Assembly: GCA_007378985.1 (NCBI GenBank)
Contig: VMHB01000001.1
Span: 64,252-128,251 of the forward strand
DNA from: Parcubacteria group bacterium Greene0714_7
GTDB taxonomy: Bacteria > Patescibacteriota > Minisyncoccia > Phycocordibacterales > Phycocordibacteraceae
Direction of reading: 5' to 3'
DNA length: 64,000 bases
Both the position numbers and the translations under genes were made by a program. Below, one piece after another: positions 1-64,000 of this stretch (position 1 is its first letter; each line of letters starts with the position of its first letter). A model generated the notes under the pieces. The model did no database searches, was not told the origin of the DNA, and saw only the letters and a list, made by a program, of their open reading frames with translations.

Positions 1-187
1 CAAGATTGTTTTGGTGTTCACGTTTTGCGAGGTTTGGATACACTCCACCGTATGGAGCATGAAGGGTTGCTTGCGAGTAAAGGGCGTTTCCGAGGATGGT
101 GAACGACGCGCCCTCAAATGAGCCTTCGCACTCAAGAATAGCCACGCCTGTCTCGTCACAACTTGTTTCTATAGAGAGAATTTTCAT
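1..187 (-). CDS. tsaD: tRNA N6-adenosine threonylcarbamoyltransferase TsaD (Kae1/Gcp family), N-terminal fragment running off the window edge
   Basis: Reverse-strand translation from ATG at 187-185 gives [19 protein letters not shown]..., the characteristic TsaD N-terminus. No stop inside the window. Confidence 0.8.
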
Positions 188-302
188 ATGCACCTACAAT
201 GCCTAGTTTTACCTGCCCCGTAGTGAGCGCCCTGCGCTCTGCTACTGGGGTCGCAACTGGTCTCAATGGCTAAGATTTTCATGTTCGGTGTATTATAGCG
301 TA

Positions 303-857
303 ATGCCAAGAAACGACCTCCTTGTATGGATGGACCTCGAAATGACGTCTTTAGTGGACGTTACCAAAGACTCAATTATAGAAATTGCGGTGGTTATTAC
401 TGACACTAACCTCGCTGTTGTCGCTGAAGGTCCCGATATCATCATCCACGCTGATGCCACGGTTTTTGAAAATATTCCGTCGGATGTATTAGAAATTCAC
501 AAAAAAAGTGGAATTATTGAATCTTCCATTTCGAGTGTGATTACCACCGAACAGGCTGAAAGGGAGGTACTTGCATTTGTTGAGGCACACGCCGCCCCAC
601 AATCGAGCCCGCTTTGTGGAAATTCAATTCATATGGACAGAATGTTTTTACGTCTCCATATGCCTACTCTTGATTCCTATCTCCATTACCGCTGTATAGA
701 TGTCTCAACCTTAAAAGGGCTTGCGGAGCGTTGGAAGCCTGAAGTCTATGAAAACTGGAGGTCAGTGCGGAGTGAGAAAAAGCACCGCGCTAAAGATGAT
801 ATCCTTCAATCCATAGAAGAATTGAAATTTTACCGCACGCATTTTCTGAAAATATAA
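303..857 (+). CDS. orn: Oligoribonuclease (DEDDh 3'-5' exonuclease)
   Basis: LVWMDLEMTSL...IIEIAVVITD exonuclease motif I; length and overall similarity to Orn. The ORF opens at 288, but MPRNDLL at 303 matches the Orn N-terminus better. Confidence 0.8.
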   Translation: MPRNDLLVWMDLEMTSLVDVTKDSIIEIAVVITDTNLAVVAEGPDIIIHADATVFENIPSDVLEIHKKSGIIESSISSVITTEQAEREVLAFVEAHAAPQSSPLCGNSIHMDRMFLRLHMPTLDSYLHYRCIDVSTLKGLAERWKPEVYENWRSVRSEKKHRAKDDILQSIEELKFYRTHFLKI

Positions 858-867
858 AAATAAAAAG

Positions 868-899
868 CGTTACTCCTCCGATTAATCGGAGGAGTAACG
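868..899. terminator. Perfect 15-bp hairpin (gttactcctccgatt/aatcggaggagtaac) downstream of orn
   Basis: Inverted repeat read directly. An A-tract precedes it and no T-tract follows on the + strand, so terminator function for orn is uncertain. Confidence 0.4.
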
Positions 900-915
900 C
901 GAAGCATACAAACAT

Positions 916-2694
916 ATGAAATCCCTCTGGCGTGAAGACTTTCCTAAAGACACAAATCCTCTCCACTTTTTCCTCTTTTGCTCACGGCCACATGTGGTTC
1001 CTGCGGTAATTGCTATTGTAGCGGTCATCATTGCTGGGTCAATCGGAGCTTCGACTGCATATCTTTTCAAGCTGATAGTCAATGCCGCTGTTTCGCTTTC
1101 ATCAGGAGGGTCGTACAGCGCTCTTGTGTGGGCATCGGTTGCCTATATGCTTTTTCTTCTTACGGGAAAAATATTTTGGCGCATTTCAGGATTCGCAGGC
1201 ATGCGCTGGTGTAACGGCGGTCGCGCAACCGCCCGTCAAACGCTCACCTCATATGTGACGCTTCACAGCCGTACCTATTTTTCGAATCGCTTCGCGGGCT
1301 CAATTGTCAACAAGATAAGTCATGCTGCATCGGGCATACATGAGTTTGCCGATCAATTCCTGTGGTCGTTTTTGGAACTGTTTGTTTCGGTTATTGCAAG
1401 TTTCTTTCTAGCGTTCTTTGTTTCCAAGGAAATTGCTTTTATATTTCTTGGTTGGGTTGTTGCCGTGGCTGTACTTAATGCCTACTTAGTTCAAAAACGC
1501 ATACCTCTCTCTAAGTATGTACAGAAGCTGGAGTCGCAATTGACCGGCATGACTGTAGATCTCTTGTCGAATATTAATGCAATGCAGGAATACGCACGGC
1601 GCTCTTTTGAGATGCGTCGCATTGAAGAGATGACTGAAAAACGGCGTCGCGCAGGCATTCGCAACTGGACTCACGGTGAAAAAGTACGCATCCTCAACAA
1701 TGTTCTGCAGTTCGTTTTCGGTAGCTGTATGCTTTTCGTTTCCGTCAATCTTATGCGCACGGGCGCCATATCCTTGGGCGACATTGTACTTGTCATTACC
1801 ATCATCTTCCGTGTTGAAGGACAGCTTCAGACCTTGGAGAGCAACATCAATAAGGTTTCGAACACGTGGGGTGAGGTAGAAGAAAGTCTTAATGAAATAA
1901 TTGAACCTCATGAAATTCCTGACAAGCTGGGGGCAGGAGAACTCGGTGTGCCGAATGGTGGCATTCATTTTGACAACATTAGCTTTGAATATGGCAACAT
2001 TTTGATATTTGAGAAGCTTAATCTCTTTATTAAGCCAGGGGAGCGGGTGGGGATAGTGGGGCGCTCGGGGGCAGGCAAGTCTACTCTTATGCGAGCACTC
2101 CTTCATCATCACGACCTTAAGGATGGTGCAATTATCATTGATGGGAAAGATATCACTTCCGTAACACAAGAGAGCCTTCGGCGCGCCATTTCCGTTGTTC
2201 CACAGGAACCTTCACTCTTTCATCGCACTATTAGTGAGAACATTGCCTACGGTAAGCCTGATGCATCACAAGCGGAAATAGAGGAGGCAGCGCGTCTTGC
2301 ACAAGCTCATGATTTTATTAAGCGACTCGAAGAAGGATATGAATCTCTTGTTGGAGAGCGAGGCGTAAAGCTTTCAGGCGGTGAGCGTCAGAGGATTGCG
2401 ATAGCCCGTGCAATCCTCAAGAATGCGCCTATTCTTCTTATGGATGAGGCTACGGCTTCTTTGGACAGTGAAAGTGAAGTGGCTATTCAGGATGCTTTAA
2501 AGGAGCTCATGAAAGGCAAGACGGTTATTGCGATTGCACACCGACTTTCAACTTTGCGTGAGATGGATCGAATTGTCGTTATGGATAGGGGTCAAATAAT
2601 TGAAGAGGGTAGCCATGAGGAATTAGTGAAAGCAGGTGGCACCTATTCAGAGCTCTGGAATCATCAGGCTGGCGGATTTTTGCAGGAGGGGTAG
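916..2694 (+). CDS. ABC transporter, fused permease/ATP-binding subunit (exporter type, MsbA-like)
   Basis: N-terminal TM helices; Walker A GRSGAGKST; ABC signature LSGGERQRIAIARA; Walker B ILLMDEATASLD. Confidence 0.85.
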   Translation: MKSLWREDFPKDTNPLHFFLFCSRPHVVPAVIAIVAVIIAGSIGASTAYLFKLIVNAAVSLSSGGSYSALVWASVAYMLFLLTGKIFWRISGFAGMRWCNGGRATARQTLTSYVTLHSRTYFSNRFAGSIVNKISHAASGIHEFADQFLWSFLELFVSVIASFFLAFFVSKEIAFIFLGWVVAVAVLNAYLVQKRIPLSKYVQKLESQLTGMTVDLLSNINAMQEYARRSFEMRRIEEMTEKRRRAGIRNWTHGEKVRILNNVLQFVFGSCMLFVSVNLMRTGAISLGDIVLVITIIFRVEGQLQTLESNINKVSNTWGEVEESLNEIIEPHEIPDKLGAGELGVPNGGIHFDNISFEYGNILIFEKLNLFIKPGERVGIVGRSGAGKSTLMRALLHHHDLKDGAIIIDGKDITSVTQESLRRAISVVPQEPSLFHRTISENIAYGKPDASQAEIEEAARLAQAHDFIKRLEEGYESLVGERGVKLSGGERQRIAIARAILKNAPILLMDEATASLDSESEVAIQDALKELMKGKTVIAIAHRLSTLREMDRIVVMDRGQIIEEGSHEELVKAGGTYSELWNHQAGGFLQEG

Positions 2695-2705
2695 GAGAGA
2701 GGAAG

Positions 2706-2998
2706 AGGGATTCGGTAACAGATAGTTTTACTTTGTAAGATTTCTTCAATTCTTTCGAGGGTTCGGTCACAAGTAAATTTCCTGACGGAAATTTCTCGCG
2801 ACCCTAGCTCGGCATTTTTGCCTTGTGAGGCGTAAACAAAAATATGCCTGCGCTTTTCGAATCCCTCACGTGAGCCAAATTGTTAGGGATTCGGTCACGG
2901 ATAATTTTAAAAAATAAAATTTCCGCGACCCCGACTCGCCGACAAGCGATCGCTTCGCTCGCCTTGTGTACCGCCTCCGTCTTTCGAATCCCTCACCG
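2706..2998. repeat. Tandem array of about 120-bp repeat units (starts near 2706, 2757, 2885), each beginning gagggattcggtcac and ending ctttcgaatccctcac, next to tRNA-Val
   Basis: Unit ends are inverted copies of each other and copy the T-loop of the adjacent tRNA-Val (gagggattcgaa). Inside each unit: a hairpin (aaatttcctgacggaaattt) and a conserved core ttctcgcgacccNagctcggcatttttgccttgtgaggc. Related copies lie at 9397-9480, 10140-10240 (inverted), 31870-31940 and 50690-50800. Confidence 0.6.
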
Positions 2999-3050
2999 CA
3001 TTACAAACAATAAGTGCCGAACGCGAAAGCGTTCGGCATCTTTTGTTTTG

Positions 3051-3123
3051 TGCGCGGTGAGGGATTCGAACCCCCGACATCGTCAACGTCAATGACGCGC
3101 TCTACCAACTGAGCTAACCGCGC
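3051..3123 (-). tRNA. tRNA-Val (anticodon GAC)
   Basis: Reverse complement folds as a cloverleaf: acceptor GCGCGGT, D-arm GCTCAGTTGGTAGAGC, anticodon stem CGTCA/TGACG with loop TTGACGT, T-arm GGGGGTTCGAATCCCTC. No encoded CCA. Confidence 0.85.
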
Positions 3124-3493
3124 AAAGTGAGGAAGAGAATGTCCACGCTCTGCGTGACGCTTCTTCTTTCCTAACGCCTGCGCAGGGAGCTTAAGCTCTC
3201 CGCACAAGTCAAGAGAGAGTAGCTCGTTTTAAGGCTTTTTTCAAGACCGCCCTCCTTCACAATGGCATATTTGACAGGTATTACGTTCAGAGTACAATCA
3301 AAAATTATAAGTCAATTTTAAACTAATATTCATGTTTGGCGATAAATCTTTCATTGCAATCCCAACACAAACGGCAAATTGTCATGGGTGCGGTTGGCGT
3401 ATTTCTGCAAGCAAAGGTACTTGTGCTAATAAGAAATGTCCTTTGAAATCCTAAAGGATTTTCAAAGTGTTGTAGAATAAAAGAGTCTCAGTA

Positions 3494-4090
3494 ATGAGAC
3501 TCTTTTATATGAACCCTAAAGATATATTAAATGCTGGCGGTATTCTTTTGTATCCTACAGACACCCTCTATGGACTTGGGGTTGATGCCTTGAACGTTGA
3601 AGCACTCAAAAAACTCCGCACACTCAAAGGCAGAGAAGAGGGCAAGCCAATTTCTATTGTTGTTTCCGACATGAAGATGGCTGAAGAATATGCTGAAGTG
3701 ACACCTCTTGCATTAAAACTCACTGAAGCTTTTCTCCCAGGGAAGCTTACGCTTATTCTGAAGGCTAAATCTAATCTTCCTACAGAGCTTACAGCAGGTA
3801 CAGGCACTGTTGGTATTCGTATTCCGAACCATGTTCTTTGTTTAAATATTGTGCGTGAACTCGGACGTCCTTATACGACAACGAGCGCTAATGTAAGCGA
3901 TATGGATTCTAAAAACACTGTATCCGAGATACTTGCTCAATTTGGTGCCCAGGCGGGAATGATTGATCGCATCATTGATGTGGGTGAACTTTTAGAGTCA
4001 CTTCCTTCAACTGTTGTGGATGCACGAGGGCTTTCGCCTCATGTGATTCGGGAAGGAGCGATATCGGAGATCGACATACACGCACTATAA
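3494..4090 (+). CDS. tsaC: L-threonylcarbamoyladenylate synthase, YrdC/TsaC (Sua5/YciO/YrdC) family
   Basis: YPTDTLYGLG motif and YrdC-like length; tsaD lies nearby. Confidence 0.75.
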   Translation: MRLFYMNPKDILNAGGILLYPTDTLYGLGVDALNVEALKKLRTLKGREEGKPISIVVSDMKMAEEYAEVTPLALKLTEAFLPGKLTLILKAKSNLPTELTAGTGTVGIRIPNHVLCLNIVRELGRPYTTTSANVSDMDSKNTVSEILAQFGAQAGMIDRIIDVGELLESLPSTVVDARGLSPHVIREGAISEIDIHAL

Positions 4091-4138
4091 AAATCTAACG
4101 TATAGGAAGGCCTATATTTCTGTGATAGGGTTGGCGCC

Positions 4139-4333
4139 GTGACCGACATAATCAAGGAAACACTTCAGGGGTCAATTGATCGAGCAAATAAAGCTCATGG
4201 TGATTTTAATGATCCCGAGGGTCGAGATAAACCTACTATTCGGCGATTCAATCGACTTCGCGATTTAATAAACTTTTTTGGATATAGTCTGGAAGATTTT
4301 CCAGACTTAAATATGAAACCTCCTTGGAAATAA
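4139..4333 (+). CDS. Hypothetical small protein (64 aa)
   Basis: ORF only; no recognisable motif. Confidence 0.2.
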   Translation: MTDIIKETLQGSIDRANKAHGDFNDPEGRDKPTIRRFNRLRDLINFFGYSLEDFPDLNMKPPWK

Positions 4334-4345
4334 AAAGTGCTTTTG

Positions 4346-5188
4346 TTACTTCGGAAACACGTCTGTAAGTTCATCGGAGTGGTAAAAGAGTGCGCCGAGC
4401 TCCCCAAACAAATATGCTTTTCCGCCTGTGGTAATTTCGCTACCTGCTGTTATTGGGGAAGGGTTTGGCTTTGAGGCTTGAAAACCAATATTAAACAGCG
4501 TTACTACTGTGCCAGGATTTTGTGTAATGTCGTATCCGCCCTGTCTCCACTGTGCTTCCACCTCCTTTATGAAGAGGGCTGTATAGAGGTATGAGAAGTA
4601 GTGGTCTTTTGGGTCGGTGAGCCGTCTGTAGAGTTCGGCGTCATGTTCTACGCCCTCAGGGTAGGCAACAAGCGCTCGCATATTTGGCCCTGGGAAAAAT
4701 GGCGAGGTGACATTTTGAGTATTGAGTTCAATGGCATTTGCCGTTTCTTGTTTGATGCCCGAAACACCTAAGGAAAACTGTGAAAGTGAGCCTAGTATTT
4801 TTAATGGCTCAAAGTAGCTTTTAAATACTTCTCGCTCCGAAGTAAAGAAGCGGATTTGCTCGGGAATGACCACAGAAGCAATCATGCGTTTTGAAACGCC
4901 CGTTTCTGTCGAAACTCTCGTGATTATTTTCTCGTCTTTGCGGAGTCCTTCTCTGACGGTATCCCATTCAGGAGTTTGGTTCCACACACACTCTTCTTCT
5001 GCAGTGTTGAGGCAGGGGACACTATTTGGATTTCTCTCAAAAAACTGATTTCTCTCTTTAATAGTTCCGCGTACATTCAAGAGTCCAAATTGCATACCAA
5101 TGAAGACAAGTGTAAAAGCTACTCCGATGAGGGCGAAGATTCCCACAATGGAGAAAAGCATTGCCTTAAATATTTTTTTATTGTGCAT
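4346..5188 (-). CDS. Hypothetical protein with a single N-terminal TM anchor
   Basis: N-terminal hydrophobic helix (FKAMLFSIVGIFALIGVAFTLVFIGM), about 250-aa extracytoplasmic body, no recognised motifs. Confidence 0.45.
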   Translation of the reverse strand: MHNKKIFKAMLFSIVGIFALIGVAFTLVFIGMQFGLLNVRGTIKERNQFFERNPNSVPCLNTAEEECVWNQTPEWDTVREGLRKDEKIITRVSTETGVSKRMIASVVIPEQIRFFTSEREVFKSYFEPLKILGSLSQFSLGVSGIKQETANAIELNTQNVTSPFFPGPNMRALVAYPEGVEHDAELYRRLTDPKDHYFSYLYTALFIKEVEAQWRQGGYDITQNPGTVVTLFNIGFQASKPNPSPITAGSEITTGGKAYLFGELGALFYHSDELTDVFPK

Positions 5189-5296
5189 TGGTGAGAGTAG
5201 TCTACATCATCCTTTATAAAAAGCCTCCCTATTGGAGACTGGGTACAACTAGGAATCTTACACTTCACTCAGAAGTAGTTGTGGGTACCTTGCGGG

Positions 5297-5314
5297 ATAC
5301 CCCCTAGGGGGTAT
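5297..5314. promoter_or_regulatory. CsoR-type operator palindrome ATACCCCCTAGGGGGTAT, 12 nt upstream of the csoR start codon
   Basis: Perfect 7-4-7 inverted repeat with G/C-tract half-sites typical of CsoR boxes; it sits in front of csoR-copA. Confidence 0.6.
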
Positions 5315-5326
5315 ATACTATTACTC

Positions 5327-5602
5327 ATGAAATACATGGAAGATAAAAATAAAGGCACCATTATTCGTCGTCTCAAACTTATCGAAGGTCAGGTTCGAGG
5401 TCTACAAAAGATGATCGAGAATGACACGTATTGTATTGATGTAATCACGCAAACGTCTGCGGTTAAACAGGGACTTTCTAATGTTGAGGATTTACTGCTC
5501 GAAAACCATCTTGGTGGGTGCATCTTGAATCAGGTAAAGTCTGGACAGACTGAAAAGGCAAAGCAGGAAATATTAAAAGTGTATAAACTAAAGAGAAAAT
5601 AA
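5327..5602 (+). CDS. csoR: Copper-sensing transcriptional repressor, CsoR/RcnR family
   Basis: R..GQ..G...M...D.YC.DV..Q..AV signature (YCIDVITQTSAV); about 90 aa; directly upstream of copA. Confidence 0.75.
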   Translation: MKYMEDKNKGTIIRRLKLIEGQVRGLQKMIENDTYCIDVITQTSAVKQGLSNVEDLLLENHLGGCILNQVKSGQTEKAKQEILKVYKLKRK

Positions 5603-5605
5603 TGT

Positions 5606-7900
5606 ATGCACACACAAACGTATAGAGTAAAAGGAATGCATTGTGCTTCGTGCTCCTCGACCATCGAGAAGACTTTTAAGAAAGTGGATGGGGTACATTC
5701 TGCGGAAGTTAATTACGGTACAGAAAAAGCAAAGATTTCTTTTGATCCCTCAAAAACCAATCCTCACGATCTTTCTAAACACATTGAGCCACTTGGATAT
5801 TCATTAGAAGTTCCAACGAGTGCAAATGAAATGGGTATGTCGGAGAGTGAACATGCAGCTCATTTAGGTTTGAATCAGTCTAAAAAAGAGAAATTAGCGG
5901 AGGTGGCTGATATGCGAACAAAAGTGCTTTCCGCCATTCCTATCGCCGTCTTCGCCGCTTTCGTCATGGGTTGGGATATTCTTGCCGAGTACAGTATCAC
6001 TCCGGCGATGAGCTATACACTCAAAGAATTTTTCCATCACTTACTCCCAATACTTGCGACCTATATTTTGTTTGTGGTTGGTACGCCATACTTACTTGGT
6101 TTTTATAGATTCTTACGCTATGGAAAGGCGAACATGGATACCCTGATTGGTATTGGTACCACCGCCGCCTTTCTATACAGCTTTGCAGTTACGGCTTTCG
6201 AGGAAACACTCAGGCCTTTTATCAATGTTGACTATCAATACTACGATGTGACCATTGTAGTTATTACCTTTATTGCACTTGGTAAATATTTGGAAGCTCG
6301 ATCGAAAATAAAGACGGGGGATGCTATCGAGAAGCTTCTCAATCTTCAAGCTAAAACCGCTTTGGTCATTCGAGATGGAAAGGAAATAGAGATCTCGGTC
6401 AACGACGTTACACATGGAGATCTAATTATCGTTAAACCTGGTGCGAAAATTCCGGTTGATGGCACTATCACAGAAGGTTCATCCTTTATTGATGAGTCGA
6501 TGGTCACGGGAGAGCCGATGCCAGTAGGGAAGAAGATCGGAGACAGCGTTGTCTCCGGAACCATAAACACAAGCGGATCATTCACGTTTAAAGCAACAAA
6601 GGTTGGGTCAGAAACATTGCTCGCCCAGATCATAACAATGGTCGAGGATGCCCAAGGGAGCAAAGCCCCTATTCAGGCACTTGCAGACAAAATTTCGTCA
6701 ATCTTTGTGCCCATTGTTCTTGTGATTGCGTTTCTTACGCTTGGTGCATGGCTCATTGTAGGGTCACAGTATTTGGGTTTCTCTCAGGCACTTTCATTTG
6801 GCCTTGTGTCGTTTGTTGGAATTCTCGTCATTGCGTGTCCGTGTGCTCTAGGACTTGCAACTCCCACAGCAATTATTGTCGGAGTCGGTAAAGGTGCAAA
6901 AGAGGGCATTCTTATCAAAGACGCCTCTACTCTTGAAAAACTTCACAAGGTGGACACGGTTATTGTGGACAAAACTGGCACTATTACTGTCGGCAAACCA
7001 ACTCTGGTTGATATTCAAAATCTCTCAAGCGTAACGGATGATGAACTGGTATCGATTCTTGCTTCGCTTGAGAAAAAATCAGAGCATCCGATTGCACGTG
7101 CGATTGTGAACTACGCTGAGGAGAAAAATATTCCTGTATCCACTATTTCAAATTTTGAAGGAATACAGGGTAAGGGTCTCAGGGGAGTAGTGAACGGCAC
7201 CGAATACTTTGTAGGTAATGCAAAACTTGTGGGCGATCTTAAGGTTTCATTTGAAGCTAGTACGCTGAACAAGTTTACTTCAGAAGGGAAGACACCCGTT
7301 ATTCTCACGACAAAAGAAAAAGTCTTAGGTTTTGTTATGGTGGCAGATGAAATAAAACCCGAATCAAAACAAGCTGTTGCCAATCTTCACAAACTGGGAG
7401 TTAAGGTGGTTATGCTTACGGGAGACGATGAAAAAGCTGCGAGATACATGGCATCGATGGTTGGCATCGATGATGTGGTTGCTCACGTGTTGCCACAAGA
7501 CAAATTGGCGAAAATAAAAGAATTGCAATCGCAAGGTCGAGTGGTTGCTATGGCGGGTGATGGCGTGAATGATGCACCAGCACTTGCCCAAGCAGATGTG
7601 GGCATCGCCATGGGCACGGGTACTGATGTAGCAATAGAGTCAGCGGGCATTACGCTTCTTGGCGGTGATATTTCAAAACTGGTGAAAGCCATTAGGCTTT
7701 CCAAGATCACCATGCGGGGGATCAAACAGAATCTCTTTTGGGCCTTCATCTACAACATTATCGGTATTCCTCTTGCTGCGGGAGTCTTATACCCAGTCTT
7801 CGGATGGCTCTTAAATCCAGTGTTTGCAGGATTTGCTATGGCGATGTCGTCGGTGTCGGTAGTGTCGAATTCATTACGAATCAAAGGTAAAAAATTATAA
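5606..7900 (+). CDS. copA: Copper-translocating P1B-type ATPase
   Basis: N-terminal HMA domain (GMHCASC), CPC transmembrane metal site, DKTGT phosphorylation motif, GDGVNDAP hinge. Confidence 0.9.
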
Positions 7901-7909
7901 ATAATTTTT

Positions 7910-8923
7910 ATGAACACACATACCTACACATTCCACGTCTCTGGCACGCATTGTCCGTCATGTAAAATCTTCATTGAGGACACCTTGAATGAGCATAGTG
8001 GTATTGGACAAACGTACGTTGATTTGAAGAGTAAAACTGTCTCCCTTGAGACTACTCTTGATGAAAGTCAGCATACGCTGGCCAAGATACTAACCGAGAA
8101 AATAAAACAGAATGGGTACTCACTTTCTGTTGAGAAGGAAGCTAAAGAGAAAAAAGACACTGGCGTCATTTGGCAGGCACTTCCGATTGGACTCGCATTT
8201 CTTGCACTTTTCTTTATTGTGCAAAAATCAGGAATCCTCAATTTTGGTTTGGGCGGAACGGTGACCCCTGTCACTAGTTTCATAATTGGGCTCGTTGCGT
8301 CGGTGTCGAGTTGTCTTGCGGTTGTTGGGGGGCTTGTTCTTTCTCTCTCAGCAACAGTGTCTCAGGACACAGTAAGTGACGTAAAACCAATGATGCTTTT
8401 CCATGGCGGAAGACTAATCAGCTTCGCAATACTTGGCGGTGTCCTGGGTGCAATAGGCAGTGCAATTGGTATCAGCTTTACGGTGACTGCAATTCTTGGA
8501 ATTATTGCATCAACAGTGATGATTCTGCTCGGACTTAATCTTGTGGGGATTTTTGAGAAGAATATAATTGCACTCCCTTCTGGGGTTTTTAGCTTGTTCC
8601 GCAAGATAGAGCATAAGACGGTGGCCCCATTTTTGATTGGTGTCGGTACTTTTTTCCTACCGTGCGGATTTACTCAGGCAATGCAGGTAGCAGCGCTTTC
8701 CAGTGGTTCGTTTCTTTCGGGATTTATGATCATGACTGCATTTGCTCTTGGCACATTGCCAATGCTTGCACTTCTGTCGTTCGGTTCCGCCTCATTTGCG
8801 GGGTCAAAACACGCTCCACTTTTCTTTAAGTCTGCGGGTGTGTTGGTTATAGGTCTTGGGGTTTTCGCACTGCTCGCAGGGCTTGCTGGGCTCGGTATTA
8901 TCAATCCGTTATTTAACATATAA
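7910..8923 (+). CDS. HMA-domain protein fused to a polytopic membrane domain (DsbD/CcdA/TauE-like permease fold)
   Basis: N-terminal GTHCPSC heavy-metal-associated motif followed by about 8 glycine-rich TM helices; third gene of the cop operon. Confidence 0.5.
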   Translation: MNTHTYTFHVSGTHCPSCKIFIEDTLNEHSGIGQTYVDLKSKTVSLETTLDESQHTLAKILTEKIKQNGYSLSVEKEAKEKKDTGVIWQALPIGLAFLALFFIVQKSGILNFGLGGTVTPVTSFIIGLVASVSSCLAVVGGLVLSLSATVSQDTVSDVKPMMLFHGGRLISFAILGGVLGAIGSAIGISFTVTAILGIIASTVMILLGLNLVGIFEKNIIALPSGVFSLFRKIEHKTVAPFLIGVGTFFLPCGFTQAMQVAALSSGSFLSGFMIMTAFALGTLPMLALLSFGSASFAGSKHAPLFFKSAGVLVIGLGVFALLAGLAGLGIINPLFNI

Positions 8924-8940
8924 TCTTTATTAAGTACTGT

Positions 8941-9339
8941 ATGCAAAAGAACATACTCATATCCATTGCCATCAGCATTGCTCTCATTGGGGGAACTCTC
9001 TACTTCGTTTCTACGAGGCCAGCGTCTTCAAACGGTGAAGTTGTAGGGTCGCAGAATATCGAAATTAGAGATGGCATACAGTACGTGACTATCACTGCAA
9101 AGGGTGGCTATTCTCCGTATGTTACAGAAATCAAAGGAGGGTTGCCTACCAAGTTGATTGTGAAGACAAATGGAACATATGATTGCTCGGCATCGCTTGT
9201 AGTTCGCTCTGTCGGTTTCCAAAGCATATTACAACCAACAGGTGAAGAAGTTATAGATTTAGGTACTCCAAAATCTGGCGATACAGTGCAAGGCGTGTGC
9301 GGGATGGGAATGTATAGTTTTCAGCTAAAAGTTAGCTAA
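8941..9339 (+). CDS. Membrane-anchored small extracytoplasmic protein, possibly cupredoxin-like, cop-operon associated
   Basis: N-terminal TM anchor; C-terminal Cys/Met cluster (VQGVCGMGMY); position after copA. The fold assignment is speculative. Confidence 0.35.
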   Translation: MQKNILISIAISIALIGGTLYFVSTRPASSNGEVVGSQNIEIRDGIQYVTITAKGGYSPYVTEIKGGLPTKLIVKTNGTYDCSASLVVRSVGFQSILQPTGEEVIDLGTPKSGDTVQGVCGMGMYSFQLKVS

Positions 9340-9483
9340 CGATAAAACGGCAACAATAGTGGTGGTGAGAATCGTTTTGTGACTTAAGTGGGAATCGGTC
9401 ACAGATGTTTCAGATATTTTTCTGACAGAAATGGGAAAGGGAAATGGGGACAGTCACGATTTTCTCGATAAAAATATTCAGTG

Positions 9484-9568
9484 CGGAGGCGGTGAGATTC
9501 GAACTCACGATACCTTGCGGTATGCCGGTTTTCGAAACCGGTGGAATGAACCACTATCCGACGCCTCC
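9484..9568 (-). tRNA. tRNA-Ser (anticodon CGA)
   Basis: Reverse complement: anticodon stem-loop CCGGT-TTCGAAA-ACCGG, long variable arm, T-arm GTGAGTTCGAATCTCAC, acceptor GGAGGCG/CGCCTCC. Confidence 0.75.
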
Positions 9569-9625
9569 CGAAGATAGGTATCCTATCAGTTTAATCGTTT
9601 CGTTTCCACCGTAAAATTTATTTCA

Positions 9626-9910
9626 TTATTCTAATGTTCTGCAGAATTTGAGAACGTTTTTCCCCCGCTCGGTGAGTGCATGTCGCACCGAGGCACCTTC
9701 GTGGCGCTTCATGAGGAGCCCAGCGATAGAAAGTTTCCGCAGATGTTCTGAAAGCGTGCGGTAATCCGCAGAGAGGTGTTCGGCAAGTTCCATGACTGAA
9801 AGTTCAGAGTGTTTTTCCAGAGTATCCATTATTTGAATGCGCCAGTGACTTCCAGCTCCTTTCAGTATTCGTTCAAGATCTTGATATCGCTTCTTATCCA
9901 TTGGGTACAT
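9626..9910 (-). CDS. ArsR/SmtB-family metalloregulatory transcriptional repressor
   Basis: Winged-HTH MELAEHLSADYRTLSEHLRKLSIAGLL; 94 aa. Confidence 0.7.
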   Translation of the reverse strand: MYPMDKKRYQDLERILKGAGSHWRIQIMDTLEKHSELSVMELAEHLSADYRTLSEHLRKLSIAGLLMKRHEGASVRHALTERGKNVLKFCRTLE

Positions 9911-9948
9911 AATACCATAGTTCTGCAGAACTATGGTATTATGTACCC
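9903..9948. promoter_or_regulatory. 46-bp perfect palindrome gggtacataataccatagttctgcagaactatggtattatgtaccc spanning the arsR start codon
   Basis: The left half reverse-complements exactly to the right half; the arsR ATG (9910-9908) and the first codon lie inside the left arm. A partial copy gttctgcagaa recurs at 9636-9647. Confidence 0.6.
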
Positions 9949-9981
9949 ACAGAAAGAAAAATCGGCTATACTAGCGCGTAC

Positions 9982-10053
9982 GGCCCCATCGTCTAACGGT
10001 TAGGACACAAGCTTTTCAAGCTTGGAACCCGGGTTCGATTCCCGGTGGGGTCA
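9982..10053 (+). tRNA. tRNA-Glu (anticodon TTC)
   Basis: Acceptor GGCCCCA; anticodon stem-loop CAAGC-TTTTCAA-GCTTG; T-arm CGGGTTCGATTCCCG. Confidence 0.8.
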
Positions 10054-10088
10054 TGATTACAAAAAAGCCTGCAACGCAGGCACTTTTT

Positions 10089-10440
10089 GTTCATGACCCC
10101 AAGCACGAGAATAATTTCTCGTGCGTCCGGGAATCGAATGGCACAGGCATATTTTTGTTTGTGCCTCACAAGGCAAAAATGCCGAGCCGGGGTCGCGAGA
10201 AATTTCTGTCAGGAAATTTACTTGTGACCGGTTTCCCGGTGGGGTCACAAAGTCAAAAACATGCCGACTGCTCGGCATTTTTTACTTTGTGACAGCCGGA
10301 GCCATGTCGCTTGCGACGGGCGAGGCGGGGTCGAGCGCACTTAGTATTTTGTGAGCCTTCGGAGCAAAATACTTAGTGACGGGTGACCACAAAGAAAAAA
10401 CACGCTAGTGAGCCGTGATCGATTCCCGGTGGGGTTCGAA
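10089..10440. repeat. Composite non-coding region downstream of tRNA-Glu: inverted copies of the tRNA 3' end (10091-10102, 10125-10136), an inverted about 100-bp repeat unit (10140-10240), direct copies of the tRNA 3' end (10210-10228, 10412-10430) and a conserved hairpin element (10285-10395)
   Basis: The string cgattcccggtggggt of tRNA-Glu recurs twice downstream. 10190-10232 is the reverse complement of 2761-2800. 10293-10395 matches 32345-32450 almost base for base. Confidence 0.6.
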
Positions 10441-10475
10441 ATGGTGACCGACCCCATTTCCTTCATTGAGTCTTA

Positions 10476-10991
10476 CTAAATTATCTCATAGTGTGACGAG
10501 ACTTCATCGAGAAACTTTTTACCAGCTATCATTTGTTCTGCGAACATCATCCCCACGAGCAACATTACTACCAAATGACTCCCATCTTCCTCTTTGTCAA
10601 AAAAGTGAGTGCAAAATATTTGACCAAATTGAATAGCTAAATCTTTATTTTCTGGATTTAATATTTCAGAATATTCATCACATCTTTTTGAAAATAGTTC
10701 GCTAAATTGACTCCTCTCTTCGGCATCTTTGAAATGTTTATTTAAAATATCATATTGAAATTTGCCAAGTATATGTTTAGTTTTTAGTGTATCTCCAAAA
10801 GTCGCAATAACTGCTCGTATAATCGCAAACATAGGAACAACAATCAATTCTTTATTCTGTTCTTTGTTGATTGAAATTTGCTGATCTTTAAATATATCCG
10901 CCGTAACTAGTGAATCATAATCCGCATCGAAAAATCCCACTAGAGATTCGGCAATTTTATCGGTAGTTATCTCTTTAGAAAAAAATCTCAT
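10476..10991 (-). CDS. Hypothetical protein (171 aa) in an AT-rich island next to tRNA-Glu
   Basis: Long ORF with markedly lower GC than its surroundings and no recognised motif; flanked by the tRNA-end repeats. Confidence 0.45.
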   Translation of the reverse strand: MRFFSKEITTDKIAESLVGFFDADYDSLVTADIFKDQQISINKEQNKELIVVPMFAIIRAVIATFGDTLKTKHILGKFQYDILNKHFKDAEERSQFSELFSKRCDEYSEILNPENKDLAIQFGQIFCTHFFDKEEDGSHLVVMLLVGMMFAEQMIAGKKFLDEVSSHYEII

Positions 10992-11225
10992 ATATAAGAG
11001 TCAGCGAATAATATGGGTAAGAATCCATAGTCCATATCGAGTATATGCTAGCATCAAAAAACAAAACGATATATGTGCCCAAAATCATCTTCCTCTCTGT
11101 TGTTCCACCCCATTCTTCAATGCATTCCCCCACCAAAAAAAGTATAGAGTGACAGGGTGAAGGATGCCTCCATGAGTCTGCGAGGTGCGAGTCAGGGTTT
11201 TTGTTTGTAAAAGGTTCGAGTAAAT

Positions 11226-11864
11226 ATGATAGACTCACTACCCACAATGAATTCAACCGCTCTTACTAATGCCCTGAAGTATCTCCGAAAGGACGTACAT
11301 TTAGGAGATGTAGTGAAAAAGAATCCGAAGCCGGATTTTAAGCCTGCACGTGATGTATATGCTGCGCTGGTGCGTTCTATTGTGTATCAGCAACTCTCTG
11401 GAAAAGCTGCTGGAACAATTCTGAAACGATTTCTTGCGCTGTTTCCAGATACTGGATATCCCAAACCAGAAATTGTTTTAAAAATGAGTGTTGCAAAAAT
11501 GAGAGGTGCTGGACTTTCGGGGCAGAAGACTGCATATATAAAAGATCTTTCGGCGAAATTCTTAGACGGCACAATAGAGCCAAAAAAATTTAAAGTGATG
11601 ACTGACGAAGAGATACGTCAGCACTTAATTGCCGTTAAGGGTATAGGGAGGTGGAGCGCTGACATGTTTTTAATGTCTGGGTTAAATAGGCTCGATGTAT
11701 TGCCAACTGGGGACTTAGGTATTCGTAAAGGCTTTCAAAAGCTTTTTAAAATGAAAACATTGCCTGACGCAAAGAAAATGGAGCGTCTTGCTGAGCCGTG
11801 GCGCCCCTACCGCACCATTGCTTCTTGGTACTTATGGCGCCTAGCCGATGAGGATAAACGCTAG
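11226..11864 (+). CDS. HhH-GPD superfamily DNA glycosylase (AlkA-like 3-methyladenine DNA glycosylase II)
   Basis: Helix-hairpin-helix plus Gly/Pro-rich loop and catalytic Asp (VKGIGRWSADMFLMSGLNRLDVLPTGDLG). Confidence 0.7.
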   Translation: MIDSLPTMNSTALTNALKYLRKDVHLGDVVKKNPKPDFKPARDVYAALVRSIVYQQLSGKAAGTILKRFLALFPDTGYPKPEIVLKMSVAKMRGAGLSGQKTAYIKDLSAKFLDGTIEPKKFKVMTDEEIRQHLIAVKGIGRWSADMFLMSGLNRLDVLPTGDLGIRKGFQKLFKMKTLPDAKKMERLAEPWRPYRTIASWYLWRLADEDKR

Positions 11865-11911
11865 TTTAGTACTCCGACGCTTCATTAAAGTAAAAAGATA
11901 ATTTGAAATAC

Positions 11912-11955
11912 CCTGTATAGTATAATTTAACGACCGTTAGATTATACTATACAGG
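11912..11955. promoter_or_regulatory. Palindrome B, copy 1: cctgtatagtataat-ttaacgaccgttag-attatactatacagg
   Basis: 15-bp perfect inverted arms that each contain a TATAAT-like hexamer; related copies at 46059-46100 and 51107-51148. Confidence 0.5.
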
Positions 11956-12009
11956 ATGGAGAGTAATTCTAAAGATTTTAGGAGAGGAATGGTTTACCAA
12001 GGTCGGACC

Positions 12010-12045
12010 TTTGTATTTTAAGATACCCCTAATTCGCACGAATTA
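12010..12045. promoter_or_regulatory. Palindrome A, copy 1: aagatacccctaattcgcacgaattaggggtatctt
   Basis: 17-bp perfect arms; the outer half-sites ATACCCC/GGGGTAT match the CsoR-operator half-sites at 5297-5314. A second copy lies at 45981-46014. Confidence 0.5.
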
Positions 12046-12105
12046 GGGGTATCTTAATTAAAAATTATTTAGGTATCGTGATGTGGCATGAATCAGTGGT
12101 ATATG

Positions 12106-12167
12106 AAAAGGACATTGAAGTGATTTGATATACAAAATCACTTCAATGTCCTTTTTTCTTTTCCCTA
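12106..12167. terminator. Bidirectional intrinsic terminator between the convergent alkA-like gene and ahcY
   Basis: About 20-bp perfect stem (ggacattgaagtgattt...aaatcacttcaatgtcc) flanked by an A-tract and a T-tract. Confidence 0.7.
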
Positions 12168-12190
12168 AACCCTAACCACTAATCACTAGC

Positions 12191-13510
12191 TCAGGTTCCT
12201 TCTTCCCACGAACTCAAATAGTGTTTTTGTTCTTCGGTGAGGGTATCAACGTAGATGCCCATAGAAGCGAGTTTTAAGTTAGCGACACGGTTTTCTATTT
12301 CTGGATCAATTTCATACACGCCAGCTTTTAGTGTTGCTTTATTGGCAACAACCCACGATGAAGCAAGTGCTTGTGTTGCAAAGCTCATATCCATAACGGA
12401 TGCGGGATGACCTTCAGCGGCTGCGAGGTTTACTAAGCGTCCTTCGCCAATAACATAGAGTCTTTTACCGCCTACGAGGTATTCATCAACATTTTTGCGC
12501 ACATCTTTTGTCACTTTTTCAGCCATTGCTTCAAGTGCTTTCAGATTTATTTCCACATCAAAGTGACCTGAATTGCAGAGAATAGCTCCGTCTTTCATGG
12601 CAGGGAAGTGTGTTTTGTCGATGACATTGATGTCCCCTGTGAGTGTGCAGAAGATGTCGCCAATTTTAGCGGCCTCTTTCATGGGCATAACCTCAAACCC
12701 GTCCATAACGGCTTCAAGAGCCTTAATAGAATCCACTTCAGTAACTATAGTGCGTGCTCCCATACCACGAGCGCGCATGGCAAATCCTCGTCCGCACCAG
12801 CCGTATCCTCCAACCACAACTACTTTGCCGGCGATGAGGGCGTCAGTTGCACGAATGATACCGTCCAAGGTTGATTGGCCAGTACCGTAGCGATTGTCAA
12901 AAAGATTTTTTGTTTTTGCATCGTTCACGGCAACAACAGGTATTTTTAGTGCACCATCTTTTGCCATTGCACGAAGGCGGATGACTCCTGTGGTTGTCTC
13001 CTCCATGCTTCCCATAATTTGTGTTGCTTTCTCAGGGTGATCGCGGTGAATGGTAGTTATGAGGTCTGCCCCGTCGTCCATGGTGATAACAGGGTTGTGT
13101 GCAATAGCGGCTTCAATGTGTGAGAAGAATTTTTCTTTATCTTCAGCGCGAATGGCATACACGGGGATGCCGTAGTCGACAACTAAGCTCGCTGCGACAT
13201 CGTCTTGTGTTGAAAGGGGATTGGAGGCTACTAGGAGCACATTAGCGCCACCAGCTTTTAGTGTACGCATGAGGTTTGCGGTTTCAGCGGTGACATGGAG
13301 GCATGCTGAAAAATTCATATCTTTAAACGGGAGTTCTTTTTCAAATTGTGCACGCACATCACGAAGTACCGGCATGTCGCGTTCTGCCCATTCGATTCTT
13401 TTCTTTCCAAGAGGTGCGAGAGCTATGTCTTTAATATCGTATTCCATCCCGTTGTGAAGTTTGGCGTCATTTCCTGCAGGGTTTTTATTAGAGTTTGTTG
13501 AGATATCCAT
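12191..13510 (-). CDS. ahcY: Adenosylhomocysteinase (S-adenosyl-L-homocysteine hydrolase)
   Basis: 439 aa; NAD-binding GYGWCGRG; SAHH-typical N-terminal region. Confidence 0.9.
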
Positions 13511-13576
13511 ATGTTATTTTAAGTTGAAGGTGATTATATAAGGAAATGCATTGCAACGCCAAACTCTACAACAGGA

Positions 13577-14515
13577 TTATGAAGGTAGTGATTCTTTAAA
13601 ATTTTCTTTATAGCGCGCTCCCAAGCTTATTGGATTAAAGATGTGGGTTTGGGTTCCCCGAAGTTCAACTGTATAGCACGCAACGAGTCCTGCAAACTTG
13701 CCTATGGTTTCAAGTGGCCAGCCTTTCAAAAGTCCATGCATAAAGCCCGCACGGTATGCGTCTCCAGCGCCAGTTGGGTCAATACTGTTCTTAGGAGTTC
13801 CTGCTGGAACTTTAATAATCATATTGCCTTTTCGTATTTCCGAGCCCTCTCTACCAAAGGTTGTAACCAGTATTTCTGTGTGCGTTAACATGTCTTCCGC
13901 GCTCCAGCCTGTTTTCTTTGTGATGAGTGCTCGCTCATAATCGTTTACGATGCATACCTTTGCGCCTTCCATGCCTTTTTTTATGTCATCGTCAGAGATG
14001 TTGCTGATTTGCTGTCCGGGATCAAACATAAAAGGGATGTTGTGTGTGCGACAAAATTCAGGGATAGTACGCATATCTTCTGGGTTGCCGGGAGCAACAA
14101 TGACGAAAGAATCTTTGTCGATAGTGTGCTCGCTCAGGGTGTACGGTAATTGCATAGCGCCCGGATAAAACGCACTAATCTGATTGTATTTTTGGTCCGT
14201 CATGACAGTAGCGAACGCCGTGCGGAGGCTTCCATTAATGCGTATGCGTCCAGTTCCAACGTGGTGTGAGGTCATCCACTTCATATACGGCTCAAAGTCG
14301 TTTCCCGCGTTTGCCACTATGACAGCTTCATCACCGAGGAGGGAGAGTGTGTAAGCAATGTTGCCTGCAGTACCTCCGTAGGACTCTTCTAGGGAGTCCA
14401 CATAGAAGCTCACATTGATGTCGTGGATTTTTTCCGGCAGGATATGATCACCAAAAAGACCTTTGTAGTCCATGATACGGTCGTAGGCGAGTGATCCTGA
14501 GATGAAGATTTTCAT
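13577..14515 (-). CDS. PfkB-family carbohydrate/nucleoside kinase (adenosine-kinase-like)
   Basis: DPTGAGDA motif and GG dipeptide region of the ribokinase fold. Adjacency to ahcY suggests adenosine kinase. Confidence 0.65.
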   Translation of the reverse strand: MKIFISGSLAYDRIMDYKGLFGDHILPEKIHDINVSFYVDSLEESYGGTAGNIAYTLSLLGDEAVIVANAGNDFEPYMKWMTSHHVGTGRIRINGSLRTAFATVMTDQKYNQISAFYPGAMQLPYTLSEHTIDKDSFVIVAPGNPEDMRTIPEFCRTHNIPFMFDPGQQISNISDDDIKKGMEGAKVCIVNDYERALITKKTGWSAEDMLTHTEILVTTFGREGSEIRKGNMIIKVPAGTPKNSIDPTGAGDAYRAGFMHGLLKGWPLETIGKFAGLVACYTVELRGTQTHIFNPISLGARYKENFKESLPS

Positions 14516-14651
14516 ATAAAGAAAGGGGTTAGCTTCTAGGTGCTAGGTTCTAGCTTTCTGAAAATTGAAAAGCTAGCACCTAGTTCCTAGTACCTAAAAC
14601 CTATCCCAGAGTTTACCTCGTGAGCTGAAAAAATAAAAGAAATCGAAGAAC
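14516..14651. repeat. Heptamer-periodic imperfect hairpin element between trxB and the pfkB-kinase start
   Basis: Reverse complement reads ...ctaggaactaggtgctagcttttcaattttcagaaagctagaacctagcacctagaagctaacccc...ATG; homologous to 21236-21336. Confidence 0.55.
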
Positions 14652-15575
14652 CTACCTCGTTTTCAAATGAACATAGATGTCTTCTAGTGCTTTCACCGCA
14701 TCTCCTGCGGCGATGTTGTTTTGGTGGTACAGACTGCTAGTGCAATCACCAGCAGCCCAAATTCCAGTGCAGGATGTTTTTTGTGTTTTGTGGTCAATAA
14801 TAATGCGTCTGTATTGATCGAGCTCAACTAAACCGTCAACGAATTCAGTTGAAGGGACCATGCCGATTTCAACAAATATTCCTGAAACAGCGAGTGTAGA
14901 TTCCGCTCCAGTGACGAGGTTTTTATATCGAAGACCATTCACAAACTTTTCTCCAGTGATTTGGAGTGTTTCAGCGTTTAAGAATCCCTTCATGTTTGGG
15001 TGCGCTAATACTTTCTCAACGGTAACAGGGTCAGCGGCGTATTGTTCTCCTCGGTGTAAGAGTGTAACGCTTTTTGCGTATGCCAAAAGTTGGGCGGCTG
15101 TTTCAAACCCAGCATTACCTCCGCCGATGACTACAACATCACTACCGCTAAACAAAGGTCCGTCACAAGATGCACAGTAGGTAACTCCTTTATTGTCGAA
15201 CTCATGAGCACCTGGAGCATCTAATTTTCTTCTTGAGCCTCCTGCTGTTACGAGAACAGTCTTCGCATTGTAGGACTTACCAGTCTTTGTGGTGATGGTG
15301 AAATGTCCATCTTCTGAAGCAACTTTGAGTACACGCTCTCCCGTAACGATATCGACAACGGAGCCTGCGTATGCGCGCACATGTGCTTCAAGATTTTTTG
15401 CTAGATCTGCACCTGAGATTGCTGGCGTGCCAATCCAATTTTGTATTTCCTCTGAGACAACGCTTTGTCCGCCGAAAAGGTCAGTAATCAGTACTGTTTT
15501 TAAAAGTTTGCGTGCTGCGTATACACCTGCCGCTGAGCCTCCGGGCCCGCCTCCAATTATTGCAACATCGTACAT
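14652..15575 (-). CDS. trxB: Thioredoxin-disulfide reductase
   Basis: FAD motif GGGPGG, redox-active CASCDG, NADPH motif GGGNAG, 307 aa. Confidence 0.9.
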   Translation of the reverse strand: MYDVAIIGGGPGGSAAGVYAARKLLKTVLITDLFGGQSVVSEEIQNWIGTPAISGADLAKNLEAHVRAYAGSVVDIVTGERVLKVASEDGHFTITTKTGKSYNAKTVLVTAGGSRRKLDAPGAHEFDNKGVTYCASCDGPLFSGSDVVVIGGGNAGFETAAQLLAYAKSVTLLHRGEQYAADPVTVEKVLAHPNMKGFLNAETLQITGEKFVNGLRYKNLVTGAESTLAVSGIFVEIGMVPSTEFVDGLVELDQYRRIIIDHKTQKTSCTGIWAAGDCTSSLYHQNNIAAGDAVKALEDIYVHLKTR

Positions 15576-15683
15576 AAAATAGCTTTCAGGTGTCAGCTTA
15601 CAGCTTTCAGCTTAAAAAACAAAATCCACACCTCTCTTTAAAATAAAAAAACCAAGATGGATTTAAGATTCGGTTCAAAAAAC

Positions 15684-15753
15684 AACCCCCAACCCCTTTA
15701 GTTAACTAAAGGGGTTGGGGGGTAAAAAAGAAAGCCGGAAGTTCCCGGCTTTC
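15684..15753. terminator. Two consecutive strong hairpins downstream of ftsZ (aacccccaacccctttag...ctaaaggggttgggggg and gaaagccggaagttcccggctttc)
   Basis: Inverted repeats read directly; they sit between the ftsZ stop and the trxB upstream region. Confidence 0.6.
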
Positions 15754-15775
15754 TCAATACTCTTAACTCTATTCA

Positions 15776-16957
15776 TTAGTTCTTACGGTTTCTGCGCAAG
15801 AACGCAGGAACCGCTGCCCATTCATCATCTTCTTCAGCTGGTTTTGGTGCTGGCATATCGCGTCGTACTGGTGGGACGATCTCCTCGTCATCTACCCGAC
15901 TTGGCATTACCGTATTGTATATTTTCCCCGACTGTTCCTCTTCTTTTTTCTCTTTCTTTGCACCGATTTGGAAGAGGGGTTGCCCGTGCACACTTGATGC
16001 CTCTTCAGGGAACCCAGTTGCAATGACGGTTACACGAACTTCGCCCTTTTTAAGTCGTTCATCTTTTGATGTGCCGAAGATAACTTTTGCATTTTTGTCG
16101 ATTGATTCAGTAACAATTTGTGCTGCGGCCTGTACTTCAAGAAGTCCCAAGTCTTCACCTCCAGCAATTGAGAGCAAGACACCTTTTGCGCCATTGATAG
16201 AAATATCGAGGAGAGGGGAGTTGATTGCCAAACGAGCCGCTTCTTCTGCTCGCTTATCGCCTTGTGCAATACCGACGCCCATGAGTGCTGAGCCTGCATC
16301 TTCCATGATCGATTTGATGTCAGCGAAGTCGAGATTGATGTTACCTGGTGTGGTGATGAGATCCGAAACACCTTCAACTGCTTGTCGTAATACTTCATCA
16401 CAAAGTGCAAATGCGCTTCGTACTGTTGTGTTTTGGTCAACGACAGCAAGTAAGCGATCGTTAGGAATAACAATCAAAGCGTCTACTTCTTTGCGGAGCT
16501 CATCGAGACCTTGTTCTGCAAGGCGCATACGTTGCTGACCTTCAAATGAAAATGGTTTAGTAACAACTGCTACCGTGAGTGCGCCAGTTTCTTTTGCAAT
16601 TTTTGCAACAATAGGTGCAGCGCCTGTGCAAGTACCTCCACCCATACCTCCTGCAATAAAGACCATGTCAGATCCACGGAGTGTATCTTGAATTTCAGAT
16701 TGTGTTTCTTCAGCGGCACGCTTACCAACTGCAGGATTCATTCCAGCGCCGAGACCTCGTGTGAGATTTTTCCCAATGTGGATTTTTGCTTTTGCTGATG
16801 ATTGCTGGAGGTCTTGTGCATCAGTGTTGATGACGATGAAATCAACACCTTTTACTTTTGATGCAACCATGTGGTTGATGGCATTTTTACCAGAACCGCC
16901 GATACCGATGACGCGAATTCGTGCTGATGATTCCATTTCTGAATGTACCTGTACCAT
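15776..16957 (-). CDS. ftsZ: Cell division protein FtsZ
   Basis: GIGGSGKNAINHM and GGGTGTGAAP tubulin-signature motifs. Confidence 0.95.
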   Translation of the reverse strand: MVQVHSEMESSARIRVIGIGGSGKNAINHMVASKVKGVDFIVINTDAQDLQQSSAKAKIHIGKNLTRGLGAGMNPAVGKRAAEETQSEIQDTLRGSDMVFIAGGMGGGTCTGAAPIVAKIAKETGALTVAVVTKPFSFEGQQRMRLAEQGLDELRKEVDALIVIPNDRLLAVVDQNTTVRSAFALCDEVLRQAVEGVSDLITTPGNINLDFADIKSIMEDAGSALMGVGIAQGDKRAEEAARLAINSPLLDISINGAKGVLLSIAGGEDLGLLEVQAAAQIVTESIDKNAKVIFGTSKDERLKKGEVRVTVIATGFPEEASSVHGQPLFQIGAKKEKKEEEQSGKIYNTVMPSRVDDEEIVPPVRRDMPAPKPAEEDDEWAAVPAFLRRNRKN

Positions 16958-17144
16958 GGTGTTTTTTGAGTTTTATTAAGCTAGTCGCCTTATAATAGAG
17001 AAAAGCGACTACTGTTGCAACGTTTGACTTTTCTATCAAATTGATTCGCTATTTAAGTCGAAATTTTGAAAAATGAGCGACCTACGAGGTCGTTCATTGT
17101 TGATTTTTCTATGTTAGAAAACCACATGATATATTTTATTTTCC

Positions 17145-17384
17145 ATGTCATTTGAGACTCAACGATTTGTGGCGGAGATTGAAGTAGAGGATTGCCGTCA
17201 TTCTTGGAAGTATAAAGTCGGTCAAGGGAATCTTTATCAGTGTAAAGATTGCCGCGTGATCGGGTTGCTAAATCGGAATATGAACGAGATTGAGCCACTA
17301 CGTTGCACAGTGTGTTCTCGATGGTCGAGCCGAATGGGGCAGGCGGGTCCGGTATGTATCGAGCATAAGCGTTCGTCGCTTTGA
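17145..17384 (+). CDS. Hypothetical small zinc-ribbon protein (79 aa) in the ftsA-ftsZ intergenic gap
   Basis: Two CxxC pairs (CKDC...CTVC) 18 residues apart; it occupies an unusually long 436-bp gap. Low confidence that it is real. Confidence 0.3.
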   Translation: MSFETQRFVAEIEVEDCRHSWKYKVGQGNLYQCKDCRVIGLLNRNMNEIEPLRCTVCSRWSSRMGQAGPVCIEHKRSSL

Positions 17385-17392
17385 TTTCTCTC

Positions 17393-18565
17393 TCAAGGCA
17401 AGAATTGTCGCAAAAATCCCATGACGGAATTACTGACTTCTTTGATAGCAATGCCAGCAGTAGGACGAGCAAAATTGTCGCCAGTCAGCCCCCATATAGT
17501 GAGTCCATAGGCTACCGCCCATGACGAATCTTTTATTTTTGCATCACTCGCAATATTAAGTGAAGCAATTTTTGAGTGGAGCTTCAATGCTGATTCTGCA
17601 ATTTCTTTTATAGGGCCAATACCGGAACCACCTCCTGAAAGAACAATGCCTGCAGGGAGTAGTTGATCCTTACCAAGTTTTTTTAAATGACCATCGATGA
17701 GTTCAAAGATGTCAGTGAGTCGCGCAGTCAAAATGTCATCAAATTTTTTCTTTGAGTAGGTAGCGTTGGTTATTGCACCGAGTTTTAATTGCTCCGCTTC
17801 ATCAAGTGAGATTCTGAGCCCCAATGCAATATCTTTTGTGATGTCCATCGAGCCAATGCGAAATACTTTCAGTGATACCGGCATACCGTTATCAAATACA
17901 ACTATTGAAACTGTTTCAGCGCCTATGTTTGCAAGAACGCACCCGGCTTTTTTTTCAGCATTTGAAAGGGTAATGATGGATCCTGCGAGAGGTGACGCCA
18001 TAGTATCAGCCACGGCAATATCAGCTCGCTCAACGGACTCAATGAGGTCGTTTACATGTTGCTCTAAACAGGTCACGAACAGTGTTTCGACAGAAAGTTT
18101 TGTTCCTTTCATTCCATGTGGGCGACCTAACACTTCTGAACCATCTATTGAAAACACCAAGGGCACCGTGTGGAGAATTTTCCTGTTTACCAGTCTTCCT
18201 GATACATTTTCGCGGGATGCGTCAATTGCTTTTTCGATATCAAGATCAGTAACTTCAGCGTCAGCTCGAGAAATAATTGCATCTCCTTTGCCTCGTACCT
18301 CATCAAGTCCAATGCCACCGATAGAGAGAAAGGCGGTTTTTATTTTTACACCTGCAAATTCTGAAGCCTGCGTCGCGGCAATGCGAATTGATCGAGCTAC
18401 ATCGTCTGCGTTTACAATGTAGCCATGTCGAAGCCCTTTTGATTCTGCATATCCCGTGCCTATGATTTTTGGGAATAGAGAGGTGCGGTCTGCCGATTCG
18501 CGCGCAATGACAACGCGCACCTGATAGGTGCCAATATCGATGCCAACTGCGATACGGGGTGCCAT
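17393..18565 (-). CDS. ftsA: Cell division protein FtsA
   Basis: Actin-like ATPase fold (AVGIDIGTYQVRVVIA, DIGGG-like phosphate motifs); upstream of ftsZ. Start placed at MAPRIAVGIDIG because the longer ORF would translate a motif that is non-coding at two other loci. Confidence 0.85.
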   Translation of the reverse strand: MAPRIAVGIDIGTYQVRVVIARESADRTSLFPKIIGTGYAESKGLRHGYIVNADDVARSIRIAATQASEFAGVKIKTAFLSIGGIGLDEVRGKGDAIISRADAEVTDLDIEKAIDASRENVSGRLVNRKILHTVPLVFSIDGSEVLGRPHGMKGTKLSVETLFVTCLEQHVNDLIESVERADIAVADTMASPLAGSIITLSNAEKKAGCVLANIGAETVSIVVFDNGMPVSLKVFRIGSMDITKDIALGLRISLDEAEQLKLGAITNATYSKKKFDDILTARLTDIFELIDGHLKKLGKDQLLPAGIVLSGGGSGIGPIKEIAESALKLHSKIASLNIASDAKIKDSSWAVAYGLTIWGLTGDNFARPTAGIAIKEVSNSVMGFLRQFLP

Positions 18566-18576
18566 TGTAATAGGGG

Positions 18577-18610
18577 ATAGGCGACGCTTCGTCGGATCCG
18601 AAGGGATCAT
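18577..18610. promoter_or_regulatory. Conserved two-hairpin motif, copy 1 (ataggcgacgcttcgtcggatccgaagggatcat) in the ftsA leader
   Basis: Near-identical copies at 50161-50195 and 59728-59759. Hairpins are cgacg-ctt-cgtcg and gatcc-gaag-ggatc. Confidence 0.55.
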
Positions 18611-18658
18611 GTGGTTTTTACCACAAAACGTTGTCGTCAAACTTATCCTATCACGCAC

Positions 18659-19075
18659 TCAGCTATACGGGGTGGGGATTTTCAGTGTTTTGCAGAACTT
18701 TTTTTCGAGAGCTTCCATTTTTTTACCGTGGTCGTGTCCTTGTAAGTGGAGCATTCCGTGAACGAAAAGAAAGGGGAGATAGGTGGCGGTCTCCATTTTA
18801 AATTGTGGTGCCTTTTTTTTCACCGCACTCATACAGATATATATTTCTCCAGTTTTTTTGGATAGAGGGAAGGAAAGAATGTCAGTTGGAACATCTTTCC
18901 CTCGGTAGTGCTGATTCAGTTCCTGCATTTTTCCCGGTGGGACGAAAACAAGTGAGAGTGCATATTCTTTACCAAGTACTTTTTCTTTCATCATTGAAAA
19001 AGGCACTCGCGGAAGTGAGTGCCTTGCTGTATTTGCGACGACGAACTTCATTTCTTGTCCTTTCCTAAAATTCAA
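18659..19075 (-). CDS. ybeY: Endoribonuclease YbeY (rRNA maturation factor)
   Basis: HGMLHLQGHDH zinc-binding motif; about 138 aa. Confidence 0.85.
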   Translation of the reverse strand: MNFRKGQEMKFVVANTARHSLPRVPFSMMKEKVLGKEYALSLVFVPPGKMQELNQHYRGKDVPTDILSFPLSKKTGEIYICMSAVKKKAPQFKMETATYLPFLFVHGMLHLQGHDHGKKMEALEKKFCKTLKIPTPYS

Positions 19076-19105
19076 TAACTGAAATTCTGTAGTCTAGATA
19101 TTGTT

Positions 19106-19357
19106 TTATTTCGCACGCTTTTGAACACGGGCATTTGGATCAACGAGACCGAGTCTCTCCAAAGTAGCTGATTTTTCATGCTTAGCGATACGACGGAGTG
19201 CTCCGGCACGGCGCTTACTCTGTGAGAGTTCACGTTGGCGGTATCGATTATTTTTGACGCGACGGATAATTCCAGCTCCGAGTACTCTCTTTGAGAAACG
19301 GCGCACTAAACCCATCGTGTTTTCGGTCCCGGTCTTTGTTACTGAAACATTAATCAT
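19106..19357 (-). CDS. rpsU: 30S ribosomal protein S21
   Basis: LVRRFSKRVLGAGIIRRVKNNRYRQRELSQSKRRAGALRRIAKHEK resembles bS21; the rpsU-ybeY neighbourhood is conserved. Confidence 0.6.
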   Translation of the reverse strand: MINVSVTKTGTENTMGLVRRFSKRVLGAGIIRRVKNNRYRQRELSQSKRRAGALRRIAKHEKSATLERLGLVDPNARVQKRAK

Positions 19358-19440
19358 TGTGGAGCATATTTAAGCACAGACTGCTCCCAGAAGCAACTCG
19401 AAATCGTTCGGTGTTTAGATGGTGTGTTTCCCTCTAACAC

Positions 19441-20550
19441 CTAAGCTCTATGTCCTCGGCTTACGTACTGCGCAAGCTTGTCGAGAGGTAGTGTCATTTG
19501 TGCTTGTGTAACGACTGAGCGCACGATGGCTGTTTGATCCAAGGCTTCGCGTTGTCCAATGATGGCAATATATTTACTACCCGAGTCTGTTCCTTTCTGT
19601 ACTTGATCACGCAGGCTATCCAACATCAATGCCTGACCTACTGCAACTTGAGCACGCCAGAGTGCCTCAAGTAATGCGAAAGAGCGAAGTTTTGCAGCAT
19701 CCCCAACATGCACAATAAAGCACGCTGGTTCATCGTCGAGTGAATCAATGTCAACTCTTCCCTGCATTTCCAAGCTTATAGCAACGGCTGGCTCTGCTTG
19801 GGTACCTCGTGCGCGTTTTGCGCATTCGTCGTATCTACCACCACTTGCAACACGCACCCGTTCGCCTTTCTTATTTGTTCCTTCAATTGCGAATAAAAGT
19901 TCTGATTCAATACCAGGTTCTGCAATCAGTCGAGACTGTATAGAATAGGCAATACCTACTGATTCAAAGAGGGAAAGAGTCGAGAGCATTGTCTTGCGTG
20001 AATTTTCCGAAAGGTAATCGATTGAGCGTGGCATTTGTTCGACGCCCGGATCATTCCTCATAATCATGGTGCGGTAGGCTGAGTCTGGATCATGTGGGGT
20101 AATTTGCTTCAAATCTTCTGGAATTGCTTCGGGGTGTTTTTTGAAAAAGTTTCCTAACTCACGAGTGAACCTTTTGCGTGACTCTGCATCACCTACTGAT
20201 GACACAAGCACAGAAAGGTCAGTGAATCCCGCGACATCTACAATAGAAAGCGCTGTTTTTATTACTATGGCTGGTGCAATTGCGTGGCGCGTTGAAAAGA
20301 TACCAAATGAAAGCAATGTGCCTGTACCTTTGCGTGATACTCCCCAAGATTGTGTTGGTCCTTTGCCACTTTGAGCGAGGTTAACGAGCGCAACTGATGC
20401 TGTTGTTTTTTGATTTGTAGTTGCACTTGTGGCAACGAGCGCCCGGCGTGGAATTGTTGCAGGCTGCGTTGTGAATCCGTATGCGTAGGCAATGCGTGCA
20501 ATTGATTGCTCGAGAGATTCATTCTGTTTTCCTTTTTCAATTGATCGCAT
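19441..20550 (-). CDS. Histidine--tRNA ligase-like class II aaRS protein (divergent HisRS/HisZ family)
   Basis: GGRYD motif 3, HisRS-like C-terminal anticodon-binding region (KYIAIIGQREALDQTAIVRSV), but motif 2 is poorly conserved and the N-terminus is short. Confidence 0.55.
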   Translation of the reverse strand: MRSIEKGKQNESLEQSIARIAYAYGFTTQPATIPRRALVATSATTNQKTTASVALVNLAQSGKGPTQSWGVSRKGTGTLLSFGIFSTRHAIAPAIVIKTALSIVDVAGFTDLSVLVSSVGDAESRKRFTRELGNFFKKHPEAIPEDLKQITPHDPDSAYRTMIMRNDPGVEQMPRSIDYLSENSRKTMLSTLSLFESVGIAYSIQSRLIAEPGIESELLFAIEGTNKKGERVRVASGGRYDECAKRARGTQAEPAVAISLEMQGRVDIDSLDDEPACFIVHVGDAAKLRSFALLEALWRAQVAVGQALMLDSLRDQVQKGTDSGSKYIAIIGQREALDQTAIVRSVVTQAQMTLPLDKLAQYVSRGHRA

Positions 20551-20589
20551 GTTTGTGAGGGATTAGTGGTTTGGATTAATAAGAAAACA

Positions 20590-21183
20590 TCATTGTTGCA
20601 ACAGAACTGCACCAGGGAATAGATGTATTCGATCCAGTGGGAAGAGTCTCACTACGGGACGACCAATTATGTCAGCACGCGGTAGGTTGCCCCACGACCT
20701 TGAGTCAGAACTTTCGTTGCGGTTGTCACCCATGACGAAATATTCGTCGCTTCCGAGTGTGTATGTTGCGTGTTCATCACGCATTCGAGATAGATCGATG
20801 AAAGATTGATCAATAGTGAACGGCTCTGTGTTGGCTCCATGAATGATTATTTTTTTATTTGTAGTTTCAATTTTTTCATTTGGTAAACCTATGATGCGCT
20901 TGATGAAAAATGTTTTTGGGTCTTTAGGGTATCGCATAATGATGACATCGCCACGCTTTGGGTCTTCAAAGTGGTAGGTAAGTTGATCAACAATAAGATA
21001 TTCATTGTTTTCAAATGTGGGCACCATAGATGCACCACGTACAACAAAAGGTTGTGCGATAAACCAGCGAACAGGTATAACAATGAGGAGTGCGATGAGC
21101 GCGAATTTGATTGTGTCGGTGACAATCTCACGGCGCGTTTCATTCATAGAAAGAATTGTACGCTTCGCCACTATTGCGCGCAA
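20590..21183 (-). CDS. lepB: Signal peptidase I
   Basis: N-terminal TM; catalytic Ser box VRGASMVPTF; Lys box; GDNRNESSDSR box E. Confidence 0.85.
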   Translation of the reverse strand: MRAIVAKRTILSMNETRREIVTDTIKFALIALLIVIPVRWFIAQPFVVRGASMVPTFENNEYLIVDQLTYHFEDPKRGDVIIMRYPKDPKTFFIKRIIGLPNEKIETTNKKIIIHGANTEPFTIDQSFIDLSRMRDEHATYTLGSDEYFVMGDNRNESSDSRSWGNLPRADIIGRPVVRLFPLDRIHLFPGAVLLQQ

Positions 21184-21235
21184 GGTTGTTTTCGTTGTGC
21201 AATGCTATTTATGCAAAAATATTTTTTTCGTATAC

Positions 21236-21336
21236 ACTTGTTGAAGGTTCTAGGTGCTAGGGACTAGGTGTTAGCTTTTAATTTTCAGAAAGCTAGAAGC
21301 TAGAAGCTAGAAGCTAGAAGCTAGCACCTAATCTCA
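21236..21336. repeat. Heptamer-periodic hairpin element ending in (GCTAGAA)x4 immediately before the pth start codon
   Basis: ggttctaggtgctagggactaggtgttagc-ttttaattttcagaa-agctagaagctagaagctagaagctagaagctagcacctaatctca|ATG. The left arm reverse-complements to the right-arm repeats. Confidence 0.6.
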
Positions 21337-21924
21337 ATGTACATCATCGTTGGACTTGGTAACCCTGGAGAAAAATACGAGCATACACGCCACAATGCGG
21401 GACGTATGGCACTTGATTGGTTTAAAAAGAAGTATGATTTTTCTGATTGGGAGTTTAATAAAAAATTAAACGCACACACTGCAGAAGGGAAGGTGGGAAA
21501 AGCGAAGGCACTCTTGGTTATTCCGGATACTTTCATGAATAATTCCGGTAAAGCTGTCTTGGGGTTGGTGAAATCAAAAAAAGCCGCATCAGAATTATTG
21601 GTTGTATACGATGATCTCGATATCCCGTTCGGTACCTTTAAGATTTCATACGGAAGAAGTTCTGGTGGACACAACGGTCTTGAGTCAATTATCCGTGCAG
21701 TGAAAACGAAAGATTTTCCACGCCTGCGTTTTGGTGTTTCGCCAGCAACACCATCTGGAAAATTAAAGAAGCCAATGGGAGAAAAAAAAGTTCTCGATTT
21801 TCTTTTAGGGGATTTTTCGAAAAAAGAAAAAGAAGTGATGCCAAAGATTTTGAAGAAGGTAGGGGAGGCGATTGAGATTTCGGTTACGGAAGGTTATCAA
21901 ATAGCGATGAATAAATCTAACTAA
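21337..21924 (+). CDS. pth: Peptidyl-tRNA hydrolase
   Basis: MYIIVGLGNPGEKYEHTRHNAGRMALD N-terminal signature. Confidence 0.9.
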   Translation: MYIIVGLGNPGEKYEHTRHNAGRMALDWFKKKYDFSDWEFNKKLNAHTAEGKVGKAKALLVIPDTFMNNSGKAVLGLVKSKKAASELLVVYDDLDIPFGTFKISYGRSSGGHNGLESIIRAVKTKDFPRLRFGVSPATPSGKLKKPMGEKKVLDFLLGDFSKKEKEVMPKILKKVGEAIEISVTEGYQIAMNKSN

Positions 21925-21930
21925 CCTGCA

Positions 21931-22158
21931 ATGCCTAGACCAGGGTACGAACGTCATCATACAGGGAGAGCATTGGATGAAATTCAGCAAAGTTATTTAG
22001 TTGAGCAGAGAGTAATGAGGGATTTTGCTCTTCTTCTAGATCTCTATAAGCGTGGTGAGTATCCTGGTGAAAGTTTATCTGACATTGAGAAAGAGGTCGC
22101 CACTCGTATGGCAGAAGCAGAAGCATTTCGGATATCTCGAAGAACACAGTTACACTAA
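21931..22158 (+). CDS. Hypothetical small protein (75 aa)
   Basis: ORF immediately after pth and before a strong terminator; no motif. Confidence 0.35.
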   Translation: MPRPGYERHHTGRALDEIQQSYLVEQRVMRDFALLLDLYKRGEYPGESLSDIEKEVATRMAEAEAFRISRRTQLH

Positions 22159-22186
22159 AAAACACCCCGGGCGGGGTGTTTTTTAG
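22157..22186. terminator. Bidirectional intrinsic terminator (aaaaaacaccccgggcggggtgtttttt)
   Basis: 7-bp GC stem flanked by an A-tract and a T-tract, between the + small ORF and the convergent rpsA. Confidence 0.75.
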
Positions 22187-22196
22187 TGTAAGGAAT

Positions 22197-23294
22197 TTAT
22201 TTCTTAGTTTTCACGAATGAAAGCGTCATACGATGCTCTTTTGGTTCAAAGAGCGTAATGGTGAATGGATATGTTTTCCCAAGACCCAACGTTTCGCGAA
22301 GTTCAGCTTCTGAAGCAAATTCTGAAACATGCACTAATCCAGCCACACCTTCTTCAATTGAAGCGAGTGCACCGTACTTGTTGTACTTAATGACTGCGGC
22401 ATTCACCTCGCCGTCTTTCTTGTACTTCGCGGCTGCGATAACCCAAGGATCTTCCTGAAGTTGTTTCAAAGAGAGGGAAATCTTACCGTCTTTGATGTCG
22501 ATGATTTTTACTTTGATTGGCTCGTTTACCTTTGCAAACGCACGAGGATCCTCAACGAGACCCCAGTCGATTTCAGAAATGTGCACCAAGCCTTCGAGTC
22601 CGTCCTCAACTTTCACGAAGATACCGAAGTCGACGATCCCTGTGACCATTCCTTCTACAACATCTCCAACTGCATAGCGGTCAACAAGCGTTCCTCGAGC
22701 CTCTTTAGAACCTCCGCGTTCTGAGAAGATAAGTTTTCCTTCACGAGGATCTGCGGTGATGATAGAAACCGACATGTTGGTGCCAATCAATTTCTTCAAT
22801 TCATCCAAGATGAGCTGTTTTTCGCCGTTTGCGACTCGTGGGTAGTGCTCAGGCTTCAACTGCGAAGCAGGAAGGAAGCCTTGAATGCTCTGCCACGCAA
22901 TAATAAGTCCGCCTTTGTTTGCATCTTTAACAGGAAGTTCGAAGACAGTACCTGCGGCGATTGCTTTTTCAGCATCCGACCAGATCATTGCCTGACGTGC
23001 CTCCTTGAGGGAAAGTTCTATGTAGCCTTCTTTGTTATGACTTCCGACTATCTTTGCAGATACGGTGTCGCCAAGTGCAACTTTGCGAAGTACATCACGA
23101 GCAGAAAGATATTCGCGTCCGTAAATGATACCCGTTCCGAAAGGTGGAAGATCTATGTAAATTTTTCCTGAACCAATGAAAATAACCGGTCCTTCGACTG
23201 TATCTCCTTCTGCTGGTGGAATGACACTTTCAAGGAGAAGTTTCTCCATTTGCTCATTCACCACAGGTACTACTATTTCTTTTTTCTTAGACAT
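22197..23294 (-). CDS. rpsA: 30S ribosomal protein S1 (short form, about 4 S1 domains)
   Basis: Repeated S1/OB-fold motifs (GDVVEGMVTGIVDFGIFVKV..., GDTVSAKIVG...). Confidence 0.8.
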   Translation of the reverse strand: MSKKKEIVVPVVNEQMEKLLLESVIPPAEGDTVEGPVIFIGSGKIYIDLPPFGTGIIYGREYLSARDVLRKVALGDTVSAKIVGSHNKEGYIELSLKEARQAMIWSDAEKAIAAGTVFELPVKDANKGGLIIAWQSIQGFLPASQLKPEHYPRVANGEKQLILDELKKLIGTNMSVSIITADPREGKLIFSERGGSKEARGTLVDRYAVGDVVEGMVTGIVDFGIFVKVEDGLEGLVHISEIDWGLVEDPRAFAKVNEPIKVKIIDIKDGKISLSLKQLQEDPWVIAAAKYKKDGEVNAAVIKYNKYGALASIEEGVAGLVHVSEFASEAELRETLGLGKTYPFTITLFEPKEHRMTLSFVKTKK

Positions 23295-23350
23295 TTAATC
23301 AGTAATCGATTGGGCGCTTCTAGGTTCCAGCTTCTAGGGGCTAGGTTCTA
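23295..23350. repeat. Heptamer-repeat leader (reverse-complement cctagaa cctagcc cctagaa gctggaa cctagaa) directly upstream of the rpsA ATG
   Basis: Read directly; same family as 21236-21336 and 14516-14651. Confidence 0.55.
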
Positions 23351-23491
23351 GGAAGGATTAACACCAACCAAAGTGATATAAAAAAGCCCTAGGGCTTTGT
23401 CGGGAATTTATACCATATATATCATCCGAGAACAAACTGATTGACACTGCTTTCTTAAAGTTCTAGGTTGTGTGAACTAATATATAATTTT

Positions 23492-23749
23492 ATGGCAAAA
23501 CCAGAGAAACTGACGAAACCAGAAAAACGCTTCTCTGTCACAGGAGACAGAAATGAAGACGCCAGGATAGCTGGTCTAATTATGGATGATATGGGTATTC
23601 CGCGCTTACTTGATCCAGTGCGTCCTCATGTGAGAATGAGTCCGGATCGAAAGGCAGGTTTTGATTTGCTTATGGCATTGCTATTGCCGACAGTGGAAGA
23701 GCTGGAAGAAGAAAGCAAAGCAAGAAGAGTGGGGCGTGAGACAGAGTAG
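23492..23749 (+). CDS. Hypothetical protein (about 85 aa)
   Basis: ORF only; no motif. Confidence 0.25.
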   Translation: MAKPEKLTKPEKRFSVTGDRNEDARIAGLIMDDMGIPRLLDPVRPHVRMSPDRKAGFDLLMALLLPTVEELEEESKARRVGRETE

Positions 23750-24052
23750 TAACTTTTCACCTAGCTTTTAAAGTGAAGGTATTTCTACTTTAAGTCGTGT
23801 ACCTGTTTTTTGGTATACGATGTACGTAATGGCTGAAGGCAATGAAGGATTTGGAGGTACGGATTCATCTGAGAATCCACTGGTTACGTCACGGAATGAT
23901 ATTTTTTTTCAATCAGTTTTTAATCTCGCGATGGCTTCAAGGTTTGGTCCATTGTGGTGGATGCTAGTGTCTCGTCCTCCTGCGTCACAGGGCCAAGGTG
24001 GAGTGAAGTAAGCGCTGGAATCTGAAAGCTGTCGCGTGATACAATCACTCGC

Positions 24053-24676
24053 ATGATCATTCAACGAGCAGGCGGATATTGTTTTAAGATTTCTTCAGGC
24101 GATACCACTATCGCTTTAAATCCTCCATCGTCGAAGAGTAAGCACAAAGTTTCTAAGTTTGGTTCAGATGTCGTTGTTATTTCTGTACCGCATACTGATT
24201 GGAACGGGGCAGAGCAGGCAACGCACAACGGTAAAGAGCCTTTTGTTGTGTCAGGTCCAGGGGCATACGAAGTTGGGGACATCATTATTACTGGCTACGG
24301 AACTCCTGGGGCTTACGGTGATGTGATGTCTGATGTTGGCAACACTGTCTATATAATTGAAATGGACGGCATTCGAGTATTGGCACTTGGCGCTCTCTCT
24401 GCTCCCAAACTACCTCCAGAGGTAAGAAGCGAGCTTGATAACATTGGCATTGTTCTTATACCGGTGGGTGAGGATACTCTCGATGGGAAAGTTGCACATG
24501 ACTTAGTAAACACAATTGAAACCAAAGTAATAATTCCCTACTCTATCGGCAAGGATGATGCCCTGAAAGTTTTCTTGAAAGCAGAAGGTGTTGCTGATAC
24601 AAAACCAATTGACAAACTTACCGTGCGTGCAAAAGAGCTTGCCGCTATGGATGGGGCAGTAGTGCTTCTGTCCTAA
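24053..24676 (+). CDS. Metallo-beta-lactamase-fold hydrolase-like protein (UPF0173-like)
   Basis: Length and beta-strand pattern resemble small MBL-fold hydrolases. The canonical HxHxDH motif is not evident, so this is tentative. Confidence 0.4.
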   Translation: MIIQRAGGYCFKISSGDTTIALNPPSSKSKHKVSKFGSDVVVISVPHTDWNGAEQATHNGKEPFVVSGPGAYEVGDIIITGYGTPGAYGDVMSDVGNTVYIIEMDGIRVLALGALSAPKLPPEVRSELDNIGIVLIPVGEDTLDGKVAHDLVNTIETKVIIPYSIGKDDALKVFLKAEGVADTKPIDKLTVRAKELAAMDGAVVLLS

Positions 24677-24704
24677 GTTTTTGGTCCACCTAAGTACTCC
24701 GAGT

Positions 24705-24920
24705 ATGTTCAAAGCTTTTGAAAAACTACGACGAGCTCCACACCATACTCGTGAAAAGTTTACGGCATTAATTAGCGTGGTTATTGTCGGGCTCATTACT
24801 CTCGTCTGGTTTGTACTATTTCTGTTTTCTGTTTTATCTACTGATTTTTATAAGGCACCTACATCCAGTACAACCTCTGAGGTTTCTCAGGTTAATCTTC
24901 AGGTGCCATTTTCTGAATAG
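24705..24920 (+). CDS. Hypothetical small membrane protein
   Basis: Single TM helix (ALISVVIVGLITLVWFVLFLFSVL). Confidence 0.3.
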   Translation: MFKAFEKLRRAPHHTREKFTALISVVIVGLITLVWFVLFLFSVLSTDFYKAPTSSTTSEVSQVNLQVPFSE

Positions 24921-24980
24921 TTTTTTCAATAATGTATAAGTGGTTTTTACCGCACCGCAGTGCTATAATTTAAGAAGAAT

Positions 24981-27449
24981 ATGGCTCGAAAGAAAGTGCA
25001 AACAGCACCTGAAGATAGTACTCCGGAGGCCGACATGGGCCTTCGTGTCATTTCGCATTCAATTGTTACTGAAATGCGCGAGTCGTACCTCGACTACGCA
25101 ATGTCCGTTATTACTGCGCGCGCTTTGCCTGATGTGCGCGACGGTTTGAAGCCAGTACATCGTCGCATTCTCTACACCATGCATCGCATGGGTCTCTCTG
25201 CTACCTCAAAACCTCGAAAATCGGCTGCGGTAGTTGGAGATGTCTTGGGTAAATACCATCCACACGGCGACACCGCTGTGTATGAAGCAATGGTTAAGAT
25301 GGCGCAAAATTTCACCATGCGATATCCCTTGATTATTGGTCAAGGAAACTTCGGCTCAATCGATGGCGACTCAGCTGCTGCTATGCGTTACACCGAAGCA
25401 AAGATGTCAAAGCTCTCTGCTGATCTTCTGTCTGACCTTGATAAAGACACTGTTGAATGGCGTCCAAACTACGACGGTACGCAAAAGGAGCCCAATGTTC
25501 TTCCTGCTGGAGTTCCAAATATTCTTTTGAATGGAACTCTTGGTATTGCTGTTGGTATGGCAACTAATGTCCCTCCACATAACTTAGGTGAAGTAGTAGA
25601 TGCCACAGTGCATCTTATTGATAATCCGGATGCAACTGTCGATGAGCTTTTACAATTTGTTCAAGGACCTGATTTTCCAATTGGAGGTATCGCATTTAAT
25701 TCAAAAGATATTGCACATGCATATGCAACAGGGCGCGGGCCTGTGGTGGTCCGAGGTAATGCAGAAATCACTGAGGATAAAAAGGGTAATAACATCATCC
25801 TTATTACCTCTATTCCGTACCGTGTAAACAAAGCTGACCTAATCATAAATATTGCAGATTTAGTGCGTGACAAAAAACTTGAAGGTGTACGAGACCTCCG
25901 TGACGAATCAACGACTGATATTCGTGTTGTGGTGGAATTGAAAAATAATGCCCAACCACAGCAGGTATTGAACTACCTGTATAAGCACACACAGCTTGAA
26001 GATGCGTTCCATTACAACATGGTGCTTTTGGTAGATGGTGTGCCTGAAACACTCTCGCTTTCCGCAATTCTTTCATATTTCATCGAACACAGAAAAGTTG
26101 TTGTAAAGAGGCGCACTGAGTTTGATTTGAAACGTGCACAAGAGAGAGAGCATATTTTGCTTGGACTTAAAAAAGCACTCGATCACATAGATGAAATCAT
26201 CAAATTAATTAAGGCGGCGAAGGATGTGCAGGGCGCTCACACTGATCTCCAAAAGAAATTCAAATTCTCTGAGCGCCAAGCTACAGCAATTCTTGAAATG
26301 CGTCTACAGAAACTTGCAGGCTTGGAGCGCAAAAAAATCGAAGATGAGTTGAAAGAAATACAAGCATTCATTAAGGAGTTAGAGGAAATACTTTCTTCAA
26401 CGAAGAAAATAATGAAGGTGGTGAAGACTGAGCTCTTGGCGCTTCGCGAGAAATACGCTGATGAGAGACGTACCAAAATTGTAAAGGGTGGCATTAAGAA
26501 TATGTCAGATGAAGACCTTATTCCTGACGAAGCTGCGATGCTCACACTTACTTCTACTGGGTATGTGAAGCGCACCAGCCCAAGCGAATATAAGAAGCAA
26601 AATCGTGGTGGTGTGGGAGTTGTTGATTTAAATACAAAGGAAGAAGATTTCGTGACACGATTCTTGGAAGGCTCCACACATGACTCGGTCTTGTTTTTCT
26701 CTGATCGTGGAAAGGTGTATCGAACACGCATGTATGAAGTACCTGAAGGAAGGCGAGCCACAAAAGGTAAATCAATTATGAATGTACTTCCGCTTTCTGC
26801 GGAGGAGCGCATTACTTCAATAGTTGCATTGACTAAAAAATCAGCAACATCTTCCTTCATGCTCATTACCGAGAAAGGTGTTGCAAAGAAAGTGAAAGCA
26901 GATCAGTTTGAAGATGTACGCCGTTCAGGCATCATCGCGATGTCACTACAAGCAGGAGATAGTTTGATTGCTGTTCTTCCTGTTGAGAAAGGTGAGAGTG
27001 TTATTTTAGTAACCGCAGGAGGTCAGGCAATTCGCTTTAAGGAATCAGACATTCGTGAGATGGGACGCACCGCTGGCGGAGTGCGCGGTATGAAGTTTGG
27101 AAGTAAGGACAAGATAATTGCAGCAGACGTTATTAAGAATGAAAAAGAGAGTGAGGTTTTGGTTCTTGCTGATATGGGATACGGTAAGCGAACACCTGCA
27201 AAGGAATACAAAATACAAAAGCGTGGTGGCTCTGGTATTAAAACGGGCAAGGTAACTCCAAAAACAGGTTCAATTATTGCAGCGCGCGTCGTTACTCCAG
27301 AAATGTCAGAAATAATCGTTGCATCAAAAAATGGACAAGTGATTCGAACTGAACTCTCACAAGTGCCAACACTTTCGCGCGCCACACAAGGTGTTCGTAT
27401 TATGAAGCTTCGTGAAGGTGATAAAATTGCAGCGTTCACCGCTTTTTAG
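24981..27449 (+). CDS. gyrA: DNA gyrase subunit A
   Basis: [13 protein letters not shown], active-site Tyr region [14 protein letters not shown]-like region, C-terminal beta-pinwheel repeats; 822 aa. Confidence 0.95.
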
Positions 27450-27520
27450 TTGCCAGCTGCCAGGTTTCAGGTGCCAGCTTTCAGCCTCAAACTTCGAGCT
27501 GTCAGGTTCCAGCTTAAATT
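27450..27520. repeat. Heptamer-periodic repeat (gccagct gccaggt ttcaggt gccagct ttcagcc...) downstream of gyrA
   Basis: Period-7 pattern read directly; a related stretch at 27590-27630 precedes the methyltransferase start. Confidence 0.5.
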
Positions 27521-27679
27521 TTTTCTGTATGATATATCATACAGAATTTGTGGATGACTCAAGGGGAAAAGAGGGATTTCCCCTCATCCCTAAAAGCTAA
27601 CAGCCAAAAGCTAGAAGCTAGGCTGTACCTTGTTCTTGCTCCGTGGAAAATTCAACCACCGACACACTTGCGGGGTACA

Positions 27680-28207
27680 ATGCAAAGAATGTTCCTGAAC
27701 CCTACAGATATTCTTTCCCATCTCCCGATAACCGCGCATGCAAAAGTGGGAGATTTTGGCGTAGGTGCTGGGCACTATTCATTTGCTTTGGCTGAAAAAC
27801 TTGGCAGAGAAGGTACTATTTACGCTTTTGATGCGTTTGGTCCAGCACTCGATGCTATTCGTCGGAAAGGGGAACACTATCCAGCTGAGTTTCATACATT
27901 GCAGTCGGATTTGAATGAGCCTATACCCATCGGAGATAACCTTCTCCATATTGCTGTGGTGGCAAATATACTTCACCAAATTCGTGAGCGTGAGCGTTTT
28001 GTGATGGAGGTTGCGCGCGTGGTACGCCCTGGGGGTACTGCACTTGTTGTTGATTGGATCTCCTCATTTAAAAATATGGGACCTTCATCTGAGGCCGTGC
28101 TAGCCCCAGGGGAGGCGGTCCGTCTTTTCAGGCAAGCAGGTTTTGAAACTGGGGACATGCTTCCTGCGGGAACGCATCATTTCGCATTTCTTGCGACGTT
28201 AAAGTAA
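27680..28207 (+). CDS. Class I SAM-dependent methyltransferase
   Basis: Motif I VGDFGVGAGHYSF and a post-I acidic residue. Start placed at MQRMFLNP because the longer ORF from 27548 would translate the leader repeat. Confidence 0.65.
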   Translation: MQRMFLNPTDILSHLPITAHAKVGDFGVGAGHYSFALAEKLGREGTIYAFDAFGPALDAIRRKGEHYPAEFHTLQSDLNEPIPIGDNLLHIAVVANILHQIRERERFVMEVARVVRPGGTALVVDWISSFKNMGPSSEAVLAPGEAVRLFRQAGFETGDMLPAGTHHFAFLATLK

Positions 28208-28383
28208 TTCTCTGGAAATCTATGCAGATTAGAAGCATGAGAGGCGGTATACTGGTAGCATGAATCCCGTTAGAGGTGTGAACGTTATGAAAAACATACC
28301 GTACAATAGAATTATGGTTTCGGTCTTATCTTTACTCGCTCTATATAATATACGGATGCCCTCGGCATCCTACCTCTAACGGG

Positions 28384-29673
28384 ATGAAGCTTTTTAATGT
28401 AATCGTCGTTGGTATCTTTCTTGCGCTCGCCATTAGTGCAGTTATCATTTTTTCAACGTTCACCGCACTAAATAAAAATAGTGTTGGCAAAGTGTCTGTG
28501 TGGGGTTCGCTTCCTCTCTCTACTTTTGAAGCAGTAATGGGGGGGTTGCAGGAAGGAAACAGCACCTATGATGGTGTTACGTACACATTTGTTCCTGCTT
28601 CTGAGCTCATTCCAAATCTTGTTGAAGCCATTGCTGCCGGCAGGGGTCCTGACTTGGTTATTTTTCCTGCTGAATATTTACTCTCTCAAGGCGACAAGCT
28701 TGTCTCTATTCCTTATAGCAATGTGAGTCGGCGTGAATTTCAGAACACCTTCATTCAGGCAGGCGAGGTGTTTTTGGCCAATGATGGCATAAAAGGAATT
28801 CCATTCACCGTTGATCCTTTGGTGATGTATTGGAATCGTACATTGTTTGCAAATGCAGGCCTTGCACAGCCACCAAAGTTTTGGGATGAACTTTCTGACA
28901 TAGCTCCGCGTCTTACAAAAACACAAGAAAACGGAACATTGACTCAAAATTCTGTTGCACTTGGTGCGTGGGATAACATCTTTCACGCAAAGGCTATTTT
29001 TCTTACACTCGCCCATCAACTTGGAAACCCTGTCGTTGGAAGAAATAGTGAAGGGGTATATGTATCTATGATTTCAGAAGGAGCTGTGGAGAGCGGTGCC
29101 CTCACGCCTGTAAATTCAGCTGTTCGTTTTTATACTGATTTTTCTGATCCAGTAAAACCTGTGTATTCATGGAATCGCTCAGCACCTGAATCGCGAAATG
29201 CATTTCTTGCAGGAGGGGTTGCCATGTATTTTGGTTCCGTGAGTGAACTCTTGGGGATGCGTCAGGCAAATCCAAATCTAAACTTTGATGTGGCACCAGT
29301 CCCGTCAGTTCGAGGTGGTGGAGCAGGGGTTTCGGCAGAGGTGACAGCGCTCTCGATTCCTCGAGGAAGTCGCAACATTGGGGGATCACTTGCCGTTGCA
29401 CTCGCACTTACCTCTGCAAAGTCACAGCAAGCGCTCTTATCGCTTATTTCACTTCCTTCAGTTCGAAGAGACGCGGTATCAAATAATCCAAATGATCCAT
29501 ATGGTGCAATGTTTCAAAATGCCGCAGTACTTTCGTTTTCGTTTCTTGATCCAGACCCATCAGCAACGGACGCAATCTTTAAAAGGATGATGGAAAGCGT
29601 ATCCTCTGGCAAGCTTCGGGTAACAGAGGCATCACAAGGTGCACATAGCGAATTGCAGGCACTTTTGAGGTAA
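28384..29673 (+). CDS. Extracellular solute-binding-protein-like protein (SBP family 1 / MalE-like fold) with N-terminal TM anchor
   Basis: N-terminal TM; DLVIFPAEYL and PKFWDEL-type motifs typical of cluster-B sugar-binding proteins; no adjacent ABC permease or ATPase. Confidence 0.55.
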   Translation: MKLFNVIVVGIFLALAISAVIIFSTFTALNKNSVGKVSVWGSLPLSTFEAVMGGLQEGNSTYDGVTYTFVPASELIPNLVEAIAAGRGPDLVIFPAEYLLSQGDKLVSIPYSNVSRREFQNTFIQAGEVFLANDGIKGIPFTVDPLVMYWNRTLFANAGLAQPPKFWDELSDIAPRLTKTQENGTLTQNSVALGAWDNIFHAKAIFLTLAHQLGNPVVGRNSEGVYVSMISEGAVESGALTPVNSAVRFYTDFSDPVKPVYSWNRSAPESRNAFLAGGVAMYFGSVSELLGMRQANPNLNFDVAPVPSVRGGGAGVSAEVTALSIPRGSRNIGGSLAVALALTSAKSQQALLSLISLPSVRRDAVSNNPNDPYGAMFQNAAVLSFSFLDPDPSATDAIFKRMMESVSSGKLRVTEASQGAHSELQALLR

Positions 29674-29744
29674 GAATTAGGGTATATAGTGTTTAGGCGA
29701 TGCCTCATTGGATCCGTAGGGATCATAAGAAAACAAAAAACAAT

Positions 29745-30110
29745 ATGAAAAAAATATTTGCACGAGCTCTCCCGTTTTCTCTGTCGTTAGCATTGCCTTT
29801 TGTTGTACTTGCATCTGGTTGCGATAGTGCAAGCGCTGGAGGTCTTTGTAATCCTCTTGGATATAATTCTCTGTGGGAATTTTTACAGCGAATGCTCCAG
29901 TTGATTACTCAAATTGGTTTTCCTGTGATTGTGCTTTTCATTGTATTCATAGGGTTTAAATTCATCACTGCCGAAGGCAAACCTGAAGAGATTGCAAAAG
30001 TTAGAAGTCTCTTTTTCTGGGCGATCGTTGGCTCTTTAGTGGTGCTTGGAGCTCAAGCGCTTGCACTTGCAATACAGGCAACTGTTAACGATATTCAGGC
30101 TGGCTTGTAA
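29745..30110 (+). CDS. T4SS-pilin-like (TrbC/VirB2-type) small membrane protein, paralog 1
   Basis: Signal peptide, Cys-containing stretch, then two hydrophobic helices separated by a short charged loop (TAEGKPEEIAKVRS). Confidence 0.5.
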   Translation: MKKIFARALPFSLSLALPFVVLASGCDSASAGGLCNPLGYNSLWEFLQRMLQLITQIGFPVIVLFIVFIGFKFITAEGKPEEIAKVRSLFFWAIVGSLVVLGAQALALAIQATVNDIQAGL

Positions 30111-30118
30111 AAATATTT

Positions 30119-30553
30119 ATGACACTGACATCGATTATTAACACCATGACGGATGTTGTGACGTTAGCGGTTCCGTGGGTTCTCGTATTTTTGATTTTTT
30201 ATTGGAATGCTTACAAAATTATTTTTGACGCCGATAACGCAGAAAAAAGAAAACAGGCACTCCCTCGTCTTATATGGAGTATTGTTGCGCTCGCTATAAT
30301 CTTTTCTTTAGGAGGAATCGTCAATATAATTAGCAACACACTTCTTGGCTCAAGTAGTTCAACATTTGCACCTTCTAGTTCTTCGTCTCAGTCGCCTGAA
30401 CTTTTAGGTGGATCAAGGGCTGGAACATTAGGTACGCCAGCACCAGGTACTTCTCCAACCACTCCACGCTCACCAATTAACCCAAATATAGACCCAAGAG
30501 GAGAAATACGAACCCTACCTTCTTCTGGAGCTAATCCAGTGCGGGATATTTAA
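30119..30553 (+). CDS. T4SS-pilin-like small membrane protein, paralog 2, with a Ser/Pro/Thr-rich C-terminal tail
   Basis: Two TM helices around a DADNAEKRKQ loop, same spacing as the neighbouring paralogs; low-complexity S/P/T tail. Confidence 0.45.
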   Translation: MTLTSIINTMTDVVTLAVPWVLVFLIFYWNAYKIIFDADNAEKRKQALPRLIWSIVALAIIFSLGGIVNIISNTLLGSSSSTFAPSSSSSQSPELLGGSRAGTLGTPAPGTSPTTPRSPINPNIDPRGEIRTLPSSGANPVRDI

Positions 30554-30571
30554 AAAATTATATATTTTCAT

Positions 30572-30925
30572 ATGAAAAAAATAATCGGAATGACTTTTAT
30601 TGGCGCAACGGCACTCGTACCAGTTTCAACATTTGCAGCTGCAAGTACCATTCAGGATGTGCTCCGTAACCTTAACCTTCCACTTCAGCTCGCAACAACG
30701 CTTGTAGTAATGCTCGCACTTCTCCTCTTCTTTTGGGGTTTAGCTATGTATGTTTTTGGCTCATCTAATGATGAAAAGCGGAAAAAGGGTATACCTATGA
30801 TGATTTGGGGCGTTGTTGCTCTATTCGTGATGCTCTCTATCTTCGGTATCATTAATATGCTTCAGGCTACCTTTGGGGTTGGTTCTGGAACCCTCCAAAT
30901 CCCAACCATTAGTAGAGGGCAATAG
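30572..30925 (+). CDS. T4SS-pilin-like small membrane protein, paralog 3
   Basis: Signal peptide (…FAAAS); TM1-FGSSNDEKRKKGI-TM2 core nearly identical to paralog 4. Confidence 0.55.
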   Translation: MKKIIGMTFIGATALVPVSTFAAASTIQDVLRNLNLPLQLATTLVVMLALLLFFWGLAMYVFGSSNDEKRKKGIPMMIWGVVALFVMLSIFGIINMLQATFGVGSGTLQIPTISRGQ

Positions 30926-31046
30926 GCTATTGTGGTTCTCCACATCCCGTTTATACATTTTCCTTTGAAACAGGGGGAATGATACAATTAAGGCTGACTT
31001 ATTATTCAGGAGATTTATCTCGTTATATTTAATTGTTCGTAATTAT

Positions 31047-31421
31047 ATGAAAGGATTTTTAAGAACTGGTATTGCCACTGTCGTCGCTCTTGCTCCATTT
31101 GCTGCATTTGCTGCAGGCGGTGTTGATAACGCACTTACAAAAATTGGTGCTTTGATTACACAAGCAACACCAATTGTCGTTGCTCTTGCTCTTCTTGCCT
31201 TCTTCTGGGGTTTGGTTACCTACATCTTCGGTTCTTCAAATGATGAAAAACGAAAGAAAGGTATCCACATAATGGTATGGGGCATTATCGCTCTCTTCGT
31301 CATGCTCTCTGTCTTCGGTATCATCAATGCTCTTCAGAGCACATTAGGTGTTGAAAATACAACGACAATTCAGATTCCACAGGTGACTCCAGGTACTAAT
31401 GGAGGAGGAACTGCTCGTTAG
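31047..31421 (+). CDS. T4SS-pilin-like small membrane protein, paralog 4
   Basis: Signal peptide (…FAAFAAGG); the same FGSSNDEKRKKGIHIMVWG core. Confidence 0.55.
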   Translation: MKGFLRTGIATVVALAPFAAFAAGGVDNALTKIGALITQATPIVVALALLAFFWGLVTYIFGSSNDEKRKKGIHIMVWGIIALFVMLSVFGIINALQSTLGVENTTTIQIPQVTPGTNGGGTAR

Positions 31422-31497
31422 GATTTTCCAAGTCTTGAATAACCACAAGAATTAAGAAGTTGTTTGGTTCATTTAAGTCTTTTGTATTGATTAGTTA

Positions 31498-31700
31498 TGG
31501 ATGTACTGTCTAAATTCATTGGTAAGATTGTTGAGTTGATACTCAACGGTATTCATTGCACATGCAGATAATCCTGAGGAAAGAAAAAAAGGAGAACGAA
31601 AGATGCTTTGGGGGATCATTGGATTCTTCATCATGGTATCTGTTATAGGCATCCTGACTGCGGTTACGGGAACCTTCGGGGTTAGTTTACCGAGGTAATT
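31498..31700 (+). pseudogene. Decayed fragments of a fifth pilin-like paralog
   Basis: A short N-terminal ORF (MDVLSKFIGKIVELILNGIHCTCR*) followed, out of frame, by EERKKGERKMLWGIIGFFIMVSVIGIL..., matching the loop and TM2 of the paralogs. Confidence 0.5.
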
Positions 31701-31724
31701 AATACAAAAAAAGAGATTAATAAA

Positions 31725-31755
31725 ACACTCCGCGAATAGCGGAGTGTTTTATATT
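31725..31755. terminator. Intrinsic terminator (aaaacactccgcgaatagcggagtgtttta)
   Basis: 9-bp stem with flanking A-tract and T-tract. Confidence 0.6.
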
Positions 31756-31789
31756 TGAAGTGTGTAGAGAGATGTAGGGTGACTTGGTC

Positions 31790-31986
31790 ACGAGTCACTA
31801 ACTATTTTGCTTCGCTCGCTCGCAAAATACTAAGTGCTCTCGAAGCCTCTCGGCACGATTTGCTAATCGCCCAGCTCGGCAATTTTGCCTTATGCTTCGC
31901 ATAAACAAAATTATGCCTCCGCCTTTCAAGTCCTCACGCACGTAAAGCAGTTTGCGTGCTTTCCGCCTACACTCGTAAACTCATTG
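31790..31986. repeat. Non-coding repeat modules downstream of tRNA-Leu(TAG): an inverted partial copy of the conserved hairpin element (31790-31870) and a repeat-unit core whose end copies the local T-arm (agctcggcaattttgcc...ccgcctttcaagtcctcacgc)
   Basis: 31874-31940 aligns with 2807-2877, except that the terminal T-loop mimic is ttcaagtcctc (Leu-TAG T-arm) instead of ttcgaatccctc (Val T-arm). Confidence 0.55.
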
Positions 31987-32068
31987 TGGGCGGAAGAGGA
32001 CTTGAACCTCCACCCCTTGCGGGACCAGCTCCTAAGGCTGGCGCGTCTGCCAATTTCGCCATCCGCCC
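31987..32068 (-). tRNA. tRNA-Leu (anticodon TAG)
   Basis: Reverse complement: acceptor GGGCGGA/TCCGCCC, anticodon stem-loop CCAGC-CTTAGGA-GCTGG, long variable arm, T-arm GGAGGTTCAAGTCCTCT. Confidence 0.75.
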
Positions 32069-32153
32069 AATGCTTGAAGAGTAGCATTAGACGCCTGCTA
32101 TTCAAAGATTCATGCTTTTAAAATGTACTTATTTCTGTTAGAGTTTCTCAATC

Positions 32154-32227
32154 TGCCCGAAAGCTATGCTTACGGGTGGAAATAAAAAAGAGAAGAAACA
32201 TTCGCCCGTAAGCATAGCTTTCGGGCG
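32154..32227. repeat. Perfect 21-22-bp inverted repeat (gcccgaaagctatgcttacggg ... cccgtaagcatagctttcgggc) with a 28-nt A-rich loop
   Basis: Read directly; no flanking T-tract, and it lies inside a gene-free region. A second 11-bp hairpin follows at 32239-32264. Confidence 0.5.
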
Positions 32228-32274
32228 CTTCGCTCCAAGATAGTGAAAACAAATTTTCACTATCCTTCTCGCTC

Positions 32275-32327
32275 GCGCCCGTAGCTCAGTTGGTAGAGCG
32301 ACTCCCTCTTAAGGAGACGGTCGCAGG
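32275..32327 (+). pseudogene. tRNA-Lys-like 5' fragment (acceptor, D-arm, anticodon arm CTT, 5' T-stem) with no matching 3' half
   Basis: GCGCCCG-TA-GCTCAGTTGGTAGAGC-G-ACTCC-CTCTTAA-GGAGA-CGGTC-GCAGG, followed at once by the conserved hairpin element. No TTCGAAT-CCTGC-CGGGCGC found downstream. Confidence 0.5.
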
Positions 32328-32334
32328 ATTTTCT

Positions 32335-32580
32335 TGTTTTGTGCGTGCCGGAGCCATGTCGCTTTGCGACGGCGAGGCGGGGTCGAGAGCACTTAGTATT
32401 TTCTGAGTCTTACGAGAATAATACTTAGTGAATCGTGACCACAAAAAATAAAAAAGCACTACGCAAGTAGTGTTTTTTGCTTGTGTGCGTGCCGGAACGA
32501 TGTCCTGAGTCTCGAAGGACCGTGAGGCGGGGCCAGCGACCGAGACGAGCGACGGCGAGTCGAGAGTCGTGGCCACAAAT
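32335..32580. ncRNA. Two tandem copies (one complete, one variant) of a conserved about 100-nt hairpin element (gccggagccatgtcgcttgcgacgg-cgaggcggggtcgag-gcacttagtatttt...aaaatacttagtga-gtgaccacaaa)
   Basis: 32345-32450 matches 10293-10395 with substitutions confined to the loop of the long cacttagtatttt/aaaatacttagtg stem. 32480-32570 shares the ends and has a different central hairpin. Calling it an RNA is inference. Confidence 0.4.
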
Positions 32581-32682
32581 TCTCCTTATTTGAGGAACTG
32601 CGAGCCGAGCGATTAGAGAATCGTGCCGAAGCCCTACCGAGCCCAGAGGGATCAATTATGGATGCTAGTATTTTAGTTACCT

Positions 32683-33216
32683 ATGGTCCTTCTTCATAAT
32701 TTCTGGTTCATTCAATTCCTTGGTGCGATAGCTCTCGTTTTTGTAGTGCTCGCATGGAATGCAAAAACTCGTAGAAATATACTCTTTTTACAATCTATCA
32801 ATTTAATTTTCTTTATTTTTCACTACGCACTTCTTTCTGCATATGCAGGTGCTGCAATGTGTTTAGTGGTTCTAGGGCGAAATAGTGTTTTTATTCAAGC
32901 AAATCAGAAAAAATGGGCAAAACATCCTGTCTGGTTTTACCTCTTCTCATTGATGTCAGTGGCAGTGCTTGTCGTTTTTTGGAAAGGATTGATTACTATT
33001 TTGCCTGTTGTAGGAGTTATTATCGGCACCTACGCTATCTCAAGAGATCATCCTAAAGATATTAGATTCTACATGCTCATTGCATGTGTCATTTGGATTC
33101 CGTACACCATTGTTGTTCAGTCATATTCAGGACTCTTGAGTCAGATAGTTGGCGCTGTAGCTATTCTTATGGGGATGTATCGACACGACCGAAAGAAAGA
33201 ACCCATCCCGTTATGA
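32683..33216 (+). CDS. YgjV-like inner membrane protein (5-6 TM helices)
   Basis: Hydrophobicity pattern and length. The family assignment is tentative. Confidence 0.4.
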   Translation: MVLLHNFWFIQFLGAIALVFVVLAWNAKTRRNILFLQSINLIFFIFHYALLSAYAGAAMCLVVLGRNSVFIQANQKKWAKHPVWFYLFSLMSVAVLVVFWKGLITILPVVGVIIGTYAISRDHPKDIRFYMLIACVIWIPYTIVVQSYSGLLSQIVGAVAILMGMYRHDRKKEPIPL

Positions 33217-33254
33217 GTATAAGACTTTAAAAAATTACGGCGCTGTTGTAGAGT

Positions 33255-33809
33255 TTAAAACTCATACACATACAGTGTGTGTTTGTGTCTGCCCGCAACA
33301 ACTACAGTTTCAATTGGTTCTTTTGTTTTGAAAGGGAAGTCACAGGAAATAACTCGGGTTCCTTTTTTTAATTCTGCTTCGAACTTTGGCAAAAGTTTTT
33401 CCACGACTTCAGGAAATAAATACATGTATATATGTGTTGCGTTGCTCAGTGGTACGCGTGAGAAGTTTTTGAAAAGAGTTTTTACATTTTTCAATGGTTT
33501 TCTCCAGAAACGAATTTGGGTGAGTGTGTAGGGAAGTGGGGCTTTTTCGACGCCTGTTGCAAACGCATCTGGATAGGCTGAACCAATGGTAGCAATAACA
33601 CGCCCGTCACCAGAGCCGAGATCGTAAAATTGATCGCCTGCCTTCATTGCCAGTAATCGCTTTACTTCATCAATTACATGCTGAGGTATTGGCACATAGG
33701 GTACTTTAGTTGTGACGATGCCGTAGCTCATCAACAGTAAAAAAAAGAAGCACACTAGCCAGATAAGTATTAGTAATACATAAAGGGCTAGAACAAGGAA
33801 AAGAGTCAT
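33255..33809 (-). CDS. Membrane-anchored class I SAM-dependent methyltransferase
   Basis: N-terminal TM helix, then motif I FYDLGSGDGRVI. The longer ORF (to 34070) would translate the tRNA trailer repeats, so the start was placed at MTLFLVLALYVL. Confidence 0.55.
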   Translation of the reverse strand: MTLFLVLALYVLLILIWLVCFFFLLLMSYGIVTTKVPYVPIPQHVIDEVKRLLAMKAGDQFYDLGSGDGRVIATIGSAYPDAFATGVEKAPLPYTLTQIRFWRKPLKNVKTLFKNFSRVPLSNATHIYMYLFPEVVEKLLPKFEAELKKGTRVISCDFPFKTKEPIETVVVAGRHKHTLYVYEF

Positions 33810-33939
33810 ATGTGCGAAGTAGTATATCGTATCTTTTTTGCCTGCACTGAGTGAGTAAATCGAGTCGAGGTGTGCTGGGGGAGGGACTCCACTCCGGTCG
33901 CTCGTTGACTCTCGCGCCTCCGTGCCGGCCCTCGCGGTT

Positions 33940-34076
33940 TTTGCCTTGTCTCTTGCAGACTCAAGACAAACAAAAACATCGCTCCGGACTTCGAGTCCCA
34001 CACGCAAGCGTCGCAGGGCGCTTGCTCCTGGGCACCATAAAATAAAGTCGCACGGATGCGCGACTAACATTTTTTA
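33940..34076. repeat. tRNA-Leu(TAA) trailer: an inverted copy of the T-arm (ggacttcgagtcccacac) and a 16-bp inverted repeat that pairs with the tRNA 3' end (cctgggcaccataaaa / ttttatggtgcccagg) enclosing a small hairpin
   Basis: Read directly. Confidence 0.55.
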
Positions 34077-34162
34077 TGGTGCCCAGGGTGGGACTCGAAC
34101 CCACATTCCTTACGGAACTCGATCTTAAGTCGAGCGTGTCTACCAATTTCACCACCCGGGCG
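34077..34162 (-). tRNA. tRNA-Leu (anticodon TAA), CCA encoded
   Basis: Reverse complement: acceptor GCCCGGG/CCTGGGC, anticodon stem-loop CTCGA-CTTAAGA-TCGAG, long variable arm, T-arm GGGTTCGAGTCCCAC, then ACCA. Confidence 0.8.
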
Positions 34163-34288
34163 GGTGTTACTTGATTATGATACAGGATTAAGGAATTAAG
34201 GGGAATTGCCCTCTCACGGTTTTTTGAAACAAAAAACATCGTTCCGGCTTTCGATTCCCGACGTAAAGCATGCAGATGCTTTACTCCA

Positions 34289-34364
34289 TGGAGGCCACGG
34301 CGGGAATCGAACCCGCGCAATATCGGTTTTGCAAACCGCTGCGTTTCCACTTCGCCACGTGGCC
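34289..34364 (-). tRNA. tRNA-Cys (anticodon GCA), CCA encoded
   Basis: Reverse complement: acceptor GGCCACG/CGTGGCC, anticodon loop with GCA, T-arm GCGGGTTCGATTCCCGC, then TCCA. Confidence 0.75.
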
Positions 34365-34379
34365 TGTCTGAGTACAATA

Positions 34380-34706
34380 CTATGTCACTCCGTTTCCCTC
34401 AACGCTCTCACCCATGTCAGGGTCGGGAAGGAAAGTTACTCGAGGCACGGTGTGGAGTCGTGCCTGTGTTTTTAAGAAAACGAGAAATTCTTGGCGTTGA
34501 CGTGATAAGAAATCTGCCACTGCATGCGTTTGTTCTTTCGGTAATACGCTCACAAAGATTTGTGCAGTTTTTCCACCATCAGTAATATGTACTTTTGTGA
34601 CGGTAATAAGTGAACGACGATTTGATTCACGGTTAATGAACTGTGCGGCCGCGGCACTTAGTGCTGATATGAAGCGTTCGTCTCTATGAATTTGATCTCG
34701 TGGCAT
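34380..34706 (-). CDS. rbfA: Ribosome-binding factor A
   Basis: About 108-aa KH-like protein (…ITVTKVHITDGGKTAQIFVSV…) immediately downstream of infB. Confidence 0.75.
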   Translation of the reverse strand: MPRDQIHRDERFISALSAAAAQFINRESNRRSLITVTKVHITDGGKTAQIFVSVLPKEQTHAVADFLSRQRQEFLVFLKTQARLHTVPRVTFLPDPDMGESVEGNGVT

Positions 34707-34712
34707 GGAGGA

Positions 34713-36239
34713 TTATGTTTTCTTGAACAGTGCACTCACGGTGTCACCTGCAACAATGTCTGCCTTGGATTCAATTTGTGCCCCGAATTCCATTCCTTCG
34801 GTGATTTCACCAACATCAGCACGCTGTGTTTGGAGGTTTACCACTTTTCCCGTTCCTACTTCAATGCCACGACGGTGTATCAGCACCTGATCTTTGAGGT
34901 GGATGATTCCTGTGAGCACTTTTCCTCCTACGACATGTTTTGCGCCAGAGCTTGAAAAATGTTTAATGATTTGAGCGGTACCAGAAATTGCACCTTCTTC
35001 CATTTCTGGTTTGAATTTTTTTATTTCTTCTTTAAGCCAATCACCAAGTTCGTAAATGATGGCACGCGTTTCAATGGTGATGCGCTGTCTTTCGGCAAGG
35101 TCTTTTGCCGAAGCGTCTGCCTTTACATTGAAACCAAGAACAATAGCAGGGGAGAAACCAATGAATGGTCTGATGTCGTTATCAGAAATTGGACCAACAG
35201 TGCCAGAGACAATGTGCAATTCAATTCCTTCTTCTGAAATTTTTGCGAGTTCGTGTTCAAGCGCCTCAAGTGAGCCGGCGGTATCTGCTTTTAGCGCTAG
35301 TCGCACGAGTGTGCGCTTGCCACCACCCTCTATTGCGCTACCGCGTGGTTTCGCTTGAGTGGGCTGTCGTACTTCATCAGTGAGTTTCTCAGCTTCTTTT
35401 TTAGTTTTGACTATTGAAAGAATACTTCCAACTTTTGGTTCAGAGTCAAAACCGGTTATGCGTGCAGGTTTACCACAAGAAATTTCTGTAACCTTTGCTC
35501 CTGTAAAATCTTCTAGTGTACGAAGTGGTGCCATGGCGCTTCCTATTACAGCAAAACCACCAATAGTTATTGTTCCTGAGCGGACAATTACAGTCGCACT
35601 TATTCCCGCTTTTGGATCACGAGCAGATTCTATAACGATTCCTTCTACTTCTTTTGTTGCATCGCAGGTGATGGAGTGTAGGTCAGCGGTGAGTCCAATG
35701 AGGTCAAGTAACTCTGATACGCCAGCACCTGTTTTCCCAGAGACTCCCACAAAGGATATATCGCCACCCAAGCCTTCAAGGTAAATGCCGTTTTTCATCA
35801 CGCTTTCTTTTGCGCGGTCTAAAGAGGCAGTGTCTTTGTCAATTTTTGTGAAGGCGACAATAAAAGGAATACCTGCTTCAAGTATTGCTTTATGTGCTTC
35901 CAAAGTCTGTGGCTTTACACCGTCATCAGCCGCAACAATAAGAATTGCGATGTCAGCAGCAGCGCCAGCTCGGGCTCGCATTTTTTGAAAAGCTTCATGT
36001 CCTGGGGTGTCGATGAAGGTGATATGTCTTTCTCCTTCAGCTCCTGTATGAGTGACCTCATATGCTGATACACGCTGAGTGATACCGCCTGTTTCCTTTG
36101 CGGCGACTGCAGATTTTCGTATGTAGTCTAGAAGTGTTGTCTTGCCATGGTCAATATGCCCGACAATTGCGACAACTGGTTGGTGACATTCTTTAGGATT
36201 GGCTGATCGTGGACTTGTCATAGTGCAAGAGAAACACAA
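34713..36239 (-). CDS. infB: Translation initiation factor IF-2 (short form lacking the N-terminal domain)
   Basis: G-domain VVAIVGHIDHGKTTLLD, DTPGHEAF, NKID; 508 aa. Confidence 0.9.
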   Translation of the reverse strand: MCFSCTMTSPRSANPKECHQPVVAIVGHIDHGKTTLLDYIRKSAVAAKETGGITQRVSAYEVTHTGAEGERHITFIDTPGHEAFQKMRARAGAAADIAILIVAADDGVKPQTLEAHKAILEAGIPFIVAFTKIDKDTASLDRAKESVMKNGIYLEGLGGDISFVGVSGKTGAGVSELLDLIGLTADLHSITCDATKEVEGIVIESARDPKAGISATVIVRSGTITIGGFAVIGSAMAPLRTLEDFTGAKVTEISCGKPARITGFDSEPKVGSILSIVKTKKEAEKLTDEVRQPTQAKPRGSAIEGGGKRTLVRLALKADTAGSLEALEHELAKISEEGIELHIVSGTVGPISDNDIRPFIGFSPAIVLGFNVKADASAKDLAERQRITIETRAIIYELGDWLKEEIKKFKPEMEEGAISGTAQIIKHFSSSGAKHVVGGKVLTGIIHLKDQVLIHRRGIEVGTGKVVNLQTQRADVGEITEGMEFGAQIESKADIVAGDTVSALFKKT

Positions 36240-36275
36240 AAACGCTTCTTAAGCAAATAGCATGCGAGCTGTATC

Positions 36276-36785
36276 TTAGGCTTTTTCTGACGAGAGTGTC
36301 TTTTTTGCGTCAGAAATCGCACCACGTTCTTCTTCAGATAATTCGCGCTCTGACAGAAATTTTTTCACTGCCTTTGCATACACACGCACGCCATCTCTTG
36401 CATGAATACCAGAAAGTACCGCACCGTCTCCTTTTTCATCAAGTAATGCAACGATGAAACTTTGCTGTCCACCTTCTCCGCCAAATGGATCGAAGCGCCT
36501 CATCGCGATCCCGCGAATGCAGGTTTCTAGTCGTGCATCAACATTGTTAAACGCCACGGTCGATTTTGTGGCATGTTCTTCTAATGTACTTGCGCGTTCT
36601 TGTAGTTTTCGAATAGTACCTTCAAGTGTTTTTCCATCTCCACCCCGCACGAGCCGTCGTAATCTTCGGAAGAGAAATAGGTCTTGAATGAGGGCCCACG
36701 CCACGAGAATAGTAAGTCCAGAAAGCACGGGGTTCCCTTGCACGGACTCAAGAACATTTTGAAGTACGATGTGAGCAGTTTCCAT
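36276..36785 (-). CDS. Hypothetical membrane-anchored protein (DUF4446-like)
   Basis: N-terminal TM, a coiled-coil stretch, and C-terminal RFDPFGGEGGQQSF...VRVYAKAVKKF block. Family assignment from memory, low certainty. Confidence 0.35.
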   Translation of the reverse strand: METAHIVLQNVLESVQGNPVLSGLTILVAWALIQDLFLFRRLRRLVRGGDGKTLEGTIRKLQERASTLEEHATKSTVAFNNVDARLETCIRGIAMRRFDPFGGEGGQQSFIVALLDEKGDGAVLSGIHARDGVRVYAKAVKKFLSERELSEEERGAISDAKKTLSSEKA

Positions 36786-36842
36786 GAGTATTAGAAGAGT
36801 ATAGCGTATGTTTTGTGTTGCAATCGCTGTATTATAGGAAGT

Positions 36843-38060
36843 ATGTCTTCCATAAATAATCGCATTTATCTTGATAACGCGTCTGCTACGCCAGTGCATC
36901 CTAAAGTGGCCAGAGCCGTCTACGGTGCTTTAGAAGATGTTCCGGGAAATCCAAGTGCACCTCATGCCGAGGGGCGAAAAGCCTATGAGGCTATTGAGCG
37001 CGCACGATCTGATATTGCTCAAACACTCGGAGTTAAGTCAGAGGAGCTCATTTTCACATCAGGTGGCACTGAATCAAACAACCTCGCTATTTTTGGTGTC
37101 ATTGATGCGTTACATAAAAAAGGTATCGCGTATGCTGACATGCACATTGTCACGACATCAGTTGAGCACAGTTCTATTTTAAAAACTCTCGAGATTTTGG
37201 AAAGCAGAGGTGTAGAAGTTTCGTATGTTGTTCCTGACTTCGATGGGATTGTTCGTGCGGAGTTAATTGCGAGTGCGATACAGCCTAAAACAGCACTTGT
37301 GACTCTGGCGCATGTGAATAGCGAGACGGGCGTCATTCAACCATTAGCCGATATCAGTACTGAAATAACAAGATGGAAGGGGAGGGAGGTCAGTACCTTT
37401 AGACAATTAGTTCCTGAAGTATCGTTTCCAATTTTTCATGTTGATGCTGCTCAATCGCCTTTATATAGTGAAGCGAGCCCACATGCATTTCGAGCGGATA
37501 TGGTTTCGTATGATGCGCAAAAACTGTGCGGACCGAAAGGCGTTGGTGTTTTGTATCGCGATTTTTCTGTCCCAATGGTTCCTATGTGGGGCGGAGGAAC
37601 CCAAGAGCGAGGTATTCGACCAGGGACTGAGAATGTTGCTGGAATAGTTGGTGCTGGCGTAGCGTTTGTCCTTGCTAAAGAAGAGAGGGCGACAAGGGAA
37701 GTGCGTGTACGAGAATTGCGTGATTATTTAATTGAGTTAGTGCGGGATGTTGCACCTGACGCTGAACTTATTGGACACCCAAAACGACGCATTGCTTCAA
37801 ATGCACTCTTTGCGATTTCTGGTATTGACGGTGACTACCTCTCGGTATTAATGGATGAAGCCAATGTTGCAGTATCACCACGGAGTGCCTGCGTAGGTAC
37901 AGGGGGAAATATATCGCATGTGGTGATGGCACTTACTGGCGACGAAAAGAAAGCAAAAGGCACTATTCGTTTTTCACTTGGAGTTGATACAACTAGACTT
38001 GATATTGAACGAGCCGTCACGGCCTTCAAAGGTGCCCTGAAAGTAGCGAGGGCTATGTAA
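36843..38060 (+). CDS. iscS: Cysteine desulfurase (class V aminotransferase, IscS/NifS family)
   Basis: PLP-Lys region SYDAQKLCGPKGVGVLY and active-site Cys loop (PRSACVGTGG). Confidence 0.85.
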   Translation: MSSINNRIYLDNASATPVHPKVARAVYGALEDVPGNPSAPHAEGRKAYEAIERARSDIAQTLGVKSEELIFTSGGTESNNLAIFGVIDALHKKGIAYADMHIVTTSVEHSSILKTLEILESRGVEVSYVVPDFDGIVRAELIASAIQPKTALVTLAHVNSETGVIQPLADISTEITRWKGREVSTFRQLVPEVSFPIFHVDAAQSPLYSEASPHAFRADMVSYDAQKLCGPKGVGVLYRDFSVPMVPMWGGGTQERGIRPGTENVAGIVGAGVAFVLAKEERATREVRVRELRDYLIELVRDVAPDAELIGHPKRRIASNALFAISGIDGDYLSVLMDEANVAVSPRSACVGTGGNISHVVMALTGDEKKAKGTIRFSLGVDTTRLDIERAVTAFKGALKVARAM

Positions 38061-38064
38061 GTGA

Positions 38065-38127
38065 TGCACATTATTCTCTTGCTGTTTACCCCTAAACCCT
38101 ATACCCTAAACACTAACCCCTTCCCAT
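38065..38127. repeat. Heptamer-repeat leader ccctaaa ccctata ccctaaa cactaac ccc abutting the ATG at 38128
   Basis: Read directly; same family as the leaders of serS, relA and the hisS-like gene. Confidence 0.5.
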
Positions 38128-38967
38128 ATGGATATTGAAGATCTCTCAAAATTTCAAATAGTTCTCCTCGTCATTTTGGTGTCATTCGTTACATCAATTG
38201 CTACTGGCATTGTTACTGTGTCGCTTCTTGCTGCGGCGCCTACAGGAGTAACGCAGACAATTAATCAGGTTGTTGAACGAACTATTCAGACTATTGTTCC
38301 TACTAATATTTCGACACCTGCAACTACTAAAGAGACTACTGTTGTTGTGAAGGAGGATGACCTCATCACCGCTTCAATTTCCGCATCACTAGGGAAAACT
38401 GGCCGTGTCTTTGCTGGGGTTTCCACTACGACGTCAATCGTTGGTCTTGCTGCGCAGATTGGCCCTGCACTTTTTGTTACTGACTCAAGTATTGTCGACA
38501 AAGATCATCTTGTTGTTGTCGGTGGTACATCAGCGGTATACACAGTGTCACAGCAGTTTCCTGAAGTAGGTATCGCATTTCTTGTTCCAAAAGATTCCGA
38601 CACAAAACTCGGTGCGCCGTTTAGGATTGGTGATGTTGGTGCTTTGAAGCTCGGTGCAACTACGGTGGCATTGGTAAGTGTTACGCAAGAACGTGTAGTC
38701 ATTGGTGCTGTGTCGTCACGTACAGTATCTACCGATGTTGTTCCAGTAAAAGGGGCATCGGCGATTTCAGTTCGAAATATTGATACAAATATAAATGCGA
38801 CCCTAGTTCCAGGAACACCACTGGTGAATATTTTTGGTGACCTCGTGGGTATTTCAACAAGCGTTTCCCAAGCGTCTGGTGGAAGTGGGACCTTCATTGC
38901 TACAAGCGATATTTTGACGGTCTTTTCGTCATCACACGCGAGCTCTACCCCAGCGAAGGCGAAATAA
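38128..38967 (+). CDS. Membrane-anchored trypsin-like (HtrA-family) domain protein with the catalytic Ser motif replaced; probable pseudo-protease, no PDZ domain
   Basis: IDTNINATLVPGTPLVNIFGDLVGISTSV...ASGGSGTFIATSDI aligns with the HtrA TDAAINPGNSGGPLVN...GINTAI...GIGFAIP block, but GNSGG has become TLVPG. Confidence 0.45.
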   Translation: MDIEDLSKFQIVLLVILVSFVTSIATGIVTVSLLAAAPTGVTQTINQVVERTIQTIVPTNISTPATTKETTVVVKEDDLITASISASLGKTGRVFAGVSTTTSIVGLAAQIGPALFVTDSSIVDKDHLVVVGGTSAVYTVSQQFPEVGIAFLVPKDSDTKLGAPFRIGDVGALKLGATTVALVSVTQERVVIGAVSSRTVSTDVVPVKGASAISVRNIDTNINATLVPGTPLVNIFGDLVGISTSVSQASGGSGTFIATSDILTVFSSSHASSTPAKAK

Positions 38968-39079
38968 CATTAGAAGCCTTTAGGTTTCAGCTGTCAGCCT
39001 TCCGAGAGGAGTTTGTATTTGTTCTGTCTATAAGCTAAAACCTGAAACCTAAAACCTGCCTTTCTGGTATAATAGACGT
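38968..39079. promoter_or_regulatory. Heptamer-repeat region plus an extended -10 (tggtataat, 39066-39074) ending 5 nt before the clpB ATG; a leaderless clpB transcript is possible
   Basis: gctaaaa cctgaaa cctaaaa cctgcc...tggtataatagacgtATG read directly. Confidence 0.4.
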
Positions 39080-41776
39080 ATGCCACCACCATTTGGAAAT
39101 TTCACAACAAAAGCAAAAGAAGCTGTGCGCAAAGCGCATGAGATTGCTATTGAGCGTGGTCAAAACCACGTGAGTTCACTGCATCTTGTTGGCGCCCTTG
39201 TTATGCAGGAGGAGTCAATTGTGCTCGCTATTTTGGAGCGACTGGATGTTGATACTGTTCTTTTTACAGATTCCGTTATTGAACTTTTGGAAGTTCCTCC
39301 AACAGGCTCTGTGCTCTCGCCCTCGTACCAGCTCTATTTGACACCAGACTTGGCGCAGGCGCTTGAGGCTGCGGTAAAAATTGCAACAACATTTAACGAG
39401 TCGTTTGTTTCAGTTGAACATCTATTCCTCGGTATTCTTGAAAATCCAGGGCCCGCTGCTGAGATTTTTAATCGCTTCCGTATTGACCGTACTGCTGTCG
39501 TGTCTGTTATGCAAGAATTTCGTGCAGGACGCACCAATGAACCCGAAGCACCAAAGAAGATGCGTGCCTTGGGTAAGTACACCAGAAATCTCACGAAGCT
39601 CGCGAGCGACAACAAGCTCGATCCAGTTATTGGTCGTGATATTGAAATTAATCGGGTTATTCAAATTTTGTCGCGTCGCACAAAAAATAATCCAATTCTT
39701 ATTGGTGAAGCGGGCGTTGGGAAAACTGCAATCGCAGAAGGGCTGGCAAGTCGCATGGCAGTGAATGATGTACCTGAGTCTTTGAAAGGTAAGGAGCTCT
39801 TGATGCTTGATCTTGGCATGCTGATAGCTGGTACGAAGTATCGTGGCGAATTTGAAGAGCGATTAAAGACAATCATGAAGGAAGTGGAAAAGTCTGACGG
39901 TAAAGTCATTCTATTCGTTGATGAGATTCATACTCTCGTTGGTGCAGGTGCCGCTGAAGGCGCAATGGATGCATCCAACATGTTAAAACCCGCTCTTGCC
40001 CGTGGGGATTTCCGCGTTATTGGCGCAACAACATTAAAAGAGTATCAACAGCACATTGAACGAGACCCAGCGCTCACGCGCCGTTTCCAACCAGTGTTTG
40101 TGCAAGAGCCTTCAATAGAGGATGCGGTGGCAATACTTCGAGGTCTACGAGAGAAATATGAGTTGTATCATGGTGTGCGTATCACGGACGCAGCTATTGT
40201 TGCTGCGGTAGGGCTTTCGAGTCGTTACATCACTGACCGATTTCTTCCAGACAAAGCTGTCGACTTAATTGATGAGGCCGCATCTGCCCTGAAGATTTCT
40301 CTTGAAAATAAACCACCAGCACTCGAAGAAACTGACCGGAAAATTCGCCGACTCGAAATTGAATTTGAGGCACTCAGAAAAGACGAAGATGCACATGTAG
40401 GGAAGAGTACGAAGGTGCGTTTGCGTGCAATTGAAAAAGAAATTGCTGAACTTCGTGAGAAAACAGCTGATTTGGAAGTGAAATGGAAGAATGAAAAAGA
40501 GGTGCTCCTTGCTATTGGAGCTACCAAGAAAGAGCTTGATCAACTTCGTGCAGAAGCAGAGTCTGCTGAGGCTCGCGCAGATTTGGCACGCGTAGCTGAA
40601 ATTCGGTACGGTAAATTGCCAACTCTAGAGAAAAATTTGGAGCGAGAACTCGACAAACTAAAACGTTTTCAGCGCTCTAGGAGAGTACTCCGTGAAGAGG
40701 TAACTGATGTTGATATTGCTGAAGTGGTAAGTCGATGGACCGGTGTGCCGGTGTCGCGCATGCTCGAGGCTGAAGCAAAGAAGCTTGCTCGAATGGAGGA
40801 AGATCTCAAAGCTTCTGTGGTGGGACAAGATGATGCTGTGCGTCTCGTGTCGGATGCAGTAAAACGCTCACGTGTAGGTATTGCTGATCCCAACCGCCCA
40901 ATTGGTTCGTTCCTTTTCTTAGGACCTACAGGAGTAGGAAAAACAGAGCTATCCAAGGCATTAGCGAAGTTTATGTTCGACGATGAGTCCGCAATCATTC
41001 GTGTCGACATGAGCGAATTCATGGAAAAGCATTCCGTGTCTAAAATCATTGGTTCACCACCAGGGTATGTTGGACATGAAGAGGGGGGCTCGCTCACTGA
41101 AAAAGTTCGCCATCGTCCGTACGCTTTGATTCTTTTCGACGAGATTGAAAAAGCACATCCTGAAGTATTCAATATCCTCTTGCAGGTTCTCGACAACGGA
41201 CATCTTACGGACGCTAAGGGCAGGAAGGTTAACTTCAAAAACAGCATCATCATTTTGACCTCAAACATCGGAGCTGAGTTCATCGATAAGATGTCGAGCT
41301 TTGGATTTAGTTCAGCGAATGGTAGTGATGTAGCTGAATATGCCATTGCCAAAGAGAAAGTCATGGGTCGTCTGAAAGATTACTTCAGGCCGGAATTCTT
41401 GAACCGTCTTGATGAGATTATTGTCTTTAACATTCTTTCAGTAGAGGCAATAAAGAACATCGTTGATATGCAGGTGAAGATCGTGGAAGAGAGACTCGCC
41501 ACGAAAGACATTAAGCTTGCGATACATCCTGAGGTATATGCGTACCTTGCTAAAGAAGGCTATAGCCCTCAGTATGGTGCTAGGCCGTTGAAACGCTTGA
41601 TTCAATCTAAGATTCTCACGCCAGTAGCATCGTTTATGGTGTCCCGTGGTGTGATGCAAGGGGGTACTGTGAGCGTCAGTATGAAAGGTAGTGAGTTTGT
41701 TTTTGATGTTGTGAAGAGTGCCCGTGCTACTAAGTCACACCGTGCGAAAGTTGGAGCGGCGAGTTCAAAAAACTAA
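39080..41776 (+). CDS. clpB: ATP-dependent chaperone ClpB
   Basis: Two AAA+ modules (GEAGVGKTA; GPTGVGKTE), a middle coiled-coil domain, 898 aa. Confidence 0.9.
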
Positions 41777-41821
41777 AGAAAAGTGTTACTGTAGCAACTA
41801 GCCATTACTGGCTAGTTAGTT

Positions 41822-41907
41822 GCGTCGGTACTCAAGTGGTCAACGAGGGGAGACTGTAAATCTCCTGACTTCGGTCTTCGTTGGTTCGAATCCAACCCGG
41901 CGCACCA
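41822..41907 (+). tRNA. tRNA-Tyr (anticodon GTA), CCA encoded
   Basis: Acceptor GCGTCGG/CCGGCGC, anticodon stem-loop GGAGA-CTGTAAA-TCTCC, long variable arm, T-arm TTGGTTCGAATCCAAC. Preceded by a clpB terminator hairpin at 41793-41822. Confidence 0.8.
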
Positions 41908-42125
41908 TGGGTTGGATTCGAACCGCGGGCCGCAACGACTGGGAAGGAGTGAAGGTCTCGAGCTCAGCAGAGCGAGAGGCGAATCCAACCCGAGGATCGC
42001 TAAAATTTCCGTCAGGAGATTTATCTGTGTCCGCACAATCGAAGAGCGACCATAGGTTTCGAGCGTAAGACACTTTGTCTCCCTTTGAGGGTCAAACGCG
42101 AGAGGCGAATCCAATCCGCCAACAC
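41908..42125. repeat. tRNA-Tyr trailer with three partial copies of its T-arm (ggttggattcgaacc; gaggcgaatccaacccgagg; gaggcgaatccaatccgcc)
   Basis: Read directly. Confidence 0.5.
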
Positions 42126-42164
42126 ATCTTCAGTGCTACAATATCGAAAGATTATTTTTTGTAA

Positions 42165-42695
42165 ATGTATATGAAACAACTAGACAAAAAAGCAGTGTGG
42201 TTATTCTTTTTGAGCTCTGTATCTAGCACCTTAATTTTTAGTTTGATTTTTGTCGGATGGACACTCTTTGCCGTTTTTGAAGACTCTTTCATAGGCGGTA
42301 ATGTGCTTTCCACTATGCTTGGATGGCTCATTTTAGTCGTAGCGGTTTTCACTGTACTCTCATTTATTTGGGCAAAGCTCTCATATCACTACTATCGCTA
42401 CGAGTTAACTGATTTAGGATTTCGTAAGGAGTCTGGAGTAATTTGGAAAAAATACGTCACTATACCCTATGCACGAATCCAAAATGTCGATATTAACCGC
42501 GGCATTCTGGCGCGCTTACTTGGCCTTTCAGATTTGCATATTCAAACGGCAGGGGCGAGTGCTTCGATAAGCCGATATGGGATGGCAGGCATCAGTGCAG
42601 AAGGGAGGTTACCTGGAGTATCAAAAGCAGATGCAGAGGTTTTGAGAGATGAGCTTGTTAAGCGAGCAAGTGGGTCTTTAGGGCAGGGGGTATAA
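42165..42695 (+). CDS. Bacterial PH-domain (bPH_2 / YdbS-like) membrane protein
   Basis: Two N-terminal TM helices followed by YELTDLGFRKESGVIWKKYVTIPYARIQNVDINRGILARLLGLSDLHIQTAG. Confidence 0.55.
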   Translation: MYMKQLDKKAVWLFFLSSVSSTLIFSLIFVGWTLFAVFEDSFIGGNVLSTMLGWLILVVAVFTVLSFIWAKLSYHYYRYELTDLGFRKESGVIWKKYVTIPYARIQNVDINRGILARLLGLSDLHIQTAGASASISRYGMAGISAEGRLPGVSKADAEVLRDELVKRASGSLGQGV

Positions 42696-42847
42696 GAAAA
42701 CTCTCGGATTTTGACCCATCTTAGAACCTAAGGTATACCCCGTGAGATAAGTGTTTTTAGATTCACTGCGTTGTGCATGTGTGAGCTATTGTTTTTGAAG
42801 AGTTTTCTGGTTTGCAGGGCTCTATCTCATGGGGTATAGTACTCTTC

Positions 42848-43006
42848 ATGTCACAAGATAACCTCATCAAGATGAAATCCTCGGCTTCTGGCCATGTTAT
42901 TTGGACTACCAAAAACAAAAAGAAGCTTGCGAATACAAAAATGGCGCTCAAAAAGTACGACCCGGTGGTCAGGAAGCGCGTGACCTTCAAAGAAGCTAAA
43001 AAGTAA
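42848..43006 (+). CDS. rpmG: 50S ribosomal protein L33
   Basis: [22 protein letters not shown] matches the bL33 C-terminus; the rpmG-tRNA-Trp arrangement is conserved. A terminator hairpin at 43033-43060 and a 15-bp hairpin at 43071-43108 follow. Confidence 0.7.
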
Positions 43007-43154
43007 GCACTGCTTATTTTTGATGTTTGAAAGGGAAATACTTTTTCCCTTTTTTCATTTATACTGGTGACTCGAGGGCCTACGCACCAGAGACTGGTGC
43101 GTAGGCCCGTCACTCGAAGGAAAAGCACTAATACGTGTTTTTTCCTTCTCATTA

Positions 43155-43225
43155 GGGCCTATAGTTCAATGGTAGAATTACGGTCTCCAAAACCGTCGAT
43201 CAAGGTTCGAATCCTTGTGGGCCCG
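43155..43225 (+). tRNA. tRNA-Trp (anticodon CCA)
   Basis: Acceptor GGGCCTA/TGGGCCC, anticodon stem-loop ACGGT-CTCCAAA-ACCGT, T-arm CAAGGTTCGAATCCTTG. Confidence 0.8.
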
Positions 43226-43466
43226 CAGTTTTGAAACGCAGTGAAAAACTGCGGTACCAAGAAAAGCACTTATGTGCTTTTCGACAAGGATTCGAAGACC
43301 CTGAATATATCGCACGGAGCCTGTCTTCAGGCGAGTACGATATGAAGGGTGTACAGCTCCTGTAAAGAGACTTTTCAGAAACTGCATTCGGACGAAACGA
43401 AAACTATGTTTTCGTTTCGCTTCTCTCTGGTTTCTGTAAGGAGAGAATCCTTGTGGGCCCGCAAAA
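43226..43466. repeat. tRNA-Trp trailer: two hairpins, an inverted T-arm copy (caaggattcgaagaccc, about 43286-43302) and a 19-nt direct repeat of the tRNA 3' end (aatccttgtgggcccgca, 43447-43464)
   Basis: Read directly. The direct repeat at about 220 bp resembles a tRNA-targeting att remnant, but there is no cargo gene between the copies. Confidence 0.55.
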
Positions 43467-43618
43467 ATAACGAGCGAAGCGTGCTGCATGCTCAACCTGC
43501 GATCGTCAGTTTGCCACAGTAGCTGGTGCTCAGATAGCTCTAAAGTAGTCCAACTAAAGTTGAATGGCATAATGCAGTAATTTCCCGTATTCATTTTCGA
43601 GGAGTATATTTATACAGT

Positions 43619-44197
43619 ATGAGTTTTGAATCTCCTCAGAGTGATTCTTATGGAGCTCAAAATAGTGGAGAATATCACCATAAAAGTGCACGTATAAAAC
43701 TGCGTGGATTATCTCCGTCAATTTTTTCTCCAGCCCTTGCTGCTGCTTTTGAAATATTTAGCAACCCGAAAGATCAAGTTGCAGTTGAAGAGGATTACCG
43801 AATAAGTTTAGAGCCCGAAAGATTTGTCGAACAAATGCGCCACAGTGGTATAAAAACCCAAAAGTATTGGGTTGCCACTAAATCAAAAAAATCACCCACT
43901 GTAGCAGGTATTACTGGCCTTGAAACAAAAGTTGAAGATGAGGCTGGTTCAGCTTGGCTCGGTTGGTTTGGTGTTGTGCCAGAATATCGCGGGAAAGGAT
44001 ACGGTCGCGCGCTTCTTAAGAAAACAATTTCTAAGGCGCGTAACGTTGGCTTTGGTAGACTACGGTTGTGGACTACAACTGCGCCCGAAGAGGTTGCCGC
44101 TCAAGATATGTATGAAGAGTTTGGGTTTAGACTAACCGGCGATAAAGAAATGCCCGAGTCTAACGAATCCATTCTTTTTCGGGAGAAAATACTTTAA
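43619..44197 (+). CDS. GNAT-family N-acetyltransferase
   Basis: Motif A VVPEYRGKGYGRALL. Confidence 0.7.
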   Translation: MSFESPQSDSYGAQNSGEYHHKSARIKLRGLSPSIFSPALAAAFEIFSNPKDQVAVEEDYRISLEPERFVEQMRHSGIKTQKYWVATKSKKSPTVAGITGLETKVEDEAGSAWLGWFGVVPEYRGKGYGRALLKKTISKARNVGFGRLRLWTTTAPEEVAAQDMYEEFGFRLTGDKEMPESNESILFREKIL

Positions 44198-44259
44198 TTT
44201 TAATAATAGGGCGGTGCTTTTTTACGCAACGAAAAATTACTGTCCAGATAAAATCACCT

Positions 44260-44769
44260 ATGTATGAACCTTTAACATCCATGATACAAAAAGATATTTA
44301 CCAAGTTTTTTTGATGGGTTGCCCCGCCACGATGCCATTGTCTTTCGCAGTACACCCGTGGTTTGTTATAAATAAAAAAGGCATAGTGTCACGATTCGGA
44401 ATCGGTCGTTACAATACTGAAGAAAGTGGAAAATTTTTTGGAGAACATTCTTGTGAAGAGTGTTCTGGTCGTTTACATAAAAATGCCAAACCTCCTTTTG
44501 AGGGCTTAGAAATATTTCCCTCTATGCACCAGCATCATTGGAAAGGGGCAATTATAGGCATGGTAGAGGGCGGTGTAGGTTCAGTTGCGGAGCGTATGGT
44601 TGAGTACATTGAACAGTCTATTTCTTCGTACCCACATCGAGATCGTTATTCGCTTTTTGGTCCCAACAGTAACACCTATGTGCAGTGGGTTTTGAATAGT
44701 TTTCCAGAATCAAATATTGAACTCCCTTGGAACGCTTTTGGTAAGGGAAAAATACAAAAACCGATCTAA
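44260..44769 (+). CDS. Hypothetical protein with a Cys/His-rich region (HSCEECSGRLH...MHQHHWKG)
   Basis: ORF; possible metal-binding motif; no firm family. Confidence 0.35.
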   Translation: MYEPLTSMIQKDIYQVFLMGCPATMPLSFAVHPWFVINKKGIVSRFGIGRYNTEESGKFFGEHSCEECSGRLHKNAKPPFEGLEIFPSMHQHHWKGAIIGMVEGGVGSVAERMVEYIEQSISSYPHRDRYSLFGPNSNTYVQWVLNSFPESNIELPWNAFGKGKIQKPI

Positions 44770-44786
44770 CTACCCTTGCACGGCAT

Positions 44787-45878
44787 CTAACTAATATTTC
44801 TTTTTTTGAGTAGAGTTTTGACCGCTTTGTGTAACAGCCAGCTTAATCCCAACAGAAGTGGTATGTATAGTGCCGTGGCTAGCCATGCAGGCAGATTCTG
44901 GTAGAGAATATCGTAGCGTGACATGAGTGGCCAATGAATAAGATAGAGTTCATAGGAATAAATCCCCAAGAGATACAGAAGGCCAACACGAAAAGGCTTA
45001 AGAATAAAAAGAATGAGAAGCAATGCAGTTAAAAGGAGGCTTATGTACTGCTGTGTTGGCGTGCCAACGCCAGAAAAATAAGCAAAGTAAGAAAATATTC
45101 CCGCAAGAAAAATCATAATTGGAATTAAAATCCACGTGCTCATTTTTTTGATGTGTCCTTCTACATATTCTCGCTCTTTTGGATATCTCTGATAGAGCCC
45201 AGCAACAGCTACGCCTAACGGAAACGCGATAGTGTGAAGTACATAGAGATGTTCAACATTTTTCAGTATTGAAAGATGTGCATACATAACGCCTTGCACC
45301 GCGCCATATATCAAGAGTGCTGACAATAGCGGTCTTTGTTTAAAGAATAGAATGGGGAATATTAGGTAGAAAAATAGTATGAAAGTGAGATACCAAAGAG
45401 GAGAGTTGATGTCGGTAAAGAGGTTTGCATGAGGGAAGAAGCCAACAAATGATTGCAGAATATAACTCCACGAGTAGGAATTATTCAGTAGTAGGAAGTC
45501 AGCGACAAAAAACACTGAGAGGACTATCCAGAATGGAACATACAGTTTCGGTAGGTGACGAAGATAAAATGCTTTCGGTAGAAGCTTATTTTTTAGAGCA
45601 GATACTGCAAGTCCGAAGCCAGAGAGAAAAAGAAAAAGGTCTACTCCTACGCCTGCGAAAATTGATAAAGGGAAAAGGAATCGATGATCGCTCACCAAAA
45701 AATATCCAATGTGCGCCAAGATGATTGCAAGCATTGCAAACCCCTTGAGCTCTTGCGAAAGCATTGGAGGCAGAAGTTCAGCACTCTCTTTTTTCTTCGA
45801 TGAAAACAATAGTCCTACAAAAAGTACTATCGCGAAGATGTACGTTGAAGAAACCGAATTTAAAATATCTATAGGCAT
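44787..45878 (-). CDS. Acyltransferase family 3 integral membrane protein (OafA/OpgC-like)
   Basis: About 10 TM helices; conserved His in helix 1 (LAIILAHIGYF) typical of AT3 acyltransferases. Confidence 0.65.
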   Translation of the reverse strand: MPIDILNSVSSTYIFAIVLFVGLLFSSKKKESAELLPPMLSQELKGFAMLAIILAHIGYFLVSDHRFLFPLSIFAGVGVDLFLFLSGFGLAVSALKNKLLPKAFYLRHLPKLYVPFWIVLSVFFVADFLLLNNSYSWSYILQSFVGFFPHANLFTDINSPLWYLTFILFFYLIFPILFFKQRPLLSALLIYGAVQGVMYAHLSILKNVEHLYVLHTIAFPLGVAVAGLYQRYPKEREYVEGHIKKMSTWILIPIMIFLAGIFSYFAYFSGVGTPTQQYISLLLTALLLILFILKPFRVGLLYLLGIYSYELYLIHWPLMSRYDILYQNLPAWLATALYIPLLLGLSWLLHKAVKTLLKKRNIS

Positions 45879-45980
45879 CGATTACAATCCTAACATTTCC
45901 ATACACTGACAGTCTTGGCTTTGTAATTCGTAAAGAGCGCACAATTACCCCGCGTTCCTACTTTCTCCTATTCTATTTTC

Positions 45981-46014
45981 ATATACCCCTTATTCGTGCG
46001 AATAAGGGGTATAT
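45981..46014. promoter_or_regulatory. Palindrome A, copy 2 (atataccccttattcgtgcgaataaggggtatat)
   Basis: Same outer half-sites as copy 1. It sits in the divergent intergenic region between the acyltransferase gene and the 46171 ORF. Confidence 0.5.
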
Positions 46015-46058
46015 GAAAATACAGAGGTCGGATCTTTGTATTTTTACTTCACTTCCAT

Positions 46059-46100
46059 CGATATAGTATAATCTAACGATCGTTAAATTAAACTATATCG
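46059..46100. promoter_or_regulatory. Palindrome B, copy 2 (diverged: cgatatagtataatctaacgatcgttaaattaaactatatcg)
   Basis: Preceded by the small palindrome aaaatacagaggtcggatctttgtatttt (46021-46045). Confidence 0.45.
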
Positions 46101-46170
46101 TGATTTTAAGTCTGAAAGATGAAAAGAGGTTCTGTAGTATTTTTTGAAATGGGTGAGTTACACTGATTCT

Positions 46171-46440
46171 ATGACAGAAGATCGCATACAAAAATTAGAA
46201 AAGGAAGTACAGCTCATCCAAGCGCGAAACTTGAAGGTAGAAGCCGAAAAAGCTTGGGAAGTAAGCTGGTTTCGTATTCTCACTATTACTATCATTACCT
46301 ATGTTGTTGCGTGTTTCATTCTTGCGATCTTAGGGATCAGCAACTTCATATTCAACGCATTAGTACCAGCTGTTGGATACTTCCTCTCTACACAATCACT
46401 TCCGTTAGTAAAAAAGTGGTGGGTTCAGAATCATAAATAA
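46171..46440 (+). CDS. Hypothetical small membrane protein (coiled-coil N-terminus, two TM helices)
   Basis: ORF with clear TM helices. Confidence 0.35.
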   Translation: MTEDRIQKLEKEVQLIQARNLKVEAEKAWEVSWFRILTITIITYVVACFILAILGISNFIFNALVPAVGYFLSTQSLPLVKKWWVQNHK

Positions 46441-46492
46441 AAACCCGCCCGTTGAATGTGGGCAGGTTTTTATCACTTCATAGTATGTGTAA

Positions 46493-46891
46493 TTAAGGAT
46501 TTCCTCCGCGACTTCGACGATCTGCTTCTGCTTGTCTGCGTCTCTCGTTCGCATTATTAAGAGCGGATAACTCTTGGTAGGCTTGTGGACTGCACGATGA
46601 AACATCTTCTTCTAAGTATTCTGGATATTCACCTCTTTGTATTTGTCTTCTTGTAATGGCTATGATTTCTTGACATTCAGATGACATTGCTTCACTTGCT
46701 CTCCTCCTTGCTTGGGCTTCATTAAATCTCCTAATATTTTCTGAGAGGGGACGATTAGGGTCATTGTAGTAGGGGTCTTGGCTCTGCGCTCCTGCCCCAA
46801 AAGGACTCAGTAATGCACCAAGAAACGCTACTCCAGCAAGAAGAGGATTCGTCTTTGAATGTTCACCTCTTTCCATATCTATCTTCACCAT
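46493..46891 (-). CDS. Hypothetical secreted protein (signal peptide; charged, Arg/Glu-rich C-terminus)
   Basis: Signal-peptide-like LLAGVAFLGALLSPFGAGAQS. Start ambiguous (46891 or 46876). Confidence 0.35.
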   Translation of the reverse strand: MVKIDMERGEHSKTNPLLAGVAFLGALLSPFGAGAQSQDPYYNDPNRPLSENIRRFNEAQARRRASEAMSSECQEIIAITRRQIQRGEYPEYLEEDVSSCSPQAYQELSALNNANERRRQAEADRRSRGGNP

Positions 46892-47055
46892 ACTCCTCTC
46901 CCCGTGGAGGTCAAGATATGTTCCCTGTGGTTGTGGAATGGTCTCATATACAGGCCGAGAAGAGCTTTCAAAGGTATACCCCATGAGATACAGTTTTTTA
47001 TTATACCCATTGCCTAATGCAGGTAAGTTATCTCACGAGGTATACTCATTGTGTA

Positions 47056-47934
47056 ATGAGAAAGATACTGATACTCCTTCTCCCGATAGTATTTTTCATG
47101 CCACTCGTGGCATTTGCTGCAGTTCAGCAAGACCCTTCAGCACTCTTAAGTGGGAGTGGTGGGGGATTAGTTCCTCAGTGTGAGGGAGCAGAGTGTAGGG
47201 CGTGTGATCTTTCCGAACTTGCAAACAATGTCATTAACTTCGCTGTTGCCTTCTCTGTCATTGTTGCCACTCTCATGTTTGCTTATGCAGGTATTCTGTA
47301 TGTAACCGCAGCAAGTAAGCCAGACCAAGTAAAGAAAGCACACGGCGTGTTTGTGAATGTATTTGTCGGCTTATGTATTGTGCTTACCGCATGGCTTCTG
47401 GTTAATATTACTTTTTCGGTGTTGACGGGGAAAGGTATTAGTGTTTGGACAAAAATATCTTGCGTGGGGAATCCTGAGTCCGCGGCTTTCCCAGATGCAC
47501 CTGGTGCACAAGCCTCTCGTCCTCAAGTGACAGGTAGTGGGACTCCAGTTACCCCAACAAATAGTAATGATAATCTTGCGGGAGTTCATCCCGACCTTGT
47601 CCGACTCGTCAATGCAGCTCATGCTTGTTCCGCTATTCAGTTTCAGGTGACGAGCGGTTTTCGTCAGAGGTCTAGCACTGCTACAGATTCACGACATATT
47701 CAGGGTATGGCTGTCGACGCTCATCCTATTATTAGAAGCATAGTGAGCTATACAGGAGGTTCATGTGTACCTCCTAATGCAAACTACCGAGCAATAAATG
47801 ACGCATTTGCCTGTGGCAGTCGGCAGACCGGTATTCCTTATCAGTGGGGGGGTAGTAGTCCAACCTTCATGCAAAACAGGTGTTACGATTCGATGCATTT
47901 TCAGTTACCCCGCTCGGTCTACCCTAATGGTTAA
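47056..47934 (+). CDS. Fusion protein: N-terminal T4SS-pilin-like domain plus C-terminal M15 (VanY/D-Ala-D-Ala carboxypeptidase-like) zinc peptidase domain
   Basis: Signal peptide, Cys-rich LVPQCEGAECRACD, TM1-SKPDQVKKAHG-TM2 pilin architecture, then a Pro/Thr linker and an SxHxxGxAxD-type motif (DSRHIQGMAVDAHP). Confidence 0.5.
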   Translation: MRKILILLLPIVFFMPLVAFAAVQQDPSALLSGSGGGLVPQCEGAECRACDLSELANNVINFAVAFSVIVATLMFAYAGILYVTAASKPDQVKKAHGVFVNVFVGLCIVLTAWLLVNITFSVLTGKGISVWTKISCVGNPESAAFPDAPGAQASRPQVTGSGTPVTPTNSNDNLAGVHPDLVRLVNAAHACSAIQFQVTSGFRQRSSTATDSRHIQGMAVDAHPIIRSIVSYTGGSCVPPNANYRAINDAFACGSRQTGIPYQWGGSSPTFMQNRCYDSMHFQLPRSVYPNG

Positions 47935-48550
47935 CGAATATCTAGCTCGTATGAAATTATCTCCAACTCTCATAGTTGCCTTCGGGGCCTTATTGCTCAT
48001 TATCGGATTGAGCATATTGTATTTCTTTTCTTTTGGATCAAACGCCACCGAGACAGCTACCACTAATGAAGATTTCTTCTCAGCTACATTTCCATTCTTT
48101 GGAACGAAAGATGATCGAAGTCCCGTTTCTACTACTTCACAGGGAGTACCGGTGCAGAGTTCAAAAACTTTAGAGGTGCGTACAGTTACTGGGGACATTT
48201 TGTTTGTAGAAGATTTTACTAAAGACCCTGATGTTATTGCCGAGCCAGATAATCGAGTTTTTTATGTTCTGTATCCCAATGCCACAAGTACCAATCCATC
48301 GGAATTTGATTATGAGATTAACTACTTTCCCTCAGATCACTCTTTCTCATTGGTCTTAGCAGGAGAGCCTCTTGCTGAGGTAAGAAGAAAAGCAGCTGAT
48401 GACTTAGCTAAAAGAGTCGGTCTATCTCAAAAAGAATTATGCTCAATCGTTGCCACAGTTCAAACTCCTCGTTGGGTGAATCAATATTATGCCGATAAGA
48501 ACCTTGGTCTTCCGGGTTGCCCTGGTTCAGTGAAATTCCAAGGTGACTAG
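47927..48550 (+). CDS. Hypothetical membrane-anchored protein (overlaps the preceding stop by 8 nt)
   Basis: Start ATGGTTAA overlaps the upstream stop; N-terminal TM (LIVAFGALLLIIGLSILYFF). Confidence 0.45.
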   Translation: MVNEYLARMKLSPTLIVAFGALLLIIGLSILYFFSFGSNATETATTNEDFFSATFPFFGTKDDRSPVSTTSQGVPVQSSKTLEVRTVTGDILFVEDFTKDPDVIAEPDNRVFYVLYPNATSTNPSEFDYEINYFPSDHSFSLVLAGEPLAEVRRKAADDLAKRVGLSQKELCSIVATVQTPRWVNQYYADKNLGLPGCPGSVKFQGD

Positions 48551-48556
48551 GTTGCC

Positions 48557-49447
48557 TCAGTAGCCAATAAATTTAATTAAGTGGTCTAGTATTTCTTGTT
48601 TTTGCGCAGGATTAAACCACACAATATTTTTGTTTCGCTTAAACCACGTCATTTGGCGTTTGGCGTAGTGTCGAATTTCTAGTTCCAATTGAGCTATCAT
48701 TTCTTCGTATGAAATATGCCCTTGGAGATGTCGTGCCATATAGCGGTATTCAAGTCCTAAGCTCTCCATGCGCTCCCATGAGAGTCCGTGTGCGTGGAGC
48801 CGAATTGTTTCTTCCAGCATTCCTGCTTGTAATCGCTCAAAGAGTCTATTGTGTATTTTTCTTCCGAGTTCTTCTGAGGGGAGTGTGAGACCTATGTATG
48901 CAATGTCATACAATTTTTCGGAATGTGAAGGAGGAGTGGCACCAAGCACTCGTGCTATTTCTATGGCTCGTATTAAACGCACAGGATTTTTTGTGTCTAT
49001 AGTTTTAATTCTTTCAGGATCTAAATTCTGAAGTTCTGCGTTTAATTCTTCCAAGCTGAACCCTGAAAGTTTTGTTCTCAAATCTTGATCAGCCGGTACA
49101 TTAGGAAGTGAAATAGTTCCTAAGAGCGCATCAATATAAAAGCCTGTGCCTCCGACGACGACAGGAACTTTTTTCCGAGTGAGTATGTCGCTCAATGCTT
49201 GTCTTCCTAGGTGTAGGTAATCGGATACAGAGAATACCTCCTCTGGGTTTGCGATATCAATGAGATGATGGGGAACCCCATCCATCTCAGGCGGTGTAAC
49301 TTTGCCACTCCCAATATCAAGTCCTCTATACACTTGCCGTGAGTCCGCAGACACCACCTCACCGTCGAGTGCTTTAGCGATTTCAATAGAAATGCTTGTT
49401 TTACCCACCGCAGTAGGTCCAAGGATGACTATAATTTTCTCTTTCAT
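48557..49447 (-). CDS. miaA: tRNA dimethylallyltransferase
   Basis: P-loop ILGPTAVGKTSISIEIA and DSRQVYRGLDIGSGK. Confidence 0.9.
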   Translation of the reverse strand: MKEKIIVILGPTAVGKTSISIEIAKALDGEVVSADSRQVYRGLDIGSGKVTPPEMDGVPHHLIDIANPEEVFSVSDYLHLGRQALSDILTRKKVPVVVGGTGFYIDALLGTISLPNVPADQDLRTKLSGFSLEELNAELQNLDPERIKTIDTKNPVRLIRAIEIARVLGATPPSHSEKLYDIAYIGLTLPSEELGRKIHNRLFERLQAGMLEETIRLHAHGLSWERMESLGLEYRYMARHLQGHISYEEMIAQLELEIRHYAKRQMTWFKRNKNIVWFNPAQKQEILDHLIKFIGY

Positions 49448-49501
49448 TATGGCTGGTATGCTATCATGATAATCGTTAGAATTAGCTTCATTAGAACTGC
49501 A

Positions 49502-50146
49502 ATGGCAAAAGAAAAAAAAGACAATAACGAAGATACGACGAAAGGATTTATGAGTATGGTGCGTGTTGGACGTGCAATTCCTGATTTAGAATGCGAGGTA
49601 TTTCACAACGAAAAAATAAAGAAAATTCGACTTTCTGACTATAAGGGTAAGTGGCTCGTTCTTTTTTTCTATCCAGCAGATTTCACCTTTGTGTGCCCTA
49701 CAGAACTTGAAGAACTTGCAGATTCCCATAAAATTTTTACAGATTTAGATACCGAAATTGTCAGTGTAAGTGCTGACACAGTGTTTGTGCATAAAGCATG
49801 GCACGATACATCGCCAGCAATAGCCAAAATTGAATTCCCTATGGCATCAGATACTGCAGGTAGACTCGCTCGAGCCTTCGGGACCTATATTGAAAATGAT
49901 GGCCTTGAGCATATGGACGATGAAGGATTATCGCTTCGCGGTACATTCATAATTGATCCAGATGGAATTCTTTCTACGATGGAAATCAACGATAATTCGA
50001 TTGGTCGTTCTGCACAAGAACTTATTCGCAAGCTTCAAGCTGCTCAATTTGTTCGATCGCACGGAGGTCAAGTATGTCCCGCTGCATGGAAACCGGGTGA
50101 TGATACATTGAAAGGAGGAGATTTGGATTTGGTCGGAAAGATCTAA
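49502..50146 (+). CDS. Peroxiredoxin (typical 2-Cys, AhpC/TSA family)
   Basis: Peroxidatic Cys motif FTFVCPTEL; resolving Cys near the C-terminus (VCPAAW). The true start may be at 49550 (MSMVRVG). Confidence 0.85.
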   Translation: MAKEKKDNNEDTTKGFMSMVRVGRAIPDLECEVFHNEKIKKIRLSDYKGKWLVLFFYPADFTFVCPTELEELADSHKIFTDLDTEIVSVSADTVFVHKAWHDTSPAIAKIEFPMASDTAGRLARAFGTYIENDGLEHMDDEGLSLRGTFIIDPDGILSTMEINDNSIGRSAQELIRKLQAAQFVRSHGGQVCPAAWKPGDDTLKGGDLDLVGKI

Positions 50147-50160
50147 TGAGTGTTTTGGTG

Positions 50161-50195
50161 GATAGGCGACGCTTCGTCGGATCCGAAGGGATCAT
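50161..50195. promoter_or_regulatory. Conserved two-hairpin motif, copy 2, 14 nt upstream of the 5-FCL start
   Basis: gataggcgacgcttcgtcggatccgaagggatcat, identical to copy 1 at 18577-18610. Confidence 0.55.
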
Positions 50196-50208
50196 TTAGG
50201 GAACATCC

Positions 50209-50658
50209 ATGAATCCGGAAGAAGAACTTTTAGAAAAGCTTCGGGGAGCGAATGCTTTGATTGGGTATTCGCCGATGGGGGATGAACCTGATGTTCATGG
50301 TTTTCTAATAGAGAATCAAATATTTAAACCGGGTCGTTCTATTATTGCGGATAAAAATATCTCTCCGCATGATTTTGCTTTATCGCTCCTCCGAGCACAT
50401 GCTAATGAGAAAGTATGTGTTCTTGTTCCAGGGAGGGAATTTGATACATTCGGTACTCGACACGGGCGTGGTGGTGGCTGGTACGATAGATTTCTAAAGG
50501 AGTTGCCACAAGACTGGATACGTATTGGTGTTTTGAGCCCAGCTCAACTTTCTGAAGAGAAACTAAATCGTGAACCGTGGGACGAACCTGTTGATTATCT
50601 TTTGATTATAGAAAAGGACGATTGCAATATTATTACAACCAATTCAAGAAAAAACTAA
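50209..50658 (+). CDS. 5-formyltetrahydrofolate cyclo-ligase family protein
   Basis: PGREFDTFGTRHGRGGGWYDRFL matches the 5-FCL ATP/substrate motif. Confidence 0.7.
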   Translation: MNPEEELLEKLRGANALIGYSPMGDEPDVHGFLIENQIFKPGRSIIADKNISPHDFALSLLRAHANEKVCVLVPGREFDTFGTRHGRGGGWYDRFLKELPQDWIRIGVLSPAQLSEEKLNREPWDEPVDYLLIIEKDDCNIITTNSRKN

Positions 50659-50674
50659 CTAAACCTCCCTTGCT

Positions 50675-50863
50675 TTGCAAGTGCCGGAGGAGGGACTCGG
50701 TCAGGCGTTCTCTGTTTGTCGTCACAAACAGAGCCGCACGACCCTAGCTCACCTGTTTTTTCTGCTGAAAAAACATGGTTCCGCTTTTCGAGTCCCAACG
50801 TAATGTACGCAGGTGCATTACTCCTCGCGCAAAAGAAAATCGCACACATGTGCGATTACTTTG
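50675..50863. repeat. tRNA-Leu(CAA) trailer: a direct copy of the tRNA 3' end (gtgccggaggagggactcg, 50680-50698) starting a repeat unit, and an inverted T-arm copy (gcttttcgagtcccaacg, 50783-50800)
   Basis: Read directly. The unit core ccgcacgaccctagctc matches the cgcgacccNagctc core of the 2706-2998 units. Confidence 0.55.
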
Positions 50864-50944
50864 TGCCGGAGGAGGGACTCGAACCCTCATCCCTTGCGAG
50901 ACACGATTTTGAGTCGTGCGTGTATACCATTCCACCACTCCGGC
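50864..50944 (-). tRNA. tRNA-Leu (anticodon CAA)
   Basis: Reverse complement: acceptor GCCGGAG/CTCCGGC, anticodon stem-loop CACGA-CTCAAAA-TCGTG, long variable arm, T-arm GAGGGTTCGAGTCCCTC. Confidence 0.75.
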
Positions 50945-51106
50945 TTTATGCAACGAGCGATTCGTGCGTTGCTTTGTGTAGAGTACCCGAAAGGGGCAGT
51001 GAGGTCTAGTTGCCTTGCTGTATTCAATACTAGGCTAGATGAATGACCAGTATCAGAGATTCATGTTCGATACTTTAAAAAACTAAAACCTACCGCGCCA
51101 TTCCAT

Positions 51107-51148
51107 CTGTATAGTATAAATTAACGATCGTTAAATTATACTATACAG
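51107..51148. promoter_or_regulatory. Palindrome B, copy 3 (ctgtatagtataaattaacgatcgttaaattatactatacag), about 118 nt upstream of parB
   Basis: 42-bp near-perfect palindrome read directly. Confidence 0.5.
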
Positions 51149-51265
51149 GTAAAGAGTAGTAGAAAGTAGGTTGGACAGTTGAATTTTTTTGAATTTTCTC
51201 AATTTTTGAGAAACAGGAGGATTTTTTATCTCACGCTTCTTTTGTGTTCGTGTTACAATTTTCCC

Positions 51266-52228
51266 ATGTCACAGTTTCAAGGAGATGCAATTTTTTGGGT
51301 CGAGGTTGAAAAAATACGACCAAACCAATATCAACCACGTACCGAGTTCGATGAAGCAAAATTGAAAGATTTGGCAGGCTCTATTCGTCAGTACGGCGTC
51401 TTACAGCCACTTATGGTCACACGATACGAAGAGTCACGTGAAGATGGCGGACTTTCAACCTACTATGAACTCATCGCGGGGGAACGCCGGCTCCGTGCAT
51501 CAAAGCTTGCCGGCCTCTCTCAAGTGCCTGTCATTATTCGCTCCACTGAGGAACAAAGTCGAGTACGCTTAGAGCTCGCTATCATTGAAAACTTACAACG
51601 AGAAGATCTGAATGCCATTGACCGTGCACGTGCCTTTGATCGTTTGCAGAAGGAATTTAGTTTAAATAACTCAGAAATTGCTGTGAAGGTGGGGAAGAGT
51701 CGTGAGTATGTTTCAAACTCAATTCGCCTTCTTGCACTACCTGCTGAAATGCAACAGGCAGTTATTGGTGGTGCTATTTACGAAGGTCATGCGAGGGCTC
51801 TGCTCATGCTCTCCGACAGACCTGAAGAACAAAAGACTGTTTTTCGTGACATTATGATTCGCAAACTATCAGTGCGTGATGTTGAAAAAATTACGCGTGA
51901 GATTGCTGTGGAGAAAGCGCGAAAGCGCGACATTACTCCTCAAATAGAGGCACTTGAGCGAGCATTTGCAGAGTCACTCGGAACAAAAGTTGAAATAAAA
52001 GCACAAGAAAAAGGAGGAAAGCTTATTATTGATTTTTTCTCAACAGAAGATTTGGAAGGAATGCTCGCACATATAGAGCGCCGTGTTATCTCGCCTCAAG
52101 CAGAGAGCCCTATCTCAGAGGCTCAAGAACAAAGAAACGATATGGTAGATGTGCCTTCAACGCTCGCTTCTGTACCTCCGCCTCCTTCAAATGACGATGA
52201 CTTTTCATTGAAACACTTCTCTATCTAG
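51266..52228 (+). CDS. parB: ParB/Spo0J-family partition protein (no adjacent parA)
   Basis: ParB N-terminal box ELIAGERRLRASKLAGL and an HTH; long C-terminal extension. Two terminator-like hairpins at 52254-52297 and 52337-52362 follow. Confidence 0.8.
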   Translation: MSQFQGDAIFWVEVEKIRPNQYQPRTEFDEAKLKDLAGSIRQYGVLQPLMVTRYEESREDGGLSTYYELIAGERRLRASKLAGLSQVPVIIRSTEEQSRVRLELAIIENLQREDLNAIDRARAFDRLQKEFSLNNSEIAVKVGKSREYVSNSIRLLALPAEMQQAVIGGAIYEGHARALLMLSDRPEEQKTVFRDIMIRKLSVRDVEKITREIAVEKARKRDITPQIEALERAFAESLGTKVEIKAQEKGGKLIIDFFSTEDLEGMLAHIERRVISPQAESPISEAQEQRNDMVDVPSTLASVPPPPSNDDDFSLKHFSI

Positions 52229-52406
52229 TTTCTGCCTGCATAACAGAATAAATAAAATACCCCCCCAAGTGAAATCTTGAGGGGTATTTTATTTTTTAGG
52301 TGGGGGTGGTGATTTTATATATCAAATCACTTAAATCATGGAGAGCGGTAGCTCTCCATGTATATAAAAGCTCAACTTGAAATCCTTTGGAGTGGTCGGC
52401 GTAGAG

Positions 52407-53939
52407 CTATGATTTATTTTCTTTCTTCTTTAATGTTGCGCGGATGTAGCGACGAGCCGATGCAGTTTTTGTGTAATCCAGCCACTTTTTATTTGGCGTT
52501 CCTATTTTTTTTGTTTGTATTTCAACAATATCCCCTTTGTGCAGTTCTGTATCAAGACCAACCATTTTTCCGTTCACCTTAGCTCCAGACATAAGGTCAA
52601 CAAGGTTCGTGTGTACTGCGTACGCAAAGTCTATTGGGGTTGCACCAATAGGTAAGTCGATAACATCACCCTTTGGGGTGAATACAAACATTCTTCGTGC
52701 AAAAAAATCTTCACGGAGCGCATCTTTAAATGCTTCCTCTCCTTCAAATTCCTCTGCTGCGGTATTTAAATCAGTAAGCCAGCGCGGTGTTGGTGCGCTT
52801 GTCTGCGTGAGGGATTTTTCTGCGCGCGTCATTTTCATGAGCGATGGAACAAACCGTCCTACCCATCCTATTTTTGAGTCTTTTCCAGGCTCGCTACCCT
52901 GACTTTTATTCTTATATATGAAATGCGCCATTACACCGAATTTACTTTCTTGTTGCATCTCTTCAGATCGTATCTGGATTTCAATAATCAACTTATGGGG
53001 AGTGATGATTGTGGTGTGAAGTGTACGGTAGCCGTTTGGCTTTGGGCTTGCGATGTAATCTTTAATACGTCCAGGAATTGGTCTCCAAATATTATGAATA
53101 ACCCCAAATGATCGATAACAATCCTCAAGCGTGGGTACAATAATACGAATCGCAAATATGTCGTACACTTTATCAGGGTCATTTCCTTTACGAATGAGCT
53201 TCGTGGCAAAGCTATGAACATTTTTTACGCGTGATTCTGTTCTAAAGTTGCGTATACCTGCTTCAGCGAGTGCTTTGCGTAGGTCATTGAGAGCTCTGTC
53301 GAGGGCTTCTTTTTCTGTTTCCCCTCGCTCCTCCAAGAACTGGTGGATTTTTTTGTATCGTTCAGGTTCTAATGTTTTAAACGCTAAGTCTTCAAGCTGA
53401 GATTTTATTAAACCAATGCCGAGTCTTTCTGCAATAGGGACGTACACCTCCTTCGTTTCAAGTGCGATACGCATGCGTTTTTCAATAGGTTCAACGAAAG
53501 TGATCGTCTCCATGTTATGGAGCCTATCGGCAAGCTTGATGATGATGACACGAATGTCATTGGCGGTTGCAACGAGTAGACGCCGCAGGCTTTCCACGTG
53601 CCTCTCTACTCCACGATATTTTAATTTTGAAAGTTTAGTGACTCCTTCAACTAAAAATCGCACAGTTGCACCAAATTTTTCTTCTATTTCTTCGATGGTA
53701 ACGGGTGTGTCCTCAACTGTGTCATGAAGAATTCCTGCAATAATTGTTTCGCGATCCATGCCAAGCTTGGCGAGCGTTACTGCAATTGCAGTTGGGTGGA
53801 TGATATATGGCTCACCTGATTTTCTTTTTTCTTCACCATGAGCTACCTTTGCAAATTCATAGGCTATCTGAATTGCTTTCTGATCTTCCGAGGAAGGGGA
53901 CTGCATTGCACGGATGATGTCGTCAGTGGCATGAGGCAT
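52407..53939 (-). CDS. Bifunctional (p)ppGpp synthetase/hydrolase (RelA/SpoT homolog: HD, synthetase and TGS domains)
   Basis: HD motif HDTVEDT, RelA/SpoT synthetase region, C-terminal TGS; 510 aa, no ACT domain. Confidence 0.85.
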   Translation of the reverse strand: MPHATDDIIRAMQSPSSEDQKAIQIAYEFAKVAHGEEKRKSGEPYIIHPTAIAVTLAKLGMDRETIIAGILHDTVEDTPVTIEEIEEKFGATVRFLVEGVTKLSKLKYRGVERHVESLRRLLVATANDIRVIIIKLADRLHNMETITFVEPIEKRMRIALETKEVYVPIAERLGIGLIKSQLEDLAFKTLEPERYKKIHQFLEERGETEKEALDRALNDLRKALAEAGIRNFRTESRVKNVHSFATKLIRKGNDPDKVYDIFAIRIIVPTLEDCYRSFGVIHNIWRPIPGRIKDYIASPKPNGYRTLHTTIITPHKLIIEIQIRSEEMQQESKFGVMAHFIYKNKSQGSEPGKDSKIGWVGRFVPSLMKMTRAEKSLTQTSAPTPRWLTDLNTAAEEFEGEEAFKDALREDFFARRMFVFTPKGDVIDLPIGATPIDFAYAVHTNLVDLMSGAKVNGKMVGLDTELHKGDIVEIQTKKIGTPNKKWLDYTKTASARRYIRATLKKKENKS

Positions 53940-53990
53940 TCAGATTAGTGTATAGGGTTTAGTGATTAGTGTATAGGGTTTCAATACAAA
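53940..53990. repeat. Heptamer-repeat leader (reverse-complement ccctata cactaat cactaaa ccctata cactaat ctga|ATG) abutting the relA start
   Basis: Read directly. Confidence 0.5.
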
Positions 53991-54242
53991 ACTCATGTGA
54001 GACATTTTCTATGTCGTTGACAGTAAGTATAAATTTTGATATAAATTTTTTAAATGACTACACGTGAAGGTTTACCTTCGAGAAGAGTTCGTCGAATGAG
54101 CCCTGCGAGAAAGGAGCGCAGAATCGCTAATTTGGATTTGGGTGCTTGGGATATCGCGACTAAAATTTTGATTAATTATCCTTCACCACAAGCGCCTTTG
54201 CTTCGTGCTGTTGCACGCACTGGATATGCTGAAGCCGCTCGC

Positions 54243-56633
54243 TTAAGACGCCTTTAACAATTCAAGAGCTTCAGGAACAGTGAGTTTCTCGGGATCCATA
54301 GATTCGGGAATTCGTACATGCTTGAAACCTTTTTTCAAAAAGAATCCGCTCTTTGATTTGTAGAGATATATTTTTTTCTTAGTGCGTGGATGTGTTCCCA
54401 CTTCGCGTGCGATGGCAATGCCAGGGCGTCCTTTCTTTGGTTCTTTGAGTATTTCGAGGGCTCGCTCGTAGGTAATTCCATACGGTTCGTCTGCTCCTTT
54501 GAGTGAACGAAAATCTCCATTGTGTACGATGAATGGGCCAAATTTTCCAATAGCTGCTGTAATAGGCATGCTCGATTCAGGGTGAATGCCGAGTTCTCGT
54601 GGAAGTGAAAGAAGCTTAATGGCCTGCTCCATCGTAATTGATTCAGGAATTATGTCAGGAGGAATACTGGCTTTTCTTGTGTCTGGTTTTTTTGCTTTCT
54701 TTTTCTTTTTTCCATCCACAGCCTCTGGTACGGGTTCCATTTTTGGACCCATTTCTAGATAGGGGCCAAAGCGCCCAACGCGTACATGAATTGGATGTCC
54801 GGTTTCTGGGTGATCGCCAATAGACTCACTTTCTTTAATAACTTCTCCTTTTTCAGTACGAGAACCTTTGCAATCAGGAAACCTGGCACAGCTCATGAAA
54901 ACGCCAGTGCGCGACAATTTCATAACCATTGCATGTCCGCAGAGCGGGCAAGGGAATTCTTCGGGAACATCACCGAGAGTAGTGAGTTTTGGAATGTCTT
55001 CTTTTGATGCGACATCTTTTGAAAATGGTCCGTAAAAATCCTTCAAGGTTTTTGTGTACTCGCGCTCACCTGAAGCAATTTGGTCGAGCTCGTCTTCCAT
55101 CTCTGCCGTAAATGAGTCGCTGATGTATTTTTCAAAGTTTTCTTCCAAGAATGTTGAGACTACTTCGCCAGTAGTTGTTGGATGGAGTGCCCGTCCAATT
55201 TTTTCAACGTATCCTCGATCAACAACGGTCTTTATGATTGAGGCGTATGTTGATGGTCGGCCGATACCTCGTTTTTCAAGTTCCTTAACAAGGCCAGCTT
55301 CTGTGTAGCGAGCAGGGGGTTGGGTATATTTTTCTTGCGATTCTATTTTCTCTAGTTTCAATTTTTCTCCTTTCTTTGCTTCAGGAAGAATTGTTTCTTC
55401 TCCTTTAGCGTCAGCATCAGCGGCAAGCCATCCATCAAATTGCACAGTGGAACCAGTAACACCAAATTCAGGTACGCCTTCTGTTATGGCGGTAATTTTT
55501 GCACGGGTCATTATTGCATCTGCCATTTGTGAAGCGACAGTCCGAGCGTATATAAGTGCGTAGAGGCGCTCCTCTTCTTCAGTCGCACCTGCTTTTTTTA
55601 CGGAAATATCTGTAGGGCGTACTGCTTCATGAGCCTCTTGAGCATTTTTGCTCCTGGTCTTGTAGCTACGAGTTTCAAGATAGTTTGCTCCGTATTCTTT
55701 TTTCACATGAGTGGCGATTGCGCTCACTGCAACTTCAGCAAGATTTGTGCTGTCGGTGCGCATGTAGGTTATATGGCCAGCTTCGTAAAGTCTTTGTGCG
55801 GTGCGCATGGTGCGTGAAGGGGAATAGCCAAGGCGCGAACTTGCTGACTGTTGGAGTGTTGATGTAGTAAATGGTGCCTTGGGAGAGCGCTTCACTGGAG
55901 AAGAAGTAACGTCGGCAACTACCCACGCACCTTTGTTGCCGTTCTTTACTATTTCTTCAGCCTCCTCAACTGTTGCTGGTTCAGTTGAGCAAGTGGCAGT
56001 AAATGTGTCGCCTCGGGGAGTTTTCAAATCGGCAGTGATAACAAAATACTGCACAGGGTTGAATGCACGAATTTCTCGTTCTTTTTCTACGAGAATGCGA
56101 AGTGCAGGTGATTGCACTCTTCCTGCCGAAAGACCATAGCGAACTTTTTTCCAAATCAGTCCTGAAAGATCGTATCCCACAAGTCGGTCAAGAACACGCC
56201 TGGCTTCTTGTGCTTTTCGGAGATCTTGGTCAATTTTTCGAGGATGCGCAATTGCCTCTGTTACTGCGTCTTTGGTAATTTCATGAAAGACCACACGCTT
56301 CGCGCCTTTGAGATGTGCTGCCTCATTTAAGTGCCAAGCAATGGCTTCTCCTTCGCGGTCGGGGTCGGTTGCAAGAAGCACTTCGTCAGCCTTTTCTGCA
56401 GCCTCTACAATCTTTTTAATGACATCTCCTTTCCCTGGGACTGTGACGTAGCGAGGTATAAATCCACCCTCAATATCGATAGCGTCTTTGCTAGATTTTG
56501 GTAAATCACGAACATGCCCAACGGAAGCAAGTACCTTATAACCTGCGCCGAGGTATTTTTCTATCGTCTTTGCCTTTGCGGGCGACTCAACGATAACGAG
56601 CGTGCTCTTTGCACTTGCACTTTTTGTTGCCAT
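54243..56633 (-). CDS. topA: DNA topoisomerase I
   Basis: TOPRIM N-terminus, active-site Tyr region, C-terminal zinc ribbons (CPLCGHAMVMKLSRTGVFMSCARFPDC); 796 aa. Confidence 0.9.
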   Translation of the reverse strand: MATKSASAKSTLVIVESPAKAKTIEKYLGAGYKVLASVGHVRDLPKSSKDAIDIEGGFIPRYVTVPGKGDVIKKIVEAAEKADEVLLATDPDREGEAIAWHLNEAAHLKGAKRVVFHEITKDAVTEAIAHPRKIDQDLRKAQEARRVLDRLVGYDLSGLIWKKVRYGLSAGRVQSPALRILVEKEREIRAFNPVQYFVITADLKTPRGDTFTATCSTEPATVEEAEEIVKNGNKGAWVVADVTSSPVKRSPKAPFTTSTLQQSASSRLGYSPSRTMRTAQRLYEAGHITYMRTDSTNLAEVAVSAIATHVKKEYGANYLETRSYKTRSKNAQEAHEAVRPTDISVKKAGATEEEERLYALIYARTVASQMADAIMTRAKITAITEGVPEFGVTGSTVQFDGWLAADADAKGEETILPEAKKGEKLKLEKIESQEKYTQPPARYTEAGLVKELEKRGIGRPSTYASIIKTVVDRGYVEKIGRALHPTTTGEVVSTFLEENFEKYISDSFTAEMEDELDQIASGEREYTKTLKDFYGPFSKDVASKEDIPKLTTLGDVPEEFPCPLCGHAMVMKLSRTGVFMSCARFPDCKGSRTEKGEVIKESESIGDHPETGHPIHVRVGRFGPYLEMGPKMEPVPEAVDGKKKKKAKKPDTRKASIPPDIIPESITMEQAIKLLSLPRELGIHPESSMPITAAIGKFGPFIVHNGDFRSLKGADEPYGITYERALEILKEPKKGRPGIAIAREVGTHPRTKKKIYLYKSKSGFFLKKGFKHVRIPESMDPEKLTVPEALELLKAS

Positions 56634-56679
56634 TACGAGACACTAGTACGGCATGAATTGAATCGTGTCAACTACACGC

Positions 56680-57531
56680 TCAAATATTTTTTCTAATTTC
56701 TCCCATGAATTCTATAATAATTCCACGAATTTCCATTTGTGTAAGAAGAACATTTGCACTTCCTGTTGTTATTCCTAATGCACGAATTAATTCATCTCGA
56801 GGCATGGGAACAGAAAGAATTTCAATCACGGACTCTTCCTCGGGAGTGAGTTCACTATTCTTTTTAATCTCTTCTTTTTTCATATCAAAGACATCAAGAA
56901 TGTCGTCTGCGTTTCGCACGGGTCTTGCCCCGAGTCCCATGAAGAGGTGCCCGCCTGCGCCTCCTTCGGAAAAAATAGAATGAGGAACGATGAGGAGTTC
57001 GCGGTTATATTCAGTAGCTAGCCTCGCGGTTATGAGCGTTCCTGATTTTAAGCCGGCTTCTATTATAAGAGTGGCATGGCTCATGCCTGCCATGATGCGA
57101 TTGCGTTTAGGGAACGTGTAGGGTGTCGCCCTCTCTTCGGGCTCCATTTCAGAGAGAAGCGCTCCACCCGCATTGATGATATCTCTTGAAAGCGTAAGAT
57201 GTGCTCGCGGATAGAGCGCCTCTTCAGAGAGTCCAGAACCAGGAACGGCAATAGTGTGTAGTCCTACGGTGAGTGCCGCTTTGTGGGCGACGCCATCAAT
57301 GCCAAGGGCAAGTCCTGAAACTATAGAAATAGGGTATCCAGCAAGGCCTTGGATTAAATACTCACAAGCGTCTTGCCCATACCTACTCATACGCCTTGAT
57401 CCTACAACTGCAAGAAGTTTTGTTTCGGGTGGTGGCAATACTCCTCGTAAATAGAGTGTTTCAGGCGGATCATTGATTTCAGAAAGAAGTGCTGGGAAGT
57501 TTTGTGGTTTGAGTTTTTTGATTTCAACCAT
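56680..57531 (-). CDS. dprA: DNA-processing protein DprA (Smf)
   Basis: Rossmann-like core LLAVVGSRRMSRYG...SGLALGIDGVAHKAAL. Confidence 0.85.
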   Translation of the reverse strand: MVEIKKLKPQNFPALLSEINDPPETLYLRGVLPPPETKLLAVVGSRRMSRYGQDACEYLIQGLAGYPISIVSGLALGIDGVAHKAALTVGLHTIAVPGSGLSEEALYPRAHLTLSRDIINAGGALLSEMEPEERATPYTFPKRNRIMAGMSHATLIIEAGLKSGTLITARLATEYNRELLIVPHSIFSEGGAGGHLFMGLGARPVRNADDILDVFDMKKEEIKKNSELTPEEESVIEILSVPMPRDELIRALGITTGSANVLLTQMEIRGIIIEFMGEIRKNI

Positions 57532-57559
57532 CGTGTTACTATTTTAACTCAGAGGTGTG

Positions 57560-57617
57560 TGTTTTGGATTTGTTCTCCTCTCTAAACGCTATCCCCTAAA
57601 CCCTAACCCTTATTCCC
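57560..57617. repeat. Heptamer-repeat leader ctctaaa cgctatc ccctaaa ccctaac ccttatt ccc|ATG abutting serS
   Basis: Read directly. Confidence 0.5.
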
Positions 57618-58901
57618 ATGTTGGACATCAAATTCATTCAAGATAATCCCGATATAGTTCGTTCAGCGATTGTGAATAAAAAAGGGAAGCCTGTTGATAT
57701 TGACGAGGTGTTGAAGTTGCACGAAGAGCGTAAGAGCGTGAAGCAAAGAATCGAAGAGGTGAATCGCAAAAGAAATGAAGCAGCTTCTACACGAGATATT
57801 GAGACAGGCAAACTCCTTAAAGAAGAGCTCCAAGCACTTGAAGCCCGCCATGGAGCATTAGAGAAAGACTTGGTCGCACTTCTTTTGAAGATCCCCAACA
57901 TTCCTTCACCCGATACACCTATTGGTGCAAGTGAGGATGAAAATGTGGTGCTCCGTGAAGTTGGTGAAAAGCGAAGCTTCGGTCCTTTTTCTCCACGACA
58001 ACACTTTGAAATAGGGAGTGATTTAGGCATCATAAATTCTGAAAAGGCAGGGGTGGTTTCTGGTGCTCGTTTTGCTTACCTCATGGGGGATCTTGCGCTC
58101 ATGCAATTCGGACTTCTTAATCTTGCAATGAAGGTTCTTACCGATGAAGATATTTTGAAAGGGGTCATTGAGCGTGCTGGTTTAAAGGTCTCTTCAAAGC
58201 CTTTCATTCCTGTTATTCCTCCTTATATGGTGCGCTCAGCCGTGATGAACAGAATGGCGCGCCTCGACCCTATAGATGAGCGGTACTACTTTGAGAAAGA
58301 CGATGAGGTCTTGATTGGTAGCGCAGAGCATACTCTGGGGCCTATCCATATGGACGAGGTTATTCCTGAAGAAATGTTGCCTATTCGTTATGTGGGGTAT
58401 TCGCCGTCATTCCGCAGAGAGGCCGGTTCTTATGGCAAAGATACTCGTGGGCTCATTCGCATGCATCACTTCGATAAAGTGGAAATGGAAACATTCACGA
58501 AGCCAGAAGAAGGGTACCAAGAGCAGGATTTTATGGTGGCACTTCAGGAACATTTTTTACAACTTCTCGGTTTGCCATATCAGGTAATTTCAATTTGCAC
58601 CGCAGATATGGGCTTTCCCGATCAAAGGCAGTTTGATATGAACACGTGGATGCCAGGGCAGGGCGCATACCGCGAAACCCATACCTCAGACTACATGGGC
58701 GGTTTTCAAGCTCGTCGCTTAAATACTAGAACAAAGCGCGCTGACGGTGCTATGGAATTTGTACATATGAATGATGCAACACTCGTAGCAATGGGGCGCA
58801 CTCTCGCCGCTATTCTTGAAAACTATCAGGAATCAAATGGCACAGTTCGTGTTCCAAAAGTTCTTCAGCAATACGTGGGGAAGGATATACTGAAGACTTA
58901 A
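57618..58901 (+). CDS. serS: Serine--tRNA ligase
   Basis: N-terminal coiled-coil arm and class II motifs; 427 aa. Confidence 0.9.
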   Translation: MLDIKFIQDNPDIVRSAIVNKKGKPVDIDEVLKLHEERKSVKQRIEEVNRKRNEAASTRDIETGKLLKEELQALEARHGALEKDLVALLLKIPNIPSPDTPIGASEDENVVLREVGEKRSFGPFSPRQHFEIGSDLGIINSEKAGVVSGARFAYLMGDLALMQFGLLNLAMKVLTDEDILKGVIERAGLKVSSKPFIPVIPPYMVRSAVMNRMARLDPIDERYYFEKDDEVLIGSAEHTLGPIHMDEVIPEEMLPIRYVGYSPSFRREAGSYGKDTRGLIRMHHFDKVEMETFTKPEEGYQEQDFMVALQEHFLQLLGLPYQVISICTADMGFPDQRQFDMNTWMPGQGAYRETHTSDYMGGFQARRLNTRTKRADGAMEFVHMNDATLVAMGRTLAAILENYQESNGTVRVPKVLQQYVGKDILKT

Positions 58902-58908
58902 GGTCTCT

Positions 58909-59715
58909 ATGTCAAACCCGCAACAGCCAAAACTGAGTCTTCGAGAGAGGCGTCGCCGATTAGTCTGGGTGAAGGTTGCTGCTGGCAGTGCGGTTGTGGC
59001 TCTGTCGTTTATTGCAGTATGGTTTCTTGCGCGTATTCCCACAACCACAATCGCTTCAATTGAAGTGAAGGGAACCTCAATAGTTTCAGCTGATGAAGTC
59101 AAAAAACTTGTTGAAGAAAAATTGGATGGTTCATATGCCTATTGGATTCCACATAGAAACTCTTTGCTGTTTCCAAAAAGAAATATAGAGAATGCTCTAG
59201 CTCTTGCGTTCCCTCCACTTGCAAAAGTTTCCATTTCTCGAAATGGTTGGAGTGCGCTTACCGTCACTACAGAAGAGAGGGTAGCTACCGCCCTGTGGTG
59301 CGATGGCGTCACTGAATCTGAGACCTGTTACAGCATTGATAAGAATGGTTTTATTTTTGCCACCGCAACAGACGCCACACCTATGGTTCGTTTTTACGGC
59401 GCACTCTCGGGCGTGCCCATTGGTAGCACTTATTTGAATGGAGGATTTGCCTCTCTCAATACCTTAGTTGCTGGTATTGCTTCATCTATACATCGCACCC
59501 CGAAAACTGTTACTGTTGATGGTGCTTCGAATGATGTTGAGCTTGCGTTCCAAGACGGTGAGGTATTGAAGTTTGTTCGCACAGTAAACCAGCAAGCAAC
59601 TCTTGAAAACATTGCCTCGGTTTTTGCATCTCAGAGTTTTAAAAAGAACAAGGATTTTGAATATGCCGATTTCCGTTTCGGTGACAAGGTGTACATAAAG
59701 TTTAAAGGGGAATAG
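58909..59715 (+). CDS. ftsQ: Cell division protein FtsQ/DivIB (POTRA domain)
   Basis: Basic N-terminus, single TM, POTRA region IEVKGTSIVSADEVKKLVEEKL. Confidence 0.65.
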   Translation: MSNPQQPKLSLRERRRRLVWVKVAAGSAVVALSFIAVWFLARIPTTTIASIEVKGTSIVSADEVKKLVEEKLDGSYAYWIPHRNSLLFPKRNIENALALAFPPLAKVSISRNGWSALTVTTEERVATALWCDGVTESETCYSIDKNGFIFATATDATPMVRFYGALSGVPIGSTYLNGGFASLNTLVAGIASSIHRTPKTVTVDGASNDVELAFQDGEVLKFVRTVNQQATLENIASVFASQSFKKNKDFEYADFRFGDKVYIKFKGE

Positions 59716-59727
59716 GGGTTAGGGTTT

Positions 59728-59759
59728 AGGCGATGCTTCATCGGATCCGAAGGGATCAT
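59728..59759. promoter_or_regulatory. Conserved two-hairpin motif, copy 3 (taggcgatgcttcatcggatccgaagggatcat), about 45 nt upstream of dus
   Basis: Same as copies 1 and 2 except that the first hairpin is gatg-ctt-catc instead of gacg-ctt-cgtc (a compensatory C/G to T/A change). Confidence 0.55.
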
Positions 59760-59804
59760 AGGAACAAGTCGCATGTAAGTTGAGTTTCGTGGTAGGCTCG
59801 CCCT

Positions 59805-60782
59805 ATGAATAGGGGATTTTGGGACAGATTATCGAAGCCGTTTTTAGTACTTGCGCCAATGGCGGATGTTACTGATGGAGCATTCCGTCGAGTAATTGCA
59901 AAGTATGGCAAACCAGACGTGATGTGGACGGAATTCGTTTCGGCAGACGGCTTGGTGCGTGCGCCCGAAGAAGGAAAGAAAAAATTGCTTGCGGATTTAA
60001 TGTATTCTGAAGAAGAGCGTCCAATAGTTGCACAGTTTTTTACAGGAAATCCTGACCACATGGAAAAAACCGCAGAGCTTGCCAGAGAGCTTGGTTTTGA
60101 TGGTATCGACATCAACATGGGGTGTCCTGACAAATCAATTGAAAAGCAAAAAGCGGGTGCCGCGATGATGAGAGATCCAATGCGCGCAAAGGCCGTTATC
60201 GAGGCAGCGATTAGAGGTGGTGGAGGACTGCCTGTTTCAGTAAAGACAAGAATCGGTTACAACAAAAACGAACTTGATGAGTGGTTGCCATACATACTTG
60301 AGACTGATGCTTCCGCAATTACTATTCATGCACGCACACGGAAAGAAATGTCGAGTGTACCTGCCAGATGGGAAGAAGTTGCTCATGCGGTGAGTATTTG
60401 TAATCGGGAGAATCCTGACGCCCTTATCTTAGGTAATGGAGACATTATTGATGTCGAAGATGCTCGGAAAAAAATAGACGAATCTGGGGCTGACGGCGCT
60501 ATGCTGGGCCGTGCCATTTTCGGCAACCCATGGCTCTTCGCCAATGTTGGGTTTACGAAACCCAACATTGGTGTTCAAGAGCAACTGAGGGTGATGGTGG
60601 AGCATACGAAACTCTATGAGGAGCTTTTGCCACACAAAAGTTTTGCGATTATGAAGAAGCATTACAAAGCGTACGTGTCGGGTTTTGATGGTGCCGCAGA
60701 GCTTCGAGGGGAACTTATGAGGGCAGAAAATGCTACAGAAGTAGCGGATGCTGTGGACAGGTTCTTTACTTCAGTCGGTTAG
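59805..60782 (+). CDS. tRNA-dihydrouridine synthase
   Basis: LAPMADVTDGAFRRV FMN-binding N-terminus and a TIM-barrel pattern. Confidence 0.85.
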   Translation: MNRGFWDRLSKPFLVLAPMADVTDGAFRRVIAKYGKPDVMWTEFVSADGLVRAPEEGKKKLLADLMYSEEERPIVAQFFTGNPDHMEKTAELARELGFDGIDINMGCPDKSIEKQKAGAAMMRDPMRAKAVIEAAIRGGGGLPVSVKTRIGYNKNELDEWLPYILETDASAITIHARTRKEMSSVPARWEEVAHAVSICNRENPDALILGNGDIIDVEDARKKIDESGADGAMLGRAIFGNPWLFANVGFTKPNIGVQEQLRVMVEHTKLYEELLPHKSFAIMKKHYKAYVSGFDGAAELRGELMRAENATEVADAVDRFFTSVG

Positions 60783-60897
60783 CCATGTAGACTACTTTTA
60801 ATTTGAGTATGCAGAACCGCTTCAAGCTTCATTCTCTCAAAAAAAGGGAAATAATTTCCTCAAAAATCCTCCATTCATTGGAGGATTTTTTCTATAT

Positions 60898-61953
60898 ATG
60901 AAACTTATCCTCGCAGACAAAACAGTTATAGAAGGGAAGAGTTTTGGTGCAGATGTTTCTGCAACCGGTGAAGTTGTTTTCAATACAGGAATGGTTGGCT
61001 ATGTTGAAACACTCACTGACCCTTCATATCAAGGACAAATTTTAGTTTTGACCTATCCACTCGTAGGCAATTATGGTGTTCCCGATCCCGAATTTTTTGA
61101 ATCAACTGGCATCCACATTTCAGGACTTGTCGTGAGTGAATACAGTGAGACATACTCAAGTGCATCTGCAAAGCAGTCGCTTGCTTCATGGCTTAAAAAA
61201 TCTGGCATTCCTGCAATCTCGGGTGTTGATACACGAGCACTCACGAAGAAGCTTCGTGAAAAAGGTGTCATGCTTGGTGGACTTGCTGTAAAAGGAAACA
61301 CTATTGCTCTCGAGGATCCAAACAAGCGAAATCTTGTTGCGGAAGTAAGTATTAAAGAAAAGCGTGAATATGGAGAGGGTCCAATAAAAATTATCGCAGT
61401 TGATTGTGGAATGAAGGAAAATATTGTCCGTTCGCTGGTGCGCCCAGGCGTCAGTGTGCTTCGTGTTCCTTGGGATTATGACTTTACGAAAGAGGAGTAT
61501 GACGGACTCTTTCTTTCAAATGGTCCGGGGGATCCAACAATGTGTGATGCCACAATTCAAAATATAAAAAATGCATTCAAAAAAGATATTCCCATTCTTG
61601 GCATATGTCTTGGTACTCAACTCATGGCTCTTGCCGCAGGTGCATCAACCTACAAACTAAAATACGGACACCGCTCTCAAAACCAACCATGTACTGATGT
61701 GAGTGTCGGTACTCGTTGCTACATCACCTCGCAAAACCATGGGTTTGCGATCAACCGAAAAACATTACCCAAAGAATGGAAAGTGTGGTTTGAAAATGCG
61801 AACGACGGCTCTGTTGAAGGTATTAAACATGGCTCTAAGCCTTGGTCTGCAGTGCAGTTTCACCCCGAAGCATCCCCTGGACCTACCGACACCGCATGGG
61901 TTTTTGATGAGTTTTTAGCCTCTGTTGCTCTCTATAAAAAGAATCATGCCTAA
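60898..61953 (+). CDS. carA: Carbamoyl-phosphate synthase small (glutaminase) subunit
   Basis: Class I GATase catalytic Cys (GICLGTQL) and the His/Glu region; 351 aa. Confidence 0.85.
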
Positions 61954-64000
61954 AAACCCAAAAAAAGTTTTAATACTTGGCTCTGGAGGCCTGCGCATTG
62001 GGCAAGCAGGTGAGTTTGATTATTCAGGTTCCCAAGCAATCAAGGCACTTAAGGAAGAAGGGATTCGAACTGTTTTAATGAACCCAAACATTGCAACAGT
62101 GCAAACAGATAAAGGTCTTGCCGACTCAGTATATTTTTTGCCACTAACAGAGCACTTTGCAAAAGAAGTAATAGAAAAAGAACGCCCTGATGCAATACTT
62201 CTTGGTTTTGGTGGACAGACTGCACTCAACTTAGGTCTTCTGCTTGAAGCAAATGGAATTCTTAAGAAATATGGCGTTGAAGTTTTGGGTACACCGGTGT
62301 CAGTTATTCGCGATACGGAAGACAGAGAACTCTTCATTAAACGACTCTCAGAAATTGGTGTGGTGACGGCTCGAAGTTTTGCTGCAGAAAATATTAAAGA
62401 TGCTGTGAAAGGTGCCGCAAAGTTGAAATACCCAGTGATGATTCGCATGGGTTTCGCCTTGGGCGGTGAAGGGTCTGGATTAGTGCGAACAGAGTCGGAA
62501 CTCAAGATTCGACTCGCTGAAGCATTTCATCGAAGCCCTCAAGTTTTGATTGAAGAGTATCTCGCAGGATGGAAAGAGGTTGAGTACGAAGTGGTGCGCG
62601 ATGCCTACGACAACTGCATTGTTGTATGCAACATGGAGAACTTCGACCCGATGGGCGTTCACACAGGCGAGTCTATTGTGGTGGCGCCATCCCAGACATT
62701 AACTAATGAGGAATATCATCGCTTGCGTGAGGTGGCGATTAAAACTATTCGACACCTTGGTGTGGTGGGTGAGTGTAATATTCAATACGCACTCCACCCA
62801 GTTACTGGTGAGTACCGTGTGATTGAAGTGAACGCACGCCTCTCTCGCTCGTCTGCACTCGCTTCAAAAGCAACAGGCTATCCTCTAGCGTTTATTGCCG
62901 CAAAGCTTTCTCTCGGGCATTCTCTCCTCACACTTAAAAATGCTGTGACGCAAAAAACTAGTGCGTGTTTTGAGCCTGCGCTCGATTACTTAGTGCTCAA
63001 GATGCCACGATGGGATTTGAATAAGTTTGATGGTGCCGTCAGCTCTATCGGAACGGAAATGAAGTCAGTCGGAGAAGTCATGGCAATTGGTCGTTCTTTT
63101 GAAGAAGTGCTTCAAAAAGCAATTCGTATGCTCATGATTGGAGCGGATGGCCTTACTCTAAATAAAGGTGAAGTATTTCAAATTAAGGACTATCTAGCCG
63201 AAATTAAAAATCCAACAACACGGCGTGTCTTTGCGGTGGCAGAGGCATTACGAAGAGGTGTTTCGGTTGAAGAGATTCACAAACTCTCAGGAATCACTCA
63301 TTGGTTTTTAGACAAGATGAAAAACATTATTGATCTTGAAAAACGTTTAAAGAAAGAAACACTCACCGCTGAATTTTTGCGTCAAGTAAAGCAGGCAGGA
63401 TTTTCAGATAAACAAGTAGCGGTTATTACAGGAAAAACTGAAATGGTGGTGCGCGCACTTCGTGAAAAAAAGAATGTCACTCCAGTGGTGAAGCAAATAG
63501 ATACACTGGCAGGCGAGTTTCCTGCAAAAACAAATTACCTGTATGTGACCTACCACGGTACTGAACACGATGTCACTCCGGGCAAAAAAGGAATTGCAGT
63601 TCTTGGGAGTGGGCCGTACTCAATTGGTTCATCGGTTGAGTTTGATTGGTCGAGTGTACAAGTGCTAAAAACACTCAAAGCTGAAGGCAGGGAGACCGTG
63701 ATGATTAACTACAATCCCGAAACAGTGTCGACTGATTACGACATGTCGGACCGATTGTACTTTGAAGAGCTTTCTTTAGAGCGTGTACTCGACATTGTGC
63801 AGTTTGAAAAAATTAAAGGGGTGGTGATTTCAACGGGTGGGCAAGTATCAAACAATCTTGCGCTTCCGCTTCATAAAAGCGGTGTAAAAATTTTAGGAAC
63901 TACTCCTGAAAATATTGACCGTGCAGAAGACCGTCATACTTTCTCAAAGCTGTTAGATAAGCTCAATATTGATCAACCGGGATGGGCAGAACTCACGACA
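61946..64000 (+). CDS. carB: Carbamoyl-phosphate synthase large subunit (5' portion, runs off the window end)
   Basis: Start overlaps the carA stop (ATGCCTAA); translation [31 protein letters not shown]... is the CarB N-terminus; ATP-grasp motifs follow. Confidence 0.85.

Follow-up and report, generated by a model that had tools for sequence, protein, structure and literature searches.

We describe a gene of Greene0714_7 whose product joins a VirB2/TrbC-like pilin hairpin to a predicted L-Ala-D-Glu endopeptidase, and which belongs to a previously undescribed Paceibacteria family that combines one constant anchor with interchangeable wall-cutting heads, each accompanied by a partner gene. The corresponding chromosomal locus of related genomes shows the head and most of the partner exchanged together, as a cassette whose junctions are sharp. 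The head and the variable half of the partner constitute the exchangeable cassette, the hairpin being the constant part. The features found in the 64-kb stretch of DNA that was analyzed (hereafter the window) are collected in Table 1.

Results

The fusion protein and its pilin-like anchor

The open reading frame is uninterrupted and encodes a product of 292 residues. ATG 47056 is favored over ATG 47017 as the start codon; homologues begin with MRK or MKK at the position equivalent to 47056. Since the same continuous fusion is present in independent assemblies (proteins P0001–P0004, with P0001 on locus L001 and P0004 on L002, and loci L010, L044 and L045), it is not an artefact of assembly or of a frameshift.

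The N-terminal part consists of a predicted cleavable signal peptide, which ends in AFA before AV as judged from hydropathy and sequence, and of two hydrophobic helices (residues 55–86 and 98–124) joined by a short basic loop (SKPDQVKKAHG). Residues 52–117 match the Pfam family T4SS_pilin (PF18895) with 40.1 bits for a cut-off of 26.6, while TrbC (PF04956) gave no match with the fusion protein. The AlphaFold model displays helices at residues 47–87 and 89–124, a disordered stretch at 124–161 (pLDDT <50) and a folded C-terminal domain, the disordered linker between hairpin and peptidase amounting to ~45 residues. C50 is nearly invariant across the family, and a C50–C136 disulfide may staple the hairpin. 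No pilin figured among the best 50 of the 119 Foldseek matches in the PDB (E ≤ 10); the hairpin is modelled with a pLDDT of 70–79, and Foldseek performs poorly on helical hairpins. The preliminary description of this DNA, which had recognized a pilin-like N-terminal domain fused to an M15-type peptidase, is borne out on this point by the PF18895 match and by the M15C sequence and fold matches presented below.

Table 1. Features of the pilin–hydrolase module and related genes, with coordinates in the window
Feature	Coordinates	Strand	Details and basis
Gene for the pilin-anchored, predicted M15C endopeptidase	47056–47934	+	292 aa; ORF list, sequence, Pfam T4SS_pilin and Peptidase_M15_4
Predicted signal peptide, residues 1–21	47056–47118	+	MRKILILLLPIVFFMPLVAFA, followed by AV; hydropathy and AxA motif; cleavage site predicted
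Predicted extracytoplasmic N-segment, residues 23–54, with C42, C47 and C50	47122–47217	+	Hydropathy, sequence
VirB2-like helical hairpin: TM1 55–86, basic loop 87–97 (predicted cytoplasmic), TM2 98–124	47218–47427	+	PF18895, AlphaFold, hydropathy
Juxtamembrane motif (W131, C136, N138-P139), then disordered Pro/Ala/Gly/Ser/Thr linker, residues 125–170	47428–47565	+	pLDDT, composition
M15C (LAS-fold) head, predicted L-Ala-D-Glu endopeptidase, residues 171–292	47566–47931	+	PDB sequence matches, Foldseek, phrog_465, conserved residues, dN/dS
Partner gene	47927–48550	+	207 aa from ATG 47927; more likely 199 aa from ATG 47951
Conserved 3′ end of the partner gene (last ~27 codons), 3′ cassette boundary	48467–48546	+	...NLGLPGCPGSVKFQGD; 93.8% nt identity to L014
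Small predicted secreted protein, divergent; third recurrent neighbor of the module	46493–46984	-	HMM
Array of four small stand-alone T4SS_pilin genes	29700–31421	+	PF18895 29.5–43.2 bits; TrbC match for the first gene

The N-domain had also been likened to the small pilins encoded at 29.7–31.4 kb in the window. PF18895 is found in both, but the N-domain is only 23–28% identical to these four proteins and just one of them has Cys residues before TM1. The small pilins, which lie outside the hydrolase module, are candidate major pilins of a genome that carries both a pilin array and the fusion gene.

The anchor resembles the VirB2/TrbC-like T4SS pilins of Patescibacteria (PF18895) by its above-cut-off HMM match, its signal peptide, its two helices and its basic loop. 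The Patescibacteria pilins described so far are proteins of 100–150 aa that share ~25% identity and are often encoded near virB4 (PMC12102498, PMC10633639). By contrast, the hydrolase-bearing subfamily carries an enzyme of 120–300 aa and has its own partner, with no T4SS genes nearby in the annotated loci, and its hairpin is 66–97% identical across all head classes. Such conservation, compared with the ~25% of the published pilin arrays, is easier to reconcile with a membrane anchor than with a pilus subunit that is exposed. In the NCBI annotation, several hydrolase fusions are called simply 'pilin'.

The peptidase head is M15C-like

A zinc-peptidase motif, DSRHIQGMAVDAHP, is present at residues 211–224. 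The Pfam family Peptidase_M15_4 (PF13539) marginally missed its cut-off (24.0 bits versus 25.0, E 6e-5, residues 208–284, profile positions 3–70 of 70), and a precomputed PF13539 match is present in the homologues P0002–P0004 and P0032. When the fusion protein was compared with PDB sequences by phmmer, residues 169–291 matched LysECD7 (8q2g, E 1.4e-13), RB49 (23ri, 1.8e-13) and ChiX (5opz, 1.3e-8); the head also matched the endolysin entry phrog_465 (5.9e-19). The six best Foldseek matches of the AlphaFold model, whose C-domain has a pLDDT of 77–91 in its core, are all L-Ala-D-Glu peptidases (8q2g, 5opz, 23ri, 2mxz, 6akv and 2vo9; probability 1.0), with E-values of 2.6e-8 to 4.3e-4 for the top five and 2.6e-3 for the sixth (2vo9), and with target TM-scores of 0.65–0.74 to 8q2g, 5opz and 23ri. 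The M15 fold that the preliminary description had made the touchstone of its peptidase call is recovered, as a predicted LAS fold with six M15C matches.

The same is true of the His/Asp/His metal triad, the other feature on which that call had been made to depend: H214, D221 and H281, along with R203 and D278, are invariant in six fused homologues, and all five residues remain nearly invariant when four stand-alone CwlK-like relatives are added. H214, D221, H281, D278 and R203 correspond to His68, Asp75, His123, Asp120 and Arg47 of ChiX, respectively (ChiX residues from PMC5778951). The triad is predicted to bind the zinc ion, D278 to be the catalytic residue and R203 to bind the substrate. 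Purifying selection on the heads is very strong (dN/dS 0.02–0.07).

The assignment of the head to the VanY-like, D-Ala-D-Ala-type enzymes, on the other hand, has to be abandoned. VanY (PF02557) did not match the fusion protein at E ≤ 1, and VanXYg, VanXYc and LdcB were recovered by Foldseek only at E 0.03–0.3 and target TM-scores of 0.27–0.39, far behind the M15C enzymes. Both the sequence and the predicted fold point instead to the M15C L-alanyl-D-glutamate endopeptidases, exemplified by ChiX and phage endolysins, and the predicted reaction of the head is cleavage of the L-Ala-D-Glu bond in the stem peptides of peptidoglycan.

The head has in common with the M15C enzymes (ChiX, LysECD7, RB49, EndoT5 2mxz, LysB4 6akv, Ply500 2vo9 and the CwlK type) the fold, the SRH-x3-G-x-A-x-D and D-x2-H motifs and, with them, the zinc triad, the catalytic Asp and the Arg; it is 32–34% identical to the best M15C structures and 41–44% identical to stand-alone CwlK-like proteins. 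However, whereas these M15C enzymes are soluble and either single-domain or equipped with cell-wall-binding domains, this one is fused behind a pilin-like hairpin and a linker. It also differs by four extra Cys and a dedicated membrane partner, and in the fused heads the stretch from the conserved Arg to the SRH motif is ~10 residues shorter.

Heads and partners are exchanged as cassettes

C-terminal domains are present in 155 of the 185 closest hairpin relatives examined and, where classifiable, are mostly muralytic or muralytic-looking, the types encountered including LAS-like, SLT_3, SLT, CHAP-like and M15_3. Within this set, M15C heads are rare. A word-index search with the M15C head alone returned one protein, and the sample remains small because a metagenome scan for further M15C-type heads yielded two close relatives only. 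The commonest alternative head (86 of the 155) has no Pfam match. Its profile produced only sub-threshold matches in the PDB, to the zinc motif of Sonic hedgehog (E 0.65), and hhalign aligned it with the M15C heads over the equivalent motif (E 8.9e-4, probability 23%); from its sequence, we regard it as a probable, unproven LAS-like domain.

The nucleotide sequence of the fusion gene is 90.8% identical to that of a gene with a different head in another genome (L003), up to ~47538. Similarly, DNA homology to L014, which harbors another head class at the same locus, ends at 47550. The 5′ junction of the cassette is located at ~47538–47550, inside the linker; ~900 nt without detectable homology to L014 follow, up to the conserved 3′ end of the partner gene, while the flanks of the locus are 78–85% identical to those of L014. 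The history of the N-domain is mosaic, and each genome contains at least three paralogous modules with different heads.

The locus occupies a syntenic position of the core genome, between ClpB/acyltransferase and miaA/Prx/TopA, amid housekeeping genes. More distant lineages have a short stand-alone pilin at this locus, which suggests a pilin as the ancestral gene. Scanning the IMG/VR viral contigs turned up no relative, which argues that the module is not phage-borne.

A conserved membrane-anchored partner

A homologous membrane-anchored partner of ~200 aa is encoded directly 3′ of the pilin–hydrolase genes in 20 of ~24 assessable loci. This conserved adjacency supports the earlier suggestion that the fusion protein and the downstream gene product work together. 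The 8-nt overlap reported between the two genes, in contrast, exists only if translation of the partner starts at ATG 47927: its homologues all start at the Met equivalent to 47951 (an invariant M9 in the alignments), and the genes are therefore more likely separated by a 16-nt gap. The partner, which is 100% identical to Greene07147_129, begins with a TM helix, continues with ~40 disordered residues that form a tether and ends in a globular domain (residues 78–207), predicted to lie outside, with conserved C172 and C198; its AlphaFold model has a pLDDT >90 for residues 80–207.

The partners of the different head classes are all homologous (41–52% identity between classes) and their tree follows head class. 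The beta-rich half is 58% identical within head classes and 31% between them, and the C-terminal part 74% and 54%, respectively. A shared history of linked genes could explain this clustering just as well as an immunity function specific to each head type. The partner gave no match in Pfam, NCBIfam, PHROGs or a profile search of PDB sequences and, because it has no recognizable fold or family, its role can only be a matter of inference. We considered that it might be a missing VirB8-like (NTF2-fold) T4SS component, an idea that was dropped given a best E-value of 0.13 in Foldseek against the PDB and the empty PDB profile search.

A scan for promoters and terminators around the operon revealed nothing above chance. 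An HMM built from seven copies of the small secreted protein identified independent copies in L007, L009, L010, L011, L013, L014, L020, L030 and L044. Its gene is always on the opposite strand and lies at most 936 nt from the long pilin–hydrolase gene where one was called. The protein may be a third component of the module.

Discussion

The explanation we favor, albeit tentatively when taken as a whole, is that the fusion protein acts as an endopeptidase tethered outside the cytoplasm, under the control of its partner, and is plausibly the wall opener of the pilus apparatus. The product would be exported by the Sec pathway and its signal peptide cleaved, leaving the VirB2/TrbC-like hairpin in the cytoplasmic membrane, its two ends facing outward and its basic loop facing the cytoplasm, and the zinc-dependent M15C head held outside the membrane on its flexible tether of ~45 residues. 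The partner, presumably co-transcribed with the fusion gene, would be bitopic, with an outside domain carried by a tether similar in length to that of the head; we infer that it would bind both the head and the hairpin's outer face, thereby controlling where and when the enzyme cuts. The pilin-like anchor would in turn bring the enzyme to the assembly site of a T4SS-type pilus, where it would provide the local, VirB1-like opening of the wall that most Patescibacteria T4SSs appear to be without, acting first on the wall of the producer and possibly on that of the host once displayed.

In favor of a T4SS link, Greene0714_7 is scored VirB4-positive in a published table, with the gene elsewhere on the chromosome, and most Patescibacteria with VirB2 homologues are without VirB1 (PMC12102498). 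The 64-kb window contains no VirB4, VirD4, VirB6 or VirB3 gene, and no T4SS machinery was found in the Pfam-annotated flanks (≤8–10 kb where the contig allowed) of nine loci (L001–L009); within these limits, the fusion gene lies outside any T4SS cluster. Also against a VirB1-like role, the number of paralogous modules per genome exceeds what this role needs. The favored explanation is further weakened by the near miss of PF13539, by the shortened stretch before the SRH motif of the fused heads, by the high conservation of the hairpin and by the lack of a solved VirB2 or TraA pilin among the 50 best Foldseek matches. The fusion protein resembles the T4SS hydrolases VirB1, PrgK (pCF10), TraG (pIP501) and CD419/TrsG in being a membrane-tethered wall-degrading enzyme, in an organism with a monoderm-type T4SS. 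These hydrolases, however, have a single TM anchor and SLT, CHAP, LytM or NlpC domains, and their genes belong to the T4SS cluster itself, whereas the fusion protein has a pilin-like anchor and an M15C head, and its gene is unlinked to T4SS genes. A holin–endolysin fusion of a T10SS-like kind, by analogy with ChiW/ChiX, was set aside in view of the cleavable signal peptide, the predicted location of both ends outside and the PF18895 match.

The hairpin may also have been co-opted as a mere membrane anchor with no role in a T4SS, the modules being the cell's own growth and division hydrolases placed under the control of a membrane partner. We hold this to be on the unlikely side, yet deserving serious attention: the syntenic core-genome position, the lack of nearby T4SS genes, the very strong purifying selection on the heads and the unusual conservation of the anchor all agree with it, as does the coexistence of several bond specificities in one genome, which recalls an ordinary set of autolysins. 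In Gram-positive bacteria, hydrolases are controlled at the membrane by pairs such as ActH–LytH, SpdC–SagB and FtsEX–CwlO or FtsEX–PcsB. The module is reminiscent of LytH–ActH, SagB–SpdC and CwlO–FtsEX in that a hydrolase is paired with a membrane protein, in its encoding or in its action, and is controlled at the membrane surface, but the partner showed no sequence or fold relationship to ActH, SpdC or FtsEX in the searches run. What fits poorly with a housekeeping function is the replacement of head and partner at an orthologous locus, combined with the mosaic history of the N-domain, which is unusual for such enzymes and typical of target-directed ones; the stand-alone pilin of distant lineages likewise suggests a pilin ancestry.

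A further reading is that of a weapon directed at the host. The fusion protein would then be polymerized into a VirB2-type pilus, or placed at its tip, and the head would digest host peptidoglycan at contact, with the partner acting as an immunity-like inhibitor that masks the head in the membrane of the producer. Both termini of VirB2/TraA-type pilins are on the exterior of the filament, and a C-terminal head would therefore be displayed. Exchangeable heads of differing specificity with class-matched partners would suit an adaptation to host wall types, phage endolysins are the closest matches of the head, and one cultivated Saccharibacterium cannot grow epibiotically without its T4SS and pilin arrays. 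We nevertheless consider such a weapon improbable, since the anchor is highly conserved instead of diversifying, a 15-kDa head on each subunit may not suit filament packing and T4SS genes are not adjacent. Less probable by far is a polymorphic toxin–immunity locus serving interbacterial competition, in which a constant N-terminal delivery domain would be followed by variable C-terminal peptidoglycan-hydrolase toxins, with the cognate immunity protein encoded downstream. The family does display a constant N-terminal region, an abrupt junction and unrelated alternative C-terminal domains; its cassette is bounded on both sides by conserved sequence, and the downstream gene clusters by head class. 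It shares with CdiA-CT/CdiI, Rhs-CT/RhsI and the modular exchange of phage endolysins the constant N-part, the abrupt junction, the exchangeable enzymatic C-domain and the co-changing downstream gene. Unlike CdiI and RhsI, however, the products of the downstream genes all belong to a single homologous family whose C-terminal part is constant, whereas the immunity proteins of unrelated toxins are normally not homologous. In addition, the N-domain is an integral membrane hairpin without known delivery function, neither a delivery apparatus nor a toxin activity is known here, and the loci are vertically inherited core-genome positions with no relative in the IMG/VR viral contigs.

A large and strongly conserved subfamily of the T4SS pilin fold is hard-wired to cell-wall hydrolases, with a dedicated partner and cassette exchange, and the label 'pilin' conceals many enzymes in current annotation. 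The module supplies a candidate gene set for how these monoderm cells pass a filament or a channel through a wall, be it their own or that of a host, and the enzyme and its partner form a compact pair of ~500 residues that is testable in vitro. As a speculation to which we give little credence for now, Paceibacteria may equip a pilus of the VirB2 type with exchangeable heads that cut peptidoglycan (M15C, LAS-like, lytic-transglycosylase-like and CHAP-like); these heads would be silenced by class-matched partners while in the membrane of the producer, and swapped between genomes as head-plus-partner cassettes to match host wall types. If this were true, a wall-breaching pilus would account for the 'missing VirB1' in Patescibacteria T4SSs and, in part, for the T4SS being essential to the epibiotic lifestyle.

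A pilin-like anchor fused to a predicted M15C endopeptidase

The open reading frame under study (table) is intact, and its product matches the Pfam families T4SS_pilin (PF18895; 40.1 bits, cut-off 26.6) and, slightly below the cut-off of 25, Peptidase_M15_4 (PF13539; 24.0 bits). The AlphaFold model, built from an 11-sequence alignment, comprises two helices (residues 47–87 and 89–124), a disordered stretch (124–161) and a folded C-terminal domain, hereafter the head (core pLDDT 77–91). Since the uninterrupted fusion recurs in independent assemblies (homologues P0001–P0004, of which P0001 is carried by locus L001 and P0004 by L002, and loci L010, L044 and L045), it is a real gene. The preliminary description of a pilin-like domain fused to an M15 domain was thus confirmed, and its interpretation was partly supported and sharpened. 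NCBI does not describe the fusion by name: several enzyme fusions of 300–450 aa are called simply 'pilin', and the truncated P0032 is an 'M15 family peptidase, partial'.

Features of the fusion gene, its neighbours and the small-pilin array (window positions, or residues of the fusion protein)
Feature	Position	Strand	Remarks
Fusion gene	47056–47934	+	292 aa
Signal peptide	residues 1–21	+	AFA-AV; typical
Outside segment	between signal peptide and helix 1		C42, C47, C50
Hydrophobic helices	residues 55–86 and 98–124		joined by basic loop SKPDQVKKAHG
Linker	residues 125–170		rich in Pro/Ala/Gly/Ser/Thr
Motif of C-terminal domain	residues 211–224		DSRHIQGMAVDAHP
Partner gene	47927 or 47951 to 48550	+	downstream of fusion
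Small predicted secreted protein	46493–46984	-	recurrent module neighbour; charged, two Cys
98-aa ORF	46144–46440	+	N-terminal charged helix, two hydrophobic segments
Four small T4SS_pilin genes	29700–31421	+	directly after gyrA, methyltransferase and solute-binding protein genes

The head had been described as VanY-like, i.e. as a D-Ala-D-Ala carboxypeptidase. This identity was rejected, as sequence and fold searches both put M15C enzymes first. Among PDB chains, residues 169–291 matched L-alanyl-D-glutamate endopeptidases (LysECD7, 8q2g, 1.4e-13; RB49, 23ri, 1.8e-13; ChiX, 5opz, 1.3e-8). In a Foldseek search with the model, the same three enzymes came out on top, EndoT5, LysB4 and Ply500 came next, and VanXY, LdcB and hedgehog domains gave only weak superfamily matches; PHROGs placed the head in the endolysin family phrog_465 (5.9e-19). 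R203, H214, D221, D278 and H281, which include the H/D/H metal-ligand triad (H214, D221, H281), are invariant in six of six fused homologues and nearly so in a set enlarged by four stand-alone CwlK-like proteins; they correspond to Arg47, His68, Asp75, Asp120 and His123 of ChiX, in which Asp120 is essential (PMC5778951). A stretch of about 10 residues, between the conserved Arg and SRH motif, is missing from the fused heads. Together with a dN/dS of 0.02–0.07 against two orthologues, these matches and conserved residues identify the head, at the level of sequence and modelled fold, as an M15C-type LAS peptidase that is predicted to be very probably active.

The anchor carries alternative tails

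A phmmer search with residues 1–150 against 1.84 billion cluster representatives retrieved 8,535 proteins at E ≤ 1e-3, of which 1,297 had E ≤ 1e-10. When its best matches were pooled with those of the first search, 155 of 185 proteins had at least 120 residues after the hairpin. Tails were grouped by clustering and class representatives scanned with Pfam: 86 have no Pfam match and an H...D...H-type motif, 24 are SLT_3 lysozyme-like, 16 SLT and 5 M15C (the query group), the remaining small groups including CHAP-like and M15_3 domains. The query thus belongs, as a rare variant, to a large family whose shared pilin-like anchor bears alternative domains. For the largest class, hhalign gave a weak alignment with the M15C heads over the corresponding motif (E 8.9e-4, probability 23%), and there were sub-threshold matches to the Sonic hedgehog zinc site; this class is probably LAS-like. 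Most classifiable tails are cell-wall hydrolases or look muralytic.

Two further observations concern these tails. 'LAS-like class b' heads (L009 8001–8930; P0006, P0010, P0012 and similar) end in ...ILDLQV, compared with ...PHWDI in class a, and seemingly lack the last His of an H/D/H triad; such heads may have lost activity or may rely on a different ligand. In the large proteins P0069, P0070, P0075, P0101 and P0105 (740–850 aa), the same hairpin lies mid-protein, the order in P0070 being subtilase (Peptidase_S8), hairpin, CHAP-like domain.

The anchor is unusually conserved (66–97% identity across head classes and genomes). Of the cysteines on the outside, C136 is fully and C50 almost fully conserved; since this pair brackets the hairpin, a disulfide staple is likely. 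Its identity to the four small pilins of the window, which also match PF18895, is only 23–28%. The gyrA–solute-binding protein–pilin array order of these genes recurs in L031, L033, L035, L037, L038, L040 and L042, with no T4SS ATPase near the array.

A dedicated partner gene

The product of the downstream gene is 100% identical to Greene07147_129 (Parcubacteria group bacterium Greene0714_7). It begins with a transmembrane helix, continues with a disordered tether some 40 residues long, and ends in an outside domain predicted with confidence (pLDDT >90, residues 80–207), in which C172 and C198 are conserved. Searches of Pfam, NCBIfam and PHROGs assigned it to no family, and neither its fold nor its sequence had a match in PDB. 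A homologue lies directly downstream in nine of the nine loci first examined, whatever the head class. In a screen of 26 long fusion genes, the partner was directly downstream in 20 and about 680 nt away in one; contig ends truncate two of the other five, and no partner was detected for the remaining three. This pairing across head classes supports the earlier suggestion that the two proteins work together. The 8-nt overlap is doubtful, since the start Met of every partner homologue corresponds to 47951; close adjacency stands, the genes being at most 16 nt apart whichever start is used.

Partner sequences cluster by head class: identity within and between classes is 58% and 31% for the beta-rich half, and 74% and 54% for the C-terminal part. 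Because linked genes share history, this co-clustering alone is no proof of physical interaction.

The small predicted secreted protein, which has no family match, also accompanies the module (fusion gene plus partner). An HMM found independent copies beside the module, encoded on the opposite strand, in L007, L009, L010, L011, L013, L014, L020, L030 and L044, and none away from modules in the 44 sources first screened; some loci have two copies (L002, L003/L012, L007). The 98-aa ORF, without a Pfam match, shows DNA homology to L010, L014 and L017, suggesting conservation upstream of the module.

Cassette exchange at a conserved locus

The neighbourhood (ClpB ... acyltransferase ... module, miaA on the minus strand, Prx ... 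ParB, RelA, TopA) is kept and its occupant varies: an M15C head in the window, L001, L002 and L010, LAS-like class a in L005/L016, class b in L014, two tandem modules in L017, and a short stand-alone pilin in the more distant lineages L024, L026, L028 and L032. The L017 pair (636–4501), between acyltransferase and miaA, consists of an SLT_3 head with its partner followed by a LAS-like b head with its partner. The stand-alone pilins, upstream of miaA, have 131–174 aa, are 39–47% identical to the anchor and have no partner beside them (e.g. Campbellbacteria). Their presence there is a hint that a pilin at this locus gave rise to the fusions.

Between the window and L014, nucleotide homology (78–85%) runs through the flanks and N-domain, ends at 47550 in the linker and returns at 48467 for the last 27 or so partner codons (93.8%), onward into miaA. 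The 93.8% identity of the partner's last 80 nt or so (48467–48546) exceeds that of the housekeeping flanks, and this segment may be a recombination target or under extra constraint. Compared with the gene in L003, which has a different head and lies at another locus of another genome, N-domain DNA is 90.8% identical to about 47538 and unalignable beyond. N-domains cluster by lineage, discordantly with head class, and their synonymous divergence (0.52–0.71) is twofold that of head and partner (0.22–0.31) in the same orthologue pairs, which indicates a mosaic history. Judged from these junctions, clusters and divergences, the unit of exchange is the head plus most of the partner, between two conserved blocks. 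Relatives of the module were not found in IMG/VR viral contigs.

Possible function

The fusion protein combines a Sec-type signal peptide, hairpin and linker with an M15C active site that is intact and strongly constrained; its gene shows conserved pairing with that of a bitopic partner and undergoes cassette-wise exchange. The hairpin would sit in the membrane with both ends outside, as suggested by its positive-inside loop and by the Cys pairs that lie outside the cytoplasm in each of the three parts. The head would then cut the L-Ala-D-Glu bond outside the membrane, with a reach of roughly 10–15 nm; the variable half of the partner may bind the head and its conserved C-terminal part the constant face of the hairpin, and the partner, so bound, would gate head activity.

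We tentatively favor, as the most likely role, one linked to the T4SS and pilus, in which the pilin-like anchor would recruit an enzyme that opens the wall to where the pilus is assembled, making up for the missing VirB1: a survey lists the Greene0714_7 assembly (GCA_007378985.1, Paceibacteria, 850,663 bp) as VirB4-positive and finds VirB1 missing from most Patescibacteria with VirB2 homologues (PMC12102498). The main rival, a housekeeping autolysin with a co-opted anchor, is a weaker possibility; it would fit the core-genome position of the module and the absence of T4SS neighbours (the window contains housekeeping genes and the small-pilin array only) and is disfavored by cassette exchange. 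It is rather improbable that the enzyme is displayed on a pilus and directed against a host, with the partner acting in an immunity-like way. A classical polymorphic toxin system is very unlikely, given the homology among all partners and the lack of an evident delivery function.

The Greene0714_7 genome encodes two further modules (P0010 and P0011). Pilin–hydrolase fusions are unmentioned in PMC12102498, a 2025 T4SS review and the S. epibionticum paper; precomputed Pfam annotations record the architecture only by implication. The finding concerns kinds of protein already known, namely T4SS pilins, M15C endopeptidases and membrane-tethered T4SS hydrolases. Its wider content has three parts, for which we found no description in the searchable literature: a modular family of pilin-anchored hydrolases, a dedicated partner, and the replacement of head plus partner as a cassette.
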